NCBI GenBank assembly: GCA_963796685.1
Contig: CAWCMR010000025.1
Coordinates: 32,001-96,000, forward strand
DNA length: 64,000 bases
From: an uncultured delta proteobacterium
GTDB taxonomy: Bacteria; Myxococcota_A; Polyangia; Fen-1088
Reading direction: 5' to 3'
Shown: one piece after another, positions 1 to 64,000 of the stretch
Numbering within the stretch: position 1 is the first letter of the stretch
Layout of the letters: each line of letters begins with the position of its first letter
Position numbers and translations under genes: made by a program
The notes under the pieces: model-generated
What the model saw: the letters and a program-made list of their open reading frames with translations, nothing else
What the model was told of the DNA's origin: nothing
Databases searched by the model: none

Positions 1-342
1 GACGCTGCAAAGACCTGCGCGCGCAGCTCGTTCCGCGTCGCGTGGGCTCCACGTCCACGCGTTGGAAAGGATGGCCACCCGAACCTTCTGCCTGGCCAGG
101 CGCTCGCCGAGCACGTCCCAGTCCGGGCGCAAGGTGGGCTCGCCGCCGGTCAAGGTCACGCGCCCGCAGCGCAGCGCCACCAGCTCGTCGGCCACGCGCA
201 GGCATTCGTCGTGCGATAGCTCGTCCTCCCGAGCTCGCCCGGCCAGCGAGCCGCAATGCCGGCAGCCCATGTTGCACCGGAGGGTGATCTCCCAGCCGCA
301 GGCACGCGGCACGAACCCGATTCGTCGGAATACTTCGAGCAC
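1..342 (-). CDS. Radical SAM (probably SPASM) peptide maturase, PlpX/TIGR03913-like; N-terminal part only, runs off the window edge
   Basis: Manual translation from GTG at 342: MLEVFRRIGFVPRACGWEITLRCNMGCRHCGSLAGRAREDELSHDEC...VTLTGGEPTLRPDW...ILSNA. CxxxCxxC and GGEP motifs present; frame open to base 1; absent from the ORF track. Confidence 0.93.
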   Translation of the reverse strand, partial: MLEVFRRIGFVPRACGWEITLRCNMGCRHCGSLAGRAREDELSHDECLRVADELVALRCGRVTLTGGEPTLRPDWDVLGERLARQKVRVAILSNAWTWSPRDAERAARAGLCSV

Positions 343-345
343 CAG

Positions 346-826
346 CTACGCCTTCTCTGGAGAGGCGGAGGGCGCCGCCGCTGCGTCGGGCGGGGCCGCA
401 GCGTCCGTTTCTGCCCGCTGCATATAGTAGATGTAGACGAGGGGAGGTATCGGAACGTAGGCGTCGGCGGCCGCGTCCGGGACTTGCGTTCCGGCTTCGG
501 ATTCGCCGTCACGGGTCTGGTCGGGGGCAACATCATCTGGCGGGAGCGCGACCAGATAGGGCACGGCCATGAGCGGAAAGTCGTTCGGAGAAGTCGCATC
601 CCTGACCTCCGGCGCCGCCAGCGGAAGGTCCTCGGTCGAAACCTTCGCCACATCCGAGACCTGCGCGGCCGAATCTCCCCCCGCATCGGCGGCTTTGGCG
701 TGCAACGCATGTTGATCGCAGCCGGAAACGCTCAGCCCCAAGCCCACCGACGCGGGCACCACGACATTACGGGCCGTCTTGCGCAAGAATCGCTCGATAC
801 GCTCGCGGAGACTCCTTTTCCTTCAT
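346..826 (-). CDS. Lipoprotein-like candidate precursor of the adjacent radical SAM enzyme (1-bp frameshift near 813)
   Basis: Removing one base after ATG AAG GAA AAG (826) gives MKEKSLRERIERFLRKTARNVVVPASVGLGLSVSGC (lipobox-like), then Asp/Ala/Pro-rich spacers with Tyr cores AVPYLVALP, DAYVPIP and LVYIYYMQ; stop is 3 nt before the rSAM start. Confidence 0.7.
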
Positions 827-1151
827 GGACGGCCTCAGCAAGACATTGTATCTGGTTTCTTTTCGTTGGAGATAGCAGGAACGCCAGCTTCGAGCTCTTG
901 CCAGCCAGTCCAGTGACGAGTGGTTCTGAAACGTCTTCTCACGCCATGCGTCTATCTCGATTCAGCGCACACCGCGGTCGTGGGCTGTCCACCCCAGGAG
1001 TGCAGACGACCCCATCGCGGCTGCATTGGTGTAATTGGTGGGCCGCGGGCCACGCGGGTCGCCGCGATCATCTTCCAGCTACCGCAGAACACGAATCTTC
1101 CTTATCAATCCCCGCACCCGTGCCGTTGCGATATTGAAGGAGACCATCAAC

Positions 1152-1436
1152 ATGAGTGAGTCTGTAGGCAGCGTTACGCAAACCCAAGCGGTAGTTCGGG
1201 CTGCGGATGTCCGCGAAAAGCCCGAACCCAAGCCACAGCCAGTTCCCATCGACATGGTCCAGTTGAGTAGTGCCGCCCAGGCAGCCTTGCGCGAAGTCGT
1301 GGAAACTCCAGCCCAAACCGCCAAGGAAGCCGGCTCGGGCGATATGCTGGCCAAGCGATTGCTCGCCAAGCAGGAAGCCTCCAAGGAAGCCGCTGCCCAA
1401 GAAGAAGCCAAGAACACGAAGCACGTCGTGGCGTAG
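1152..1436 (+). CDS. Hypothetical helical protein
   Basis: ATG preceded by GAAGGAGA; Ala/Glu/Lys-rich, contains DMVQLSSAAQ. Confidence 0.75.
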   Translation: MSESVGSVTQTQAVVRAADVREKPEPKPQPVPIDMVQLSSAAQAALREVVETPAQTAKEAGSGDMLAKRLLAKQEASKEAAAQEEAKNTKHVVA

Positions 1437-1454
1437 CCCTGCCACGCCGGTCGG

Positions 1455-1642
1455 GAAGCTCGACATCCTCAACGCTGCTGCGGACATCCAAGAATCTGCG
1501 AGCTCCACCGTTGAATCATCTCGAACGATTGAGCGGCTCGCTTGAAGGCTACTGGAGCGTCCGCGTCAACGACCAATGGCGGATTGTCTTTCCCTGGAAA
1601 GATGGCTCCGCGATGGACGTCAAGCTGACCGATTACCATTAG
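1455..1642 (+). pseudogene. higB: HigB (RelE/ParE-family) toxin remnant, N-terminus absent, frameshift near 1495
   Basis: KLDILNAAADIQ / LRAPPLNHLERLSGSLEGYWSVRVNDQWRIVFPWKDGSAMDVKLTDYH* matches the HigB C-terminal pattern; directly upstream of higA. Confidence 0.85.
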
Positions 1643-1652
1643 GAGAAGCGAT

Positions 1653-1991
1653 ATGATTCCAAGCAGCCGAACGCCAACCCATCCAGGCGAGATCTTGCGT
1701 GAAGAATTTCTCTCTGAGCTGGGGATTCCGCAGACCGAGTTGGCGGCCAAGCTCGGCATACCAGTCCAGCGCATCAACGAAATCGCCAACGGCAAGAGGG
1801 GCATTACTCCCGATACCGCATGGCTCTTCGCCGCTGCCTTTGGCACGACGCCGGAGTTTTGGATGAACCTGCAGGCTGTCTATGACTTGGCCCGCAACCG
1901 CCCAAGCCGAGCCGTCCCGCGACTGGCTGCGCGGCCCCCTGCCCAACGGACGTCAAAGACGCATGGCCATCGCCGCGCTTCGGCCGCATGA
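1653..1991 (+). CDS. higA: HigA-family antitoxin (XRE HTH)
   Basis: PTHPGEILREEFL...RINEIANGKRGIT...FWMNLQAVYDL; RBS AGGAG. Confidence 0.95.
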   Translation: MIPSSRTPTHPGEILREEFLSELGIPQTELAAKLGIPVQRINEIANGKRGITPDTAWLFAAAFGTTPEFWMNLQAVYDLARNRPSRAVPRLAARPPAQRTSKTHGHRRASAA

Positions 1992-2093
1992 GGTAGGGGT
2001 AGCCAACGCCGGGCGCGGGGCCTACTCTGCAGGTTCGGGATGACCGCGCGAACCTATGACACCTTTGGGCTCGGCTAGCGTCGTGCATGCGGT

Positions 2094-3236
2094 TCAGTGA
2101 ACCGAGGATTGGCCGCCCGCACCGCCAACGCCCGGGACGCCGCTGCCGGTACTCCCGCCTGCCCCGCCCACGCCCCCCGTGGGGGACGGGCTGGCCGGCA
2201 CCAAGGTCCCGGCCGCGTGGCCTTCGATGGCAGCACCCCAGAGCTTTCCGGTGATGAAGTAACGAACGATCAGGCTGTCATCCTGGCGAGTGCCGTCCAG
2301 TCCCTCGACGAAGTCGTTGAGCTTCTCGGTCGAGTAGGCGTGGTAGCGGATCACGAAATGCGCCGGCGTGGCGGGCACAACGTCGTCGTAGGTAACGGTG
2401 CCCTGATCCGCGACGGTACCTGCGTTGCCCGGCGGCAGCTCGTTGGTGTTGCCGGTGAAGCTCACCGTGCGCACGAAGTTCTTGAACATGAACCACCGCA
2501 GTTGGCCACTGCCGTCGAGTGACACCGTCAGATGATCCACGGGCGGCCCGGTGAAGCCGGGGGCAGTCATCTCGACCGGGGCCGACCACAGGCTTGGCTG
2601 GCCAGCGGGCGCGACGGTGGCGGTGGGGTCGCGCTGGTAGATGGTGCCCTGGGCGCTCGACGAGAAGTGTGCGGCGTAGAGGATGCCCTGGGCACTGTAG
2701 ACGATGGCCCAGCCGTCGCCCGCGGCCGTGCCCTCGATCGACTCGACGTAATCGCACTGGCTCCCGGTGCTGACGTAGTGCGAGCTCAAGAGGAAATGGG
2801 TCGCGGTCGGCGCGGGTGAGTCGAGCACCGTGACCTGGTCGTACACAACGGTCTGGTCGGGGCTCAGATCGACCTGCCGCGAGCCGGTAAGCGGGAAGTC
2901 ATGCGGGCCGTCGCCGTAGGTTTTCGGCTGCGCGGGCATGGTCTGCCACGCCATGTAGCGCAGGCCATTGTCGGGACCGAGGCCGATGGTCAGCATGTCC
3001 TGCGGCAGGGTGGCGAAGCCGGGCGCCTGGGCATCGAGCTGTCCCCAGAAGAGGGTTTCCGTAGCGGCCGGCGCCTCGGTAAGCGAAAGCATGGCCAGCG
3101 CCTGGCCGGGCTGGCCGCCAGCCCCCGCTCCGCCGGTTCCCCCGCTGTCGGGTACGATACCCGGGTCAGCGCCCGAACCGCACGCCACCAAGGGCGAATA
3201 GCAAAACACGACGGCCAAAAAGCATTTCGCGCTCAT
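2094..3236 (-). CDS. Hypothetical lipoprotein with two tandem homologous beta-rich domains
   Basis: LVAC lipobox, Gly-rich linkers at both ends, internal duplication (APGF..P.D.LT..L...LR; D[YF]VE..[ED]GT). Confidence 0.8.
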   Translation of the reverse strand: MSAKCFLAVVFCYSPLVACGSGADPGIVPDSGGTGGAGAGGQPGQALAMLSLTEAPAATETLFWGQLDAQAPGFATLPQDMLTIGLGPDNGLRYMAWQTMPAQPKTYGDGPHDFPLTGSRQVDLSPDQTVVYDQVTVLDSPAPTATHFLLSSHYVSTGSQCDYVESIEGTAAGDGWAIVYSAQGILYAAHFSSSAQGTIYQRDPTATVAPAGQPSLWSAPVEMTAPGFTGPPVDHLTVSLDGSGQLRWFMFKNFVRTVSFTGNTNELPPGNAGTVADQGTVTYDDVVPATPAHFVIRYHAYSTEKLNDFVEGLDGTRQDDSLIVRYFITGKLWGAAIEGHAAGTLVPASPSPTGGVGGAGGSTGSGVPGVGGAGGQSSVH

Positions 3237-3586
3237 GGGTCAAGCCTCCCCTTGCCACCCAGCTTTTATCGCTGTTTAGGAAGGATGCCAGGCATGCCCC
3301 CCAAAGTCTCGTGATCTCGCGCACCGGCGGAGACGATCATCGGAAATGGCGCCACGTCCCGATGGCGCGGTCACTCGTCACGTGACAATGGCTTCCACTT
3401 CGAGCCGGACCATTTTCATGTGCGTCCTGCCTTGTTCGTCAACCGGATGAACGCGGAGCAGCTCGCGAGCTACAGACGTTGCTCGCCGAGCTCGCCTTCG
3501 CCCAGGGCTGTGCGTGGAGCATCGTTCCTGGCCAGTAGTCGGATGATTTGCCCAAGATCGCAGCATGACTTTGATAGATTGGACGC

Positions 3587-4147
3587 GTGCAACACCACGC
3601 GGGCTTCGTCGCCATTCTCTTGGTCCTCACGATGCCGCCCGTGAGTAACGCTGAGGAGAATTTCAACGAGCCGATAGAAGGGCCTCCATCCAAACTCCGG
3701 TTCATGGGTAACTTGGGCCTTGCCTCGGTCGTGGGGGAAATCGGTGGCACGCTTACCTACGCCCCAGCTCGAGCCTTCCAGATCGAGCTAGGTGTCGGGC
3801 TCGGAATCACCGGACTTCAATTCTCGGTGATGCCCAAGCTGAGTCTAGGTCATCTCCCAACGTACCACTTGATACTCGGCTTGGGACCGTCTCTTTCGGG
3901 CCTCCAGAAGGACGCTCAGGGCGTCGTCCAGTACTCGGTTTGGCTGAATGGCGAGGTAGGTTACGAGTACCGGTCGCCAACCGGATTCTCCTTTCTCGTT
4001 GCTGGAGGGTTCACGTATGCGCTGGCCAGCGACCAGACCTATGGCTCCTGCCACGTGTATTGCGACAGCGACAAGATCTACCCTGTGAAGCAATTTTCCG
4101 GTTCAGTCTTTCCACAGGGGCGCATCGCCTTTGGTCGGTGGTTCTAA
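3587..4147 (+). CDS. Hypothetical secreted protein, possibly a small outer-membrane beta-barrel
   Basis: Signal peptide, alternating amphipathic strands (GEVGYEYRS..GFSFLVAGGF), C-terminal GRWF. Confidence 0.7.
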   Translation: MQHHAGFVAILLVLTMPPVSNAEENFNEPIEGPPSKLRFMGNLGLASVVGEIGGTLTYAPARAFQIELGVGLGITGLQFSVMPKLSLGHLPTYHLILGLGPSLSGLQKDAQGVVQYSVWLNGEVGYEYRSPTGFSFLVAGGFTYALASDQTYGSCHVYCDSDKIYPVKQFSGSVFPQGRIAFGRWF

Positions 4148-4338
4148 GGGCAAATTTCTGCGAGGCAAGTTGGCACCAGCAGAGCTGGCGGCGGGCCAGG
4201 CGGCACCACGGCCACTGGTGCAGGCTCTGCCGGGGGGATGCTGTACGTGTCGTATCCGCAGCCGGGTGCCAGCAGCGCCGCCAGAACCAGTATCAAGCGC
4301 ACCACGAACCATCGAAGAGGGGGCGACCAAGCTGCCAT
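4144..4338 (-). CDS. Small Pro-rich hypothetical lipoprotein (start uncertain)
   Basis: RLILVLAALLAPGC lipobox-like segment then GYDTYSIPPAEP. Confidence 0.35.
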   Translation of the reverse strand: MAAWSPPLRWFVVRLILVLAALLAPGCGYDTYSIPPAEPAPVAVVPPGPPPALLVPTCLAEICP

Positions 4339-4666
4339 TCCTATCTGTCTCTTCAATTTCCAGGCCAACCACGACGGGATGTCCGGCACGCAAATATCAT
4401 GGAGTCGCAGCCAGACATCCTCGCGGCGGATGCGTTCACCTGCCAAATTCGCATCAGCCACGTGAATCGCCGTCACACTCACGGCGACGACGAACGGAAC
4501 CCGATGTTCCTTCTGGTCGATGGCCTAAACCCGGTCTCGGGCATTTCAGGTGCTACACACGCTCTAACTGCTCTCCACGCACCGCGTATCTCGCGCAACC
4601 AGCTGTTGCGACTGCCGCTTCTCCGAGCTACCGGCTGCCCGAACCGCGTGTCATACTTTGAGCATT

Positions 4667-4915
4667 ATGAGAACAATACGCCGATACTCCAACCGGAAGC
4701 TATACGACACGGAACAAAGCCACTATGTCACGCTGACCGATCTCGCCAAGTTGATCCGAGCTGGCGAGGAGATTCGGGTCACGAGCAAAGACACAGGACA
4801 AGACCTGACCACCGCCACCATGGCCCAGATCATCTTCGAGGAGGTCAAGCAAGGGCAGGCGCTACCGGTGCCAGGTCTCCGGAAAATCATCGTCAGCGGC
4901 CTGCCGGGAGAATAG
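4667..4915 (+). CDS. Stand-alone PhaR-type (PHB/PHA accumulation regulator) DNA-binding domain protein
   Basis: IRRYSNRKLYDTEQSHYVTLTDL...TGQDLT...QIIFEE. Confidence 0.92.
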   Translation: MRTIRRYSNRKLYDTEQSHYVTLTDLAKLIRAGEEIRVTSKDTGQDLTTATMAQIIFEEVKQGQALPVPGLRKIIVSGLPGE

Positions 4916-4939
4916 ATTCGGGCCAATGGGCAGCGAGGA

Positions 4940-5308
4940 CTACGGCGCAACCCAAGTGCCGCCGTTCTGCGCGCAGGTCGATGTTTCTGTGCCGACCGTG
5001 TCGGCATCGCCGGAGTAGTACCAAACCGTCGTGCTGGCGGAGATTCCATCTGTCGTGGTCGTCTTCTTGCAGCCACCGTCCGCGCCATCGTGCGAGCAAA
5101 CGCTCGAGATGACGCCCCCGTTGTTCGTGCAGTCGTTCTGGGCCGTCGTGATCGTCTGGGAAGTGGAGATGTTGGTCCAGACCTCGACGCACGTCTGAGT
5201 GGGTCCAGTGCCTACCGTGCACGCCGTGGTGGTGCTGCCATGGATGACATCACACCCCACGACCAGCAGCAGAGCGAGAAGGACTGCGACACGAGAAAAG
5301 GGGTTCAT
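4940..5308 (-). CDS. Small Cys/Thr-rich lipoprotein
   Basis: RBS GGAGG; VVGC lipobox; paired Cys with CxxNGG repeated twice. Confidence 0.85.
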   Translation of the reverse strand: MNPFSRVAVLLALLLVVGCDVIHGSTTTACTVGTGPTQTCVEVWTNISTSQTITTAQNDCTNNGGVISSVCSHDGADGGCKKTTTTDGISASTTVWYYSGDADTVGTETSTCAQNGGTWVAP

Positions 5309-5412
5309 GGTGCCTCCGAGGTTGGCCATTTCGAGCGCGCATCGCCGCGACCTATTCACGCGCCTTGTCCCACGTTGGAGGGTCGGATGCCGAGCATCCG
5401 TCAAGAAATCCT

Positions 5413-6033
5413 TCACCCCTGTGCGGTCGCCAGGAAGATCGTGAATGGTCGCAAGGTCCCGTCGGCGATGGTCTTCTCCAGGACATAGGCGTCACCGAAC
5501 TCGATGTCCGAGAAGCCGGCAGCGCCAAGAATTCCGGCCAGCTCATTGCGGTCGAAACCATCGTGCATCACATCGGCATGGTCGGCGTGGAACAAGCCGC
5601 CTTCCGAATCGAGATCCGCGATCGCCAGCTGACCACCTCGCCGCAACGCTTTCTTGAAGGCACGGGCAAGACCGAGGGTGTCGCGCACGTGGTGCAAGGC
5701 CATGGAGCTGACGATGATGTCGACGGCCGGCAGCTTCGGCATGGTCTCGCCGGGCAGGCCTTGAACCAACTCGACGTTGGTGATGCGGTTCTGCGAGAGC
5801 TTGTCCCCCAGCGCCCGCAGCATGCCCTCCGATGTGTCGAAGGCGAAGACCTTGCGAACGTGAGGCTGGAACCTCAACGCGATGAGCCCCGTGCCGGTGC
5901 CGAAGTCGAGGAGATCTCGATCCGAGCCAAGCCGCAGAGACCGAGACATTACCTCCGCGATGGCTGCGGCCATCTTCACGCGCGGCTCTTGCTGATCCCA
6001 TTGGCTTGCCTCTTGGTCGAATCGGTTGTTCAT
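5413..6033 (-). CDS. Class I SAM-dependent methyltransferase
   Basis: LLDFGTGTG motif I; DIIVSSMALHH; GGQLAIADL. Confidence 0.95.
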   Translation of the reverse strand: MNNRFDQEASQWDQQEPRVKMAAAIAEVMSRSLRLGSDRDLLDFGTGTGLIALRFQPHVRKVFAFDTSEGMLRALGDKLSQNRITNVELVQGLPGETMPKLPAVDIIVSSMALHHVRDTLGLARAFKKALRRGGQLAIADLDSEGGLFHADHADVMHDGFDRNELAGILGAAGFSDIEFGDAYVLEKTIADGTLRPFTIFLATAQG

Positions 6034-6159
6034 GGCCAAGGTCTACTTTGCGAACGGCGACCGGCGCAATGGCCATCAGCGCGGCGGTGTCGGTGATGAA
6101 GGTTTCCGGTCAGGGCGAGAAAAGTACCCTCGGACAGCGTTCGCGCGTACGATGAAGCT

Positions 6160-7196
6160 GTGGTGAGACCGCTTGCGCGAATCCTGAGCACTGCACTGGT
6201 TGTCCTCGTCTTGATCGGCACCGTGACTGCGAGCCAGGCGGCGGGCGCGCCGGCGAAGGAGAGCGTGGGAGCGGCCCGCGCACACTTCAAGCAAGGACGC
6301 ATGCACTACCAGCTCGGCGAGTACCGCGAGGCGCTCGACGAGTTCAAGGCCGCGTACTTGCTAAAACAGGATGCGTCATTCCTATACAATATCGCGCAGT
6401 GCCACCGGCAGCTCGGGGAGCTGTCGGATGCGGCCAAGATGTACGCGAGCTACTTGCGCGAGGCGCCGGAGGCGCCGAATCGAGCCGAGGTGGAGCGGCA
6501 GATCCGCGAGCTGAAAGTCGCTCTCGATCGGCAGCGACAACAGCAGGAGGAACAGGCAGCGGCGGCAGCGGCTCTCCCCGCACCATCCAAGGTGTCCCCG
6601 ACGGGGGAGATGCCTGCGCCCGTGCCCACCACCGCGGCAACTCCACCTGTGGCTGCTGCGGCGCCGGCCGCACCCACCGCGCCCGCGCCCCGGGTCGAAG
6701 TACCCAAGGACGCGGAGCTGGAGGTGATAGCCCGACCGCCCGAGGCAAACATTCTCGTCAACCATATCTCCGTGGGCATGCACGGCCCAGTCAAGCTGCG
6801 CCTGCCCCCGGGCTGTACTCCGTGGCGCTCGAACGCGAGGGCTTCCGCGGTGCCGAGGGAGCGGTGACGCTGATCGCCGGAGACCACACGTCCGTGGCGG
6901 GCAATCTGGCGCGCGTCAAGACCCATGGCTGGCGCAAGCTGGGGACGACCTTCGTGGTACTGGGTGTGCTCGGCGAAGCCGGTGGCATCGTCGGCCACAT
7001 CCTGGCCAATCGCAGATTCGCCGGCACCGATGAGTTCAATCGCTTCGCCACTATGGAGAAGATCGGTCAGGGAGTGGCCATCGGATCGGCGACGCTGGCC
7101 ATCACCTGCTATGTGCTCGACTGGGCACTCAATCGTGGCAACGTCGATCCGGGTCCGCCCAGCCTGCTTCTTCCCGCATCCCAGGAGACGCCGTGA
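6160..7196 (+). CDS. TPR + PEGA domain secreted protein (frameshift near 6810)
   Basis: ARAHFKQG...LYNIAQCHRQLG TPR, Pro/Ala linker, PEGA domain split at LPPG|LYSVALEREGF in a G/C run. Confidence 0.88.
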
Positions 7197-8701
7197 CCCG
7201 CCGTCCGGTCGCGTTCGCGCTGATCTTTGCCGGGCTCGGCTGCGCCAAGGGCATCCCCCTGCCTGACGCCACCCCGACGGTGACAATTCCGGCGGGCAGG
7301 TACCTCATCGGTGGCACCACCGACGCGTGCAACCCGTCGCAGACCAAGCCTTGCGGAATGGCCGAGCCCGCGCACGCCATCGCGCTCAGCCGATCCTACC
7401 CGATCGATGTCCACGAGGTGACGGTCAGGCAGTACGCCGCCTGCGCAGCCCTGGGCAAGTGCTGCGACGAAGATTCCGGCGACTACGTCAACCAAGGCGA
7501 TCTTCCCGCCCAGGTCACCATCGAAGAGGCGCGCCAGTACTGCCGCTTTCGCAACCTGCGCTTGCCCAGCGAGGCCGAGTGGGAGGTGGCGGCGCGCGTG
7601 AAGGACAACCAGGGCGACATGCAGGTCTATCCTTGGGGCGACCTCCCGCGCGCGTGCGGGGATGTCCCCTCCCTGGATTGCGGTTCCGGCAACAAGCCGT
7701 TGCAGCCGGTGGCCAGCAACCCCATCGACTGCACTCCGCTCGGCGTCTACGACATGGCAGGCAGCGCCCCCGAATGGGTCGAAGACGACTTCGTCTTCTC
7801 CACGGGTTGCCGGTACCTGACCCCGCTGTCGACCCTGTGCTCGAACGACACCGGTTGCGTGACCAGCCAGTGCGCAGGCGGCAACGCCTGCCAAAGCGAG
7901 TGCACGGGAACGACCGACACCATGTACCAGTGTCCGGTGGACGCGTCGAACCCTCCGACGTGTATTCCCACGCCCGCCGCAGAGGCGGTCACCGATCCCC
8001 TCCACGTCACCTACGATCATGCGACCCAGGACCAGGGCACCGACTGCGGTGGCTCAAACCTGGGAACCGGTGGCCCCTCCGCGCGCAACCCGATGCTCAA
8101 GGGCGGCGGCGTGTTCGAGAACCAGTGCCGGCAAAATCCGGCGGGCCGCTACCTGGCGCTCGACAACAATCTCTCGATCAATTCTTCAGGCGATTCGCGG
8201 GCCCGCGCTGGCTTTCGCTGTGTGGGCGGAACCTCTCCGCAGGCCACGCTGACCGCGCGGGTGCAGCTCGCCGGCTCCGTGCAGCCGGCTTGTGGTGTCC
8301 TGTCGATCTCGCAGGCAGGCACCGCGGCCCCGGCGGGATGGGGCTCGCGCATTCAGGTTCTGCTGGCCTCGAGCTACGGCACGGCGCCGATGACATTCGA
8401 CTCGGCCAACTCGCGCTACACCATCGACCTGGCGGACACGCGACTGTTGCCTGCCACCCCTTGCGCTTCGTCGTCGCAGTTTTCCAGCTTCGGTGGCATC
8501 GGCCTGGTGCTCACCAATCTGCCGGTCGGTCGCTTCAATCTGCAGATCCAGTATCCCGGCAAGTCTTCAAGCCAGTATCTTGGCCCCGATGCCGGCGGCT
8601 CTTGCACGGTCAGCTACACACAGACCGTCGATATGTCGAGCGGGGAATCCCCGTGCACGACGAATTTCACCGGCACCAATAGCAATCCGCAGTGCTTGTG
8701 A
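7193..8701 (+). CDS. FGE-sulfatase (SUMF1) domain lipoprotein with Cys-rich insert
   Basis: GLGC lipobox; HEVTVRQY, RLPSEAEWEVAAR, YPWG, GVYDMAG, GFRC; GTGA overlap with the previous gene. Confidence 0.92.
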   Translation: MTRRPVAFALIFAGLGCAKGIPLPDATPTVTIPAGRYLIGGTTDACNPSQTKPCGMAEPAHAIALSRSYPIDVHEVTVRQYAACAALGKCCDEDSGDYVNQGDLPAQVTIEEARQYCRFRNLRLPSEAEWEVAARVKDNQGDMQVYPWGDLPRACGDVPSLDCGSGNKPLQPVASNPIDCTPLGVYDMAGSAPEWVEDDFVFSTGCRYLTPLSTLCSNDTGCVTSQCAGGNACQSECTGTTDTMYQCPVDASNPPTCIPTPAAEAVTDPLHVTYDHATQDQGTDCGGSNLGTGGPSARNPMLKGGGVFENQCRQNPAGRYLALDNNLSINSSGDSRARAGFRCVGGTSPQATLTARVQLAGSVQPACGVLSISQAGTAAPAGWGSRIQVLLASSYGTAPMTFDSANSRYTIDLADTRLLPATPCASSSQFSSFGGIGLVLTNLPVGRFNLQIQYPGKSSSQYLGPDAGGSCTVSYTQTVDMSSGESPCTTNFTGTNSNPQCL

Positions 8702-8820
8702 CCCGCGAGACCGCCCCCTGCGCCGCGTTTCGGGTGGGCGAGCTGCCCGAGGGGAAGCCGGGCTAGTCCATCAGCGGTCTTGTGCACACGAGCACTCTCT
8801 CTGCTATCCCATTGCAGGTG

Positions 8821-10938
8821 ATGACCAACCAATTGTTCCTGCGCAAAGATCTCCTGTGGCTGCTCTTCGCGGTTTGGGGGTGTCGGGCGACCCCAGCCGT
8901 GGGTCCGTCGCCGCCCCTGCTCCCGGTGCCCTCTTCGCCCGCGCCCATCGCCGCGCCGGCCGTGGATCCGGTCGCGCTCGGATTCGATCCGACCGCGCTC
9001 GACCGCTCGGTCGCGCCCTGCCAGGACTTCTATCAATACGCGTGCGGCTCCTGGCTCGCGCGCACCCCGATCCCGCCCGATCGGCCGGCGTGGACTCGAT
9101 CCTTTTCCGTGATCCACGAGCGCAACCAGAACATCCTGCACGGCATTCTCGATGCCTACGCCGTCGGACAGGTCAACCCGGGCGAGCCCGACGCCCGCCG
9201 GGTGGGCGATTTCTACGCCTCCTGCATGGACGAGCCGGCGGTGGCCGAGGCAGGACGGAGGGCCCTGTCCGACTGGCAGGCACGCATCGCAGCGGTCTCC
9301 AATCTCGAGCAATTGGCCACACTGGTGCGCTGGATGCAGGATCGCGGCTTCGGCGCGTTCTTCACCTTCGGCCCGGATCAGGACTTTCGCGACGCCACGC
9401 AGATGATCGGAGAGGCCGATCAGGGCGGGCTGGGCCTGCCCGATCGCGAATACTATCTGAGGCAGGACGCGGAATCGCGCAAGCTGCGCGAGGCCTACCG
9501 TGCCCACATCGTGCGCATGCTCGTGCTTGCCGGCGAGACCGCGCCCGCCGCCACCGCGGATGCCGACGTCGTGCTCGAGCTCGAAACCCGGCTCGCGCAA
9601 GCCTCCATGTCGCTCGTCGACCGGAGGGATCCGGAAAACGTGTACCACCGCATCGACCGTGCCGGCCTCGAGGCGGCCGCGCCGCGCTTCCCGTGGCGGC
9701 GTTACTTCGTCGGGGATCTGGCCGAGGTCCGCGCGATCAACGTGACGGTTCCCGGCTTCTTCGCCGGTCTCAATCGCCTGCTCGAGAGCACGCCGATCGA
9801 GAAGCTTCGCGCCTACTTGCGCTGGCACGCGGTTTCCGATCACGCCATGGCCCTGGGACCGCGCTTCGTCGATGAGAGCTTCGCGTTCTCCAGCCAGAAC
9901 CTGACCGGCTCCAAGGTCCTGTTGCCGCGCTGGAAGCGTTGCGCGGACGCCACCGACGTGGCCCTCGGCGAGGCGCTGGCCCAGCCCTTCGTGAAGAAGG
10001 TGTTCTCCACCGATGCCAAGCAGCGCGCCCTGTCCATGGTGCACGACATCGAGGCCGCCTTCGCGCGGGATCTCGAGCAAGTCACCTGGATGGACGCGCC
10101 CACGCGGGCCGCAGCCTTGGACAAGCTGCAAGCGGTGTTCGACAAGATCGGCTATCCCGAAAAATGGCGACGCTACGATCGCGTCCACATCGACCGGCAC
10201 GACTACATCGAAAACGTCCTGGCCGCGGATGCGTTCGAGAGCGAGCGCCAGGATGCGAAGATCGGCAAGCCGGTCGACCGCCAAGAATGGGCCATGACGC
10301 CCATGACGGTGAACGCCTACTACAATGCTCAGCTCAATGAAATGGTCTTCCCGGCCGGCATTCTGCAAACGCCGTTCTTCGCCCTGAACGCGCCCAACGC
10401 GGCCAATTACGGCGCCATCGGCATGGTGATGGGGCACGAGCTGACCCACGGGTTCGACGATGAAGGGCGCAAGTTCGACAAGAACGGCAATCTGCGAACG
10501 TGGTGGACCCCGCAGGTGGAACACGCCTTCGAGGAAAAGACCGCCTGCGTGGTCAAGCAATACTCCGGCTATCACGCGTACGACGACGTCCCGATCAACG
10601 GCAAGCTCACGCTCGGCGAGAACATCGCGGACCTCGGCGGGGTCAAGCTTTCCCTGCAGGCACTGCTCCATCGAGCGCAAGCGCCTGTGCCGAATCAGGC
10701 CGGATCGGCCATGACGGGCGCCCCCACGGAAGAGCAGCGCTTCTTCCTCGCGCTTGCGCAATCCTGGTGCACCAATCGGCGGCCCGAGCTCGAGCGCAGC
10801 CTGGCCACGATCGATCCCCATTCCCCGCCGCGCTTCCGGGTCAACGGCGCGCTCAGCGACCTGCCTGCCTTCGCCTCGGCCTTCGCCTGTCCCGCCGGTT
10901 CGGCGATGGCGCCGCGCAATCGTTGCAGCGTTTGGTAG
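8821..10938 (+). CDS. M13 family zinc metallopeptidase (PepO/neprilysin-like) lipoprotein
   Basis: PCQDFYQYACG, VNAYY, GHELTHGFDD, GENIADLGG, DPHSP. Confidence 0.97.
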   Translation: MTNQLFLRKDLLWLLFAVWGCRATPAVGPSPPLLPVPSSPAPIAAPAVDPVALGFDPTALDRSVAPCQDFYQYACGSWLARTPIPPDRPAWTRSFSVIHERNQNILHGILDAYAVGQVNPGEPDARRVGDFYASCMDEPAVAEAGRRALSDWQARIAAVSNLEQLATLVRWMQDRGFGAFFTFGPDQDFRDATQMIGEADQGGLGLPDREYYLRQDAESRKLREAYRAHIVRMLVLAGETAPAATADADVVLELETRLAQASMSLVDRRDPENVYHRIDRAGLEAAAPRFPWRRYFVGDLAEVRAINVTVPGFFAGLNRLLESTPIEKLRAYLRWHAVSDHAMALGPRFVDESFAFSSQNLTGSKVLLPRWKRCADATDVALGEALAQPFVKKVFSTDAKQRALSMVHDIEAAFARDLEQVTWMDAPTRAAALDKLQAVFDKIGYPEKWRRYDRVHIDRHDYIENVLAADAFESERQDAKIGKPVDRQEWAMTPMTVNAYYNAQLNEMVFPAGILQTPFFALNAPNAANYGAIGMVMGHELTHGFDDEGRKFDKNGNLRTWWTPQVEHAFEEKTACVVKQYSGYHAYDDVPINGKLTLGENIADLGGVKLSLQALLHRAQAPVPNQAGSAMTGAPTEEQRFFLALAQSWCTNRRPELERSLATIDPHSPPRFRVNGALSDLPAFASAFACPAGSAMAPRNRCSVW

Positions 10939-11019
10939 CGCGCTCGGGAGCGTGGATGCCAAGCAGAAGAACCGAGGTTCGATGCAGGTGATCGCGGTCC
11001 GTCGCTCGCGGTGTGCGCC

Positions 11020-11748
11020 ATGAGGGTTCCGTGGCTCGCCATCGCCCTGGCCGTACTGGTCGACGGGTGCGCAGGTTTGACGGGTGCGCTCTTGCCCGAA
11101 GCGTGGCTGGCCAGCCGGCGCCAGGCCCTGGTCGGGTTCGCGACCGGCGTCATCCTCGGCGTGGCTTTCCTGGACATCCTGCCCGAGGCGCTGGTCCAAG
11201 GCAGCACGAAGACGATCCTGGGCATCGCCCTCGCCAGCTTCAGCGCCACCGCGGCCTTGGAGTGGTGGCTCGGGCATCGACGCAGCCGGCACGATGCGCA
11301 CACGATCTTGCCGGCCATGCTCCTCGGCTCCGACGGTCTTCACAACGCCGGGGACGGTGCTGCCATCGCGGCGGCGTTCATCGCCTCGCCCCGCCTCGGC
11401 GTGGCAACCGCACTCGCGGTGATCGTGCACGAAGTCCCGCAAGAGGTCGGCGACTACGCCATCTTGAGAAGCTCGGGCATGAGCCGCGGGCGAGCCGCCG
11501 CCGCGTTGGCGCTGGTGCAGCTGACCGCGGGCCTGGGCGCCCTGGCGGCGATCCTGGCGGCCAGCGTCTGGGCCTCCGCCATCCGTGGCGTGCTGGCCAT
11601 CGCCGCGGGCACCTTCCTTTACATCGGCGGTTCCGACCTGCTCCCCGAGCTGCTGCACGAATCCCACGACGGACGGGCGGGCAGGCAGGCGATATCGGGG
11701 TTCTTGGCCGGGCTTGCCGTGGCGGTCGCGAGCACGTTGCTCGGCTGA
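11020..11748 (+). CDS. ZIP family metal transporter
   Basis: DGLHNAGDG and HEVPQEVGD motifs; multiple TM segments. Confidence 0.93.
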   Translation: MRVPWLAIALAVLVDGCAGLTGALLPEAWLASRRQALVGFATGVILGVAFLDILPEALVQGSTKTILGIALASFSATAALEWWLGHRRSRHDAHTILPAMLLGSDGLHNAGDGAAIAAAFIASPRLGVATALAVIVHEVPQEVGDYAILRSSGMSRGRAAAALALVQLTAGLGALAAILAASVWASAIRGVLAIAAGTFLYIGGSDLLPELLHESHDGRAGRQAISGFLAGLAVAVASTLLG

Positions 11749-11764
11749 GCGCGTCGCTCACGCT

Positions 11765-12193
11765 TCACTGACGACGGCCAATCTCGGCGCGCAAACGTTC
11801 CTCTCGGGCGCGCAGCTCGGGCGTGAATTCCTTGCCGAAGTCCTCGGCCTCGAAAATGGGCCTGACCTCCAGCTCGGACTCTTCCCCTGGCATGGGATCC
11901 GGGCAACGCCTGATCCAGTCGAGCGCCTCATCCATCGACTTCACCTGCCAGATCCAGAACCCCGCCACGACCTCCTTGGTCTCGGCAAAGGGCCCGTCGA
12001 TGACCATCCTCTCGCCGCCGGAGAAACGCACGCGCTTGCCCTTGCTGCTCGGGTGCAACCCTTCGCCGGCCAGCATGACACCGGCCTTCACCAACTCCTC
12101 GTTGAAGCGCCCCATCTCGGCGAGCAACTTCTGGTCGGGCATCGCGCCCGACTCGGACTTCCTCGTCGCTTTGACCATGACCATGACTTTCAT
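11765..12193 (-). CDS. YciI/DGPF family protein
   Basis: DGPFAETKEVVAGFW. Confidence 0.95.
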   Translation of the reverse strand: MKVMVMVKATRKSESGAMPDQKLLAEMGRFNEELVKAGVMLAGEGLHPSSKGKRVRFSGGERMVIDGPFAETKEVVAGFWIWQVKSMDEALDWIRRCPDPMPGEESELEVRPIFEAEDFGKEFTPELRAREERLRAEIGRRQ

Positions 12194-12228
12194 TGCTCTG
12201 TTCCTTTCCGTGTGTTCTTCCTCGATCG

Positions 12229-12600
12229 CTACGGCCCCTGGCCGGGCTCGAACATCGGTCGCACTTCAGACTCGCCCTCGAAGCTGGGCCAGTGCTTGCG
12301 GTGAAGCTCCATGAACTCGGTCGCGATCCGAACGGCCTCGGCCTTCGAATCGGTCTTCAGGATGGCCCAGCCGCCGATGACCTCTTTGCTTTCGGTAAAC
12401 GGGCCATCGGTGACGGTGAGCTGCCCCTTGGCAAGCCGGATGCGAAGCCCGTCCTTGCTCGGCAGCAAGCCACCGGTATCGACCAACACGCCATCTTTCA
12501 TCGACGTCTCGACGAATTTGCCCATCGCCTCCATCAGCGCGGCGGGCGGCTGAGCTTCGCGGTATTTCTCCGAATGGCGAATGAAACACAGGTACTTCAT
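12229..12600 (-). CDS. YciI/DGPF family protein
   Basis: DGPFTESKEVIGGW; RBS AAGGAGG. Confidence 0.95.
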   Translation of the reverse strand: MKYLCFIRHSEKYREAQPPAALMEAMGKFVETSMKDGVLVDTGGLLPSKDGLRIRLAKGQLTVTDGPFTESKEVIGGWAILKTDSKAEAVRIATEFMELHRKHWPSFEGESEVRPMFEPGQGP

Positions 12601-12630
12601 GGGATCCTCCTTGTTGGGTTGTGCTCGAAG

Positions 12631-12657
12631 GACGAACGAGCCGGTGTGAAGCCGACA
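12631..12657 (-). promoter_or_regulatory. Candidate ECF42 promoter TGTCGG-N16-TCGTC upstream of the yciI pair
   Basis: Exact motif and spacing shared with 14376-14402 and 14432-14458; A-tract upstream. Confidence 0.8.
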
Positions 12658-12688
12658 CGCGTGCCGATCTTTTTTCACCCGGCCGCGG

Positions 12689-13957
12689 TCAACCCGCGGC
12701 GGTCGGCGTCGCCTGCGGCCTGCTCATCAAGCGATCGAGGTGCATGCGAATGTGCGCGGCCTCGGCCGGGGTGTGCGCAAGCGAAATGGCGCGGTCGAAC
12801 GCGACGCGCGCCTCCTCGTGGCGACCGAGCTGCATGAGCAGGGCGCCCTTGACGCCGAAGAAATAGAAATAATTGCCGAGCTTGGGCGCGAGGGGCTCGA
12901 CCATGGCCAGCGCTGGCGCCGGGCCCTCGGCCTTGGACAGGGCAACGGCACGGTTCAGACTGACCACGGGCGATGGCTGCACTTGCTCGAGAGCGGCGTA
13001 GAGAAGAGCGATCTGGCGCCAATCGGTGTCTTCGGCGCGCTCGGCTCTGGCGTGCAAGGCCGAGATGGCCGCCTGAATCTGGTACGGCCCGCGGGTCTGG
13101 TGGCGAATCGCCTTGTCGAGCAGCGCCAGCCCCTCCTCGATGAGGCCGCGGTTCCACAGCCGGCGGTCCTGGTCTTCCAAGAGGACGATGGCACCCTGCC
13201 CGTCCGTCCTCGCCTTGGCGCGCGCATGCTGGAGCAGCATCAGCGCGAGCAGGCCCATGAGCTCGGGCTCCGCGGGAAAGAGGCGCAGGAGCAACCGCGC
13301 GAGCCGGATGGCCTCTTCGCACAGGGAGGCGCGAATGAGCGCGTCCCCGCCGGTGGCCGAGTAGCCCTCGTTGAACATCAGATAGAGCACGGCCGCGACC
13401 CCGGCCAGGCGCTGCGCGCGCTCGTGCTCATCCGGGGTCTCGAAGGGAACATGGGCATCGGCGACGCGGGTCTTGGCGCGCGTGATCCGCTGTTCCATGG
13501 CCGCCTCGCTGACCAGAAAGGCGTTCGCGATCTCCTTGACCGTGAGGCCCGAGACGATGCGCAAGGCCAGGGCAATCTGCTGTGTGGCCGGCAGCTCGGG
13601 ATGGCAACAGATGAAGAGCAGGCGCAGGATGTCGTCGCGGTAGTGCGCATCGTCGAGGGACTGGGCCAGCTCGCCTTCAGTATCCTCCAGGTTCGCGAGC
13701 GCGTCCTCGGGCGGCAGGGGGCGTTGCTTGCTCTGCCGCCTGACCGTGTCGAGGGCGGCGTTGCGCCCGACGAAGATCAGCCAGGCGGCCGGATCGTGGG
13801 GCGGGCTTCGGCCCGGCCAATTCTTGAGCGCGGCCAGGCACGCCTCTTGGAACGCCTCCTCCGCCAGGTCGAGGTCGCGGAAGTAGCGCGTGAGCGCGCC
13901 CATCACCCGTGGCCGCGCCGAGCGCAAGGCGAGATCGATCCAGTCCATGGCATTCAC
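12689..13957 (-). CDS. ECF42-type sigma factor with C-terminal TPR extension
   Basis: AEEAFQEA, DDILRLLFICCHP, YLMFNEGY, GPYQIQAAI, LNRAVA; flanked by DGPF genes; GTGA overlap. Confidence 0.95.
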   Translation of the reverse strand: MNAMDWIDLALRSARPRVMGALTRYFRDLDLAEEAFQEACLAALKNWPGRSPPHDPAAWLIFVGRNAALDTVRRQSKQRPLPPEDALANLEDTEGELAQSLDDAHYRDDILRLLFICCHPELPATQQIALALRIVSGLTVKEIANAFLVSEAAMEQRITRAKTRVADAHVPFETPDEHERAQRLAGVAAVLYLMFNEGYSATGGDALIRASLCEEAIRLARLLLRLFPAEPELMGLLALMLLQHARAKARTDGQGAIVLLEDQDRRLWNRGLIEEGLALLDKAIRHQTRGPYQIQAAISALHARAERAEDTDWRQIALLYAALEQVQPSPVVSLNRAVALSKAEGPAPALAMVEPLAPKLGNYFYFFGVKGALLMQLGRHEEARVAFDRAISLAHTPAEAAHIRMHLDRLMSRPQATPTAAG

Positions 13958-14352
13958 TTGACTCCAGCGCCCGGCAAGAAGAGTGAAATCGGACGCACCT
14001 CGTACGCACCGCCGGGGTTGGCGTGACCGAGCTCGCGCGTGATGTCCAGGGCCTCTTCGAGGCCCGTGCATTGGATGACGTAGAAGCCGAGAAGTTGCTC
14101 CTTGGCCTCGGCAAAGGGGCCGTCGGTCACCACGGGAGGCTCGGGACCGGGCTCGAGGCGCTTGCCGTACCCACCTTTTCGCAGCGTGGTGGCCGCGGTG
14201 GTGGGCATCAGGCGCGCAACCGGTCCCAGCTTGCCGGCCTTGGCCAGCTTGTCGTTCACCGCCGCCAGGCGGGCCATGACCATGTCGTCCTCCTCCTTGC
14301 TCCAGGCCCCGGTGATGTCTTCATCGTTGTAACAAAGAATGGCGTACAGCAT
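13954..14352 (-). CDS. YciI/DGPF family protein
   Basis: VTDGPFAEAKEQLLGFY. Confidence 0.95.
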   Translation of the reverse strand: MLYAILCYNDEDITGAWSKEEDDMVMARLAAVNDKLAKAGKLGPVARLMPTTAATTLRKGGYGKRLEPGPEPPVVTDGPFAEAKEQLLGFYVIQCTGLEEALDITRELGHANPGGAYEVRPISLFLPGAGVK

Positions 14353-14375
14353 CGCTTCTCCCCCTGCTTTCATAC

Positions 14376-14402
14376 GACGATCAAGGATGACCGGCGCCGA
14401 CA
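14376..14402 (-). promoter_or_regulatory. Candidate ECF42 promoter (autoregulatory, yciI-sigma operon)
   Basis: TGTCGG-N16-TCGTC, about 24 nt before the ATG. Confidence 0.8.
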
Positions 14403-14431
14403 CCCGAGCCGGGAAAAAAGTTGCATCGGGA

Positions 14432-14458
14432 TGTCGGACCGGCCTGCGCTCATTCGTC
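14432..14458 (+). promoter_or_regulatory. Candidate ECF42 promoter upstream of the DoxX gene
   Basis: TGTCGG-N16-TCGTC; preceded by GAAAAAAG. Confidence 0.8.
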
Positions 14459-14481
14459 GTGTCGGCGAAAGGAGAATCGCC

Positions 14482-14970
14482 ATGAGCACGACATCGAGCA
14501 CGACATTGAACCTGACCAGCCACGTTATCAGCCAAGCAGCGAGGCCTGCCTACCCGCACACGCTCCCAGTCAGCAAAAAGAGAATCTGGATCGGACGCAT
14601 CGCCAGCGGCCTGGCCGTGGCGTTCCTGCTGTTCGACAGCTTGACCAAGGTGCTGCAGGTGCCTTGGGTCGTGAAAGCCAGCACCCAGATGGGCTTTCCC
14701 GTCGGCGCCATCCTACCCATCGGGTTGGTGCTGCTCGCTTGCACGATCGTCTATTGCATCCCGCGCACCGCGATCCTGGGTGCGGTGCTGCTCACCGGCT
14801 ATCTGGGTGGGGCCGTGGAGGTCAACGTGCAAGCTGGGCTCCCCCTCGCGAGCCATACCCTGTTCCCCATCTACTTCGCCGTCTTCGTCTGGGGCGGTCT
14901 CGCGCTGCGGGATCGCCGGGTGTGGAGCATCTTTGCCCGCCCTGCCACCGGCCCCACGTCCGCGGAATAG
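14482..14970 (+). CDS. DoxX family membrane protein
   Basis: IPRTAILGAVLLTGYLGGAV; RBS AGGAG. Confidence 0.92.
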   Translation: MSTTSSTTLNLTSHVISQAARPAYPHTLPVSKKRIWIGRIASGLAVAFLLFDSLTKVLQVPWVVKASTQMGFPVGAILPIGLVLLACTIVYCIPRTAILGAVLLTGYLGGAVEVNVQAGLPLASHTLFPIYFAVFVWGGLALRDRRVWSIFARPATGPTSAE

Positions 14971-15003
14971 CTCGTCGGTGCGCGCCGTAGCGCAGCTTCG
15001 CGC

Positions 15004-15396
15004 TTACTGCACCAACACCCCGCCGACCTTGCCGTCCTTCACCCACAGCCGGACAAGCACTTCGTCCTGAGCCCCGACAGCGTCGACTTTCCACACATAC
15101 ACCGCCATGCCCCGCTGTTTCAGTTGGCCGAAGTAGGTCAGGGTGTAGCCCTGCTTGAGCGGCTTGGTGTAAAGGCCGCACAAACCTTCGAATTGCTGGC
15201 GGCTGAGCTGCTTCTTCATGTTGGCGTCGGCGTCGGCCAGGAAGGCGTCGTAGGACTCGGCCTTCACCGCCTCGATCAACTTCAGGAGGAGCTTCTCCGC
15301 CTCGGCAGGTGCGGCCCCCGCGGCGCGCGCGGCGTGCGGGACGGAGAGGAAAAGGGCGAGCGAGGCAACCAGGGACAGGAAGGTGCGTTTGTTCAT
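15004..15396 (-). CDS. Secreted small protein, NTF2/DUF3887-like fold suspected
   Basis: Signal peptide; ATGA overlap with the upstream sigma gene; homologous to that sigma's C-terminal domain. Confidence 0.85.
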   Translation of the reverse strand: MNKRTFLSLVASLALFLSVPHAARAAGAAPAEAEKLLLKLIEAVKAESYDAFLADADANMKKQLSRQQFEGLCGLYTKPLKQGYTLTYFGQLKQRGMAVYVWKVDAVGAQDEVLVRLWVKDGKVGGVLVQ

Positions 15397-16550
15397 GGTG
15401 ATGTCTCCACGGGCATGGGAAAGGGTTCGTTGATGAGGAAGCCGGCCACTTGCCACCCGTTCATGGGCAGGGTGACAAGGGCGTCGTCTCCGTCGTCGGA
15501 GAATTCGATGCCGAAGATCCAGTCGATGTGTTGCGACCGGCGCACGGATCCCAGCGTGGTCACGCGGTGGCCCTGCGACAGACGCCTGCCGAGCTTCGAG
15601 CTCAGCTGCGCGAACCTGGCCGTGGCCACCGCGGCCCGGAAAGATGCCGAACCCTTGGCCACGAACGCGTCGTAGTCGTTGCCTTGGATCGCGAGCAGCA
15701 ACTCCTCGGCCAGCGATTCGGCGTCCGCGCTTCCAGGACCGGGCGGAAGCGCGGCGAGCGCGTCGGTTTGCGGGGCGACCGTGCGCGCGAGGTTCAACCG
15801 CACCGTGGGCGCGCTTCGCAGCACCGGAGTGTTTTCGACCGCGGGCGGCGACCGGTCTTCCCTCGCCACTTCGACCTTGTGCCTGCGCAGGACGATGGCG
15901 AGGACGACGACGGACAACAACCCCATCGCGGCGACGGCCAGGTACACGAGTGCGGGGAAGCCGCGGGCGTCACGCAGCGGACGCGCGGCCGGTGCATCGG
16001 CCTTGGGCAACAGCGGCACCAGGGCCGTCACCCACGCCGCGCGGTTGTCGGCATGGCGGCGGTCGAGGTCGCGACGCACGCGAGCGAGCCCTTCCTTCAC
16101 CCGCCAACGGATGGTGCCCTCGGGCTCGCGCAGCTTACGCGCGATCTCCGCCGACGACAGGCCTTGGTAGAAGCGCAACACCAGGGTTTGGCGAAACGGC
16201 TCGGCCAGGTTCGCCACCGACTCGGCCACGTGCCGATGAATCTGCGCGTCGCCGACCAATTCCTCGGGCGTAGCCACGCGGCCGGCATCGCATTGCCACG
16301 CGGCTTCCTCGCGCCGCGCGCGCCGGGCATCGCCGCGGAAGCGATCCACGGCCAGGTTGCGCGCCACCGTCGCAAGCCACGCCCGTCCGCCTCCGGCGGC
16401 AGGTTGGCGCAACGCCGTCGCAAACGTGTCCTGCGCCAGATCCTCGCCATCGTCCGTGTCGTGAAGCAGCGCCCGCGCGAACCGTCGCAACCACCCCGCT
16501 TGCGCGAGGAGCGCTTCCATCTCCGCCGTGTGCTCCGCATTCATGCCCAT
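15393..16550 (-). CDS. ECF sigma factor with fused TM helix and extracytoplasmic C-terminal domain
   Basis: EDLAQDTF, WLATVARNL, LRFYQGLSSAEIA, then hydrophobic LVYLAVAAMGLLSVVVLAIVL and a ~100-aa domain. Confidence 0.92.
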   Translation of the reverse strand: MGMNAEHTAEMEALLAQAGWLRRFARALLHDTDDGEDLAQDTFATALRQPAAGGGRAWLATVARNLAVDRFRGDARRARREEAAWQCDAGRVATPEELVGDAQIHRHVAESVANLAEPFRQTLVLRFYQGLSSAEIARKLREPEGTIRWRVKEGLARVRRDLDRRHADNRAAWVTALVPLLPKADAPAARPLRDARGFPALVYLAVAAMGLLSVVVLAIVLRRHKVEVAREDRSPPAVENTPVLRSAPTVRLNLARTVAPQTDALAALPPGPGSADAESLAEELLLAIQGNDYDAFVAKGSASFRAAVATARFAQLSSKLGRRLSQGHRVTTLGSVRRSQHIDWIFGIEFSDDGDDALVTLPMNGWQVAGFLINEPFPMPVETSP

Positions 16551-16551
16551 A

Positions 16552-16580
16552 GAAACGTCGCCGCCGGGAAAGACGTTGGC
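16552..16580 (-). promoter_or_regulatory. Possible autoregulatory ECF promoter (GCCAAC...CGTTT) directly before the start codon (leaderless)
   Basis: AAC/-35 and CGT/-10 pattern typical of ECF promoters; single copy only. Confidence 0.45.
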
Positions 16581-16715
16581 AGAATCTTATCGCGCCAGCC
16601 ACCCCGACAGCCTGAATTCGCGGAGCTCTTCAAGACTCGCCACCCGCAAAGCCCCCGCTGCTGCGGCAATGCTATTCTTCGCAGGCTGATGGGTAGCTGA
16701 GCAGGCAGATCTCGC

Positions 16716-17351
16716 ATGATGGACACGAAACTTCAATTTCTCTTCGCGCCTGGCGCGGGTGCCCCGTCTTCGTCGCCTTGGATGAGGAAGGTCAGCAAAC
16801 GACTGGCGGTTCTCGGACGCGTCCGGTGCTTCGACTATCCCTATCAACTGGCAGGCAGACGTTCGCCCGACCGCTTGCCCGTGCTCGTCGCGGCCCACCG
16901 CGCCGCCTTCGACGCGCTCGACCCGGGCGGGCCTGTGGTGCTCATCGGCAAGAGCATGGGCGGTCGCATCGGTTGTCACCTGGCAAACCTTCCCGCACCC
17001 AGGAAGGCGCTCGCGCTCGTCTGCCTGGGTTACCCACTCGTCGGCCAGAACGGCTCGCTTCGCGATGAAGTCCTGCTCGCGCTGCGGACACCCATCTTGT
17101 TCGTGCAGGGCTCGCGCGATCCGCTTTGTCCGCTCGACCGCCTGGCCGAAGTCCGCGCGCGCATGAGCGCGGTCAACGAGCTTCATGTGGTCGAGGGCGC
17201 GAACCATTCCCTAGAGCTTACGAAAACCATGCTCAAGGCGCGCGGGCTCGCGCAAGACATCGTTGATGACGCCATCGTCCGTCGCATCGCGAGCTTCCTG
17301 GCGGACAAAGCATGCCGCAACGGCGCCGAAACCTCTCCGCGACTGACGTGA
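16716..17351 (+). CDS. Alpha/beta hydrolase (KANL3/Tex30-like)
   Basis: GAGA, GKSMGGR nucleophile elbow, LGYP, QGSRD, ANHS. Confidence 0.92.
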   Translation: MMDTKLQFLFAPGAGAPSSSPWMRKVSKRLAVLGRVRCFDYPYQLAGRRSPDRLPVLVAAHRAAFDALDPGGPVVLIGKSMGGRIGCHLANLPAPRKALALVCLGYPLVGQNGSLRDEVLLALRTPILFVQGSRDPLCPLDRLAEVRARMSAVNELHVVEGANHSLELTKTMLKARGLAQDIVDDAIVRRIASFLADKACRNGAETSPRLT

Positions 17352-17560
17352 GCTACGCATCATGATTCGAGCATGACCGGTTTTGCTCCCCCGGATCAAG
17401 TAGGCGACCTATTTTCTTCACGAAGATCGAGGACGCACCGCCGGCCGGCCGACCATCTAAAACCGGACCCATCCCCTCTCCTTTTTTCATTGCCGCGTCC
17501 GAGGTGCGCACCTATCCTTCGCCAAAGCCTTGGGGGTTGCAAATGGGGGTGCGAACCCGA

Positions 17561-18283
17561 ATGGACGCCGACTTGCGGAAACGAAGAGTGGAGAGCCGAA
17601 CCAACAACAGCTCCACGAACGCCTTCGGACTGTTTGCCATCGTGGCCGTTTCGACGGCCTTGCTATCGAGTTGCAATGCGCACATCACGAGTTTCGATGT
17701 GACACCCAGGCACATTTGCCCAGGGGATCTGGTTATGATTGACTGGGAGGTCACCGGCTCACCCACGCTGACCGTGACACCCAAGCTTGTAGGAGCGCCG
17801 GACGGTCCGGTGGCCACCAGCGGTCGCGTGACGATCAAGCCCACCGCGAATACGCGCGTGTCCCTCAGAGTGACTCGCTTGGGAGGCGAGCCTGCCGGCG
17901 CCGATGTGGATGTCGATGTCCCGGCTCCCGTGGAAATCGCGGCAGACCTCAACGACTCGGCCCTGTGCAAAGACGGGGTCTTGACCCTCGTGGCCCACGT
18001 GAAGGGGTTCTCGCCCGAGGTCATGGCCAAGAGAATGGGCGGCGCCAAGCGACCACTCGACATCAGTCGCCTGGACAGTGCCGGCAAGAGCGTGACTGAC
18101 AGCGAGGGTAAACCGATCGTGGCGCACCTCGAGCGAGGAGAGATTTCCCGAGCCTTCGCCGCCTTTCCGGTAGCGGGTGACTGGCGAGTCTCATCGCCGC
18201 TGAGCCCGGGCGAGTCGTGCGGCAATCCGCCGCACACCCTGACCCTGTTCGTTTTCACCGAGTGCGAGGAGCCAACACCATGA
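17561..18283 (+). CDS. Hypothetical beta-rich lipoprotein
   Basis: LSSC lipobox; ATGA overlap with the next gene. Confidence 0.75.
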   Translation: MDADLRKRRVESRTNNSSTNAFGLFAIVAVSTALLSSCNAHITSFDVTPRHICPGDLVMIDWEVTGSPTLTVTPKLVGAPDGPVATSGRVTIKPTANTRVSLRVTRLGGEPAGADVDVDVPAPVEIAADLNDSALCKDGVLTLVAHVKGFSPEVMAKRMGGAKRPLDISRLDSAGKSVTDSEGKPIVAHLERGEISRAFAAFPVAGDWRVSSPLSPGESCGNPPHTLTLFVFTECEEPTP

Positions 18284-19608
18284 CCCCAGACGAGCTCAAA
18301 CAGAAGGTCGGAACCCTTGTCGTCGTCATGATGGAGAATCGATCGTTCGACAATGTCCTCGGGTACTTGCGCCACCCCGAGGGAGGAAATCGGCCCGAGG
18401 TCGAGGGCATCGAGGACTTTCAGAACGATCGCTACGTCAACAAGAACACGGATGGACTCGCCCGACGACCCTCCTGGAGGACCGACGCCCCCTTCGTGAG
18501 CGACTTGCCGCACAACTCGGGTGGCGTCCGCGAACAGCTCAGTTGGTCCCCGTTGGCGAAGACCCATTTGATGGACGGGTTCGTGCGAGCCTTCGAGGAT
18601 CAGTGCCATAGCATCGTCGACGATCCGCCCGTGATGGGGCTGCTGCAAGCGAAGGATCTTCCGACGACCGCTCCGCTGGCGGAGCAGTACACGGTCTGCG
18701 ACAACTGGTTTGCCTGCGTTCCGACGTCGACAGCGCCGAACCGCCTCATGTCGATGTGCGGTGCCACGCCCCTGGCAGAGACGGGCGTTCTGCTACCCGA
18801 TCAGCAGACCGTGTACGACTGGCTGCTCGGGCACAACGTGCGATGGCGCGTCTACGCCGCCGGACTTCCCTTCTTCGCGCTCATGCCGCGCATGGCGCCA
18901 CTCGTGCTGACGGGACACTTCAAACGGCTCTCGGACCTCGAAAAGGACGTCATGGAAGAGCCGGTCGGCGATTGGCCCCAGGTCATCTTCATCGAGCCGG
19001 ACTACTATGACTGCCCTGTGCACTTCCACCCGCCGTGCGACAATCATGCCCCTCTCGCGATGGCGCCCGGGGAGTCCTTCGTCAGGGAGGTGTATCAAAG
19101 TCTGACCGCGAACCTCGACAAGTGGTCGCGCAGCGTCTTCGTTCTCACGTACGATGAGCACGGGGGGCTGTTCGATCATGTTCCTCCGTTGCCGATCACG
19201 TACCGGCATCCGAATGGCGTCTCGTTCGACACCACGGGGCCCCGAACCCCTACCATCATCGGCGGGCCGTTCGCGCCCAAGCGAGGCGTGTGCAAGCGCC
19301 CCCTCGACAACACCTCGATTCTGCAGCTATTGGCCGAGACTTTCGGCTCGCCGGGCGAATCCTACTCGTCGGAAGTCCTGGGCAGAAGCCAGCAGGGGAT
19401 AGAGAGCTTGTCGGTCGTCCTGGATGCCGCCGCCGGGAACACCGAGATCTGCACGATGGGTAGTGGCACAGGCGCGGCCGCGCCAGGCAGCGTGCCCGAA
19501 TCCGACCTGCGCAAGGCCTTCGATGGCGCGATACGGGCGCTCGCGGCAAGGCATCAGACGGAAGCCATGCTCAAGTACCCCGAGCTGCGCGGCTACTTGA
19601 AGAGATGA
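18280..19608 (+). CDS. Phosphoesterase family protein (phospholipase C / acid phosphatase-like)
   Basis: VVMMENRSFD, DNWF, PNR, TYDEHGGLFDHVPP. Confidence 0.93.
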   Translation: MTPDELKQKVGTLVVVMMENRSFDNVLGYLRHPEGGNRPEVEGIEDFQNDRYVNKNTDGLARRPSWRTDAPFVSDLPHNSGGVREQLSWSPLAKTHLMDGFVRAFEDQCHSIVDDPPVMGLLQAKDLPTTAPLAEQYTVCDNWFACVPTSTAPNRLMSMCGATPLAETGVLLPDQQTVYDWLLGHNVRWRVYAAGLPFFALMPRMAPLVLTGHFKRLSDLEKDVMEEPVGDWPQVIFIEPDYYDCPVHFHPPCDNHAPLAMAPGESFVREVYQSLTANLDKWSRSVFVLTYDEHGGLFDHVPPLPITYRHPNGVSFDTTGPRTPTIIGGPFAPKRGVCKRPLDNTSILQLLAETFGSPGESYSSEVLGRSQQGIESLSVVLDAAAGNTEICTMGSGTGAAAPGSVPESDLRKAFDGAIRALAARHQTEAMLKYPELRGYLKR

Positions 19609-19638
19609 TAGGGGCAGTTCCTCGCCGACGGAGAAGGT

Positions 19639-21213
19639 TCAAAGGTCTTCCTCCTCCGAGGTCGACTTTGCCAGGGAGGCCAGACGCGCATCCACGGACG
19701 CGCTCAATTCATGCGCTACCTTGCTGCCGATCAGCCCGTGTCGCGCGGCCTGTGCAATCGCGCTTCTTTCCACCAGGGCCAGATAGCGCCGAAGTCGCGC
19801 CAGGGTCTCGTCGCGCAGCCCGGCCTCTTCGCGGTAGAGGCGCCCCAGGTCGGCCTCCGCGGAGCGCAGGATGGACTGGTATTCCTCTCTGACGATGGCG
19901 ACGATTTCCGGCGCCACGGCGTGGGTACGCGCGGCCTGATCAAGACGGTCGAGGGCGGCCTGGACGGCGACCAGTTGCCCTCGCCGAAGATCGTAGGCAC
20001 GCCGGTCGGCCACGGCGCGGACCACGCCCAGCCAGCGCAAGAGCGGCGCCATGGTCAGCCCCTGGGCGAAGATCGACACGATCACCACCCCGAAGGTCAG
20101 GCTCACCAAGATCTCGCGGTGGGGAAAATCCTTGGCCAAGGAGAGGGCCAAGACCATCGAGAGCGCGCCGCGCAGTCCGCCCCAGGTTAGCACCACCGCC
20201 CAGCGCCACGGAATCTTCTCGCGCGAGCGCCCTAGGGCCGCCGAGACGATCGCGATCACGACCGCGCGCCCGAGGGTCAGGGCGACGAAAGCCACCAGGA
20301 TCGGCTTCCAGACCGCGACCACGGCACGAAGCTGGACCTCGAATCCGATGAGCAAAAAGACCAAGGAGTTGAGGGCGAAGGCCAGGTATTCCCAGAAGGT
20401 CTCGACCGCCAGGCGCGTCGACGGGCTCATCCCGCTCTTCGCGGCGTAGTTTCCACACAGCATTCCCGCGGTCACGGTCGCGATGACACCGGAGACATGC
20501 AAGTGCTCTGCGGTCACGAACGAGCCGTAGGCGGCAAGCGTGGTCAGGGTGATCTCGATCATCGCTTCGTCGACGCGTCGGATGACCTGGGACACCGCCA
20601 TCCCCAGGATTCCGCCCACGAGAAGCCCGCCCCCGACCACGCCCACGAACTCGCGCGTGGCGCCCGCGACGGAGGCGCCCTGCCCCGAGGCGATGGCCAG
20701 AATGATCCCGAAGAAGACCACGGAGGTTCCATCGTTGAGCAGGCTCTCGCCTTCGATGAGCACCCCGAGCCGGGTCGGCACACCCAGGGTTTTGAACATC
20801 GCGATCACGGCGATGGGATCGGTTGCCGCCAGGAGAGCGGCGAACACGAGGCCGTGGATGAATCGGAAGTCCTGCACGAAATGGAGCGCTCCCACCGCCG
20901 GGGTCAAGAGCGCCGCGGTCACCGCAATGGAGGCGACCACCCCGGGAACCGCGAGCGACACGATCGCGACCTTGCTCCGCCAGAAGCGGGAGAAGTCGAG
21001 GTGAAAGGCGGCCTCGAAGAGCAGCCCGGGCAGGAAGACCGCGAAGAGCAGCTCCTTCGTGAGGTGAGGCGGCATGAGGACGTGCGTGGTTCCGAGCAGG
21101 AGCCCGGCCAGGACCAGGCCGACGGTGTAGGGAACGAGCAACTTGCGCACGAGGAGAGCGACCACGGTCGCCACCGCGAACAGCACGACCACGATGACGT
21201 CTATGTTCTGCAT
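19639..21213 (-). CDS. CPA1 family Na+/H+ antiporter
   Basis: FLPGLLFEAA, ATDPIAV, EGESLLNDG, WGGLRGALS. Confidence 0.96.
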   Translation of the reverse strand: MQNIDVIVVVLFAVATVVALLVRKLLVPYTVGLVLAGLLLGTTHVLMPPHLTKELLFAVFLPGLLFEAAFHLDFSRFWRSKVAIVSLAVPGVVASIAVTAALLTPAVGALHFVQDFRFIHGLVFAALLAATDPIAVIAMFKTLGVPTRLGVLIEGESLLNDGTSVVFFGIILAIASGQGASVAGATREFVGVVGGGLLVGGILGMAVSQVIRRVDEAMIEITLTTLAAYGSFVTAEHLHVSGVIATVTAGMLCGNYAAKSGMSPSTRLAVETFWEYLAFALNSLVFLLIGFEVQLRAVVAVWKPILVAFVALTLGRAVVIAIVSAALGRSREKIPWRWAVVLTWGGLRGALSMVLALSLAKDFPHREILVSLTFGVVIVSIFAQGLTMAPLLRWLGVVRAVADRRAYDLRRGQLVAVQAALDRLDQAARTHAVAPEIVAIVREEYQSILRSAEADLGRLYREEAGLRDETLARLRRYLALVERSAIAQAARHGLIGSKVAHELSASVDARLASLAKSTSEEEDL

Positions 21214-21605
21214 TCGATTACCGAGGATCGCCTCAGGGTCGCTTGCCCCTGTCGTGCGATGTGCGCGCCATGGGACGAGTGTAGTGGCGAATGGCACGCA
21301 CGCAAGACCGACGGCAGGGCATGGCGATCGCGCCGATCGCGCCGTAAGGTAGAGCCTTGGGCTCAGCGGCTGGCTGCAGGCTGTGGCGCAGGAGAGAGTG
21401 GCGCAGCAGGGATGGATGCGGGACGGTGCGTTACTCTGCGCAGCAGCCAAGAGAAGCTGTCGTTGGGCCAGGAGGCTCGCCAACAGGTTGTCCAGGACTC
21501 CCTCGAGCGCAGAACTCACGCCGTGGCTGAGGAGCTTTGGAAAGGCGTGACGTAAAAGGCGGAGCTATGCGTTGGCAAGCACAATGAATTGGCTGGGTAT
21601 GGGAG

Positions 21606-22088
21606 CTACAGCGAGCGCTGCCAGTAGCCGATGTCTATCCAGCGATCGAACTTGTGGCCGATGCGCTCGAAATGGGCGACCTTCTTGAAGCCCAATTTTT
21701 CGTGCAGTCGTTCGCTCTGCGGATTGGGAAGGGCGATGCGCGCCACAGCGGTGGCAAACCCGTTCTGCTTGAGCGAGGCCAGGAGATCGGTATAGAGCAT
21801 CCTGCCGATGCCGCCGCCAACGCGGTCTTGGCGGAGGAAGATGGAAGTCTCGACGGCGAAACGGTAGCCCTCCCGCTCTTCGAAGGGCCACGCGTAGGCA
21901 TAGCCGACGATCTCGCCCGCGTGCTCGGCCACCAACCAGACGTGGCCGGGGTGTCGCTGCATGCGCGCGCAGACTTCCTCGACTGCCGGCACCTTGAACT
22001 CGAAGGTGTACGTCGTGTTCTCGACGTACGGGGCATAGACGGCTTGAATGGCTGCTCCATCCGCCGGTGTGGCTGGGCGCGTGTGCAT
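21606..22088 (-). CDS. GNAT N-acetyltransferase (Pat/YncA-like)
   Basis: GGGIGRMLY, PNPQSERLHEKLGF, GHKFDRWID. Confidence 0.95.
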   Translation of the reverse strand: MHTRPATPADGAAIQAVYAPYVENTTYTFEFKVPAVEEVCARMQRHPGHVWLVAEHAGEIVGYAYAWPFEEREGYRFAVETSIFLRQDRVGGGIGRMLYTDLLASLKQNGFATAVARIALPNPQSERLHEKLGFKKVAHFERIGHKFDRWIDIGYWQRSL

Positions 22089-22209
22089 GGTTGGTCGTCG
22101 CTATATTCGCCTGCCAGCATAGGACGACCACCAAGCGGCTGACCAGATCGATCGTTCGGCGTTGGTGTCTTGGTCGAAAAATCCGGCGTCTGCTAGTCTC
22201 GGACGTGTC

Positions 22210-23214
22210 ATGTTGAGCATTCTCTTGGGCGCAAGTGTCCATCTCCACGACCCGGGAGTCGGACATCCCGAGGCACGTGCGCGCGTCGAGCGACTTGGCA
22301 AGTGCCTTGCGGACGCAGGCTATGCCTTGCAGTCGTGCAGCCGGGAAGCCACGCGCGACGAGCTCGTCACCGTTCACGATCCGGACTACGTCGACCGGGT
22401 GCTTGCCCTGAGCGGTCGGGTGGCCGATCTCGACCCCGAGACGCGCCTCGGCCGCGATTCGGTCAAGTCTGCGCTGAATGCGGCGGGAACCGCACTCGCG
22501 CTGGCGGACGAGATGGTTGGTCAGAAGGACCGTCAGGTCTTCGCCGTGGTGAGGCCGCCCGGGCATCACGCAGAGTCGTCCTCCACGTCCGGCTACTGCG
22601 TCTTCAACAACGTCGCGCTCGCGGCCGAACGACTGCGTCGGCAAGGGATGCGCATTTGCATCCTGGATTGGGACGTCCACCACGGCAACGGAAGCGAGCG
22701 CATCTTCCTTGCGCGGTCCGACGTCCTGTTCGTTTCGATTCATTCGAACCGGCTGTTTCCACAAGACAGCGGCGATGTCACCACCGTGGGCGAAGGCGAG
22801 GGCCGCGGCACAACGGTGAACGTCCCCTTGCCGGCCGGGGCCACGTTGGCGGCTTATGCGCTCGCCACCAGGACCGTGATCCTGCCGGCCGTGCGACGCT
22901 TCCGGCCCGATGTCGTGCTGGTGAGCCTGGGGTTCGATGCGCGCGAGGGCGATCCCCAGGGAAACATGCGTTTGCGCACCGAGGACTTCGAATTCATCGG
23001 CGCTGCCATCGCTGCGGCGGGTGTGGGTTCGGCCGAAGGGAGAATCGGCATGCTCCTCGAAGGGGGCTACAACGTCGAAGCCATCGGACCATGCGGGCTC
23101 GCCGTGCTGCGCGGGCTTGCCAAGAAGCTCGACGATGGGTGCCCCGACCAAGCCACGGCAGACGAGCGTTCGAGCGTCGAAGCTGCGGTCAGAATTCACG
23201 GATTCAAAGGGTGA
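22210..23214 (+). CDS. Histone deacetylase family amidohydrolase
   Basis: HPE, RPPGHHA, GYCVFNN, DWDVHHGNG, GFD, LEGGY. Confidence 0.96.
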   Translation: MLSILLGASVHLHDPGVGHPEARARVERLGKCLADAGYALQSCSREATRDELVTVHDPDYVDRVLALSGRVADLDPETRLGRDSVKSALNAAGTALALADEMVGQKDRQVFAVVRPPGHHAESSSTSGYCVFNNVALAAERLRRQGMRICILDWDVHHGNGSERIFLARSDVLFVSIHSNRLFPQDSGDVTTVGEGEGRGTTVNVPLPAGATLAAYALATRTVILPAVRRFRPDVVLVSLGFDAREGDPQGNMRLRTEDFEFIGAAIAAAGVGSAEGRIGMLLEGGYNVEAIGPCGLAVLRGLAKKLDDGCPDQATADERSSVEAAVRIHGFKG

Positions 23215-23223
23215 TTCGAATCG

Positions 23224-23659
23224 ATGACATTCCCACAGCGACGGATCCGATATCTTGCAGCGGCGACGTTCATCGTGGCATGTAGCTCGAAAGGCGCTTC
23301 GTTGCGCCTCAGCGATGCGGCTAATGTTGCCACGGGAGGAATCGGAGCCGGTGGCGGTGGAAGTGCCGGGGCAGGCGGCGCCCGCACCCAGTGCGTTGTG
23401 CTACTGCAGCCCGGTCGACATCTGCATCATCGGGTGCAGGAGTAATGCTGATTGTCCCGCGGGGCAGGGGTGCGATGCCAGCCATGGTTGCCAGAACACC
23501 TGCGTGCCCGGTGACGGTACCTGTGCCACGGATTTCTCCTGTGGCGCGAGCGGATTCTGCGAGCGGATCAGCTGTACCGACGACAGCCAATTCTCCGTCG
23601 CCTGCGTGAAAGGCGCATGCGACGGCGCCGCCGGGACCTGCCAGTACCCGCCGGTCTGA
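23224..23659 (+). pseudogene. Cys-rich lipoprotein broken by a frameshift or internal deletion near 23385
   Basis: IVAC lipobox and Gly linker in one frame; Cys-rich domain (GCRSNADCPAGQGC) in another. Confidence 0.6.
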
Positions 23660-23797
23660 GCTGTCCCCGCGGTCCGCCTTGCGCCCGCGCCAAGTCCCGC
23701 TCACCCGCGTCGATACGCGACGCTGCCTTTCCCTGCTGCGCGGGGCAAGGCGATCCGGCCGCTGTCGCGGCCGGCGGCTCTTACACGGAGGCGCCCC

Positions 23798-27464
<3,667 letters not shown>

Positions 27465-27468
<4 letters not shown>

Positions 27469-29345
27469 CGCGCCCCCGCGAGCGGGCGCTGCCAATCGGT
27501 GCAAGTCGGCATGGCCTTGCCGAAATAGGGATTGCGGATGGGGCCGGTGGCCTGAATCCACACCGAGCCTTCCCCTTTGCCGTCCGGGTACATGGGGCAA
27601 TGGACATCTTCCAGCTTCTGGCTGTAGCCCTTGGGCACGCCGGTGTCGTGCAGCAGCTTGGACAGCGCCGCGCTCAGCGAGGCGAAGGCGCGACGGGCGT
27701 CGTCCAAGGTGTTGGCAGCGGCCAGATCGAGCGCCTTTTGCTTCACGTTCGCGGCGTCGGCGTGCTCGTGCCAGTAGTGGGGCTGGTCGGGGATCGCCAT
27801 CGCGACCAGGGCGTCGATGGCATCGACGACCTTGCGGGCCGAGACCCCCATGTTGGTGGTGGTGTCACCGGCCAGCGCCTTGCCCACGGCGAGATAGCCG
27901 TCGAGCGCCGTGGCAAGCGCCGCGTTCGCGGCATCGGGCAGGACGATGGCCACGGGCGCGGCCGCCGGGACGACCTTCGAGGCCGTGGCCTCGCCCACGG
28001 GCGTGCCCTCCATCATGCGCGCCAGGGCTTCGCGCATTCTGGCCTCGCTGTCGATGAGGAACTGACCGCTCACCACGACCTCGTCGCCGGGCTTGAGCCC
28101 GTCGAGGATCTCGACCTTGCCATCCTCGGTCTCGGCCCCCATGCGGACGGTCCGTGGCTCGAACCGCCCTCCACCCAGCGCAACGAACGCAACCTGACGC
28201 TCCCCGGTGTCGATGACCGCGGAGCGCGACACCAGCACCCGGCTTGGGGCCTCCGTGCCCTGAAACACGACCGTGGCATACATCCCGGGCTTGAGCTTCA
28301 GGCCTGGGTTGGGAAACTCCAGACGCACGTTGACCTGCCGGGTGCGTTCGTCGAGATAGGGGTAGATGTAGTCCACCTTGCCTTTGAGCTGCATCCCCGG
28401 CAGATACGTGAGCGTCATGGTCGCCGGTTGTCCGACCTTGATCTGCTGGCTCTGGTACTCGTAGACCGTGGCCATCACCCAAACGCGCGACAGGTCCGCG
28501 ATGCGATACATGGTCATCCCGGGGGTGACCTTCATGCCCTCGAAGGCCTGCTTCTCGATGACCACGCCGCTTTGTGGGCTGCTGATGATCATGCTCTTGA
28601 GGGGGTTCCCCCGTGTTTCGAGCGCGGCGATCTGCTCCCTGCTGATGTCGAAAAACGACAGCTTGGTCCGGGCCGATTCGAGAAGGTCGTTGCCCAGGCC
28701 CGCACCGGGCGAGCCCGCGCCTGTCCCAATCCGTTGCGATGCCCGGTAGGCAAGCAGGTACTCCTCCTCGGCCGAGTAGAGATCCGGCGAGTAGAGATCG
28801 AAGAGAGGCTGACCGCGTTTCACCGGCGCCCCCAGGGAATTCACGCGCAGCTTTTCGATCCAACCCGAAACCTTCAAGTTCACATCGGTGAGGCGGGTTT
28901 CGTCGTAGGTGACGATCCCCACCGTGCGGATCGAACCGGTCTCCGACCCCAGGGTGACCTTCTCGACGCGCACGCCGATGTTCTGCGAGACCACGGGATC
29001 GATGGTGACCTGGCCCGAGAACTTGGCGGGATCGAGGGGAACGAGCTTCATGCCGCAGATGGGACAGTTGCCCGGCTTGGGCTCGATGACCCAGGGGTGC
29101 ATGGCGCAGGTGTAGTAGTGGTGCCCACCGGCCTCGCCGGCCGCTTCGCTCTTCGTCCCCGACACGGCCGACCACACCTTGTGCAGCCCCATGCCGACCG
29201 GTGGCCCGATCTGTGCCCCTAGATAGAGCGTGAAGCTGACTCCGCCAATCCATAGGGCGAGGTTCTTCTTGCTCGTCCTTTGCGGGATCGGCGCGCCGGC
29301 CTTTGCGTCGGCTGGAATGGTTTCTTCGTTCTTGCTCGACATCAC
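27465..29345 (-). CDS. cusB: CusB-like periplasmic adaptor with N-terminal heavy-metal-binding domain and C-terminal DUF3347-like domain
   Basis: YTCAMHP...[11 protein letters not shown]; GQFLIDSE; HCPM...WIQ...IRNPYFG. Confidence 0.94.
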
Positions 29346-30610
29346 TTGACCCCATCTCCAACGATTTCTTCGGCAGCCACACGCGCTTCAGCGGAATCCG
29401 TCGCCGCCATCAGAGTGGTGCGTTCAAAGTTCAACAGGTCCAGCTCGGCCTGGAACAGCGACGCGAAGTCGGCACGCCCCACCCGATACGATGCGAAGGT
29501 CGCATCGAGGCTCATGCGAGCCTCCGGTATCAGTTCTTTGCGATAGGTGCGCGCCTTTTGCGCCGACCGCTTCCAGTCCGCGACGATGCCGCCGAGGTCG
29601 CCGCGCATGCGATCCAGCGCGGCAGCGCATTCTTGCGTGGTCGCCTCGGCCAGCTTCTCGTTCTGGCGCGCTTCACTTCCCCAGCGCCCATCGTAGAAAA
29701 GGGGAAGCGGCAGGGACACGCCGAGCGAGACAAAGTCCTTGCCAGGGTCCGTGCCGGCCTGCGTCCGCACGCGGTAACCGCCAAAAATCGTGATGTCGGG
29801 GTAACCCTCTCGACTCGCCCGGCGGGCCGCGCTTCGGTAGGTCTCGGCCTCGGCGGCAAACCGCTTGAACAGGGGACGGTCGCGTTCCGCTTGCTGGGCA
29901 AGTGTGGCCGCGTCCGTTGTGGGCTCTTGCACCACGGTCTGCTCGGGAGTCGGCACTTCGACGTCGATAGCCCGGTGAAGAGTGGCATTGATGGCCGCGG
30001 TCAGCGAGGCTTCGTCCCGGTCGAAGGTCTTGAGGTCATCCTTCAGCTGGTCGACCAGAACGTGGAGTCTGAGCAGCTCGTGTTGAGCACCGACGCCGGT
30101 CTCGACTTTGACGCGCACGACATCGATGAAATCGCTCACCAGTTTCACGTGCTGTCTGGTCACGTCTCGCAATTGCCGAGTCAACGCCAGTCGGTAGTAG
30201 GCGCGTCTTACGATGGCTCGTAGCTGTACCGCTTTCTCGGCCAGGCTCAGTTGCTCTTGAATCACCCGGCCTCTCGCCTCGTCTTCGCGCGCCCCGATCT
30301 TGCCAGGCCAATAGAAGGTCTGCCTCAGCATGAGCTGAATCCCGCTCATGGGGTGCTGGCCGGGCGTCGGATCGTCGATGGGCATGTTGCTGTACTCGGC
30401 CGAGAAGGTCGGGTCGAGCCAGACCCGGGCCTGGCGAACCTTCTGCTCCAAGGCTCCGACCCTGTCCCCGAGCGCCTGGAGGCTGGGGTTCACGCGAACC
30501 GCCTCGTCGCCGAGCGCGTCCGCCTGGTCCTCTTCAGCCGCGAAGCTTTGCGCCGAGAGAAGAAGGAGCGCCGTGGCGCATAGGCAGGAAAAGACATGCC
30601 ATATCCTCAT
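29342..30610 (-). CDS. TolC/CusC family outer-membrane efflux protein
   Basis: NPSL, RQTFYWPGK, YPDITI, SLPLP; operon position. Confidence 0.92.
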   Translation of the reverse strand: MRIWHVFSCLCATALLLLSAQSFAAEEDQADALGDEAVRVNPSLQALGDRVGALEQKVRQARVWLDPTFSAEYSNMPIDDPTPGQHPMSGIQLMLRQTFYWPGKIGAREDEARGRVIQEQLSLAEKAVQLRAIVRRAYYRLALTRQLRDVTRQHVKLVSDFIDVVRVKVETGVGAQHELLRLHVLVDQLKDDLKTFDRDEASLTAAINATLHRAIDVEVPTPEQTVVQEPTTDAATLAQQAERDRPLFKRFAAEAETYRSAARRASREGYPDITIFGGYRVRTQAGTDPGKDFVSLGVSLPLPLFYDGRWGSEARQNEKLAEATTQECAAALDRMRGDLGGIVADWKRSAQKARTYRKELIPEARMSLDATFASYRVGRADFASLFQAELDLLNFERTTLMAATDSAEARVAAEEIVGDGVK

Positions 30611-30664
30611 TTGCAATCCCCTTTGGCGGAACCGTAGCAGAGGGGCGTTGCCCCAGCCACGCGG

Positions 30665-31030
30665 TCACTTCACGATGATGACACCGGCGACCATGTTCAT
30701 GGCGCATGCGTACCGAATCTGTCCCGACTTGGTCGGCGTGAAGGTGACCTCGACGGGCTGGTCGAGTGGCAGCACCTTCTCGATTGCGAAGTCCTTGATG
30801 ACGAGCGTCTTGGCGCAGGTTTGGTCGGTCTTGCGCGTGACCACGAGCTTCACCGGCTGGTTGGCATTGACGTTGACCTGGGCGGGCTCGAAGCCGCCAC
30901 GTGTAACCGTGATGGCAACTGTCTGTTCGCGGGCCTGCTTGCCATCCACCGACTTGGCCAGCGCCTGCCCGCCGACAACGATCGCACCCGCGACGATGAT
31001 CGAAAGAGCACCGAGAACGCTTCTGAACAT
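30665..31030 (-). CDS. Cupredoxin-domain periplasmic protein
   Basis: GFEPAQV, TCAK, YACAMNM; RBS AGGAGG. Confidence 0.93.
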   Translation of the reverse strand: MFRSVLGALSIIVAGAIVVGGQALAKSVDGKQAREQTVAITVTRGGFEPAQVNVNANQPVKLVVTRKTDQTCAKTLVIKDFAIEKVLPLDQPVEVTFTPTKSGQIRYACAMNMVAGVIIVK

Positions 31031-31063
31031 GACGAACCTCCTGTAAGAGCGCCGGGTCATTCC

Positions 31064-31103
31064 GGCCTTCACCCCTATAGGCCGCGGGAAGGGAAGCGTG
31101 ACA
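31064..31103 (-). promoter_or_regulatory. 40-bp element (TGTCAC-N16-CCTAT..GGGGTGAAGGCC), candidate ECF promoter of the cupredoxin-cus operon
   Basis: Near-identical copy at 33956-33996 upstream of the ECF gene, same orientation. Confidence 0.8.
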
Positions 31104-31190
31104 CCCGACGAACGGTTGGGTCGTGGCGAGGCCAGCCTGCAGGGACCGGCCGCAGGCGCTGCCGCCGGGCACCCGCCATAGGACTGAGGC

Positions 31191-31733
31191 TCACTCGTGG
31201 GCGGCCCGCGAAATGAGGCGAACCTCGGTCATGGTCTCGGTCTGCACGATCAGGTAGTTGTCCATGCCTTCCAGTCGGGAATCGGTCCCTGTCCTTCTGG
31301 TCCTTCCGTAGAAGGTCGCCGAGAGCGGCACCTCGATTCCGCCCCTGACCCTGGAGGCATTCGCTCGCTCGAACTCCACCACGTAGTCGACACGTCCCGC
31401 GGCCAACAGTCTGTTGCCATCCTCCCGATTCTTCACGCGTCGAATCTGCGTCGGGCCGGACGCACAGGGAATCGACAGATCGTCGGCTGCCACGTATGCC
31501 AGCCTGTGCCCCCTGTCCACCATCTTTCCGCACGCCATCTCGTGCAAGATGGACCGAAGCCCTTGCCGGTACAGCGCCTCGTGCTTCGCCGACCAGGATG
31601 GGTCTGGCCAGTCGTCGAGCGAGCCGCAATAGTCCATCTGGATGCAATCCACGAACCGCAGCGGTGGTGCGGAGGTCGAGGCACAGGAAAGAAGACAAAG
31701 TGCGAAACAGGACAGCACAACCTTGCAAACCAT
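31191..31733 (-). CDS. Hypothetical lipoprotein
   Basis: LLSC lipobox followed by a globular sequence. Confidence 0.65.
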   Translation of the reverse strand: MVCKVVLSCFALCLLSCASTSAPPLRFVDCIQMDYCGSLDDWPDPSWSAKHEALYRQGLRSILHEMACGKMVDRGHRLAYVAADDLSIPCASGPTQIRRVKNREDGNRLLAAGRVDYVVEFERANASRVRGGIEVPLSATFYGRTRRTGTDSRLEGMDNYLIVQTETMTEVRLISRAAHE

Positions 31734-31744
31734 GGGCCCTGCAC

Positions 31745-31856
31745 TATCACACCCCATGCGACCGGACTGGCTTCCCTCGGTCGGTGGCTTATCGGTGAGA
31801 ATGAGCGCCACCGGGGCGCGCTTGACGCCGAGCGCATCGGCCAGGGGACTTTGCAT
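31745..31856 (-). pseudogene. Possible N-terminal remnant of a DUF169 protein
   Basis: MQSPLADALGVKRAPVALILTDKPP...GRMGC resembles DUF169 N-termini as I recall them; runs in frame into the lipoprotein. Confidence 0.4.
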
Positions 31857-32006
31857 GGCAGGCGCAATCTTGGCGTGGCCACGCCGTCGGCGCAAGCTGT
31901 AGCGGGACAAGGCGCGACGACGGGCAGGAGCGGAACGGGATTTGGCAAGGCAGCGACGTTTCACGCTTAGGCGAAGCTGGGGTTCGGTCCATCTCTTGGA
32001 CTCGAC

Positions 32007-32543
32007 ATGCTGGCGGGCTATCATGGCTTGGTGGCAGCGACCGAAAACGATTTTGACCTGGTGTTTGCCGCGCTGGCGAAGCGCGATGTGCGCTACTTGG
32101 TCGTGGGCGGCGTGGCGGTCGTGCTGCATGGGGTTCCGCGTTTTACCGCCGACATCGACCTCGTTGTCGCCCTCGATACGGCCAATGTCCTCGCAGCTCT
32201 GAAGGCGCTGGCAGGACTCGCCTACCAGCCACATGCACCCGTGCCGCTGCTGGACTTTGCTGATCCGTCCCTACGCCGAGACTGGATCGAGACAAAAGGG
32301 CTCACGGTCTTCAGTCTGTGGAGCCCGGATCACCCGGCCACGGAAATCGATCTATTCATCGAGGATCCTTTCCCTTTCGAAGAGGCCTTCATGCGCGCCA
32401 CACGGGTCGACCTGGGCGCGAATCACGTCACCGTGGCCAGCATTGCCGACCTCATCGAGCTGAAACGGCGAGCAGACCGGCCGATGGATCGCGAAGACAT
32501 CGCGCGCCTGCTCGCGCTGCCGGAGAGTGGAAGCCGTGGATGA
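32007..32543 (+). CDS. Nucleotidyltransferase (DUF6036-like, Pol-beta superfamily)
   Basis: YLVVGGVAVVLHG..RFTADID; LIELKRRADRPMDREDI. Confidence 0.9.
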   Translation: MLAGYHGLVAATENDFDLVFAALAKRDVRYLVVGGVAVVLHGVPRFTADIDLVVALDTANVLAALKALAGLAYQPHAPVPLLDFADPSLRRDWIETKGLTVFSLWSPDHPATEIDLFIEDPFPFEEAFMRATRVDLGANHVTVASIADLIELKRRADRPMDREDIARLLALPESGSRG

Positions 32544-32757
32544 AGCGACGAGAAAGGCAGCTTTCGCCGAGCACGCGCGCGGGCAGCAGCAAGCATGGTT
32601 GCGCTTGACCCATCGGCAGCGGCTCGATTGGCTCTGGCAGGCAAAGCTGTTCGCCGCTCGGGCATTGCGAGCGGCCGAAGAGAGGCGAGCGACCAAGGCG
32701 CCCGCCACCCCGGGCAGCACCGAAATCTCACCCCGGCATTCGAGCGAGTCGAAGTAA
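32527..32757 (+). CDS. Small helical partner of the nucleotidyltransferase
   Basis: QAWLRLTHRQRLDWL; overlaps the NTase stop. Confidence 0.7.
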   Translation: MEAVDEATRKAAFAEHARGQQQAWLRLTHRQRLDWLWQAKLFAARALRAAEERRATKAPATPGSTEISPRHSSESK

Positions 32758-32770
32758 CTTTGGCCGAATG

Positions 32771-33343
32771 TCATCGGCGGATCATGGGCTGCCGCCAGCG
32801 CCCGCGCCGAAGACGCCGGAACAGCATCATGGGGACGATGCCCGCACCAATCCCGATCCCCATGCCGACGATGGCGTGAAGGCCGACACAGCCGCCGGCA
32901 ATGGCGCCGGTGAACAGGGCCATGGAGGCGCCGCTCAGGAAGACGACCAGGGGATTCTTCGAGCGCGCTGCCAGCCGCGCGGTGAGCAGGCCGGCGATGA
33001 CTCCGCCGCCCACGCAATCGAACAGGCACGAGGTGTAGCAGGAAAAGCCCATGCAAACGTGGCCGTGCAGCTTGGCCAACACACCGGCAGCGAGGGGAAG
33101 CAGCCCGTAGGTCACGCCGGGAAGCACGCCTTTGCCCGGAGCCCGGCCCCACCAAAGTAGAAAGACCGACACGGCGTAAAGCGCGGCGGCGAGCAGCAGC
33201 GGAATCGAAACTTCCTGAACCAACAGCGCCACGCCCGCGCCCAGCAGCAGCGTCGGAATGGACCAGGCAGCGGCGTGCAGGATGCGCCCGACTTCGTAGG
33301 CGCGCTTGGCACGGTCGCGCAGATTCAGGGATTCAGTTTCCAT
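32771..33343 (-). CDS. Multi-pass membrane protein with His/Cys-rich loop, putative anti-sigma factor
   Basis: About 6 TM segments; HGHVCMGFSCYTSCLFDC; overlaps the end of the ECF gene. Confidence 0.8.
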   Translation of the reverse strand: METESLNLRDRAKRAYEVGRILHAAAWSIPTLLLGAGVALLVQEVSIPLLLAAALYAVSVFLLWWGRAPGKGVLPGVTYGLLPLAAGVLAKLHGHVCMGFSCYTSCLFDCVGGGVIAGLLTARLAARSKNPLVVFLSGASMALFTGAIAGGCVGLHAIVGMGIGIGAGIVPMMLFRRLRRGRWRQPMIRR

Positions 33344-33866
33344 AGATTGCTCTCCAAGCTTCCTTCAGTCGGGACATCGCACGCTCGCGCCGCTTGCGAA
33401 AGGTCGCGCCCGCGACGCCGGCCGGTTTGCTTTCGTCGAAGCTCGCCAGCAAGGTTTGCTGGTCCGATTCCGACAGCGAGCCGAGCACCTGGCGCGCGCT
33501 GGTCATGAGTTGATTGCGCGCGAGCTGGGCTTCCGGGCTCTCGGACGAATCCGCGAGGTCCTGATCGCCCAGGGCGGTGGTCCGCGCGCGCGTCATCTGC
33601 TTTTGCACGGTTCTGACCTCCCAGCTTGCGATGGCGAGCACCCAGGTGAAGGCGTCGCCGGTGGCCTCGAAGGTCGAGGCGCGCTGGAAGACCTTGAGCA
33701 GGGCCAGTTGCGCGGCATCCTCGGCATCGGCACCGGAGAGCATCTTTGCGCAAAACGCGGTCACCACGGGCCGGAGGGCCGCGTACACCTCGTCGAAGAC
33801 GACGCGATCCCCATCGGCCAAGCGAATCATCAGCGCGGTCACGTGCTTTCTGACGTCTGCGTTCAT
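33333..33866 (-). CDS. ECF sigma factor
   Basis: RLADGDRVVFDEVY, DAEDAAQLALLKVF, WVLAIA; compact region 4 (ATFRKRRERA). Confidence 0.9.
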   Translation of the reverse strand: MNADVRKHVTALMIRLADGDRVVFDEVYAALRPVVTAFCAKMLSGADAEDAAQLALLKVFQRASTFEATGDAFTWVLAIASWEVRTVQKQMTRARTTALGDQDLADSSESPEAQLARNQLMTSARQVLGSLSESDQQTLLASFDESKPAGVAGATFRKRRERAMSRLKEAWRAIYGN

Positions 33867-33955
33867 GGGGTCACCCGAATGGGCGAGGTCTGGGTATATG
33901 CCTCGCCCGGCGGCGTTTTGCCATGGGCTACTCGAGCGTGGCCTCGGCCCTGTCG

Positions 33956-33996
33956 GGCCTTCACCCCCAATAGGCCGCGGGAAGAGAAGCGTGACA
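33956..33996 (-). promoter_or_regulatory. Second copy of the 40-bp element, candidate autoregulatory promoter
   Basis: GGCCTTCACCCCCAATAGGCCGCGGGAAGAGAAGCGTGACA vs 31064-31103. Confidence 0.8.
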
Positions 33997-34057
33997 GGAC
34001 GGGGATGCCGAGCTTCCAGCCCTTGCCAGTCCGATTTTCGGCGCTAGAAGCTCTGGC

Positions 34058-34652
34058 ATGGCAATGGGAGCGAAAAGGACCGTCCTGACGATCTCGCTGA
34101 CCGTCGTCGGGACACTCATATTCGGTGTGGTAGGCGCACTCGTCGTGGTGTACTCCGGCATGGTCGAGGTTGCCGCGACAAAGCATCCATCGGCGCTCAC
34201 GAGCTGGTTCCTCAACACGACTCGTGATCACTCGATTCATACCCGAGCCCTGAGCATCGCGGTGCCCGGCCTCGACGCGCCCGGCATGTTGCAACTGGGC
34301 GCTGGCCATTACAAGGAGATGTGTGTTGGCTGCCACGGAGCGCCCGGAGTCGAGGCCGGCGATGCCGCGCAAGGGCTCGAGCCCGCGCCGCCGGTGCTCT
34401 ATCAAGGGCCGCCGATGACCAAGGAAGATGCCGCTGAAACCTTCTGGGTCGTGAAAAACGGGATCCAGATGACCGGCATGCCTGCTTTCGGAAAGACACA
34501 CGACGATAACCGAGCTGTGGGCCGTCGTCGCTTTCGTGAAGCACCTCAACGGCATGAGTGCTGAGGAATACCGGAAGGCGACCGCCGCCCCAGGTGGAAC
34601 GGAATCCGCCGGTGCCGCCGCAACGGAGGAGCAGGCCGAACAGCAGCGATAG
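34058..34652 (+). CDS. Membrane-anchored c-type cytochrome (frameshift near 34510)
   Basis: CVGCHGAPG, FWVVKNGIQMTGMPAFG, continuing ELWAVVAFVKHL in another frame. Confidence 0.9.
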
Positions 34653-34773
34653 CGATTCCGCTGCCCGGATGAGCAGGACGCGCGGCAGGTGTCGATTCTT
34701 CGCCGCATCAGCTGACCGAAAGCGGACTGTGCCTCGGTCCGTAATACTCGAGTTGGTTCCTGGCTCTCCCCGA

Positions 34774-37023
34774 TCACTCGGCCGAGCTCGCAACATCGAG
34801 CACGGCCCGATCCCGGCCCAGGTCCTTGGCCCGGTAGAGGGCACGGTCGGCCCGTTCCACCAGTTCCTGCGCCTGTAGCTTGTCGCCGCGCAAGGAGGCG
34901 ATTCCCAGGCTGATGGTGAGCCTGCAAAGAAGGGAATTCTCCGCGCCCAATTGTGCGCGGATGTGCTCGGCGACGATGCTCGCGCCCTCCCCGTCGGTCT
35001 CGGGAAGAATGACGCCGAACTCGTCGCCGCCGTAACGGGTGACCAGGTCCAGGCCGCGCCTGGCCCCGTTGCCGATGCACCGGGCGACGACCCGCAAGGC
35101 CTCGTCTCCGGCGGGGTGACCGTAGACATCGTTGTATTCCTTGAAGCGATCGATGTCGATCATGACCACGGCCAAATCGCGATCGTAGCGCTGCCCGCGC
35201 TCAGCCTCCTTTTGCAGAAGGATTTCGAAGTACCGTCGGTTGTACACCTCGGTCAGGCCATCGGTGAGCGAGAGCTGCCGGAGCTCGTCGTGCAATCGCG
35301 CACTCTTGAGCGCGGCGGCCAATTGCACCGCCACCGCGGCCAAGGGCCTCAGATCCTCGGCGTCGAAAGCGACATAGCCCAGGCTTTCGTCTTGGTGAAA
35401 AAGCGGCAGCAGGGCCAAGTTGAAAGGCTTGTCCTCGGGATAAAGACTCGGGGGAGGAAACGTACGACTCTCGAATCGCGAGGGCGGGTGGGCGGTGCCC
35501 TTGGCATAGATGACGCTTTCGGCGACGGGATCCCCCTGCCGCGCCTCGAAGAAGGCGATGTGCGCCCCGGTCACCCCCACCTTGGGCAGCTCCTCCGCGA
35601 GGGTGTTTTGGATTTGGATTTCATCCAGGGAAGAGAGCAGCCTGGCGGTCAGGCGTCCCATGTTTTCGTCGCGATTCGTTTGCAGGAGTTGCAGCCGCAC
35701 GTAGCGCCGCCTGGTGCTTTCACTCAGCAACACACGCGCCTGGTGCAACAGCTCTTCCCTGGGATCCTCGCCGGCCGGGTTCGGTGCCCGCGCCGCCCCT
35801 TTCCCGGCGTCCGGGCACGTCCCCAACCGGAGCACGGAGATGGCGGCCTGCCACGCGTGCGCGTCGTCATCCAGACTCTCGATGCGCTGAAGGACCTGCA
35901 TGAGCGCGACCTGGAACCGCGATGGATCGCGAGTTTCCAGACTTTGCAGAAAGCCGGACACCAGTTGCTCGCACAGCGACCCAATCTCGACGTGATGGGC
36001 GAGAACGGATTGCGAGCGCAGCGCCCTCAACATCGCCTGGGTCAGTTTCTCCTTCCGCAGGGCCGGCTCGATCGATTCCCGGAAAAAGTCCGTTTCTTGA
36101 AGGGCCGCGGCGCCGAGCATCTCCGGAAAGCATCCGCAGGACTGCCTAGTCATCAGCCGGGTGGCCACGCGAACCGTGGTGGGCAGGGCTTGCGGGCCGT
36201 CCTCGATGCGCTCGCGAATCAGCTCCAGGGCTCGGTATCCGGTCTCGTAGAGCGGGTAGTGGACGCTGGTCAGCGGCGGAATCTGAACCAGCGCCTCGGG
36301 CTGATCGTCGAACCCGGTCACTGCCACGTCCCATGGGATACGCAGTCCGGCCTCGCTCAGCGCCCGTACGACGCCCAGAGAGGAGAAGTCATTGCTGCAC
36401 ATCACGGCGGTGAACTTCACCCGGGACGCAAGTAAGCGCTTGGTCGCACGGCAGGCCTCCTCGTCCCAATGAAGCCCGTATTGCAAGAGTCGCGCATCGT
36501 CGCTGAGGCCGAGCTCGGCCACGCCCTGCCGGTAGGCCTCGACCCGGGCGAAGCTGTCGCCCGAGTCCTGCGGGTCGCCCGCGATGAAGGCGATCTCGCG
36601 GTGGCCGTGCCCAACCAAATGCTCGAGGGCCTGGCGGATGCCGCCCTCGTTGTCCGGCATGATGGTAGGGATGCCGCTGCCGCTTCCGATGAAGAGCATG
36701 GGAAATTTCCGTTCGCGCAGCTCCCGGACGTATCGGATTCGCTCCTCCGTGCGCAGGGGGGAAAAGACCAGCAAGCCATCGGTGTTCCATGGCCCGACGG
36801 GAACGAAGTCGACATTGTCCTCGAGCGTGGGCCAGGCCAGGCGATACCGACTTACACTCGACTCGTGCCGGATGCCGCAGGCCACGAGCAGATTGACTCC
36901 GCGCTCGCGCGCCGCGCTTTGGGCGCCACGGATGATGGGGGAATAGAACCAGCTCGGATTCATCCCCGCGTAGACGTGGGAATCCAGCAGGATGCCGACG
37001 GTGTATCTTCGCTTGTTCTTCAT
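34774..37023 (-). CDS. Diguanylate cyclase with N-terminal LacI-type ligand-binding domain
   Basis: DNEGG, CSNDFS, IPWDVAVTGFDD, PPLTSV, RQSCGC; C-terminal RGLD I-site and YGGDEF. Confidence 0.95.
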   Translation of the reverse strand: MKNKRRYTVGILLDSHVYAGMNPSWFYSPIIRGAQSAARERGVNLLVACGIRHESSVSRYRLAWPTLEDNVDFVPVGPWNTDGLLVFSPLRTEERIRYVRELRERKFPMLFIGSGSGIPTIMPDNEGGIRQALEHLVGHGHREIAFIAGDPQDSGDSFARVEAYRQGVAELGLSDDARLLQYGLHWDEEACRATKRLLASRVKFTAVMCSNDFSSLGVVRALSEAGLRIPWDVAVTGFDDQPEALVQIPPLTSVHYPLYETGYRALELIRERIEDGPQALPTTVRVATRLMTRQSCGCFPEMLGAAALQETDFFRESIEPALRKEKLTQAMLRALRSQSVLAHHVEIGSLCEQLVSGFLQSLETRDPSRFQVALMQVLQRIESLDDDAHAWQAAISVLRLGTCPDAGKGAARAPNPAGEDPREELLHQARVLLSESTRRRYVRLQLLQTNRDENMGRLTARLLSSLDEIQIQNTLAEELPKVGVTGAHIAFFEARQGDPVAESVIYAKGTAHPPSRFESRTFPPPSLYPEDKPFNLALLPLFHQDESLGYVAFDAEDLRPLAAVAVQLAAALKSARLHDELRQLSLTDGLTEVYNRRYFEILLQKEAERGQRYDRDLAVVMIDIDRFKEYNDVYGHPAGDEALRVVARCIGNGARRGLDLVTRYGGDEFGVILPETDGEGASIVAEHIRAQLGAENSLLCRLTISLGIASLRGDKLQAQELVERADRALYRAKDLGRDRAVLDVASSAE

Positions 37024-37427
37024 TGCAGAAATAGCCGCTACGCGTCACAGTGACGGGTAGCCCAGGTACGATTGTATTCCTGTCCGAACGCGCTGGCGAA
37101 CCTCCCAAGCCCGCGATGGCCGCAGAAGGTCGTGGGCGTGGGCGTGGCCGTGGCCGGTTGTCATTGCCGTCGGCCACTGCGGCGAGGACGCCTACGGCCA
37201 TGGAAAGCCGCGCCTACGGCCACCCATCATCGCTACGATTGTGGCGCGTGCATCCTGGTGAAAAGGTGTCTCTCTCCGGGCGCCGGACTGAAAGCCCCGT
37301 TCCAAGACTGAGTCCCTCGGCTCGCACGTTGACGTCACCGTGGCCCGTGGCCAGACATTTCGGACGCTCCGGACACGGGAAAGCATCCTGCCGTCAGCAG
37401 CATGGATGTCTTCAAGCGCGACTTGGA

Positions 37428-38651
37428 TTAGTGCAGGTACGGCTTGATCGCGTTGTACCAGACGACCGCCATCTTCTCGTAGCCGCTCTCGTGGGGGTGG
37501 ACTGAGTCCATATCCGTATTCGCAATTATGCCCGTAAACTGGTCGACCACGATGACGTGCTTGCCGGCGTCGGCGCGCTGCTTAACGACTCCTGGAATCG
37601 CATTGTTGAACGTGGTTACGGCGCTCGCCTGGGCAGGCAAGGGAATGATTTGGGCCACCACCACGAGAGCGTCGGGAGCATCGGCCACGATGTGGTCGAT
37701 GAGCGTACCCAAACGATCAGGAGCGCCGCTGGCTTGACCTAGATTCAGGTCGTTGGTCCCAAGGTGGACCAACACGATGTTCGGCCCGGTGTCGGCGACC
37801 ACTTTCTTGCCCGCGTAGTTGACACCGTCGTTGGTCGCGGTCGACTTGCCCGTGACGAGGTCGTCGTCTTGTTGAATAGTCCAGCCGCTATGTCCTTCGT
37901 GCTTGCCGACCCACTTCGAGCTAGAGCTTCCCAGCTTCGAAAGAGCGGTTGAGTCTGGAGGGTTGGCCGTGTCGTAGCCCACGAAGGTGAGGTTCTTGCT
38001 GTCAGTCACCGTGTGGGTGAAGAGCTTGATACGGTACCCGCCGCCGTAGTTGATGCCCCAGGTGATGGAGTCGCCGAGCGGCAGAACCTTGCAGGGATCC
38101 CCGTTCGTCGGGCAGGGATCGAAGCCGGTCGACCCGGTATCAGGTCCCGCCTCCGCGCCACCCGCATCCTTGCTTCCCGCATCCAGGCCTCCCGCGCCGC
38201 CGGTCGCCGTCGCTCCGCCGGTTCCGGTTTTGCCACCCGAGCCCTTCCCGCCAGAGCCAGTCATTCCCCCAGCAGTAGAAGCTCCGCCAGCTCCGCCACC
38301 GCCACCAACTCCAGTGGCCCCACCGGTGCCCGACTTGCCGCCCGTGGCCGACATCCCACCCGCGTTACTCGAACCGCCGGTCGCCGAGCTACCGCCCGCG
38401 GCCGAGCTGCCGCCCGTTGCCGAGCTGCCGCCCGTGGCCGAGCTGCCGCCGGCGCTGGTCGTTCCGCCGGAGCCGGAGCTTCCACCTGTAGACGTCTTCC
38501 CGCCGGATCCACTGCCGCCGGAAGAGGTGGCCCCGCCGGTTCCGCCCGCGCCGCCGGTACCCGTGGGCTCGTTGCTCGATGAGTTGCTGCAACCGCCGAA
38601 GGCTACGACGGCCAGCGTTGCAATCGCCAAGAATTTCGTTCGAGTTTCCAT
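37428..38651 (-). CDS. SGNH/GDSL hydrolase lipoprotein (carbohydrate esterase 3-like)
   Basis: FGGC lipobox, long Gly/Ser/Thr linker, LGDSIT, HEGHSG, LGTND, DSVHP. Confidence 0.93.
   Translation of the reverse strand: METRTKFLAIATLAVVAFGGCSNSSSNEPTGTGGAGGTGGATSSGGSGSGGKTSTGGSSGSGGTTSAGGSSATGGSSATGGSSAAGGSSATGGSSNAGGMSATGGKSGTGGATGVGGGGGAGGASTAGGMTGSGGKGSGGKTGTGGATATGGAGGLDAGSKDAGGAEAGPDTGSTGFDPCPTNGDPCKVLPLGDSITWGINYGGGYRIKLFTHTVTDSKNLTFVGYDTANPPDSTALSKLGSSSSKWVGKHEGHSGWTIQQDDDLVTGKSTATNDGVNYAGKKVVADTGPNIVLVHLGTNDLNLGQASGAPDRLGTLIDHIVADAPDALVVVAQIIPLPAQASAVTTFNNAIPGVVKQRADAGKHVIVVDQFTGIIANTDMDSVHPHESGYEKMAVVWYNAIKPYLH
38383..38454. repeat. 4 x 18-bp tandem repeat encoding the (GGSSAT)n linker
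   Basis: GCCGAGCT[AG]CCGCC[CG]G.. units at 38383, 38401, 38419 and 38437. Confidence 0.9.
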
Positions 38652-38660
38652 CGTTTGCTC

Positions 38661-38688
38661 TATGGCCAGGACTTCCCGCTTTGATCAC
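38661..38688 (-). promoter_or_regulatory. Candidate ECF promoter GTGATCAAA-N13-GCCATA for the SGNH hydrolase
   Basis: Same boxes, spacing and internal GGAA as 39868-39895. Confidence 0.8.
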
Positions 38689-38785
38689 ATCCACCCACAA
38701 ATTTTTCACGCGCCAAGAAGCGACGCTTGGCGCGTGACGGGAGCCGAGCATTGACGCCCAGGATGACAAATGGGAGAGGATACCC

Positions 38786-39871
38786 ATGCGCGCCTGCCGG
38801 CGAATCGGAGCGATTGCGCTCCTTCTCCTTACTGCGCCGGATTTTCCGGTGTACGCAAGCGCCGAGCCGGAGCATATCCGTATCCAATTTTCGGCCCCGA
38901 GGAGATGCCCGGATGCGAACGCCTTCATGCGCTCGCTTCGCCAGCGCACCGGGCGCTTCGAGCTCGCCAGCGGGGCCGAGCAAACGCGGATCTTCGTGGT
39001 GACCATCACCCGTGCGGATTCCTTCGTTTCTGGGCGCCTTGAAATCCGGGGGCCGGGGACCGAGGTGTCCCTGCGGAACGTCTCCGGCAATAACTGCGAC
39101 GAGGTCGCGGCCGCCCTGGCGCTGATGACTGCCCTGGCCATCGATCCTGATGCCCTGCCGCCGAGTACCCCGTCGTCTACGGCCAATGTGCGCGCCGAAG
39201 CATCGAAACAGGCGCCCCCTGCGTCCGAACCCTCGCCGTCTGTGCCAGCCGTCTCGAACCTGGCGCCTCCTGCGCCGCCTCGGTCGACGTCGTCGACGTC
39301 GCCCGCGATCATGCCCATTTCGGCCGGGTGGAAATGGTCCGCCGGCGCGCACGGCGGGGTCAGTCAGCGCATGTCGCCGAGCACCGGCTTCGGTGGCTCG
39401 CTGTTCGTCGAGGCGGCGGCGCCGGGCGCGGACGTGCTTGGGCCGGTTCTTCGCGCGGGCCTGTTCCTGAACCGGAGCGACACGACCTTGGCGAGCGGCG
39501 CCGGGGCGGATTTCCAGTGGGCCGCGGCGATGGTCGAAGGGTGCCCCATTCGAATAGGCGTTGAAGGTTCGAGGGTTGCATTCTACCCCTGCCTTGCCTT
39601 CCATCTCGGCGTGCTGCGCGCACAAGGGCGTCACCTCGACCAGCCCGAGAAGACGACGGACCTGTGGTCCGACCTCGGACCGGTCGCGCGCATCCGGCTT
39701 GCCGTCTCGGCGCGTCTCTTTCTCGAAGCGCAAGGCATGCTCGTGTTTCCGCTTCGTCGCCCAACCTTCGACGTCCACGACAAGGGGCCTGGCCAGGCCC
39801 CCACGACGGTGTTCGCCGTGCCGCTTCTGGGGGTGCTTGCCGGAATTGGCCTTTCCTATGAATTCCGGTGA
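38786..39871 (+). CDS. Hypothetical secreted protein with probable C-terminal beta-barrel
   Basis: Signal peptide, CPD..CDEVAAALAL N-terminal domain, Pro/Ser linker, amphipathic strands ending LSYEFR. Confidence 0.8.
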   Translation: MRACRRIGAIALLLLTAPDFPVYASAEPEHIRIQFSAPRRCPDANAFMRSLRQRTGRFELASGAEQTRIFVVTITRADSFVSGRLEIRGPGTEVSLRNVSGNNCDEVAAALALMTALAIDPDALPPSTPSSTANVRAEASKQAPPASEPSPSVPAVSNLAPPAPPRSTSSTSPAIMPISAGWKWSAGAHGGVSQRMSPSTGFGGSLFVEAAAPGADVLGPVLRAGLFLNRSDTTLASGAGADFQWAAAMVEGCPIRIGVEGSRVAFYPCLAFHLGVLRAQGRHLDQPEKTTDLWSDLGPVARIRLAVSARLFLEAQGMLVFPLRRPTFDVHDKGPGQAPTTVFAVPLLGVLAGIGLSYEFR

Positions 39872-39895
39872 TCAAATCTGGAATCTGCAGCCATA
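39868..39895 (+). promoter_or_regulatory. Candidate autoregulatory ECF promoter GTGATCAAA-N13-GCCATA
   Basis: Ends 3 nt before the sigma ATG (leaderless-type position). Confidence 0.8.
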
Positions 39896-39898
39896 CTC

Positions 39899-40504
39899 AT
39901 GACGATGGCTGAAGCCAGCTCGACCGCCTGCAAGATTGCGACGAGCGCCTGCGGAGCGTCCGAGCGCAGTCCTGCTTCGCCCGATCGACTGCAAGCCCTG
40001 CTCACCGGTCACCACGCCTTCGTGTGGCGCTCGCTGCGGCGCTTGGGGGTTCCCGACTGCGATGTCGACGATGCCAGCCAGCAGGTGTTTTGGGTCGCCT
40101 ATCGGCGCCTGGCCGAGATCGCGCCGGAGAGCGAGCGGTCCTTCCTTTTCCAGACCGCCCTGCGGGTGGCCGCGGACTGGCGACGCGCCCACAAGCGACG
40201 GGGCGAGCAAACGGGTATGGATCTGCTCGACGTGCCCGACGGCGCCGCCAATCCAGAGGAGCTGATGGACCAGCGGCGGGCGCGCGCGCTGCTCGACCGG
40301 GTGCTCGGGGTCTTGCCCATGGACCTGCGGGCAGTGTTCGTGCTCTTCGAGCTCGAGGAGATGACGATGATGGAGATCGCGACCCTGTCCGACCTCCCGC
40401 CCGGCACCGTGGCGTCACGGCTAAGGCGAGCGCGTCGGGCATTCCAAGAGGCGGTCAGAGAGTTGACGGCCGACAAACGTGCCCGGCGACAAGGTGAACC
40501 ATGA
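39899..40504 (+). CDS. ECF sigma factor
   Basis: FVWRSLRRLGV, DDASQQVF, VFVLFELEEM, GTVASRLRRAR. Confidence 0.96.
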   Translation: MTMAEASSTACKIATSACGASERSPASPDRLQALLTGHHAFVWRSLRRLGVPDCDVDDASQQVFWVAYRRLAEIAPESERSFLFQTALRVAADWRRAHKRRGEQTGMDLLDVPDGAANPEELMDQRRARALLDRVLGVLPMDLRAVFVLFELEEMTMMEIATLSDLPPGTVASRLRRARRAFQEAVRELTADKRARRQGEP

Positions 40505-41249
40505 TGGAGCCACACCGACTGCTGGAAGAGGGTGCAACCCACGCCGAGCGGGCGCTTCTCCGTGCTGCTCGGTCGGATGAGCCGCCTGCGGGCGCTGCCC
40601 AGCGGATGTTGGTTGCGCTCGAGGGTTTGACGGTGGGAAGTGGTCCCCCAGCTCCCAGGGATCGGGCCAGGAGCTTCACGCGCCGAGCGCTCCTGCGTCC
40701 GCCCACGCCTTCAAGCTCGGGGCCTTGGCCAAGGTCGGGTTGGCCGCCGTGGTCGGCCTCGGCGCCTTGGGCGGCGGGGTTTTCGTGCATCGGATCGCCG
40801 GGCAGCCAGCGGTCCTGGGCGCGAGGTCCGGTGCGCCCGCGTCGGCGATGCAGGAAAGACCTGTCGCGGCCAACTCCGAGATCGAAAGCCCGACACCCGC
40901 GCCCGAACCGAACGTGCCTCCGACGCGCGCCCCGGGGACCGCTCTCCGTCGCCGAGCGGCTCATGCGACGAACGAGTCTTTGAGCGCCGAGATACGCATC
41001 CTCGATGCCGCACGCGCCGCGGTCGACACCCACAATCCTGCGGCAGCGCAGCGGGCGCTCGACACCTACGTACAGCGCTTCCCGCAGGGGCACCTCAAAC
41101 CCGAAGCGACGGTGCTGCGCCTCACCGTCCTGGTCCGGCAAGGCCATCGCACGGCAGCCAGAGCCTTGGCGACGCAGTTGCTTGCCAGCGAGTCGTACAA
41201 AGCCTACGAGTATCGGATTCGGTCTCTGCTTCGAGAGTCCGAGGAGTGA
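40501..41249 (+). CDS. Putative single-TM anti-sigma factor with C-terminal TPR-like domain (frameshift in the C-run at 40645-40649)
   Basis: ERALLRAARSDEPP N-terminus; TM segment; SLSAEIRILDAARAA...YVQRFPQGHLKPEA. Confidence 0.82.
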
Positions 41250-41260
41250 GGGAAGAGCCC

Positions 41261-42199
41261 ATGGCACGAGTCCTCGCGGCACGTCTCCCCCTGGCGATGC
41301 TGTGCTCGCTCGCCGTGCTGGATGCCTGCAGCGCACGCGAGTCCCTGGGCAGCAACAATGCCAAGGTGGCCGGTGCGGGCGGAACGAACGGAGCAGACGG
41401 ATCCTACGCAGCAGACGGAGCTTCGGCCGGGTTGACCGGTCCCGTCCTGCCCAAAGCAAAAGAAGCATGCCCAGCCATGGCCGGTCTGGCCGGGACGGAC
41501 CTGACCTTCCTGGGGAACACCGTGACGATTTGGTCGGGACCTTCGGGCTCGGTGGGTCCCATGGTGTTCTATTGGCACGCCACATCGGCGGGGTCCGATG
41601 AAGCCATCGCGGGCCTCGGGCCCGGCACGAGCGAGGTCGTGACCTCGGGCGGGGTCGTCGCCTCCTTCGTCGACAGCAATGGAACCGGAACGAACACCGG
41701 CGATTACACCTGGTACACCGGCGATTTCAATACCGCCGACGAGGTCCTGGCCTGCGCCAACCAGCAGGGGCTGATCGATATCGCTCATATTCACTCCGCG
41801 GGCTACAGCCCGGGGAGCTGCCAGACCGCCGCCATGGTCTATGCGCGTCCCTATCTGGCGAGCATTCTCTGCTACTCGGGCGGCGCGATGACCCTCGGCG
41901 CACTCCCCGATCCCAAGAACCATCCGGCCATGATTGGCGCGCACGGGGGCGTGGGCAACGACATCTTCGGCATCGACATCGCGGTCAACACCATCCTTCT
42001 CGAAAACGATCTCAAGAGCAAAGGCTCGTTCGTCATCGACTGCGACGACGGCGGCGACCACATTCAGAGCATCGGGACGCGCATGGCGGGGGCGGCAGGG
42101 CCCGGCTGGCAGTTCTTCAAAGACCACCCCTACGAAGTCAATCCCGAGCCCTACAAGAGCGTGCCATCGACCTTCCCGGCCTATTGCAAGCTGCTGTGA
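41261..42199 (+). CDS. Alpha/beta-hydrolase-like lipoprotein
   Basis: LDAC lipobox; VFYWHAT, GYSPG elbow, DIF, GGDH. Confidence 0.78.
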   Translation: MARVLAARLPLAMLCSLAVLDACSARESLGSNNAKVAGAGGTNGADGSYAADGASAGLTGPVLPKAKEACPAMAGLAGTDLTFLGNTVTIWSGPSGSVGPMVFYWHATSAGSDEAIAGLGPGTSEVVTSGGVVASFVDSNGTGTNTGDYTWYTGDFNTADEVLACANQQGLIDIAHIHSAGYSPGSCQTAAMVYARPYLASILCYSGGAMTLGALPDPKNHPAMIGAHGGVGNDIFGIDIAVNTILLENDLKSKGSFVIDCDDGGDHIQSIGTRMAGAAGPGWQFFKDHPYEVNPEPYKSVPSTFPAYCKLL

Positions 42200-42226
42200 C
42201 CGAGCCGGCCGAATGGCCCCGAACGG

Positions 42227-43219
42227 CTATCGATGAATGGGTCGCTCCGTGGCGATGCGTACCTTCGCTTCAGCGCGAAATCGCCTGCGCATCTGGGTCC
42301 GGGTGATGCCGTGCTGGCGTTGGTAGATGCGGGACAATAGCCTGTCAAGGTCCACGGGATCGTTCAACGAGCCCATGACCTGCTCGGGCGTACGCCATTC
42401 GTTCCAGCCCGAGCCGTGCACGGGAATGACCCCAAGGTCCGTCGCCTCTTGCCAGGGAGCACTCTCGTGGATCGTTGCAGGGATGCGCTGGAAAGCTGCC
42501 CCGATTGAATCGGGTGTCACCCAAGCATTCGCCCAAAGACTCTCCACAATCGCAGCTCGAGTCGGCAGCTTGCGCGCGATGAGCTTCCAAAGGTCGGAAC
42601 CTCGCGCCGTGAACGCGCGCGTGTCCCAGAGCGCTCCGCGGGCCTTGAGACGCCTGGCTTGGGAGGGCGTGGCGTCTTCCACCAGTCTGACGACAGACTG
42701 GACTCGGCCGTCGAGGGCGGCACCCGGGACGACCATGCGACCGCTGGCGGCCACCTCGGTCATCACCGCGCCGGCAAGGATGATCGGGCTCGTGGCCAGC
42801 GCCAGACCGGCCGCGACCAACGAACCCGCGAGCACGCTGGCGCCGGGGACGTAGTGGTAGGCGGGTGCCACGATCACCGCGGCGTCAGGGGTACGCGCCA
42901 AGATCCGCCCGAGCGCGAACAACACGTCGACCGCCGGACCGCGATCGAGAGGACGGGCCAAGATCCCGATGCCGCGCCATGCACGTAGCTGCGTGCGCGC
43001 GAGGTCCTCGTGCTTGGTCGAGACGACGACGGAAATCCGTTCCGGCGGCACGAGCGCGGCGTACGATGACACCGTCTGCCGCAGCAGGGATCCGTCGCCC
43101 GCGATGAGCGCGAGCTGCTTGGGTACCGCCTCGCCCGACAGTGCACGGGTGAGCGGATCGAGCCGGGAGTCTTCGGCACCGGCCAGGACGATGATGTGCA
43201 GCTCTCGAGAGTTGAACAT
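42227..43219 (-). CDS. Mannose-1-phosphate guanylyltransferase-like protein with degenerate motifs
   Basis: IIVLAGAEDSRLDPLT...PKQ; PLDRGPA; PAYH; GWNEW. Confidence 0.75.
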   Translation of the reverse strand: MFNSRELHIIVLAGAEDSRLDPLTRALSGEAVPKQLALIAGDGSLLRQTVSSYAALVPPERISVVVSTKHEDLARTQLRAWRGIGILARPLDRGPAVDVLFALGRILARTPDAAVIVAPAYHYVPGASVLAGSLVAAGLALATSPIILAGAVMTEVAASGRMVVPGAALDGRVQSVVRLVEDATPSQARRLKARGALWDTRAFTARGSDLWKLIARKLPTRAAIVESLWANAWVTPDSIGAAFQRIPATIHESAPWQEATDLGVIPVHGSGWNEWRTPEQVMGSLNDPVDLDRLLSRIYQRQHGITRTQMRRRFRAEAKVRIATERPIHR

Positions 43220-43234
43220 GGGCGCGCTCCTTTT

Positions 43235-43912
43235 CTAGATCGCCAGATAGCCGCCGATGTTCTCGCGGAGGGCCACCCGGGCTCGATGCAATCTCGTCTT
43301 GATCACTTGCTCGGACACGCCCAACGTTCGGGCAGCCTGCAACGTCGAGTTCCCCTCGATCTCCCGAGCCAGGAATACCGAGCGCAACATATCGGGCAAT
43401 TTGTCGACCGCCCCCTGGATCTCTTGTTGCAATTCGCCCAGGGCCAACAGCTCGTCCGGTCGAAGGGGTCCGGCCAGGCCGGCGTCGTGGTTCGAATTCG
43501 CGACCACGGTGTCCAGATCGCCCGGCAGAGCACCGGCAAAAGTCGGTCTGCGGCTGCGCGCGCGCAACAACATCAGCGACGCATTGGCCGTGACCCGATG
43601 AAGCCAGCTGCTCACCTGCGCGCGCCCTTCGAATCCGGGCAGCTTCCGCCAGGCCGTCACGAACACGTCTTGAAGGATCTCTCGGGCGTCGTTCTCGTTG
43701 CGCACGAACCGCATGGCCAGGCGGAACAGCCGCTCCTCGTACCGGTCGAAGAGCCTTCGGAGCGCGAGCACATCTCCTGTTTGAGCCCGCGCGACCAGTA
43801 CTTCGTCACACGTGTATTCGTCGTGGTCAGGGGCCACGTCGGTCGAGGCCCTCCGCGGCGCTGAACGCGTCGAACGTCGTAGAACGGAATTGTCGTTGTT
43901 GGGGATATTCAT
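43235..43912 (-). CDS. ECF sigma factor (RpoE-like)
   Basis: LVARAQTGD, DAREILQDVF, WLHRV, IKTRLHRAR. Confidence 0.93.
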   Translation of the reverse strand: MNIPNNDNSVLRRSTRSAPRRASTDVAPDHDEYTCDEVLVARAQTGDVLALRRLFDRYEERLFRLAMRFVRNENDAREILQDVFVTAWRKLPGFEGRAQVSSWLHRVTANASLMLLRARSRRPTFAGALPGDLDTVVANSNHDAGLAGPLRPDELLALGELQQEIQGAVDKLPDMLRSVFLAREIEGNSTLQAARTLGVSEQVIKTRLHRARVALRENIGGYLAI

Positions 43913-43978
43913 GGTTCTCGTCTCACGGTTAGTTGAGGGTGCCTCTTGGGGTCGCCCAGGCAGGCCATCGCACCCCAC

Positions 43979-43993
43979 GCAATCCCCGTGCCG
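43979..43993 (-). promoter_or_regulatory. Sigma54 -24/-12 promoter upstream of the ECF gene
   Basis: CGGCACGGGGATTGC = GGCAC-N5-TTGC, about 67 nt before the ATG at 43912. Confidence 0.75.
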
Positions 43994-44289
43994 GAGATTC
44001 AGTTTCGAGGCTCCTTGGCAATCGTCTGGGCTCGCGCGTTCTCCATTCTCTGTTGGTAGCAAGGCACGGGTTTGGAGTCACCGGACGGTAACGCCTCGGC
44101 CTGCGCCTCGAGCCAGGGGAGCTCCTCGCAGCGCCGCAATCTTGCTGTGCTGGACTCCTCGTCAGGCCGTGACACAATTCGGGTCCGGCAACCCTTTCGC
44201 GGAGTGGGGCGGCCGTGCAGTCACGCTTGACCCGCTTGCATGGTGGCATTCCTGGCATCGCGTTCAGGCCCCAGGGCCAAGGAGGCATC

Positions 44290-45078
44290 ATGAGATTCTC
44301 ATCGATCTTCATCGCCATCACCTGTGCGTTCGCCCCGGCCAAGCCGGTAGGCGCCATGGAATTGGCGCCGGGCTCGGCCCAGCCGAGCCTGCCCTCGGTC
44401 AAGCAGGTCGTCGACAGGCTCAACGACCTCTACCGCGCAAGCTCGTCGCACGCGCACATGACCATGAAGGTCGTCACCAGGCGCTACCGTCGGGACCTGA
44501 CCCTGGAGGCATGGACCCGAGGGAAAAAGGAAGCCCTCGTGGTCGTGCGCGCCCCTGCCCGGGAGGCCGGCGAGGCAACCTTGCGCTCGGCCGCAGGTTT
44601 GTGGAGTTACGCCCCACGCGCCGACGAGCTGGTGCGCATCCCGACCTCGTTGCTCTCCGACAACTGGATGGGCAGCCACTTCACCAACGACGATCTGATG
44701 CGCGAGACCGACTTCATGACGGACTACGATGCCTCGCTGGCCTGGCGGGATGAAGGCGGCAAGCGCCTGCTGCAGGTGACCCTCAAGCCCAAGCCGCAGG
44801 CGCCCGTGGTCTGGAGCCGCATCACCTTCCTGCTCGATCCCGGCGATTACATGCCCCTGCGTGCAGACTACTTCGACGGAGACAAGATCGTGCGCACGCT
44901 CACCTACGCCGACCCGCACGAGGTGGCGGGACGCCGGGTGCCGTTCACCATGGTGATGGTGCCCGCCGACAAGCCCGGCGAATTCACGCGCGTCGAGTAC
45001 CAGGATCTCGAGCTCGGGGTCGCCGTCGACCCGAGTCTATTCACGCAGCGAGGACTGCGCTGGGTCGCCAAGCAATGA
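44290..45078 (+). CDS. Outer-membrane lipoprotein-sorting (LolA-like) protein
   Basis: WMGSHFTNDDL, FTQRGLR; RBS AGGAGG. Confidence 0.92.
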   Translation: MRFSSIFIAITCAFAPAKPVGAMELAPGSAQPSLPSVKQVVDRLNDLYRASSSHAHMTMKVVTRRYRRDLTLEAWTRGKKEALVVVRAPAREAGEATLRSAAGLWSYAPRADELVRIPTSLLSDNWMGSHFTNDDLMRETDFMTDYDASLAWRDEGGKRLLQVTLKPKPQAPVVWSRITFLLDPGDYMPLRADYFDGDKIVRTLTYADPHEVAGRRVPFTMVMVPADKPGEFTRVEYQDLELGVAVDPSLFTQRGLRWVAKQ

Positions 45079-46334
45079 TCCGTCTGGCCTTGCGCAACCT
45101 GGCCCGCAATCGCTGGCGCAGCGGACTAACCCTGTCCGGCGTGGCCGTCGCCGTGGCCATGCTCATCTGGAGCGACGGGCTCATGGAGGCCTTCTTCGAC
45201 ACCATGATTGAAAGTGTGACCGCCGTGCAGCTCGGCGACGTGCGGATCGAATCGGAGGCGCATGCCAAGGAAGGCTCGGTCTACGACGCCTTCCCGGTCA
45301 CCCCCGCGCTGCTCGAACGCGTGCGCCGTCTGCCCGGGATCAGGGCCGTCGCCCCGCGCCTTCTGACCTACGGACTGCTCGGCCACGGGGCACGATCACA
45401 GGGCGCCCTCGTCCTTGGGGTCGATCCCGGGGCCGAGGCCCGCGCTGGCGACGTGGCGAAATCCGTCGTGGCGGGCAGGTGGCTCGCGCCCACGGAGGCG
45501 GACCAGACGAAGGATCGGTCCAAGCAGGTCGTGCTCGGGCAAGACTTGGCGAATCTGCTGGCGGCCAAGGTGGGCGATGAGCTCGTGGTGCTGCTGCAAG
45601 CCGCTGACGGCGGCATGGGCGACGACCGGCTACGCGTGGTCGGCATCGTCCGCACCGGCAGTGGTGCTCTCGACCGGCAAGCGGCGTGGATGAGGCTCTC
45701 GGGCGTCGCGTTTCTGGCCGCGCTCGACGGCCAGGCCCACGAGCTCGTGGTCCGCCTCGATCGCGGCGCCGATCTCGACCGCGCGGCCGCCGCCCTACGC
45801 ACGGCCGTCGCGGGCAGCGCGGGTCCGAAGTTGCTCGTGCGCACGTGGCAGGAGCTGGTGCCCGACCTGCGCCAGATCATCGCCTTGACGAAACTTTCGA
45901 TGATCGTGCTCTACCTCATCGTCTATTGCATCGCCGCGCTCGGCATCCTCAACGCCCAACGCATGACCGCGATCGAGCGCAAGCGCGAGCTCGCGGTGAT
46001 GATGGCGGTGGGCGTGACGCCGATGCGCCTTGCCAGACTGGTGGTGCTCGAGTCCGTGCTGCTCGTGGGGATGGGCGCGATCCTTGGCATGCTGCTCGGG
46101 GTGGGCGTGTCGGCTTACCACGCCCACGCGGGACTCAACCTCGCGGCCCTCGGCTCACACGGGTTCAGCTACGGCGGCGTCGAGTTCCATGCGCGCATCT
46201 TCTTCGTCGTTCGCCCGGCCATGGTCCTGCTGCCCGCGCTGGCCATCCTGATAGTGGGCGTCCTGTGCGGGCTGTGGCCGGCGCTGGCGAGCGCGCGCCT
46301 CGGGCTCGCCTCCACCATTTCCGGGAGGGCCTGA
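45075..46334 (+). CDS. ABC transporter permease (LolC/E, MacB-like)
   Basis: LALRNLARNRWRS, ERKRELAVMMAVG. Confidence 0.94.
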   Translation: MIRLALRNLARNRWRSGLTLSGVAVAVAMLIWSDGLMEAFFDTMIESVTAVQLGDVRIESEAHAKEGSVYDAFPVTPALLERVRRLPGIRAVAPRLLTYGLLGHGARSQGALVLGVDPGAEARAGDVAKSVVAGRWLAPTEADQTKDRSKQVVLGQDLANLLAAKVGDELVVLLQAADGGMGDDRLRVVGIVRTGSGALDRQAAWMRLSGVAFLAALDGQAHELVVRLDRGADLDRAAAALRTAVAGSAGPKLLVRTWQELVPDLRQIIALTKLSMIVLYLIVYCIAALGILNAQRMTAIERKRELAVMMAVGVTPMRLARLVVLESVLLVGMGAILGMLLGVGVSAYHAHAGLNLAALGSHGFSYGGVEFHARIFFVVRPAMVLLPALAILIVGVLCGLWPALASARLGLASTISGRA

Positions 46335-46336
46335 CC

Positions 46337-47578
46337 GTGCACGACCTGAGACTCGGCTGGCGGAACCTGTGGCGCAACCGGACCCGCACCGTCATTTCCG
46401 CGACCGCCATCACCTTGAGCTTCGCGGGACTGCTCACCACCTTCGGGGTCTCGGATGCGTCCTACGACCAGATGCTGGCTGCGGCCGTGCGCAGCGCGGG
46501 CGGCAACGTGCTCGTCCATGCCAAGGGATGGGAGCACAGTCGCGCGGCCGATCTGCTCATCGCGGACCCCGCGAAGGTCGAGGCCACGGCGCGCGATCTG
46601 CGCGGGGTGCGCGCCGTGATCCCGCGCGTGCTCGTCCAGGGCCTGCTCAGCTCCCCGCGTGGCGCCGAGGCGCTGCAGCTGCGAGGCATCGACGCCAAGG
46701 CCGAGGCAGCCCTGCTCGACCTCGCCCCCTACGTGGCCGAGGGATCCTTTCTGGCCCCAGGGGATGCCCATCCGCTGGTGATCGGGGAAAAGCTCGCCCA
46801 GAAGCTGGGAGTGAACCTCGGCGATCGCGTGGTGCTGACCGCCGCCGGCCCCAAGGGCGACCTGGCGCGCGCCCTGTTTCGCGTGTCCGGAATCTTGCGG
46901 CCGCACAGCGGCCTCGATGACGGCGTCGCGTTCACCACCCTCGCGGCGGCAGCCGAGGCGATAGGAGCGGGCAGAAGCCGCACCGAGATCGGTCTCGTGC
47001 TCGCCGACGACACCAGCCGCGGCAAGGTCGCCCGCGCGCTACGGAAACAACTTGCGATGGGGAGCGAGAACCTCAAGGTGCTCACCTGGGACCAGGCGCT
47101 GCCCGAGCTTCTCGGTGCCATTCGCGCCGACAAAGCCTTCGCCTACCTGTTCGGGCTGGTGGTTTTCGTCATCATGGGCTTCGGCATCGCCAACACCTTC
47201 CTGATGTCGGTGCTCGAGCGCGTGCGCGAGCTGGGGCTCTTGTCCGCGCTGGGACTGACGCCGGGGCGGACGGCGCGTCTGGTGTTGGCCGAGACCGCCG
47301 TGCTCACCAGTCTTTCGGTGGCAGCGGGCTATGGGCTGGCGCTACTGGTTCACCTCTACCTGCACCGCTATGGCATCGACCTGGCGGGGCTATCCGGGAT
47401 GAAGGTGGAGCTGGCCGGTGTGATGGTGCAAGACTTGCGCCTGCGCAGCGTCGTCGATCCCTGGCGCTGGCTCGCTGGCGGAGCGGGTGTGGTGGCGATC
47501 GTCTTGCTCAGCGCCTGCTACCCGGCCTTCAAGGCGGCTCGGCTCGACCCGGTGCAGGCGATGCGAACCTATGAATAG
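46337..47578 (+). CDS. ABC transporter permease (LolC/E, MacB-like)
   Basis: WRNLWRNRTRT, MSVLERVRELG, YPAFKAARLDPVQAMR. Confidence 0.94.
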   Translation: MHDLRLGWRNLWRNRTRTVISATAITLSFAGLLTTFGVSDASYDQMLAAAVRSAGGNVLVHAKGWEHSRAADLLIADPAKVEATARDLRGVRAVIPRVLVQGLLSSPRGAEALQLRGIDAKAEAALLDLAPYVAEGSFLAPGDAHPLVIGEKLAQKLGVNLGDRVVLTAAGPKGDLARALFRVSGILRPHSGLDDGVAFTTLAAAAEAIGAGRSRTEIGLVLADDTSRGKVARALRKQLAMGSENLKVLTWDQALPELLGAIRADKAFAYLFGLVVFVIMGFGIANTFLMSVLERVRELGLLSALGLTPGRTARLVLAETAVLTSLSVAAGYGLALLVHLYLHRYGIDLAGLSGMKVELAGVMVQDLRLRSVVDPWRWLAGGAGVVAIVLLSACYPAFKAARLDPVQAMRTYE

Positions 47579-48317
47579 TGGAGGCACAGTGACCGATCAA
47601 GTCGTGATCAGGACCGAGAAGCTCTCGCGCACCTACGTGCAGGGCGCGGTCGAGGTGCACGCGCTTCGCGACGTGGACTTCACGTGCAAGCGCGGCGATC
47701 TCGTCGCCCTCGCCGGGCCGTCGGGATCGGGGAAATCGACTCTGCTCAACCAGCTCGGAGCTCTCGATTCCCCGACCTCGGGGACCATCGACATCGCGGG
47801 ACATCAGGTGACCGGGCTCGGCCGCGCCGAGGCCGCGCGTTTCCGCCTCACCCACATCGGCTTCGTGTTCCAGGCCTACAACCTCCTGCCCGTGCTCACG
47901 GCCTACGAAAACGCGGAATACACCCTGCTCTTGCAAGGCGTACCGTCCGCCAAGCGACGCAAGATCGTCGCGCCCCTGCTCGATCGCGTGGGCCTGGGGG
48001 CCATGCTCGACCGACGCCCGCACGAGCTGTCGGGCGGTCAACAGCAACGCGTGGCCGTGGTGCGCGCCATCGCGCCCAAGCCGGCCTTCGTGCTTGCCGA
48101 CGAGCCGACGGCGAACCTCGACAGCGAGAGCTCGTCGTCGCTCCTCGACCTGCTCGAAGAGCTCAACCGGCGCGACGGCATCACTTTCGTGCTCGCCTCG
48201 CACGACGCGCAGGTCATCGCGCGCGCGCGGCGGGTGGTGCGGCTGCGCGATGGTCGCATCGTCGCCGACGAGACCAACCGCGCCGCGGAACCCGAGACGG
48301 AGCCTCGCCAAGCCTGA
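47571..48317 (+). CDS. ABC transporter ATP-binding protein (LolD-like)
   Basis: GPSGSGKS, LSGGQQQR, ADEPTANLD. Confidence 0.97.
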   Translation: MNSGGTVTDQVVIRTEKLSRTYVQGAVEVHALRDVDFTCKRGDLVALAGPSGSGKSTLLNQLGALDSPTSGTIDIAGHQVTGLGRAEAARFRLTHIGFVFQAYNLLPVLTAYENAEYTLLLQGVPSAKRRKIVAPLLDRVGLGAMLDRRPHELSGGQQQRVAVVRAIAPKPAFVLADEPTANLDSESSSSLLDLLEELNRRDGITFVLASHDAQVIARARRVVRLRDGRIVADETNRAAEPETEPRQA

Positions 48318-49559
48318 TGCGCGGGCTGACGATTCTTGCCGTGGCGTCCGTGCTCGTCGGCCCGGCAAGGGCGCAGGCGGCGCAGAGCTTGATCGAGGGC
48401 GAGCACGCCAAGCTGGCGCTCGGCGGGTACGCGTTCACCCTCGGCGGGCTACAACGGCTGAGGTTCGACCTCGGGCCTGGTGCACCGTCGCCGGCCCCGC
48501 CCGATCATCTCGGGCTTTCCGAGACCCTGCTGCGCCTGGAATGGAAGGCGGACCTCGGCGAGCACGTCACGGCCGAGGTCCACCAACGCCTCTTTCTGCG
48601 TGTCAGCAGCGAAGCCTTCGCCCTCGGTGGCCAGAAGCTCGGCCTCGGCGCCAGCGCGGTGCCGCGGCGGACGGTCGACCTTCGCTCGGTGGCCTACGAC
48701 GAGGATCGCCTGCTGCTCGAGCACGATATCGATCGCCTGGCCGTGCGCGCGGATCTGGGGAGCTTCGATGTCAGCCTGGGCCGCCAGGCCATTACCTGGG
48801 GCTTCGCCTCGCTGTTTCCCATCGCGGATCTGTGGACCACCTTCAGCCCCTTCGAGCTCGACACCTCGCAAAAGCGCGGCGTGGATGCGCTTCGCGTCCT
48901 GTACTCAAGCTCTCCCTCCACCGAGCTTCGAGGGCGTGGTGGCCGATCGGGGCACGCTGGGGGATCTGTCCGCCGGCGTGCGCGCCGTGGCCTACCTGCA
49001 CGCCGCGGATGTCTACCTTGCCCTGACCAAGCAGTGGCGCGAGCTCATCGCCTTCGCCGGAGCCGGTGCAGTCATTGGCAGCTTCAAGCTGCGTGCCGAG
49101 GTCGCCGGTCCCTACGATCTGGACGGCGAGGAGCTTGCGCGCCCGCGCGGCTCGGTCGGAGCGGACTGGTTGAGCGGCCGGCTCACCCTGACCCTGGAGG
49201 CGAGCTACAATGGAACCGGCGTGCGGCACGCCTCGGATTACCTCACGCATCTCACCACCTCGCCGGTGGTCGGACGCGGCGAGAGCTACCTGCTCGGCCG
49301 CTGGTACGCGGGTGCCGCCGCGAGCTGGAAGATCTCGGAGCTGTTCCAGCTCTCGTTCACCACGCTGGGGAACTTGCAGGATCCGAGCCTGGTGCTCGCC
49401 AGCGCCCTGACCTACCAGATCGCACAGGAGACCGCGCTCTCGCTCGGGGCGTTCCAGGGCTTAGGCGGGATCCCCGTGGTCGATGCCGCGCCCGAGCTGC
49501 GCAGCGAATTCGGCTCGCTGGGTGGCCTCTACTACCTCTCGCTTTCCAGCTTCTTCTGA
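48317..49559 (+). CDS. Outer-membrane beta-barrel protein of the ABC operon (frameshift near 48930)
   Basis: IDRL, GRQAITWG, GVDALR, RSEFG, C-terminal FF. Confidence 0.85.
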
Positions 49560-49584
49560 AATTCGGCGCAGTGGGTGGACTTCG

Positions 49585-50367
49585 CTACCTTGCTCTTTCG
49601 AGCTTCTTGGGGGCGGCCGAATGCTCGTTCGACTCGGCCAATCGGAAGCCGATGCCGCGCACCGTTTGCAACATATCGGCGGCCTTGCCAAGCTTGTCCC
49701 GAAGGCGCTTGACGTGGGTGTCGACCGTGCGGCTGGAGACCTCCGGGTGGTACCCCCAAACCTCGGTCAGGAGCTTCCGGCGCGTACACATGTATCCGGG
49801 CGCGTGGATGAGATGGCTAACCAGGCGCATTTCCAAGGCGCTGACGTGAACCTCCCTTCCATCCACGAAGAGCCGGTGTGCCTTTTCGTCTATCGCCAGG
49901 CACCCGACGGTCAACTGCTCGGCTCTTTCCGCGCGCTTCTTTTCCTCGGTTCCGAATAGACTCTCGCGGGCCTTGAGTCGGGCCTCGATACGAAGGATCA
50001 GCTCGCGCACGTTGAAGGGCTTGACCACGTAGTCGTCGGCGCCTGCTTCGAATCCGGCGACGCGATCGGTTTCCTCGACCCGTGCGGACAGGATGACGAC
50101 CACGGGCCTTCTTGCCTCAGGCATCGTGTGGATGCGCCGGCAAATCTCCAAGCCCGACATGTCGGGCAACATCACGTCCAGCAGCACCAAGTCCGCCTCG
50201 CTCTCGTCGAGAACGCGAATTGCGGTGTCGCCCCAATCAGCGACCCTCACCTCGTATCCCGAGGCCGTCAGCGCATAATCGAGCGACTTGCAAAGATCTA
50301 CCTCGTCCTCGACAACGAGAAGTCGAGCGCGCCGGCCCGTCTGTGGCTCCATGGGTATGGGCACCAT
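49585..50367 (-). CDS. OmpR/PhoB-family response regulator (no kinase in this window)
   Basis: VVEDE, LLDVMLP, GADDYVVKPF, RTVDTHVKRLRDKL, TVRGIGF. Confidence 0.96.
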   Translation of the reverse strand: MVPIPMEPQTGRRARLLVVEDEVDLCKSLDYALTASGYEVRVADWGDTAIRVLDESEADLVLLDVMLPDMSGLEICRRIHTMPEARRPVVVILSARVEETDRVAGFEAGADDYVVKPFNVRELILRIEARLKARESLFGTEEKKRAERAEQLTVGCLAIDEKAHRLFVDGREVHVSALEMRLVSHLIHAPGYMCTRRKLLTEVWGYHPEVSSRTVDTHVKRLRDKLGKAADMLQTVRGIGFRLAESNEHSAAPKKLERAR

Positions 50368-50817
50368 CGCACCGCGCGTGTTTCAATCTGGTGACAAACG
50401 TGAAACCCTTCCGCGCAGCCATCGCGCATAAAAAAGAGACCACCTGGGGCCAGGAGAGAGTGTCTTCCCCCAGGTGATCTCTCGCCAGATCCCGCGGCGC
50501 ATCTGTACGCGTGCTTGCGATGGGCAGAACGCGCGACGGTCTGGCCCCGCCTCCCCTCCCGGATAAGCTACGACGAACTGGCTCTATCACTCGCGGTTGC
50601 TTGTTCGATGATAGCGGGTCGCTTCCGCTTTTCTGCAACACTAGCGCAACAGCGAGCCTACTACCGGGCGGCGGTCAAGTCGGAAACAAGGAAGAAACAC
50701 CACCGCCTCCGGAACGTTGAAGAAAGACAACGCAAAGGTAACCATACCTCTCGGTTCTCTGATCTAGCCTTCCCGCCGTAGCGATCGATCGATGAGCGAA
50801 CGGAAAGGAGACTGCTC

Positions 50818-51048
50818 ATGCCCAGGGAAAACCAACCATTCGAACAAGACTTCCTTCTGGTCACGGATACCGAAATGCGTGTCAGGCAGGCGACGCAATA
50901 CACGCAACTCAACCCGATGATCGTGCCGGTCCCCGACGAGGACGTCTGGGAATGGGAGACCAGTAGTTGGGACGCAGAGCCCATCTTCGACAAGAGCCTT
51001 GACGAGGAGTACCCCACGATCTGGGAAAGTACCCTCGAACGTCTGTGA
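50818..51048 (+). CDS. Small acidic Trp-rich hypothetical protein
   Basis: RBS AAGGAG; 76 aa; isolated ORF. Confidence 0.7.
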   Translation: MPRENQPFEQDFLLVTDTEMRVRQATQYTQLNPMIVPVPDEDVWEWETSSWDAEPIFDKSLDEEYPTIWESTLERL

Positions 51049-51093
51049 GCGTTGCCGCGCGCCGACCCGCGAACCGCCTCGATCGGCCAGGAG

Positions 51094-54000
51094 CTAGGGC
51101 GCGCTCCAATAGTAGCCCCAGCACTTCATCAGTCCACCGGGCGTCAGTCCGCAGCTGTGGAGCGCGGCAGCGCTAACGATATCGAAGGAGCCCGCGGGCG
51201 GGGTGGCCTGGCCATAGTTGTTGTAGCCCCAGCAGGCGACGGTGCCATTGCTCTTGACACCGCAGGTGCCGTAGTCGCCTGCCGAAATCGAGACGAAGGT
51301 GCCGGCCGGTGGGCTCGATTGCTGGTAGGTGTTGTCGCCCCAGCACGCCACCATCCCGTCCCCCTTGATGCCGCAAGTGTGGGCAGCACCGGCCGCGACC
51401 ATGGAGAAGGTTCCCCCCGGAGCGTTGATCTGACCGCTGCTGCTTTGTCCCCAGCACGCCACCGAGCCATCTGTCTTCACCGCGCACGTGTGGCTTCCGC
51501 CCGCGCTGACCGAAGCAAAATTCCCGCTCGGCACGGCGTTCTCTCCGCTCGAGGCCGCACCCCAGCAGACCAAGCTGCCATCCGATGCAATCGCACAATT
51601 GTGGTTGGCGCCCGCGCTCAGCGAGGCAAAGATTCCGGAAGGGGTTCCGGCGATGGAGGAAGCCCTGCCCCAACAGGCCACGGTGCCGTCCGTCTTCAGG
51701 CCGCAAGAGTGGCTCGAGCCGGAATAGACCGAGACAAATGTTCCCGCAGGCGGCGCACACTCTCCGTTCGCAGACGTACCCCAGCATAGGACGCTGCCGT
51801 CGTACTTGACCGCACAGGTGTGGGTGGCACCCGCGCCCACGCTCCGATAGCTACTCTGACGTGGGCTCGACTGCCCATAGGTATTGTCGCCCCAGCAGAT
51901 CGCCGTGTTGTCGCTTCTCAAAGCGCACGTGTTGTAGCCGCCTGGGGCGACCCAATTGAAAGTGCCGGAAGGAGCAGCAGTCTGGCCGTAGGTGTTTTGC
52001 CCCCAGCACAGCAGGGTGCCGTCGCTCTTCAGGCCGCAGGAGTGGTATCCCCCCGACGCAAGGCTCGCGAAGGTTCCGCCGGGAGCTATCTGCTGCCCGT
52101 ACTGGCTGCTGACCGTGGCGCCCCAGCATGCGGCGGTATGGTCCGTCTTGAGGCCGCAGGTGTGTACGATGCCACCCGCTACGGAGAGGAAGGCCGTGCT
52201 CGCCGGGACATTGGTCTGTCCGTTGGTATCCAGCCCCCAGCAGGTGGCGCTGCCGTCGCCCGTGATCGCGCAAGAGTGGTTGGCGCCAAGGCCAATCGCG
52301 GCGAATGCGCCGGCGGGCGCGGACGTCTGTCCGCTGCTGTTCGAGCCCCAGCACAGGACACCCCCGTCGGTTCGAAGCCCGCAGGCGTGGCTGTAGCCAC
52401 CGTCCACGACGATGAAGGTGCCGGCGGGCGGCGTGGATTGGCCGGTACCGTTTTGCCCCCAGCAACCCAGGGTTCCATCCGACTTGATGCCGCAGACGAA
52501 GTATTGCCCTGCCCCGACCGCCAGATAGGTGCTTACGGGTGGATTGCTCTCACCCGCCGTGTTCATTCCCCAGCAGACAATGCTGCCATTCGCTTTGAGA
52601 CCGCACGCGTGATTCGTGTCGGAGGAAAGGCTCCTGAAGATAGGTAGGCATTCGCCCTGTGACACCATCGAATACCCGGAGGCGCAGCCGCTCGCAATAC
52701 AAGTACCCGCACCGTCGTTGTGATACCCACTGGAACAGGTCCCCGTGGAGCGGCACACGCGATCGCCACCATCATGGAACCCGATGGCGCAATCCACACA
52801 GACCGTCGAGCTCTTGTCCGCGCTGCACACATAGCTACCTCGCACGCCACAGCTCGTGCCAGGCGCGCCCTCGAGCAGTCCGCAACCGCCACAGGCGTTT
52901 TGCCCAGGGTCGCTACACGTGACCGAGGTTCGTTCAGCGCTACACAAGTACGTTCCGCAGGCCCCACAAGCCGCCCCGGGAATATTGCCGAGTGCTCCGC
53001 AGCCACCGCAGGCGTTCTGCCCAGGATCGTTGCAGCTCACCGAGCTTTTACTCGAGCTGCAATCGTAGTGACCGCAGGTACCGCATCCGGCACCGGGCGC
53101 ATGCGCAAGTGCGCCGCAGCCGCCGCATGCATTGAGCCCCGGATCGTTGCAACTCACGGACGTTTTGTCCACGCTACATGCGTAGCTGCCGCACACGCCA
53201 CAGCCCGCATCCGGCGGATTGCCGAGAACGCCGCAGCCGCCACACGCATTGACTCCCGGGTCGTTGCAGCTTACCGTCGTCTTGTCCGTACTGCACACGT
53301 AACCGCCACAGCTGCCACAACTGGTGCCAGGGGAGTGCCCAAGCAATCCGCACCCTCCACATGCGTTCAAGCCAGAATCGCTGCATAGGACCGATGTTCG
53401 GTCCGCGCTGCACGCATATCGGCCACAAGCGCCGCACGTTGCGTCCGGCGCTCCACTGCAGCTCAGCGCAGCCACCGCAGGCGTTGTAGCCGGGGTCGAA
53501 ACAGGTCACCGAGCTCTTGTCGACGGAACAAGCGTAGGCACCACACGAGCCACAGCTTGAACCCGGCGAGTGTCCGAGACTACCACAGCCGCCACAAGCG
53601 TTGATGTCGGCATCGGCGCAATCCAGCACCGGGATGGTCAGCTGCTGCGTAGCGCGGCCACCGTTGGCCGGACCGTCGGGATAGTTCACGTCGGTAACAA
53701 CGACCGTGAACGAGCACGCGGTCCCCGAGGATGCGGGAGAGAGCGTGAACGCCGTAAAGGCGCTGGTCGGATCGGTAAACGTCCCCAGGCAGTCGCTCGA
53801 CCACGCATACAGCAGCACATCGCCCTGGGCTCCGACCGCGTTGACGGAGAGTTGGGTCGTCGCCGAGGTCGTCGTGAAATGCGCGCGATCCGCGCTCATC
53901 GCGGCGATGGCAGGACCCGGCGTCAGCAAGAACATGTCGTAGGTTGACTGACCGGTCGTCGAGCTCGTGACCGTGACGGTGATGACAACCGGGGCGCCGG

Positions 54001-55318
54001 AAGGCGGAAGAACCGACGAGGAAAATGTTGCCGCCGAAGTCCATTGGGATGGATCGAGGCCCAGCGCCGCAGGGCCGGTGATCGTGGGCGCAGGGCCGAA
54101 GGTAGTGGTCCACGCGTAGGACAGACTCCCGCCGGCCGGATCGGTTGCCGCCACGGCCATGCCAACCACTGTACCAGCCGCAAAGCCGGCTCGACTCTGA
54201 TAGTCCAGGGTAATGACCGGCGGCACCTTGACGACGATGGGCTGGATAGCCAGGATAAGATGATTCGTGGTCACACCACCCTTCGGCTGGCCATTGGGAA
54301 AATTGCCATCGGTGACAACGACAGCGAAGTCGCAGAAGGTCCCGGTGGCCAAGGCTTCAAGCGTAAAAGTGGTGGTCGACGCATTCGGCGCTGAAAAGGA
54401 TCCTGGGCACATCGTCAACCATGCGTACGTCAGCGGGTCGCCATCGACGTCCGTGGCGATGACGGACAGACTGGTCACCGCGCCCGGGACGAGCTGCGCG
54501 GGGTTCGCGGTCATGGCCGTGACGACTGGGTAGGTGTCGAGGTAGGCGGCAATCCCGGCGTTGCCGTTGGCATTGGCCGCCGCTACGGCGACGGCGAACG
54601 ATGCCGTGTTGCTCAGACCGCTTGGATCGGTCACGGTCAAGTTGATGTTGCAGGCGCCCTCCGAGCTCGGGGCCATGAAGAGCGCGTTCGACATCGAAGG
54701 CGTGGTATCGCTTCCGGCTGTGATGACGCTGTCGCTCACGATGCCGCACGTCGCACTCCAGGAGAAGAGCAGCTGGGCGGTCTGCCCTGCGTCGGGATCG
54801 TGGGCCACGGCCTTCAGTTGGACCAGATCGCCGTAGCCAACACGCAGCGAAGACGCCGAAACAGCGTCAATCCAGGGTGCCTCGTCCGAAATCGGAACCG
54901 CGGGTGCGGTCTGGTTCATGTCGATGACGATGTTTGCGGTGCTGTTCTTCCGGATGACCTGCCCGGTAACCGATCCGCGATAGATCTCGGCCGGCGGCGT
55001 GAGGTTGTCGAAGGCGGAGGCGGTAAAGGTATAGTCGACGCCAACCGGAATCTCGCTCGCCAGGGCCGAAAACTGCGTCCCGGTTCGAATCAGCGGGATC
55101 ACGAGTGGGGCAGCCAATTCGGCCGCCATCACGGTCACCTTGACCTGGGCAACGGCGCTCACTTGAAGGGCTTGCACCGTGACAAGCGCGGCGCCCGTCG
55201 CGTCCTTCGTCGCGACACGACCACAACCTACCATCAGGGTGAGCACGCCGGCAAGCGCGCCAACCCCCACGTTTCCTGCCCAACGAGGGGTATACCTTCG
55301 TCCCACGGTGTGTTCCAT
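51094..55318 (-). CDS. ~1400-aa surface lipoprotein: Ig/PKD-like domains, 7 Cys-rich repeats and 14 RCC1-like blades (frameshift near 53459)
   Basis: MVGC lipobox; DGDPLTYAW-type domains; NACGGC repeats; 14 x HxC..xxDG..xCWG. Confidence 0.9.
52800..53615 (-). repeat. 7 x ~117-bp (39-aa, six-Cys) coding tandem repeat
   Basis: NACGGCGxLxxxPGxxCGxCGxYxCSxDKxSVxCxDPG. Confidence 0.9.
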
Positions 55319-55451
55319 TGTCAGTGACAGATGATGGCAAAACGCCGCAAGGAGGTATGTCACCTATTCGCAAAAGTCCGGTGACGAACGTCGTTTCACT
55401 CCCGTTTCAATTCGTTCACGCTTCCGTCCACACGACTCCGCAGCGCCAGGG

Positions 55452-56471
55452 TCAGGGCCCGACCTCGAAGTCGAACGCCGCGAAGTCGCTGCCGCCTCGG
55501 GCGTCGTGCAGCACCAACCACATGTGGACCAAGCCTGGTGCGTCAGGCTTCCAAGTATTTTCGGCGAAGGTCATGTCATTCTCGTTTTCGCCTCTTCCTG
55601 TGATGTCGTGTGTGAACCTGCCGCCCGTGGCGTACCACGAGACTCGCATCGACTCCCAGTGATACGCGAGCTGTTGGGTAACAACGTCAAGGGCTGGATA
55701 TCTTTCAACGGAATCCGCGGGCCAGTTGGCCGCGAGCGAAATGGGCTGCCCGCTACCGACCGGAATAGGAGCCCCCGCCACCGGGGTCGCGGGCACATCG
55801 ACCGGAGCGACGCCGGGGCTTTGCACCGTCAGCGACGCCAGTACCGGATTGTTGTTGAGCGTGTAGTCGCGGTTGTATTGCAAAACATCCGTGAGCTTTG
55901 CATTGGCCAAACCACACTGGACCCGCTGAAGCAGAAACGAAATGAGCGAATCGCCGGTGGACATGCCCGCTCGGCGCATATCTTCCGGAACCAACAGCTC
56001 GACCCGCAAAGGCTGGTAGTACCCACCCGTGACGTCGGGGTCGCGCGGACGGATGCTGGGTTGGCCATCCACTGCAGGCGGCGTGCTTGGGCCGAATAGC
56101 GCACACGCATTGGACGCAACAGGCGCGGAATAGGTGGTGGCGGAGGTACCAACCACGCCCGGCAGCAGAAACGGGTCGAGGCAATTGGAGCTGACCGCAT
56201 TGTTCTGGGTCGGCGGCTTGGGCTGGTCGCACATTACCCATAGTAACGGATCGGTGATGTCGGCGGACGGTCCAGGGACACGCCCGTTCGCATCCACGGC
56301 CAGAGCTTCGTAGGCAACCATGGTGCCCGCTGTTGGATCGACCTCCGCCGGTACTCCTTTCACATCCAAGATCGTTGGCCCGCTGACGAGCGAAATCGGC
56401 GGGCCGACTTCGGGTCGGCAAGCCAAGACCAGAACCAGAAGGGAGATCGCTGAGATGCTTATCGGCTTCAT
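55452..56471 (-). CDS. TBDR-associated lipoprotein
   Basis: VLAC lipobox; NNNP, ESMRVSWYATGG, WLVLHDARGG; coupled to the TBDR stop. Confidence 0.85.
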   Translation of the reverse strand: MKPISISAISLLVLVLACRPEVGPPISLVSGPTILDVKGVPAEVDPTAGTMVAYEALAVDANGRVPGPSADITDPLLWVMCDQPKPPTQNNAVSSNCLDPFLLPGVVGTSATTYSAPVASNACALFGPSTPPAVDGQPSIRPRDPDVTGGYYQPLRVELLVPEDMRRAGMSTGDSLISFLLQRVQCGLANAKLTDVLQYNRDYTLNNNPVLASLTVQSPGVAPVDVPATPVAGAPIPVGSGQPISLAANWPADSVERYPALDVVTQQLAYHWESMRVSWYATGGRFTHDITGRGENENDMTFAENTWKPDAPGLVHMWLVLHDARGGSDFAAFDFEVGP

Positions 56472-59134
56472 CAGAACTCCATACGCGCTCCCACGACGGC
56501 CAAGATCGGAAGGCCCGTGATATAGCTCTTCTGCGAGAAATCTGCGCTGTAGATGATTTCTTCCGGATTCTTGCGATTGGTCACGTTTTGCACGTCGGCA
56601 AAAACGTTGAACTTCAACCGTCGGTACACGAAGGACTGCTCGACTCGCACGTCGAACGAGTAGAACGCCGGAAGGCGAATCGAGTTCTGGGCGCCGTAGA
56701 TGGGCTCGTACACTTGAGACGAGCTGTTGAAATAGGCACCGATGACGGGAGTCCGGGGCGCGCCGGTGGTGTAGCGGAAGCGCGCACCGGCCTGAAAGCC
56801 GTGCGTGATTTCATAACTGGCCAGGACCGCCAGGACGTGGGTTTGGTCGTAGTCGAAGAGCCGCCAGTCGCTGTCCGGACGGTCTTTGCGTTCGCTACGG
56901 ATGATCGAGTAGGTCACCCAGCCGAAGAAGCCCTTGGTCAGCTCCTGGCGCAGGAGCACCTGAGCGCCGTAGCTATAGCCAATTCCGGTCTGCAAGAGAG
57001 ACTGTCCAACGGGAGGCGAAGGCAGGCCGCTGCGGGCGACCAGGTCGTAGAGCCTCTTGTAGAAGCCAATGGTTTCGAGATTCAAGGTTCCGGTGAGCTT
57101 GTACGAGCCGCCCGCGCTGATGTGGACAGCCGTGGAGCTGGTCAGGTGCGGATTGCCGAACACCGGGCTCAAGTCCTCGACGGCGGGCGGTTGCCCGTAG
57201 ATGCCTGTTCCGGCCGTGAAGCTCAGCTTGTGCGTGGCCCGATAAGCGACCGAGAGCCTCGGATTGGGGATCCAAGCCAGGGGCCCGGGCAGGGGATTGC
57301 GAGGCAAGTCCGTGCGCCGGTAGCCGATGTCGGGCCTTTGGTAGCTGTGCGGGAGGTCCAAGCTGCCATCGATAAGGGTGGGCTCGAGGCGAAACCCGGG
57401 GATGAGCGTCCATCGTCCCAACGCGATCTCGGCGAACGCGTAGGGCGCGGCAGAAAGCATGTTGATCTTCCAACGATCGGCGGCCAGGTCGGTTCCGGGA
57501 GGCTGGCCGAATACCGTGATATCGCCCTCACGAGCCGGCAGCTCCAGCGACCCTACCCGTTCCGCCGTGCTGCTTCGCCCTTGGAAATCCATACCCAGGG
57601 AAAGAACCACTCCGCTGGCAACGCGTCTGCGATAGGACGCCCGCACGGCGTACTGCCAGGCATTCACGTTGAGAAGCAGGGGCGTACCCCCGAAGTCCCA
57701 AGCACTGTTGTTGACATCATACCCGAATGAGGGCGTCAGGACGACGCTCGACCCGTCGGAAAACAGGCGCGTGTAGCGAACGATGAAGCGGCGGTAGCGT
57801 TGATCCGTGTTCTGGGTCTTCACTTCGAATGGATCGTCGGAGGGAACGACCCGGCTCAGATGATCGTCCGAGGCTAAAAACGTTGCGGACACCCGCTCGT
57901 CCTTGCCCAGCCTGAGCTCGGCTCGCGCCTGATAGTCATCGTAGCGGGGAATGGGAAAGAAATCGCCCACGTCACGCGACACAACGGTCTTGAGGGTCTT
58001 GTCGAGATAGCCGTACCGCCCGGAGACGGCAAGACTCAGCTTTGGCGTGATCGCTGCCTTGACCATGCCGGAGACATCGACCACGTCGCTGGCCACGTAG
58101 CCATGTACGCCTTCGCTCCCAGGATCTTGTAACTCGATGCGCACCAGGCCGCCCAAGCCACGGCCGTATTCGGCCCCGAACGATCCAGGCGACAGGTCGA
58201 TGGAGCGCACAAGGTCGGAATTGATGGTCGAGCGCATGCCGCCCACGTGGTACAGCATGGGGATCTCGACACCATCGACGTTTACCCGCGTGTCCTGCGG
58301 TGCCGATCCCCACACGATGAGCGCACCCGAGCCGAACGCCGAACGCCCGACACCGGGCAGGTTCTGCACGACCTTGAGGGTATCGCCTTGGGTGCCCGGG
58401 ACGCGCTTGGCCTCTTCCGTGCGCACCCGGGTCTCGACGACCTCCTTCTTGATGCGCGGGGCGCGCACCACGGCCTCCTCGTCCACGTCCTCCTCCTTGG
58501 GCTCGACCATGTACTTGACCGTCTTCTTCTTACCCTTGGTGATTTCTTCCTCGGTCTTGATGGTTATGAGCTCGCGCGACGAGAGCTCGATGGTGTGCAT
58601 GCCAGGTGCCACATCGGTGAAGGCGAAGGCGCCGTCCTTATCGGTGGTGGTTTCGACGTTCAAGTCGAGGATCTTCACCCTCACACCGCGCGCAGGCACC
58701 TTGCTGAAGCGGTCGGTCACCACGCCCTCGAAGTTGATCTGGGGGCCGAGCGAGACCATTACCTCCTTGACCACGAACTTGTAGGCGTAGTGAATCTTCA
58801 CCGGCACCGGCGTGCCATCGAGGGTTGCCGGCTCGAATTCGAACTGCTTGACCGCGGCGACGGCGGCGGCGTCGAAATCAGCCCCCGCCGACGAGACAAC
58901 CTCGACTCCGCCCACGTGCCCGGTTTCCTCCACGTCGATGGCCAGCACCACGCGGGCCTCCATGCCGGCTTTTTCCTTGTCCTTCGGGTAGACCGCCTCG
59001 ACGAACTTCTTCAGCTTGGGCGGCCGCAGCCCCTTGCCCACCTCGGGTCCCTCGCCAGAGGGTGGCTGGGCCTTCGCGGTCAGGGTCATCCCCGCCGCAA
59101 GGACCAACGTGGCGGCAACTGTAAGAAGGCGCAT
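56471..59134 (-). CDS. TonB-dependent receptor with N-terminal TonB_C and carboxypeptidase-regulatory-like domains
   Basis: AVYP...FEFEPA TonB_C; PGTQGD..KVVQNLPGV plug; FDYDQTH; C-terminal GARMEF. Confidence 0.95.
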   Translation of the reverse strand: MRLLTVAATLVLAAGMTLTAKAQPPSGEGPEVGKGLRPPKLKKFVEAVYPKDKEKAGMEARVVLAIDVEETGHVGGVEVVSSAGADFDAAAVAAVKQFEFEPATLDGTPVPVKIHYAYKFVVKEVMVSLGPQINFEGVVTDRFSKVPARGVRVKILDLNVETTTDKDGAFAFTDVAPGMHTIELSSRELITIKTEEEITKGKKKTVKYMVEPKEEDVDEEAVVRAPRIKKEVVETRVRTEEAKRVPGTQGDTLKVVQNLPGVGRSAFGSGALIVWGSAPQDTRVNVDGVEIPMLYHVGGMRSTINSDLVRSIDLSPGSFGAEYGRGLGGLVRIELQDPGSEGVHGYVASDVVDVSGMVKAAITPKLSLAVSGRYGYLDKTLKTVVSRDVGDFFPIPRYDDYQARAELRLGKDERVSATFLASDDHLSRVVPSDDPFEVKTQNTDQRYRRFIVRYTRLFSDGSSVVLTPSFGYDVNNSAWDFGGTPLLLNVNAWQYAVRASYRRRVASGVVLSLGMDFQGRSSTAERVGSLELPAREGDITVFGQPPGTDLAADRWKINMLSAAPYAFAEIALGRWTLIPGFRLEPTLIDGSLDLPHSYQRPDIGYRRTDLPRNPLPGPLAWIPNPRLSVAYRATHKLSFTAGTGIYGQPPAVEDLSPVFGNPHLTSSTAVHISAGGSYKLTGTLNLETIGFYKRLYDLVARSGLPSPPVGQSLLQTGIGYSYGAQVLLRQELTKGFFGWVTYSIIRSERKDRPDSDWRLFDYDQTHVLAVLASYEITHGFQAGARFRYTTGAPRTPVIGAYFNSSSQVYEPIYGAQNSIRLPAFYSFDVRVEQSFVYRRLKFNVFADVQNVTNRKNPEEIIYSADFSQKSYITGLPILAVVGARMEF

Positions 59135-59145
59135 CGTCTTTCGCT

Positions 59146-60066
59146 CTAGGGATAATCGAATTCGAGCACGGTGACGCCGGTGCCGGCCGCCTCGCCACTT
59201 CGCGTGGCAGCCTCGGTGAGAACGCCCGAGGACTCGCCCTTGCTCACGCCTGGAGTCGAGGCGTAGGCCCACCAACCCGCGGATGTCTGTCCGCACAGCG
59301 AGGCCGCGGCCACCCGAACGACGTAGTGTCCGACCGGCGGTGCCCCCTTCCAAATCACGTCTTCTTGATCGCGTCCGTCGATCTGGCAATTGGCGTTGGA
59401 ATCGAAATCCAATGTTCCGTCCGGTGTCTTGGGGTCGGCGCTGCGTGCCTTGCTCCAGACTTCGACAAAGCCGGCGGCGTTGTTGGCAGGAACGAGCACG
59501 TGCAGATCGAGATCCGTCGGCGTGTCCCATTGCAACGTGACGGCCAGCGTGCCGGTGATGGTCGAGGAATCGAGGAAGAGCGACTGAATCGTGGCTTCCC
59601 CGAAATTGCCGGCGTTGTCCACCCCACGAACCGAAAGCGGCAACGTCGTCGTTCCATCGGCGCTGACTTGCAGCAGGGGGCTGTTCCAGACGTCGCGCGA
59701 AATCGAAAGACCCAAAGCAAAGTTGAACGACTCGGGATCGTTTTGAACGGGATCCAGCGCGGGCACCTGCCAGTAAGCCACGTCTCCGGCAACGCCGAGT
59801 GCGACCGCGTTGGCGTTGGGACCGACGATACCCTTGATGGACTTGTTTGTGACCCCCGCGAAGATGATGGGGTTCCTGGGGAAGATGACGGCTGTTGCGG
59901 GGCTCGCATTGGAGGGATCGGCAATCGATCCGCGCATGGCTTGACCTCCCTCCACCCGGATGATCGAATTCACCCCGGACGACGTGTCAGGCGTCCAATT
60001 GCAGGCAGGTATCGCCATTGCGAACAGTGCGCCGAGCCCAAGCAGGCTGCGAGCGAAAGGCACCAT
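59146..60066 (-). CDS. Lipoprotein with C-terminal YfaP/DUF2135-like domain
   Basis: IPAC lipobox; VTLQWDTPTDLDLHV, LDFDSNANC, EDVIW, GHYVVRV. Confidence 0.82.
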   Translation of the reverse strand: MVPFARSLLGLGALFAMAIPACNWTPDTSSGVNSIIRVEGGQAMRGSIADPSNASPATAVIFPRNPIIFAGVTNKSIKGIVGPNANAVALGVAGDVAYWQVPALDPVQNDPESFNFALGLSISRDVWNSPLLQVSADGTTTLPLSVRGVDNAGNFGEATIQSLFLDSSTITGTLAVTLQWDTPTDLDLHVLVPANNAAGFVEVWSKARSADPKTPDGTLDFDSNANCQIDGRDQEDVIWKGAPPVGHYVVRVAAASLCGQTSAGWWAYASTPGVSKGESSGVLTEAATRSGEAAGTGVTVLEFDYP

Positions 60067-61640
60067 CAAAAGCTCACCTCCCCGCGAACAAGAACAGCAT
60101 CGTCGGCCAGGTTGGCCGGCATGCCGGTTACGTCCAGGCCCAAATGATTGCGATTGTGGTCGTATTCGACGAGGAATCTTCCCCATGGCGCCACGCAGGC
60201 GGCAACCACGGCAAGCGTGGAATAGCTGGCATTGGTGGGAACGGGACTGCCCTTCGCGTTCTTGTTGGCGTCCTGGTCGGGATTGTAATAGTCGTAGCGC
60301 ACGCCCAACCGCCAACGGCCGTACTCCTGGATGAGAGAGACATAGTATCCCAATTCGCGAAAGTCCCGGCCCGCGATGCCAGTGGGGTCGGCGGGCAGAA
60401 TGGCGCGGTCGAGGTCGTTGGCCAGATAGAATTCGGCGGCAAGGCTAGTCCTGAGCAAGGCGGAGATGCGCATCAATACAGCGAAATCCGCTCCGAAAGC
60501 CACACGCGTGAAATTCGAGGACGGTGACGCGGCCAGGCCCGGGCTTCCCGTGATCTCGCCGGGGGCGACGATCCCGTTTTCGTCCGCATCGTTCCACTGC
60601 AAGGTGGGCTTGTTGGAAAGCGCGCCGGAATGAAAGCCCGTGCCACGCAGGCCGGAGATCCCCCCCGTAACGTCGAGGTTGGTGATGGACTGTTCCACCC
60701 CCACGCGACCCAAGATGTCCTTTTGATGGTTGGGATCGACCCCGCCGAAGCTGCTGCCATCGATGGGCTGTCCGTTCATCACGCCGACGGCGTAGCGGAT
60801 GAATTGCCAGCCACCGGAAACCCGCGCTCCCAGATCGAATTCGCCGGGGAACAGCGCGCGGGCCGCCGTGCTGCGCTCCATGAAGAGGCGATAGCGATCG
60901 TCCTGGGGTACTTCCTGGCCGAACGGAATTCTGAACATGCCGATGGTTCCTCGAACCACCGGCCGGACCGTGTCGCTGCTTCCTGGCCATTTGACCGAGG
61001 CCTCCGCGTCGAGCATTCGGAATGCCGGTCCATTGACGGTGTTGCCGTCGATCTCGATCCGACCCTCTCCAAAATGACGCTCCATCGTCACGCCCAGACG
61101 CGCTCGACGGATCAAGAACTGGTCCTGATTCAGCGACTGCCCACTCGCGCCGAGCTGATCTTCCGACGATTGGCGCATTTGATAGTCGGCCTGCACGTAA
61201 CCGTAGAGGGACACCCCCGCGGTGCTAACGCCCACGGACGCGGGTGCGTTCCGTTCGCGCTCGTCCTCACGTACCGCGGCGTCTTGCAAGGCCTTCTGCA
61301 AGCGAAGCACCTCGGCCTGACGTTCGTTGCTGTCCGCCGCCAGGCGTTTGTCGGCCTCGTCCCGGACCGCCTCGATAGCGGCCGCATCTTCCTTGCGGAT
61401 GGCCTCCTCGCGTGTTTTGGCGGCGGCCTCTTGATCGGCCAGACGCTGCTCGAAGTCCGCCTTCACCTTCTCTATCTCGGCCATGGGATCGGGCGCGGGC
61501 TCGGCATCCTTGGCCCTTTTGTGGCCACCTTGTGCATACGCCGGACTCGCCAGTAGGCACCCGAACAGGGCTAGCGAGAGAGCCAGGCCTCTTCGAAGGC
61601 AGAGACCCTGCCCGAGCTTCACAGGAGTTGACTCCATCAC
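60066..61640 (-). CDS. Porin (OprO/OprP-like) with N-terminal coiled coil
   Basis: GYVQADY, FLIRRARL, GMFRIPFG, ERS, DLGARV, KDILGRV; C-terminal F. Confidence 0.82.
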   Translation of the reverse strand: MMESTPVKLGQGLCLRRGLALSLALFGCLLASPAYAQGGHKRAKDAEPAPDPMAEIEKVKADFEQRLADQEAAAKTREEAIRKEDAAAIEAVRDEADKRLAADSNERQAEVLRLQKALQDAAVREDERERNAPASVGVSTAGVSLYGYVQADYQMRQSSEDQLGASGQSLNQDQFLIRRARLGVTMERHFGEGRIEIDGNTVNGPAFRMLDAEASVKWPGSSDTVRPVVRGTIGMFRIPFGQEVPQDDRYRLFMERSTAARALFPGEFDLGARVSGGWQFIRYAVGVMNGQPIDGSSFGGVDPNHQKDILGRVGVEQSITNLDVTGGISGLRGTGFHSGALSNKPTLQWNDADENGIVAPGEITGSPGLAASPSSNFTRVAFGADFAVLMRISALLRTSLAAEFYLANDLDRAILPADPTGIAGRDFRELGYYVSLIQEYGRWRLGVRYDYYNPDQDANKNAKGSPVPTNASYSTLAVVAACVAPWGRFLVEYDHNRNHLGLDVTGMPANLADDAVLVRGEVSF

Positions 61641-61933
61641 GGTTTACAGGTCTGCCAGGAAGCGGGGTTCTGGCGCGCAACGACTGTTCCACCTCCCGGA
61701 GTTCCCGGAGGATTGATGATGCAGCCATTCACAGTCATCGCGTCCTCGTCGCAGCCAGCATCAGGCCCGGCTGGTGCAGTGTCGTAGAGGGTAGGAGCAG
61801 TATCGACCGGAGTGGTAACCGAAGTGTCGGGACGGTCGCCGATGTAAGCGTCCGTCTTGCCTCCACTGGTTCCCGACCCGCACCCGGCCAAGAGTAGGCC
61901 TCCAAGCAAGCCGCCAATCAATCGTCTGTGCAT
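61637..61933 (-). CDS. Small lipoprotein
   Basis: LAGC lipobox; RBS AGGAGG. Confidence 0.85.
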   Translation of the reverse strand: MHRRLIGGLLGGLLLAGCGSGTSGGKTDAYIGDRPDTSVTTPVDTAPTLYDTAPAGPDAGCDEDAMTVNGCIINPPGTPGGGTVVARQNPASWQTCKP

Positions 61934-61961
61934 CTGGTTCTCCTCCTGCTCGCATGCCTGG

Positions 61962-63246
61962 CTAGTTGACCTGCTCGCAGTAACCGTGGCTGCAAATCTG
62001 CCCTGCCTGGCAGGTCAGCAGGTCCGTGCAGGCCACGCATCCCGGAATGCTGGTTTTGTTGGTGGCCAGAAATTCGTAACTGCAATAACAGGGTTGGGCT
62101 GGATAGTAGTGTTTGAATACTGGCAGATCGGAGTCCTTGGTCACCCTCATCGCGCACTGGGGAACCACCCCGCCGGATGCGTAAATTGCATTGATATCGA
62201 AAGGGAGCTGGAGCGATGGATCGACGGGATTCCCTTGAAACCAGTCGATGACCTCTTTGGCCGCAGGATTGGTTGGCACACCATTGGCGTCGACCGCGGC
62301 CACCAACCTCAGGGTGCCCTGCAGAGTGTACCGCCCCTCGATGATATTGATTTTGTCGGTGCTGGTCATGCTGGAATCGGGCCAGTAGGCAAGCGTCTGG
62401 TTCACGCCCCGCACCTTCAGGCCGCGCACCAAATTCCGGTCCAGGTCGTAGAATTCGGTCGACGTGTATCCGATCGTGCGATCGGGCGAGGTGGCAGAGC
62501 CGACATCTCTGACCATCTGCTCGGCGGTGATGGTGTTGTTGCAGCCCTGCCCAATCAAGGGCGACAGGGACGCAGCGTTGGGGAACCCGATTCCCCGCGC
62601 GAACAGCTCGCGCATGCCGCTATTCGTACAGTTGTAATCGTAAATAAGCGCGCTATTCGTGAAAGTCAGGATGCCGCCGCCGCCTCCGCACACATAAAGG
62701 TTCTGCAGCTCCTCGGCCATGATATCGTTGTAGTAGGTGTAGGAGCTGGCCACGATGGGCACCAGGCCCTGGACCGGGCCCGAAAACTCGGCAAAGCCGG
62801 CAGGCAGGGATACCGGAACGCCTGTCCCCTGGTATGATTTCGAGCAGCTCGAGAACCCCACATCATTGATCACCAGATCGGGAATCTGGCCGAGCGTCGA
62901 ATTGCACGTGGTGGAGATGACCTTGCCCGGCTGATTGGGGTCTTCGCTGTAGTGCGTGTACACGTCCCGCGAAAGGCCCCCCCCCCGCAGGCGGTGGGTA
63001 GGCGAGATTCCAGGCCGAGCTGCAGCCCTCGCTGTTCTCGTTCCACAGTAGGGTTACGCCGACCTTCGTCAACCGCGCCCCGAAAAGCCGGATGACCGGG
63101 ACGACCGCCGTCGTTCCGGCCATGTACACCGTATTCGTCAGGGTCGAGCAATCGGGAACGCTCCCCTGCGCCAGGACGAGTCGCCCGGGTGCGGTGGCGA
63201 TGGCCATGCAAAATCCAGTGATGCCGATGATCTTTGCGCGAGTCAT
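61962..63246 (-). CDS. Cys-rich PstS-like (PBP2 fold) substrate-binding protein (frameshift in the C-run at 62977-62986)
   Basis: VYMAGTTAV, SG..ELF, TIGYTS, INIIEGRYTL; signal peptide; RBS GGAGG. Confidence 0.65.
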
Positions 63247-63282
63247 GCGAGAGAGACCTCCGCTTGCCTTAGGCACGAACTG

Positions 63283-63312
63283 CCTATAGCAACGGCAGAA
63301 TTGCCCGGTCAA
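63283..63312 (-). promoter_or_regulatory. Sigma70-like promoter of the SBP/porin/TBDR cluster
   Basis: TTGACC-N18-TATAGG with TG extended -10. Confidence 0.45.
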
Positions 63313-63433
63313 CACAAATGGTCGGCGGTGCGCACCTGTAGCATATCCGTCACGATTCCGTTGCGTGCATACCCATGCGAAGAGGATTGCATTGGCTGTT
63401 CTTCCACCAGGACTGAAACGGTCCCCAAATAGG

Positions 63434-63466
63434 GAAAGGGGCGCCCATTTCTGGACGCCCCCTTTC
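63434..63466 (-). terminator. Rho-independent terminator-like hairpin
   Basis: GGGGCGTCCA-GAAA-TGGGCGCCCC followed by TTTCCCTATTT, downstream of the gene ending at 63511. Confidence 0.7.
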
Positions 63467-63510
63467 AATCTAGCTAGCCGCTTGGCCGGCTAGTCTTTCG
63501 ACCCGTTCAA

Positions 63511-64000
63511 CTAGGGAACGAGGCCAGCAACGTAGCCGCTGTTGGACGCGGCAGTGAGGGTGACGTGGCTCCCCGTGAGCGAGCCCAGCGTCATGGTGCC
63601 CGAGAAGTTGCCACCGAAGGTGACCTTGTTGCTCGCGGCGGTGGCTACCGTCAGGTAGGCGGCGTTCTGGTTTCCGCCCGAGTCGCCGTAGCTCTGCGCG
63701 CAGAGGATTGCGCCAGTGGCTCCGTTGAGCTGGACCGTGAAGGCATCGGTCGAGGTGTTGCCGTTCGAAACCAGGCCACTGAGCCCAGTGAGGGTCCCCG
63801 TGAAGGCGCCGCCCATGAACACGTCGCCACTCGACGACAGGGCCAACGACAGGGCAGCCTGATCGAAGCCGGCATCACCGAAGGTGAAGCCCCACAGCGC
63901 CGAGGTCAGGCTGGAGCTCAGCTTGACCACGAAGCCATCGGTCTTGCCACTAGAGTTGAGGGTGCCCACGGGAGCGCCGAAGTTGGCGTTGACGCCGACG
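63511..64000 (-). CDS. C-terminus of a beta-propeller (SBBP-like) repeat protein, partial
   Basis: Repeated DGFVVKL..W..FGD / GDVFMGGAFTG / DAFTVQL..SYGD. Confidence 0.75.
   Translation of the reverse strand, partial: VGVNANFGAPVGTLNSSGKTDGFVVKLSSSLTSALWGFTFGDAGFDQAALSLALSSSGDVFMGGAFTGTLTGLSGLVSNGNTSTDAFTVQLNGATGAILCAQSYGDSGGNQNAAYLTVATAASNKVTFGGNFSGTMTLGSLTGSHVTLTAASNSGYVAGLVP

Follow-up and report, generated by a model that had tools for sequence, protein, structure and literature searches.

The first 826 positions of the window (the whole stretch of DNA that was analysed, 64,000 nucleotides in length) carry, on the minus strand, a precursor gene and the beginning of an adjoining radical SAM gene that we interpret, with a probability of roughly one in two, as a two-gene, splicease-like tyrosine maturase cassette for lipoproteins, the chemistry of which is inferred and has not been shown. 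The analysis suggests that an uncultured soil myxobacterium produces a protein that is anchored in the membrane and whose backbone is chemically rewritten at certain sites. A first-pass annotation, made from the sequence alone, had proposed a pairing of this kind, and its interpretation is supported, because the full-length enzyme falls outside the NirJ, Ahb and PqqE cofactor families and because a neighbouring protein with a tyrosine motif is kept among its relatives.

The enzyme gene, which had been noticed only as an un-called reading frame three nucleotides downstream of the precursor gene, was found at that position: its first 114 codons occupy positions 1 to 342 (minus strand; assigned from the open reading frame on the contig, the family scores and the invariant cysteines), beginning with a GTG at 342-340 and including WEITLRCNMGCRHCGSLAG, after which the gene leaves the window. 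When read on the contig, it encodes a complete protein of 377 amino acids and ends at C25:31212. The main frame of the precursor gene spans 146 codons (positions 346 to 786, minus strand; supported by homologues), from a TTG at 786 to a TAG at 348-346, and is separated from the enzyme gene by a 3-nucleotide spacer (343 to 345). There is no separate PlpY-like gene, as the gap between precursor and enzyme is only 3 nucleotides long and the genes flanking the cassette are convergent or unrelated. A scan of locus L001 (16900-19300) for promoters and terminators returned 0 and 0 sites, respectively. Contigs from RNA libraries, 95-99% alike, span the cassette including the gene junction, which is only a weak hint of transcription; because the shares of public runs that match the cassette are all small (at most 0.19), no conclusion about habitat was drawn.

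The first gene encodes a pre-lipoprotein with a signal-peptidase-II signal. Comparison of reading frames with the orthologue in genome G004, together with leader alignments, places the displaced first codons of the precursor at positions 787 to 826 (minus strand; ATG at 826, MKEKE...), and these, together with positions 724-786, encode a conserved leader helix and the core of the signal peptide. The resulting protein consists of an amphipathic helix (MKEKE-LRERIE-FLRK), a hydrophobic core with lipobox, and a disordered mature part of 123 residues that is rich in Ala (29), Pro (16) and Asp (15). Taking the lipobox as [LVI][ASTVI][GAS]C, and requiring both Lgt and LspA in the genome, the precursor qualifies as a lipoprotein: it has a charged n-region, a hydrophobic core and the lipobox LSVSGC (positions 718 to 735, minus strand), of which the cysteine to be lipidated (Cys36, codon 718-720) is invariant in the leader and subfamily alignments, and the source genome encodes LspA (PF01252, 2 matches) and Lgt (PF01790, 8 matches), all above cut-off. 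A reading of the leader as a Tat signal (R-x-R...F-L-K) was dropped, as a pair of adjacent arginines at the required spacing is lacking.

The five tyrosines of the precursor lie in separate cores, namely AVPYLVALP (Tyr codon at 556-558), DAYVPIP (457-459) and LVYIYYMQ (433-435, 427-429 and 424-426), so that the lipoprotein architecture, helical leader and multi-core layout described in the first-pass annotation are all borne out. Core site 1, DFPLMAVPYLVALPPDD (positions 532 to 582, minus strand), contains the tyrosine at 556-558, residue 90, which together with the preceding D-L-P...P does not vary among the 26 homologues of the subfamily to which the window's precursor belongs; because the mean column identity of that alignment is only 29%, the conservation at this site is more than would be expected by chance. 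Core site 2, DAYVPIPPLVYIYYMQ (positions 418 to 465, minus strand), contains the remaining four tyrosines, and its PP-x-x-Y is largely conserved. The absence of a YG motif, which had also been pointed out, holds for the window's copy (none among 5 tyrosines, the next residues being L, V, I, Y and M) and does not extend beyond it, since YG occurs in paralogous cassettes of this genome. Both this absence and the proline that precedes the tyrosine at site 1 speak against splicing; we know of no splicing precedent for proline before tyrosine.

The enzyme meets the cut-offs for both a radical SAM domain (PF04055, 93.9 bits against 29.5) and a SPASM domain (PF13186, 35.3 bits against 21.5), the latter being recovered once the gene was extended on the contig. 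The CX3CX2C motif (C23, C27, C30) and GGE are invariant in 68 enzyme homologues, as are the cysteines that fit the SPASM pattern used here (CX9-15GX4C...CX2CX5CX3C...C), namely C253, C271, C319, C322, C328, C332 and C349. Its two best NCBIfam matches, which span almost all of the enzyme (residues 16-358 and 10-352), are to TIGR03913, the GDL-motif peptide-associated maturases (259 bits, cut-off 591.75), and to TIGR04103, the PlpX-type nif11-class maturases 3 (240.3 bits, cut-off 725). Membership is met in neither family, and the size of these shortfalls also counts against splicing; the match to TIGR03913 comprises profile positions 16-355 of 477 and leaves the last ~120 unmatched. The third-best match, TIGR04133 (rSAM_w_lipo), likewise falls short (134.9 bits, cut-off 425), and the cofactor families NirJ2 (131.4), AhbD (130.4), NirJ (119.5), AhbC (93.1) and PqqE (83.4 bits) all remain far under their cut-offs. 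The splicease-side scores are thus about twice those of NirJ and Ahb and about three times that of PqqE, and the complete enzyme does not group with these cofactor enzymes; such a grouping would have refuted the original proposal. Further NCBIfam matches include the mycofactocin maturase family (113 bits), whose members also act on tyrosine, and TIGR03942 (54 bits), and no cyclophane-forming enzyme family appears among the best 25 of 57 matches. A search of the PDB by sequence returned no splicease structure, the best matches being SkfB and PqqE at ~63 bits, and none of 14 control genomes contains a member of TIGR04103 or TIGR03913 above cut-off.

By family scores, without a tree that includes validated spliceases, the nearest curated relatives of the enzyme are therefore on the tyramine-splicease side of the superfamily; because both cut-offs are missed, what is supported is that it works like a splicease, not that it is a member of either family. 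The likening of its N-terminus to PlpX and TIGR03913 stands in so far as the splicease-side families score best, and needs correction in that PlpX itself belongs to the TIGR04103/IPR026482 family (according to the accessible part of PMC11002830), the two families scoring almost equally.

The precursors form an undescribed family, without any curated family match, represented worldwide by 218 clusters, which belong to two genera within a single uncultured family of Polyangia. Its traits are a conserved N-terminal helix, a lipobox cysteine (60 of the 63 tyrosine-type precursors show a lipobox-like pattern) and repeats of the form x-Y-[M/G/L/S/A]-A-P-x-P-D, with up to ~11 tyrosine sites per protein and low-complexity spacers between them. 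The motif, which extends to x-Y-[M/G/L/S/A]-A-P-x-P-D-A when derived from tyrosine contexts (332 from genomes and 588 from database representatives), has tyrosine as the sole residue universal across core types; it is mostly followed by methionine (31-45%) and less often by glycine (45/332 and 94/588, or 14-16%), which never occurs at the invariant site in the window's subfamily, and Ala at +2, Pro at +3 and Pro at +5 are strongly conserved. Thioether (sacti/ranthi) and Lys-Trp chemistries were dropped because Cys (0.1%) and Trp (0.2%) are scarce in the mature regions.

Among the best 150 leader-bearing representatives, 123 are of the tyrosine type; a few Cys-rich repeat proteins without an adjacent enzyme bear the leader as well (5/78 in genomes and 3/150 among representatives). 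Scans of one precursor with Pfam and of nine with NCBIfam identified no precursor-type family and no Nif11- or NHLP-type leader, the only match being to acidic double-disulfide repeats in the L116 protein, and a search of the ESM Atlas with the precursor yielded nothing but clusters of unnamed 'hypothetical protein' entries (best score 0.90). At the phylum level, the leader profile matched 11 of 401 genomes at E <= 0.01; its matches outside the source genome (best 1.1e-4) were rejected when, on being read, they proved to be ordinary-looking signal peptides.

The association of precursor and enzyme extends well beyond the window. The enzyme gene directly follows 37 of 63 tyrosine-type precursors, does not follow 18, and could not be judged for 8; as a precursor was counted as 'not followed' only where a flank of at least 1200 nucleotides was available, the judgeable total is 55. 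Among the matches listed, most loci have 7-70 nucleotides between the precursor and the point where the enzyme alignment begins; one has 389 nucleotides, and another gives a split match. All 28 of the enzymes that adjoin this leader belong to one clade (SH-aLRT 100), and leader type and enzyme clade coincide exactly in the tree, which was built by a quick method with SH-aLRT as its only support and from which 12 truncated-duplicate loci were left out. Enzymes of the sister clades, 45-49% identical and scoring 258-316 bits on TIGR04103, pair with lipoproteins or a repeat protein bearing canonical D-[AVI]-Y-G repeats; these partners have the same layout (helix, lipobox and tyrosine repeats) and leader sequences unrelated to the present one. 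A paralogous cassette in the source genome carries [TVL]-Y-G-[ILT]-G-G repeats, so that the X-Y-G feature of spliceotides, missing from the window's precursor, does occur among paralogous cassettes and in the sister clades. That the two genes are paired, that leader type varies together with enzyme clade, and that the cores have the motif composition given above are direct observations, and they fulfil the expectation that orthologues and paralogues would keep a neighbour with a tyrosine motif. The 18 precursors without an adjacent enzyme, the occurrence of the leader on a few Cys-rich proteins and the frameshift in the local copy are observations that count against the preferred reading of the cassette.

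Structure prediction of an enzyme-precursor complex, using an orthologous precursor, gave ipSAE values of 0.88, 0.88 and 0.87 in three runs (contacts shared at least 67%, partner pLDDT at least 41), the best of three controls being 0.00; in calibration, 58 of 80 solved complexes and 2 of 110 mismatched pairs attained this level. The score expresses the confidence of the model, and the runs, unlike the calibration, used their own alignments and riding ligands. The modelled interface comprises precursor residues 1-18 and 80-96. In the model, the leader helix docks on a surface of the enzyme that is specific to the clade (its contacts include enzyme residues 323-327 and 364-365, which fall in segments conserved only there), and the segment containing core site 1 and its invariant tyrosine, residues 80-96, is predicted to thread into the enzyme barrel beside the SAM cluster.

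In the mechanism that we propose, which is inferred at each of its steps, the cytoplasmic radical SAM/SPASM enzyme would modify the precursor at tyrosine ahead of export, tolerating Met, Leu, Ser, Ala or Gly at the following position. The modified chain would then be exported by Sec and lipidated at its cysteine by Lgt, and cleavage by LspA would remove the signal peptide and the recognition helix together; with the helix lost in this way, the cassette would need no leader protease or exporter of its own, the general lipoprotein pathway doing the work of both. The outcome would be a chain held by its lipid anchor and bearing electrophilic ketoamides at one to ~10 sites, which could plausibly serve as a tethered inhibitor of proteases. 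The fullest form of this idea, in which the activating helix resides in the signal-peptide n-region, splicing takes place at X-Y-[M/L/S/A/G], and Sec, Lgt and LspA both anchor and 'de-leader' proteins with up to ~10 alpha-keto-beta-amino-acid sites, is advanced only tentatively; if it held, glycine after tyrosine would be no chemical requirement, and the varied residues before tyrosine (Leu, Val, Lys, Arg, Pro) might furnish warheads for several classes of protease.

Several other explanations were weighed against this one, beginning with the state of the local copy. The ATG at 826 is out of frame with the reading frame that opens at the TTG at 786, and alignment with the G004 orthologue reveals one surplus base, at position 811 (minus strand), that is missing from every orthologue and from both of the public contigs that cover the site; the indel that the first-pass annotation had inferred is thereby confirmed, and is most likely a sequencing error. 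Were the frameshift real, the cassette of this genome would be a decaying pseudogene, and its precursor, if made at all, would start at the TTG, lack the recognition helix and remain unmodified. In support of such decay, the extra base is present in the assembly and lies outside any homopolymer run, and a second cassette of the same genome (C25:1585430) keeps only the last ~12 precursor codons. Neighbouring genes, however, are split over frames as well (UppP/BacA in at least two frames, and HigB matched only at profile positions 51-91), which points to an indel-prone assembly, while the enzyme gene and the remaining part of the precursor show no damage, and the G004 orthologue matches the precursor gene region at 96% identity. 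As the two public contigs come from strains that are only 95-96% alike (run X1 gave two contigs of 151 nucleotides, short of position 811), they do not settle the base in this strain; decay appears unlikely on balance, if not easily set aside.

Two further alternatives concern the cassette wherever it occurs. The genes might be mere neighbours, the enzyme serving some other target and the helix being a lineage-specific extension of the signal peptide; the leader's presence on Cys-rich proteins and on 18 tyrosine-type proteins without an adjacent enzyme would then be unsurprising, neither the precursors nor the pair falls in any curated family, and no experiment exists. This reading must nevertheless account for an enzyme placed next to 37 of the 55 judgeable precursors, mostly at short distance among the matches listed, for the exact match of leader type to enzyme clade, for a layout repeated in sister clades despite unrelated leaders, for the predominance of tyrosine-type proteins among leader-bearing representatives, and for a model that sets the helix on clade-specific residues while controls score zero, and we regard it as improbable. 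A substantial if doubtful possibility is that enzyme and substrate are correctly paired and the chemistry at tyrosine is a different one, either cross-linking of tyrosine to a neighbouring residue through a C-C or C-O bond (giving a short cyclophane, or a link like those made by PqqE and MftC) or cleavage of the side chain. The scarcity of glycine after tyrosine, and its absence from the window's subfamily, would fit such a reaction, as would the missed splicease-side cut-offs and the tyrosine-acting mycofactocin maturase among the matches, and the conserved Ala at +2 and Pro at +3 and +5 could be cross-link partners or might instead shape a turn. Set against this, the splicease-side scores are about double those of any other family, the best 25 of the 57 NCBIfam matches include no cyclophane-forming family, enzymes of the sister clades pair with canonical X-Y-G repeats, and, because tyrosine alone is common to all core types, a fixed cross-link partner is lacking.

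If the splicease-like reading is correct, the X-Y-G rule would reflect the habits of those clades that have been studied and not a chemical limit, which would widen the rules for genome mining and add to the usable splice tags; it would also describe a RiPP-type maturase that works on a full lipoprotein, with general lipoprotein processing replacing a dedicated protease and exporter because the recognition helix lies within the signal peptide, and a new class of cell-envelope molecules, tethered multi-warhead ketoamide proteins, in predatory or soil myxobacteria. To our knowledge, ribosomal products acquire backbone beta-amino acids and ketoamide warheads by no route other than tyramine splicing. 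The accessible parts of the literature indicate that this reaction is under development as a means of labelling proteins and of finding protease inhibitors (PMC10533398, PMC11626197) and that published mining for spliceases relied on YG frequency (review, PMC10849128). A search combining radical SAM, lipoprotein, tyramine and SPASM returned nothing relevant by title, and in the portions of the literature available to us no paper joined a splicease to a lipoprotein; the supplementary lists of Scott et al. 2022 (Chem 8:2659), a survey of splicease types with 27 validated and 939 predicted enzymes, may already hold Polyangia systems of YG lipoproteins. As the precursor family is small and well defined, with natural variants at every motif position, the question is directly testable by co-expression.

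Cytoplasmic radical SAM/SPASM enzymes that act on an unfolded secretory protein before its export, as is proposed here, are exemplified by the anaerobic sulfatase-maturing enzymes and by QhpD; those systems convert Ser or Cys to formylglycine or form thioether links, and have neither a repeated tyrosine core nor a lipoprotein leader helix. The short name of TIGR04133 hints at a lipoprotein partner, although that is a reading of the name alone and the enzyme scores far below the family's cut-off. Unlike the systems of TIGR04103 and TIGR03913, the present cassette has no Nif11 or NHLP leader and no PlpY, and it also lacks neighbours of the DUF1842/DUF1843 type that accompany a TIGR03913 member in Chromobacterium (in the accessible text of PMC12114271). 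With spliceotides it shares a tyrosine-centred core that is hydrophobic and contains proline, as can be seen from the PlpA tags ...GYGLPI and ...GYGVVFP (PMC10533398, available in part) beside xYMAPMP and PYLVALPP here.

The closest likeness is to the binary (Y-less) spliceases RhaX/RhaA, RcsX and RasX, in which, as far as the available portions of the reports go (PMC11414181, PMC11626197), a radical SAM/SPASM enzyme similarly adjoins its precursor without a Y or RRE protein. Those enzymes reportedly use an alpha-helix of the leader, predicted to bind the enzyme as in the model described above, and AlphaFold placed the XYG in the active site (PMC11414181, in its accessible part); all confirmed splicing events were at X-Y-G, one DYG site being left unmodified by RcsX (PMC11626197, likewise seen through part of its text), and X-Y-G is also the motif used in the sister clades of the present enzyme. 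The cassette differs from the binary systems in that its activity is inferred only, in the clade-specific C-terminal tail of its enzyme, in the predominance of methionine over glycine after tyrosine (and the complete absence of glycine there in the window's subfamily), in the number of its tyrosine sites and the low-complexity spacers that separate them, and above all in that its precursor is a lipoprotein, with the leader helix forming the n-region of a signal-peptidase-II signal.

In the window, which corresponds to C25:32001-96000 of the source genome (G000), the radical SAM/SPASM gene opens on the minus strand with GTG at position 342, encodes the radical-SAM cluster motif within WEITLRCNMGCRHCGSLAG and runs off the edge of the window; contig sequence beyond that edge completes it as a protein of 377 residues. 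Directly upstream, and separated from it by a three-base spacer (343-345), lies a minus-strand reading frame that opens at TTG 786 (translation table 11), ends with a stop codon at 346-348 and encodes MRKTARNVVVPASVGLGLSVSGC..., with the lipobox cysteine of a lipoprotein signal at codon 718-720. Its mature part spans 123 residues, including 29 Ala, 16 Pro and 15 Asp, and harbors five tyrosines within the segments AVPYLVALP, DAYVPIP and LVYIYYMQ. These reading frames and coordinates bear out the gene pair, lipobox and tyrosine-containing cores described in the first-pass annotation.

An ATG-initiated start (MKEKES...) at position 826 on the same strand lies in a frame different from that of the TTG-initiated precursor. 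The 96% identical orthologue in genome G004 reads through the same DNA as MKEKELRERIEQFLRKTARNVVVPAS..., and their alignment (A1) contained a single frame-changing difference, one extra window base at position 811, which is the indel that had been proposed. The frame is uninterrupted in all other orthologues and in 24 database homologues; when contigs from public sequencing runs were aligned to positions 1-1200, base 811 was left out by both that cover it (a DNA-run contig and an RNA-library contig, each approximately 95-96% alike). The adjoining genes for UppP/BacA and HigB are broken as well. The former (undecaprenyl-diphosphatase), located just outside the window and convergent with the enzyme gene (L001:16168-17287, at approximately 30168-31287 of contig C25 in the source genome, G000), is read in at least two frames, with Pfam profile positions 40-166 in one and 153-256 in another, a split that suggests indel errors in the assembly. 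The frameshift at 811 was accordingly attributed to an indel-prone assembly rather than to a dead gene, an interpretation that is not proven. RNA-library contigs span the cassette, with the junction of the precursor and enzyme genes covered at 246-665 in run X15; they offer a weak hint of its transcription in relatives, given that DNA can occur in such libraries.

The same neighborhood contains a HigB/HigA-like toxin-antitoxin pair (window 1511-1991, plus strand), in which the 43-residue HigB frame covers only profile positions 51-91 of 91 and looks truncated or frameshifted, and the 112-residue HigA-like HTH protein is intact. A 94-residue, Ala/Lys/Glu-rich frame (1152-1436, plus strand) is oriented away from the precursor gene, with a 325-nt spacer between the two, and a 380-residue predicted lipoprotein with Gly-rich ends and a signal ending in ...LVACGSG is encoded at 2094-3236 on the minus strand; neither has a Pfam match.

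The completed enzyme matched the Pfam Radical_SAM and SPASM domains (93.9 and 35.3 bits), and all 68 aligned homologues retain C23/C27/C30, the GGE motif and the cysteines of the SPASM domain (C253-X12-G-X4-C271, C319-X2-C322-X5-C328-X3-C332 and C349) without exception. Its highest NCBIfam scores, 259 bits for TIGR03913 and 240.3 bits for TIGR04103 (given as IPR026482, the family of the founding splicease PlpX, in the portion of PMC11002830 available to us), fell far short of the respective cut-offs of 591.75 and 725; TIGR04133 (134.9), NirJ2 (131.4), AhbD (130.4), mycofactocin maturase (113.2) and PqqE (83.4) followed. From this order of scores, the enzyme stands beside the splicease-side families as a member of neither, and is not the NirJ/Ahb/PqqE-type cofactor enzyme that would have refuted the first-pass annotation. 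Its database relatives derive from Polyangia MAGs and are named only 'radical SAM protein'.

The source genome encodes two more full-length paralogues (55-56% identity) and a tandem pair at approximately 40%. One paralogous rSAM/SPASM gene (L014, C25:1585430-1586563) bears a C-terminal extension in an open frame of 551 residues; its database relatives of approximately 545 residues bear TPR Pfam domains, and its upstream precursor is reduced to the last 12 or so codons (...LYLAQLPVPRS). The tandem genes (C5:388644-390718; loci L016, L017 and L127) are more distant, at 39-42% identity to the window enzyme, and lie downstream of a Gly-rich putative lipoprotein in which no obvious Tyr repeat was seen.

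Throughout the genus, the protein upstream of orthologous and paralogous enzymes always carries the same N-terminus, in which a lipoprotein signal comes after a charged amphipathic segment and M1, E3, R7, F13, L14, P24, A25, G28, G30 and C36 are invariant (alignment A2). Of the 89 genomes in the taxonomic family, 25 matched a profile of this leader (11 of the 12 from the window's genus, all 11 from a second genus, plus two single, weak matches elsewhere), and 400 other genomes sampled across the phylum yielded nothing better than E = 1.1e-4. Among 1.84 billion cluster representatives, 218 proteins matched at E <= 0.001 and 132 at E <= 1e-10, nearly all with the leader at residue 1. Retrieval of all 84 genome matches and extraction of their reading frames gave 78 distinct leader-bearing ORFs (E < 1e-6): 63 with Tyr core sites, 60 of them with a lipobox-like pattern; five with Cys-rich repeats; and ten short or truncated. 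An rSAM gene directly followed 37 of the Tyr-type frames and was absent after 18 (at least 1200 nt of flank read), the remaining eight being too near a contig end; none was seen after the Cys-rich frames (two too near a contig end) or the short ones. The best 150 database representatives comprised 123 Tyr-type, 11 with few Tyr, 13 short and three Cys-rich proteins. Source records label the precursors hypothetical, and no curated precursor or leader family claimed those scanned (one against Pfam; nine against NCBIfam, one with a generic repeat match only).

Some proteins of the second genus (L091, L099, L104 and L111) combine the leader helix and lipobox with Cys-rich repeats, have approximately 20 cysteines and are encoded without an adjacent rSAM gene; they represent leader shuffling or else a second class of substrates. 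An orphan leader-bearing lipoprotein in the source genome (C6:19225-19335 and downstream; L033:1387-2040), likewise without an rSAM gene beside it, contains the sites K-Y-M-G-P, K-Y-V-A-P-M-P-D and R-Y-M-A-Q-M-P-D, and may depend on an enzyme acting in trans, possibly the one left with a truncated precursor.

The mature regions, which are nearly devoid of Cys (0.1%) and Trp (0.2%), fall into subfamilies characterized by P-Y-L (the window's group), by Gly-rich sequence with repeated [TVL]-Y-G-[ILT]-G-G, and by repeated Y-M-A-Q-x-P-D. The 332 Tyr contexts from the genomes yielded G-G-x-V-[P/A]-[L/V/P/K/R]-Y-M-A-P-M-P-D-A-G, with Ala at +2 in 200, Pro at +5 in 187 and Asp at +6 in 105; Tyr was followed by M (151), G (45), S (31), A (26) or L (22), and preceded by L (63), V (49), P (47), K (41) or R (31). 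The 588 contexts from the best 150 representatives agree (M 185, G 94, L 70, S 64, I 53, A 52 after Tyr). Within the window's subfamily (26 sequences, mean column identity 29%), D82-L83-P84 and P89-Y90 are invariant, and the position after Y90 holds L, I, V or M but never G. Across all core types, Tyr is the one residue that is shared.

In a tree of 46 enzymes (quick IQ-TREE method, SH-aLRT only; 12 truncated-duplicate loci left out), all 28 enzymes behind the leader formed one clade (support 100), with the window's group as a five-row subclade (100) beside a P-P-Y-M / P-Y-G group. The nearest outside branches were enzymes that share 45-49% identity with the window's and come from other genomes in the class. 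Three of these lie behind lipoproteins whose N-terminal helix differs and whose repeats are the canonical D-[A/V/I]-Y-G-[V/I/A], and one (L116, in genome G035) behind a protein of acidic double-disulfide repeats that are separated by x-Y-[G/M/A]-[P/V]-[P/F]; a more distant enzyme (38%) is paired with P-L-Y-G-P. These four nearest enzymes scored 258-316 bits against TIGR04103 and 269-280 bits against TIGR03913, so the whole Polyangia group lies at a roughly similar distance from the curated families; some of its enzymes are paired with classic X-Y-G substrates. The L116 protein itself (3602-4381) contains seven such repeats (NF033662, 209 bits) with the Tyr motif in every linker, a folded-domain scaffold for putative splice sites.

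A single complex prediction combined the window enzyme (68-row alignment), the intact L040 precursor (98% like the window's group; 26 sequences supplied, 25 rows counted), SAM and three 4Fe-4S clusters. With the best of three controls at 0.00, the runs gave 0.88, 0.88 and 0.87, a mark that 58 of 80 solved complexes attained in calibration, as did 2 of 110 mismatched pairs; those counts are only a rough guide, given the custom alignments and riding ligands. The runs shared at least 67% of contacts, with partner pLDDT of at least 41. A PDB sequence search found no solved splicease structure, so the score does not reflect recall of a similar complex. On the precursor, the confident modelled interface comprised one face of the leader helix (residues 1-3, 6, 9-10, 12-14 and 17-18) and residues 80-96, the site around Tyr90. 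The core segment was predicted to contact enzyme residues 16, 18, 61-66, 88-92, 112-115, 150-156, 178-183 and 223-229, among which are the invariant W17/E18, G66 and W180/Q181/Q183 that surround the cluster and the SAM site, and the helix to contact 244-251, 323-327 and 364-365. Two enzyme segments, C-R-[Y/F]-x-[D/E] (322-326) and the C-terminal tail V-K-H-x-R-x-D-L-L-x-E-x-P-T (355-372), are conserved in 28 of 28 leader-clade enzymes and are different or absent in sister clades; since the predicted helix contacts involve these segments, the modelled leader site consists partly of residues that exist only where the leader exists.

The gene pairing, family structure and motif conservation are observed, and helix docking and threading of the Tyr site are modelled. 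From these we infer that the enzyme would act in the cytoplasm on the unfolded pre-lipoprotein; that its Tyr sites would be modified, most likely by tyramine excision to give ketoamides; and that Sec export, lipidation and cleavage by LspA (LspA and Lgt genes are present in the genome) would then strip off the signal peptide and, with it, the recognition helix. We assign a probability of roughly 80% to a Tyr-directed maturase and its lipoprotein substrate; the full statement, with tyramine excision included, we regard as an even bet, owing to the evidence that can be marshaled against splicing.

That evidence leaves room for some other Tyr-centered reaction, which we consider possible if rather unlikely. 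Confirmed splice sites are all X-Y-G, and a DYG site was left untouched by RcsX, according to the available part of PMC11626197. The window's subfamily has Pro before Tyr and no Gly after it. The splicease-side cut-offs are missed by wide margins, the splicing reading rests on no tree with validated spliceases, a few Cys-rich proteins bear the leader too, and many precursors have no enzyme beside them. Splicing is nonetheless preferred, mainly because sister enzymes in the Polyangia group are paired with canonical X-Y-G repeats. If splicing does occur, a tethered multi-site inhibitor is a reasonable but speculative guess for the product, drawn by analogy from the inhibition of serine and cysteine proteases, via the ketoamide, by the spliceotides tested so far (PMC11626197, as far as its available text extends); the varied residue before Tyr (L, V, P, K, R) fits that idea.

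Spliceases have been reported as 27 characterized and 939 predicted systems (PMC10533398, accessible portion), and published mining relied upon YG frequency beside rSAM-SPASM genes (PMC10849128, likewise in part). Our searches found no paper pairing 'splicease' with 'lipoprotein'; YG-type sister systems are perhaps already contained in the Scott et al. 2022 survey or its supplements. As far as these searches reach, the lipoprotein architecture, the placement of the leader within the signal peptide, the enzyme tail specific to this clade and the shift from Y-G to Y-M, Y-L, Y-S or Y-A are undescribed. In binary spliceases, judging from the part of Richter et al. (PMC11414181) at hand, a leader alpha-helix occupies the Y-protein site and the X-Y-G motif is modelled in the active center; the modelled docking agrees with that picture.
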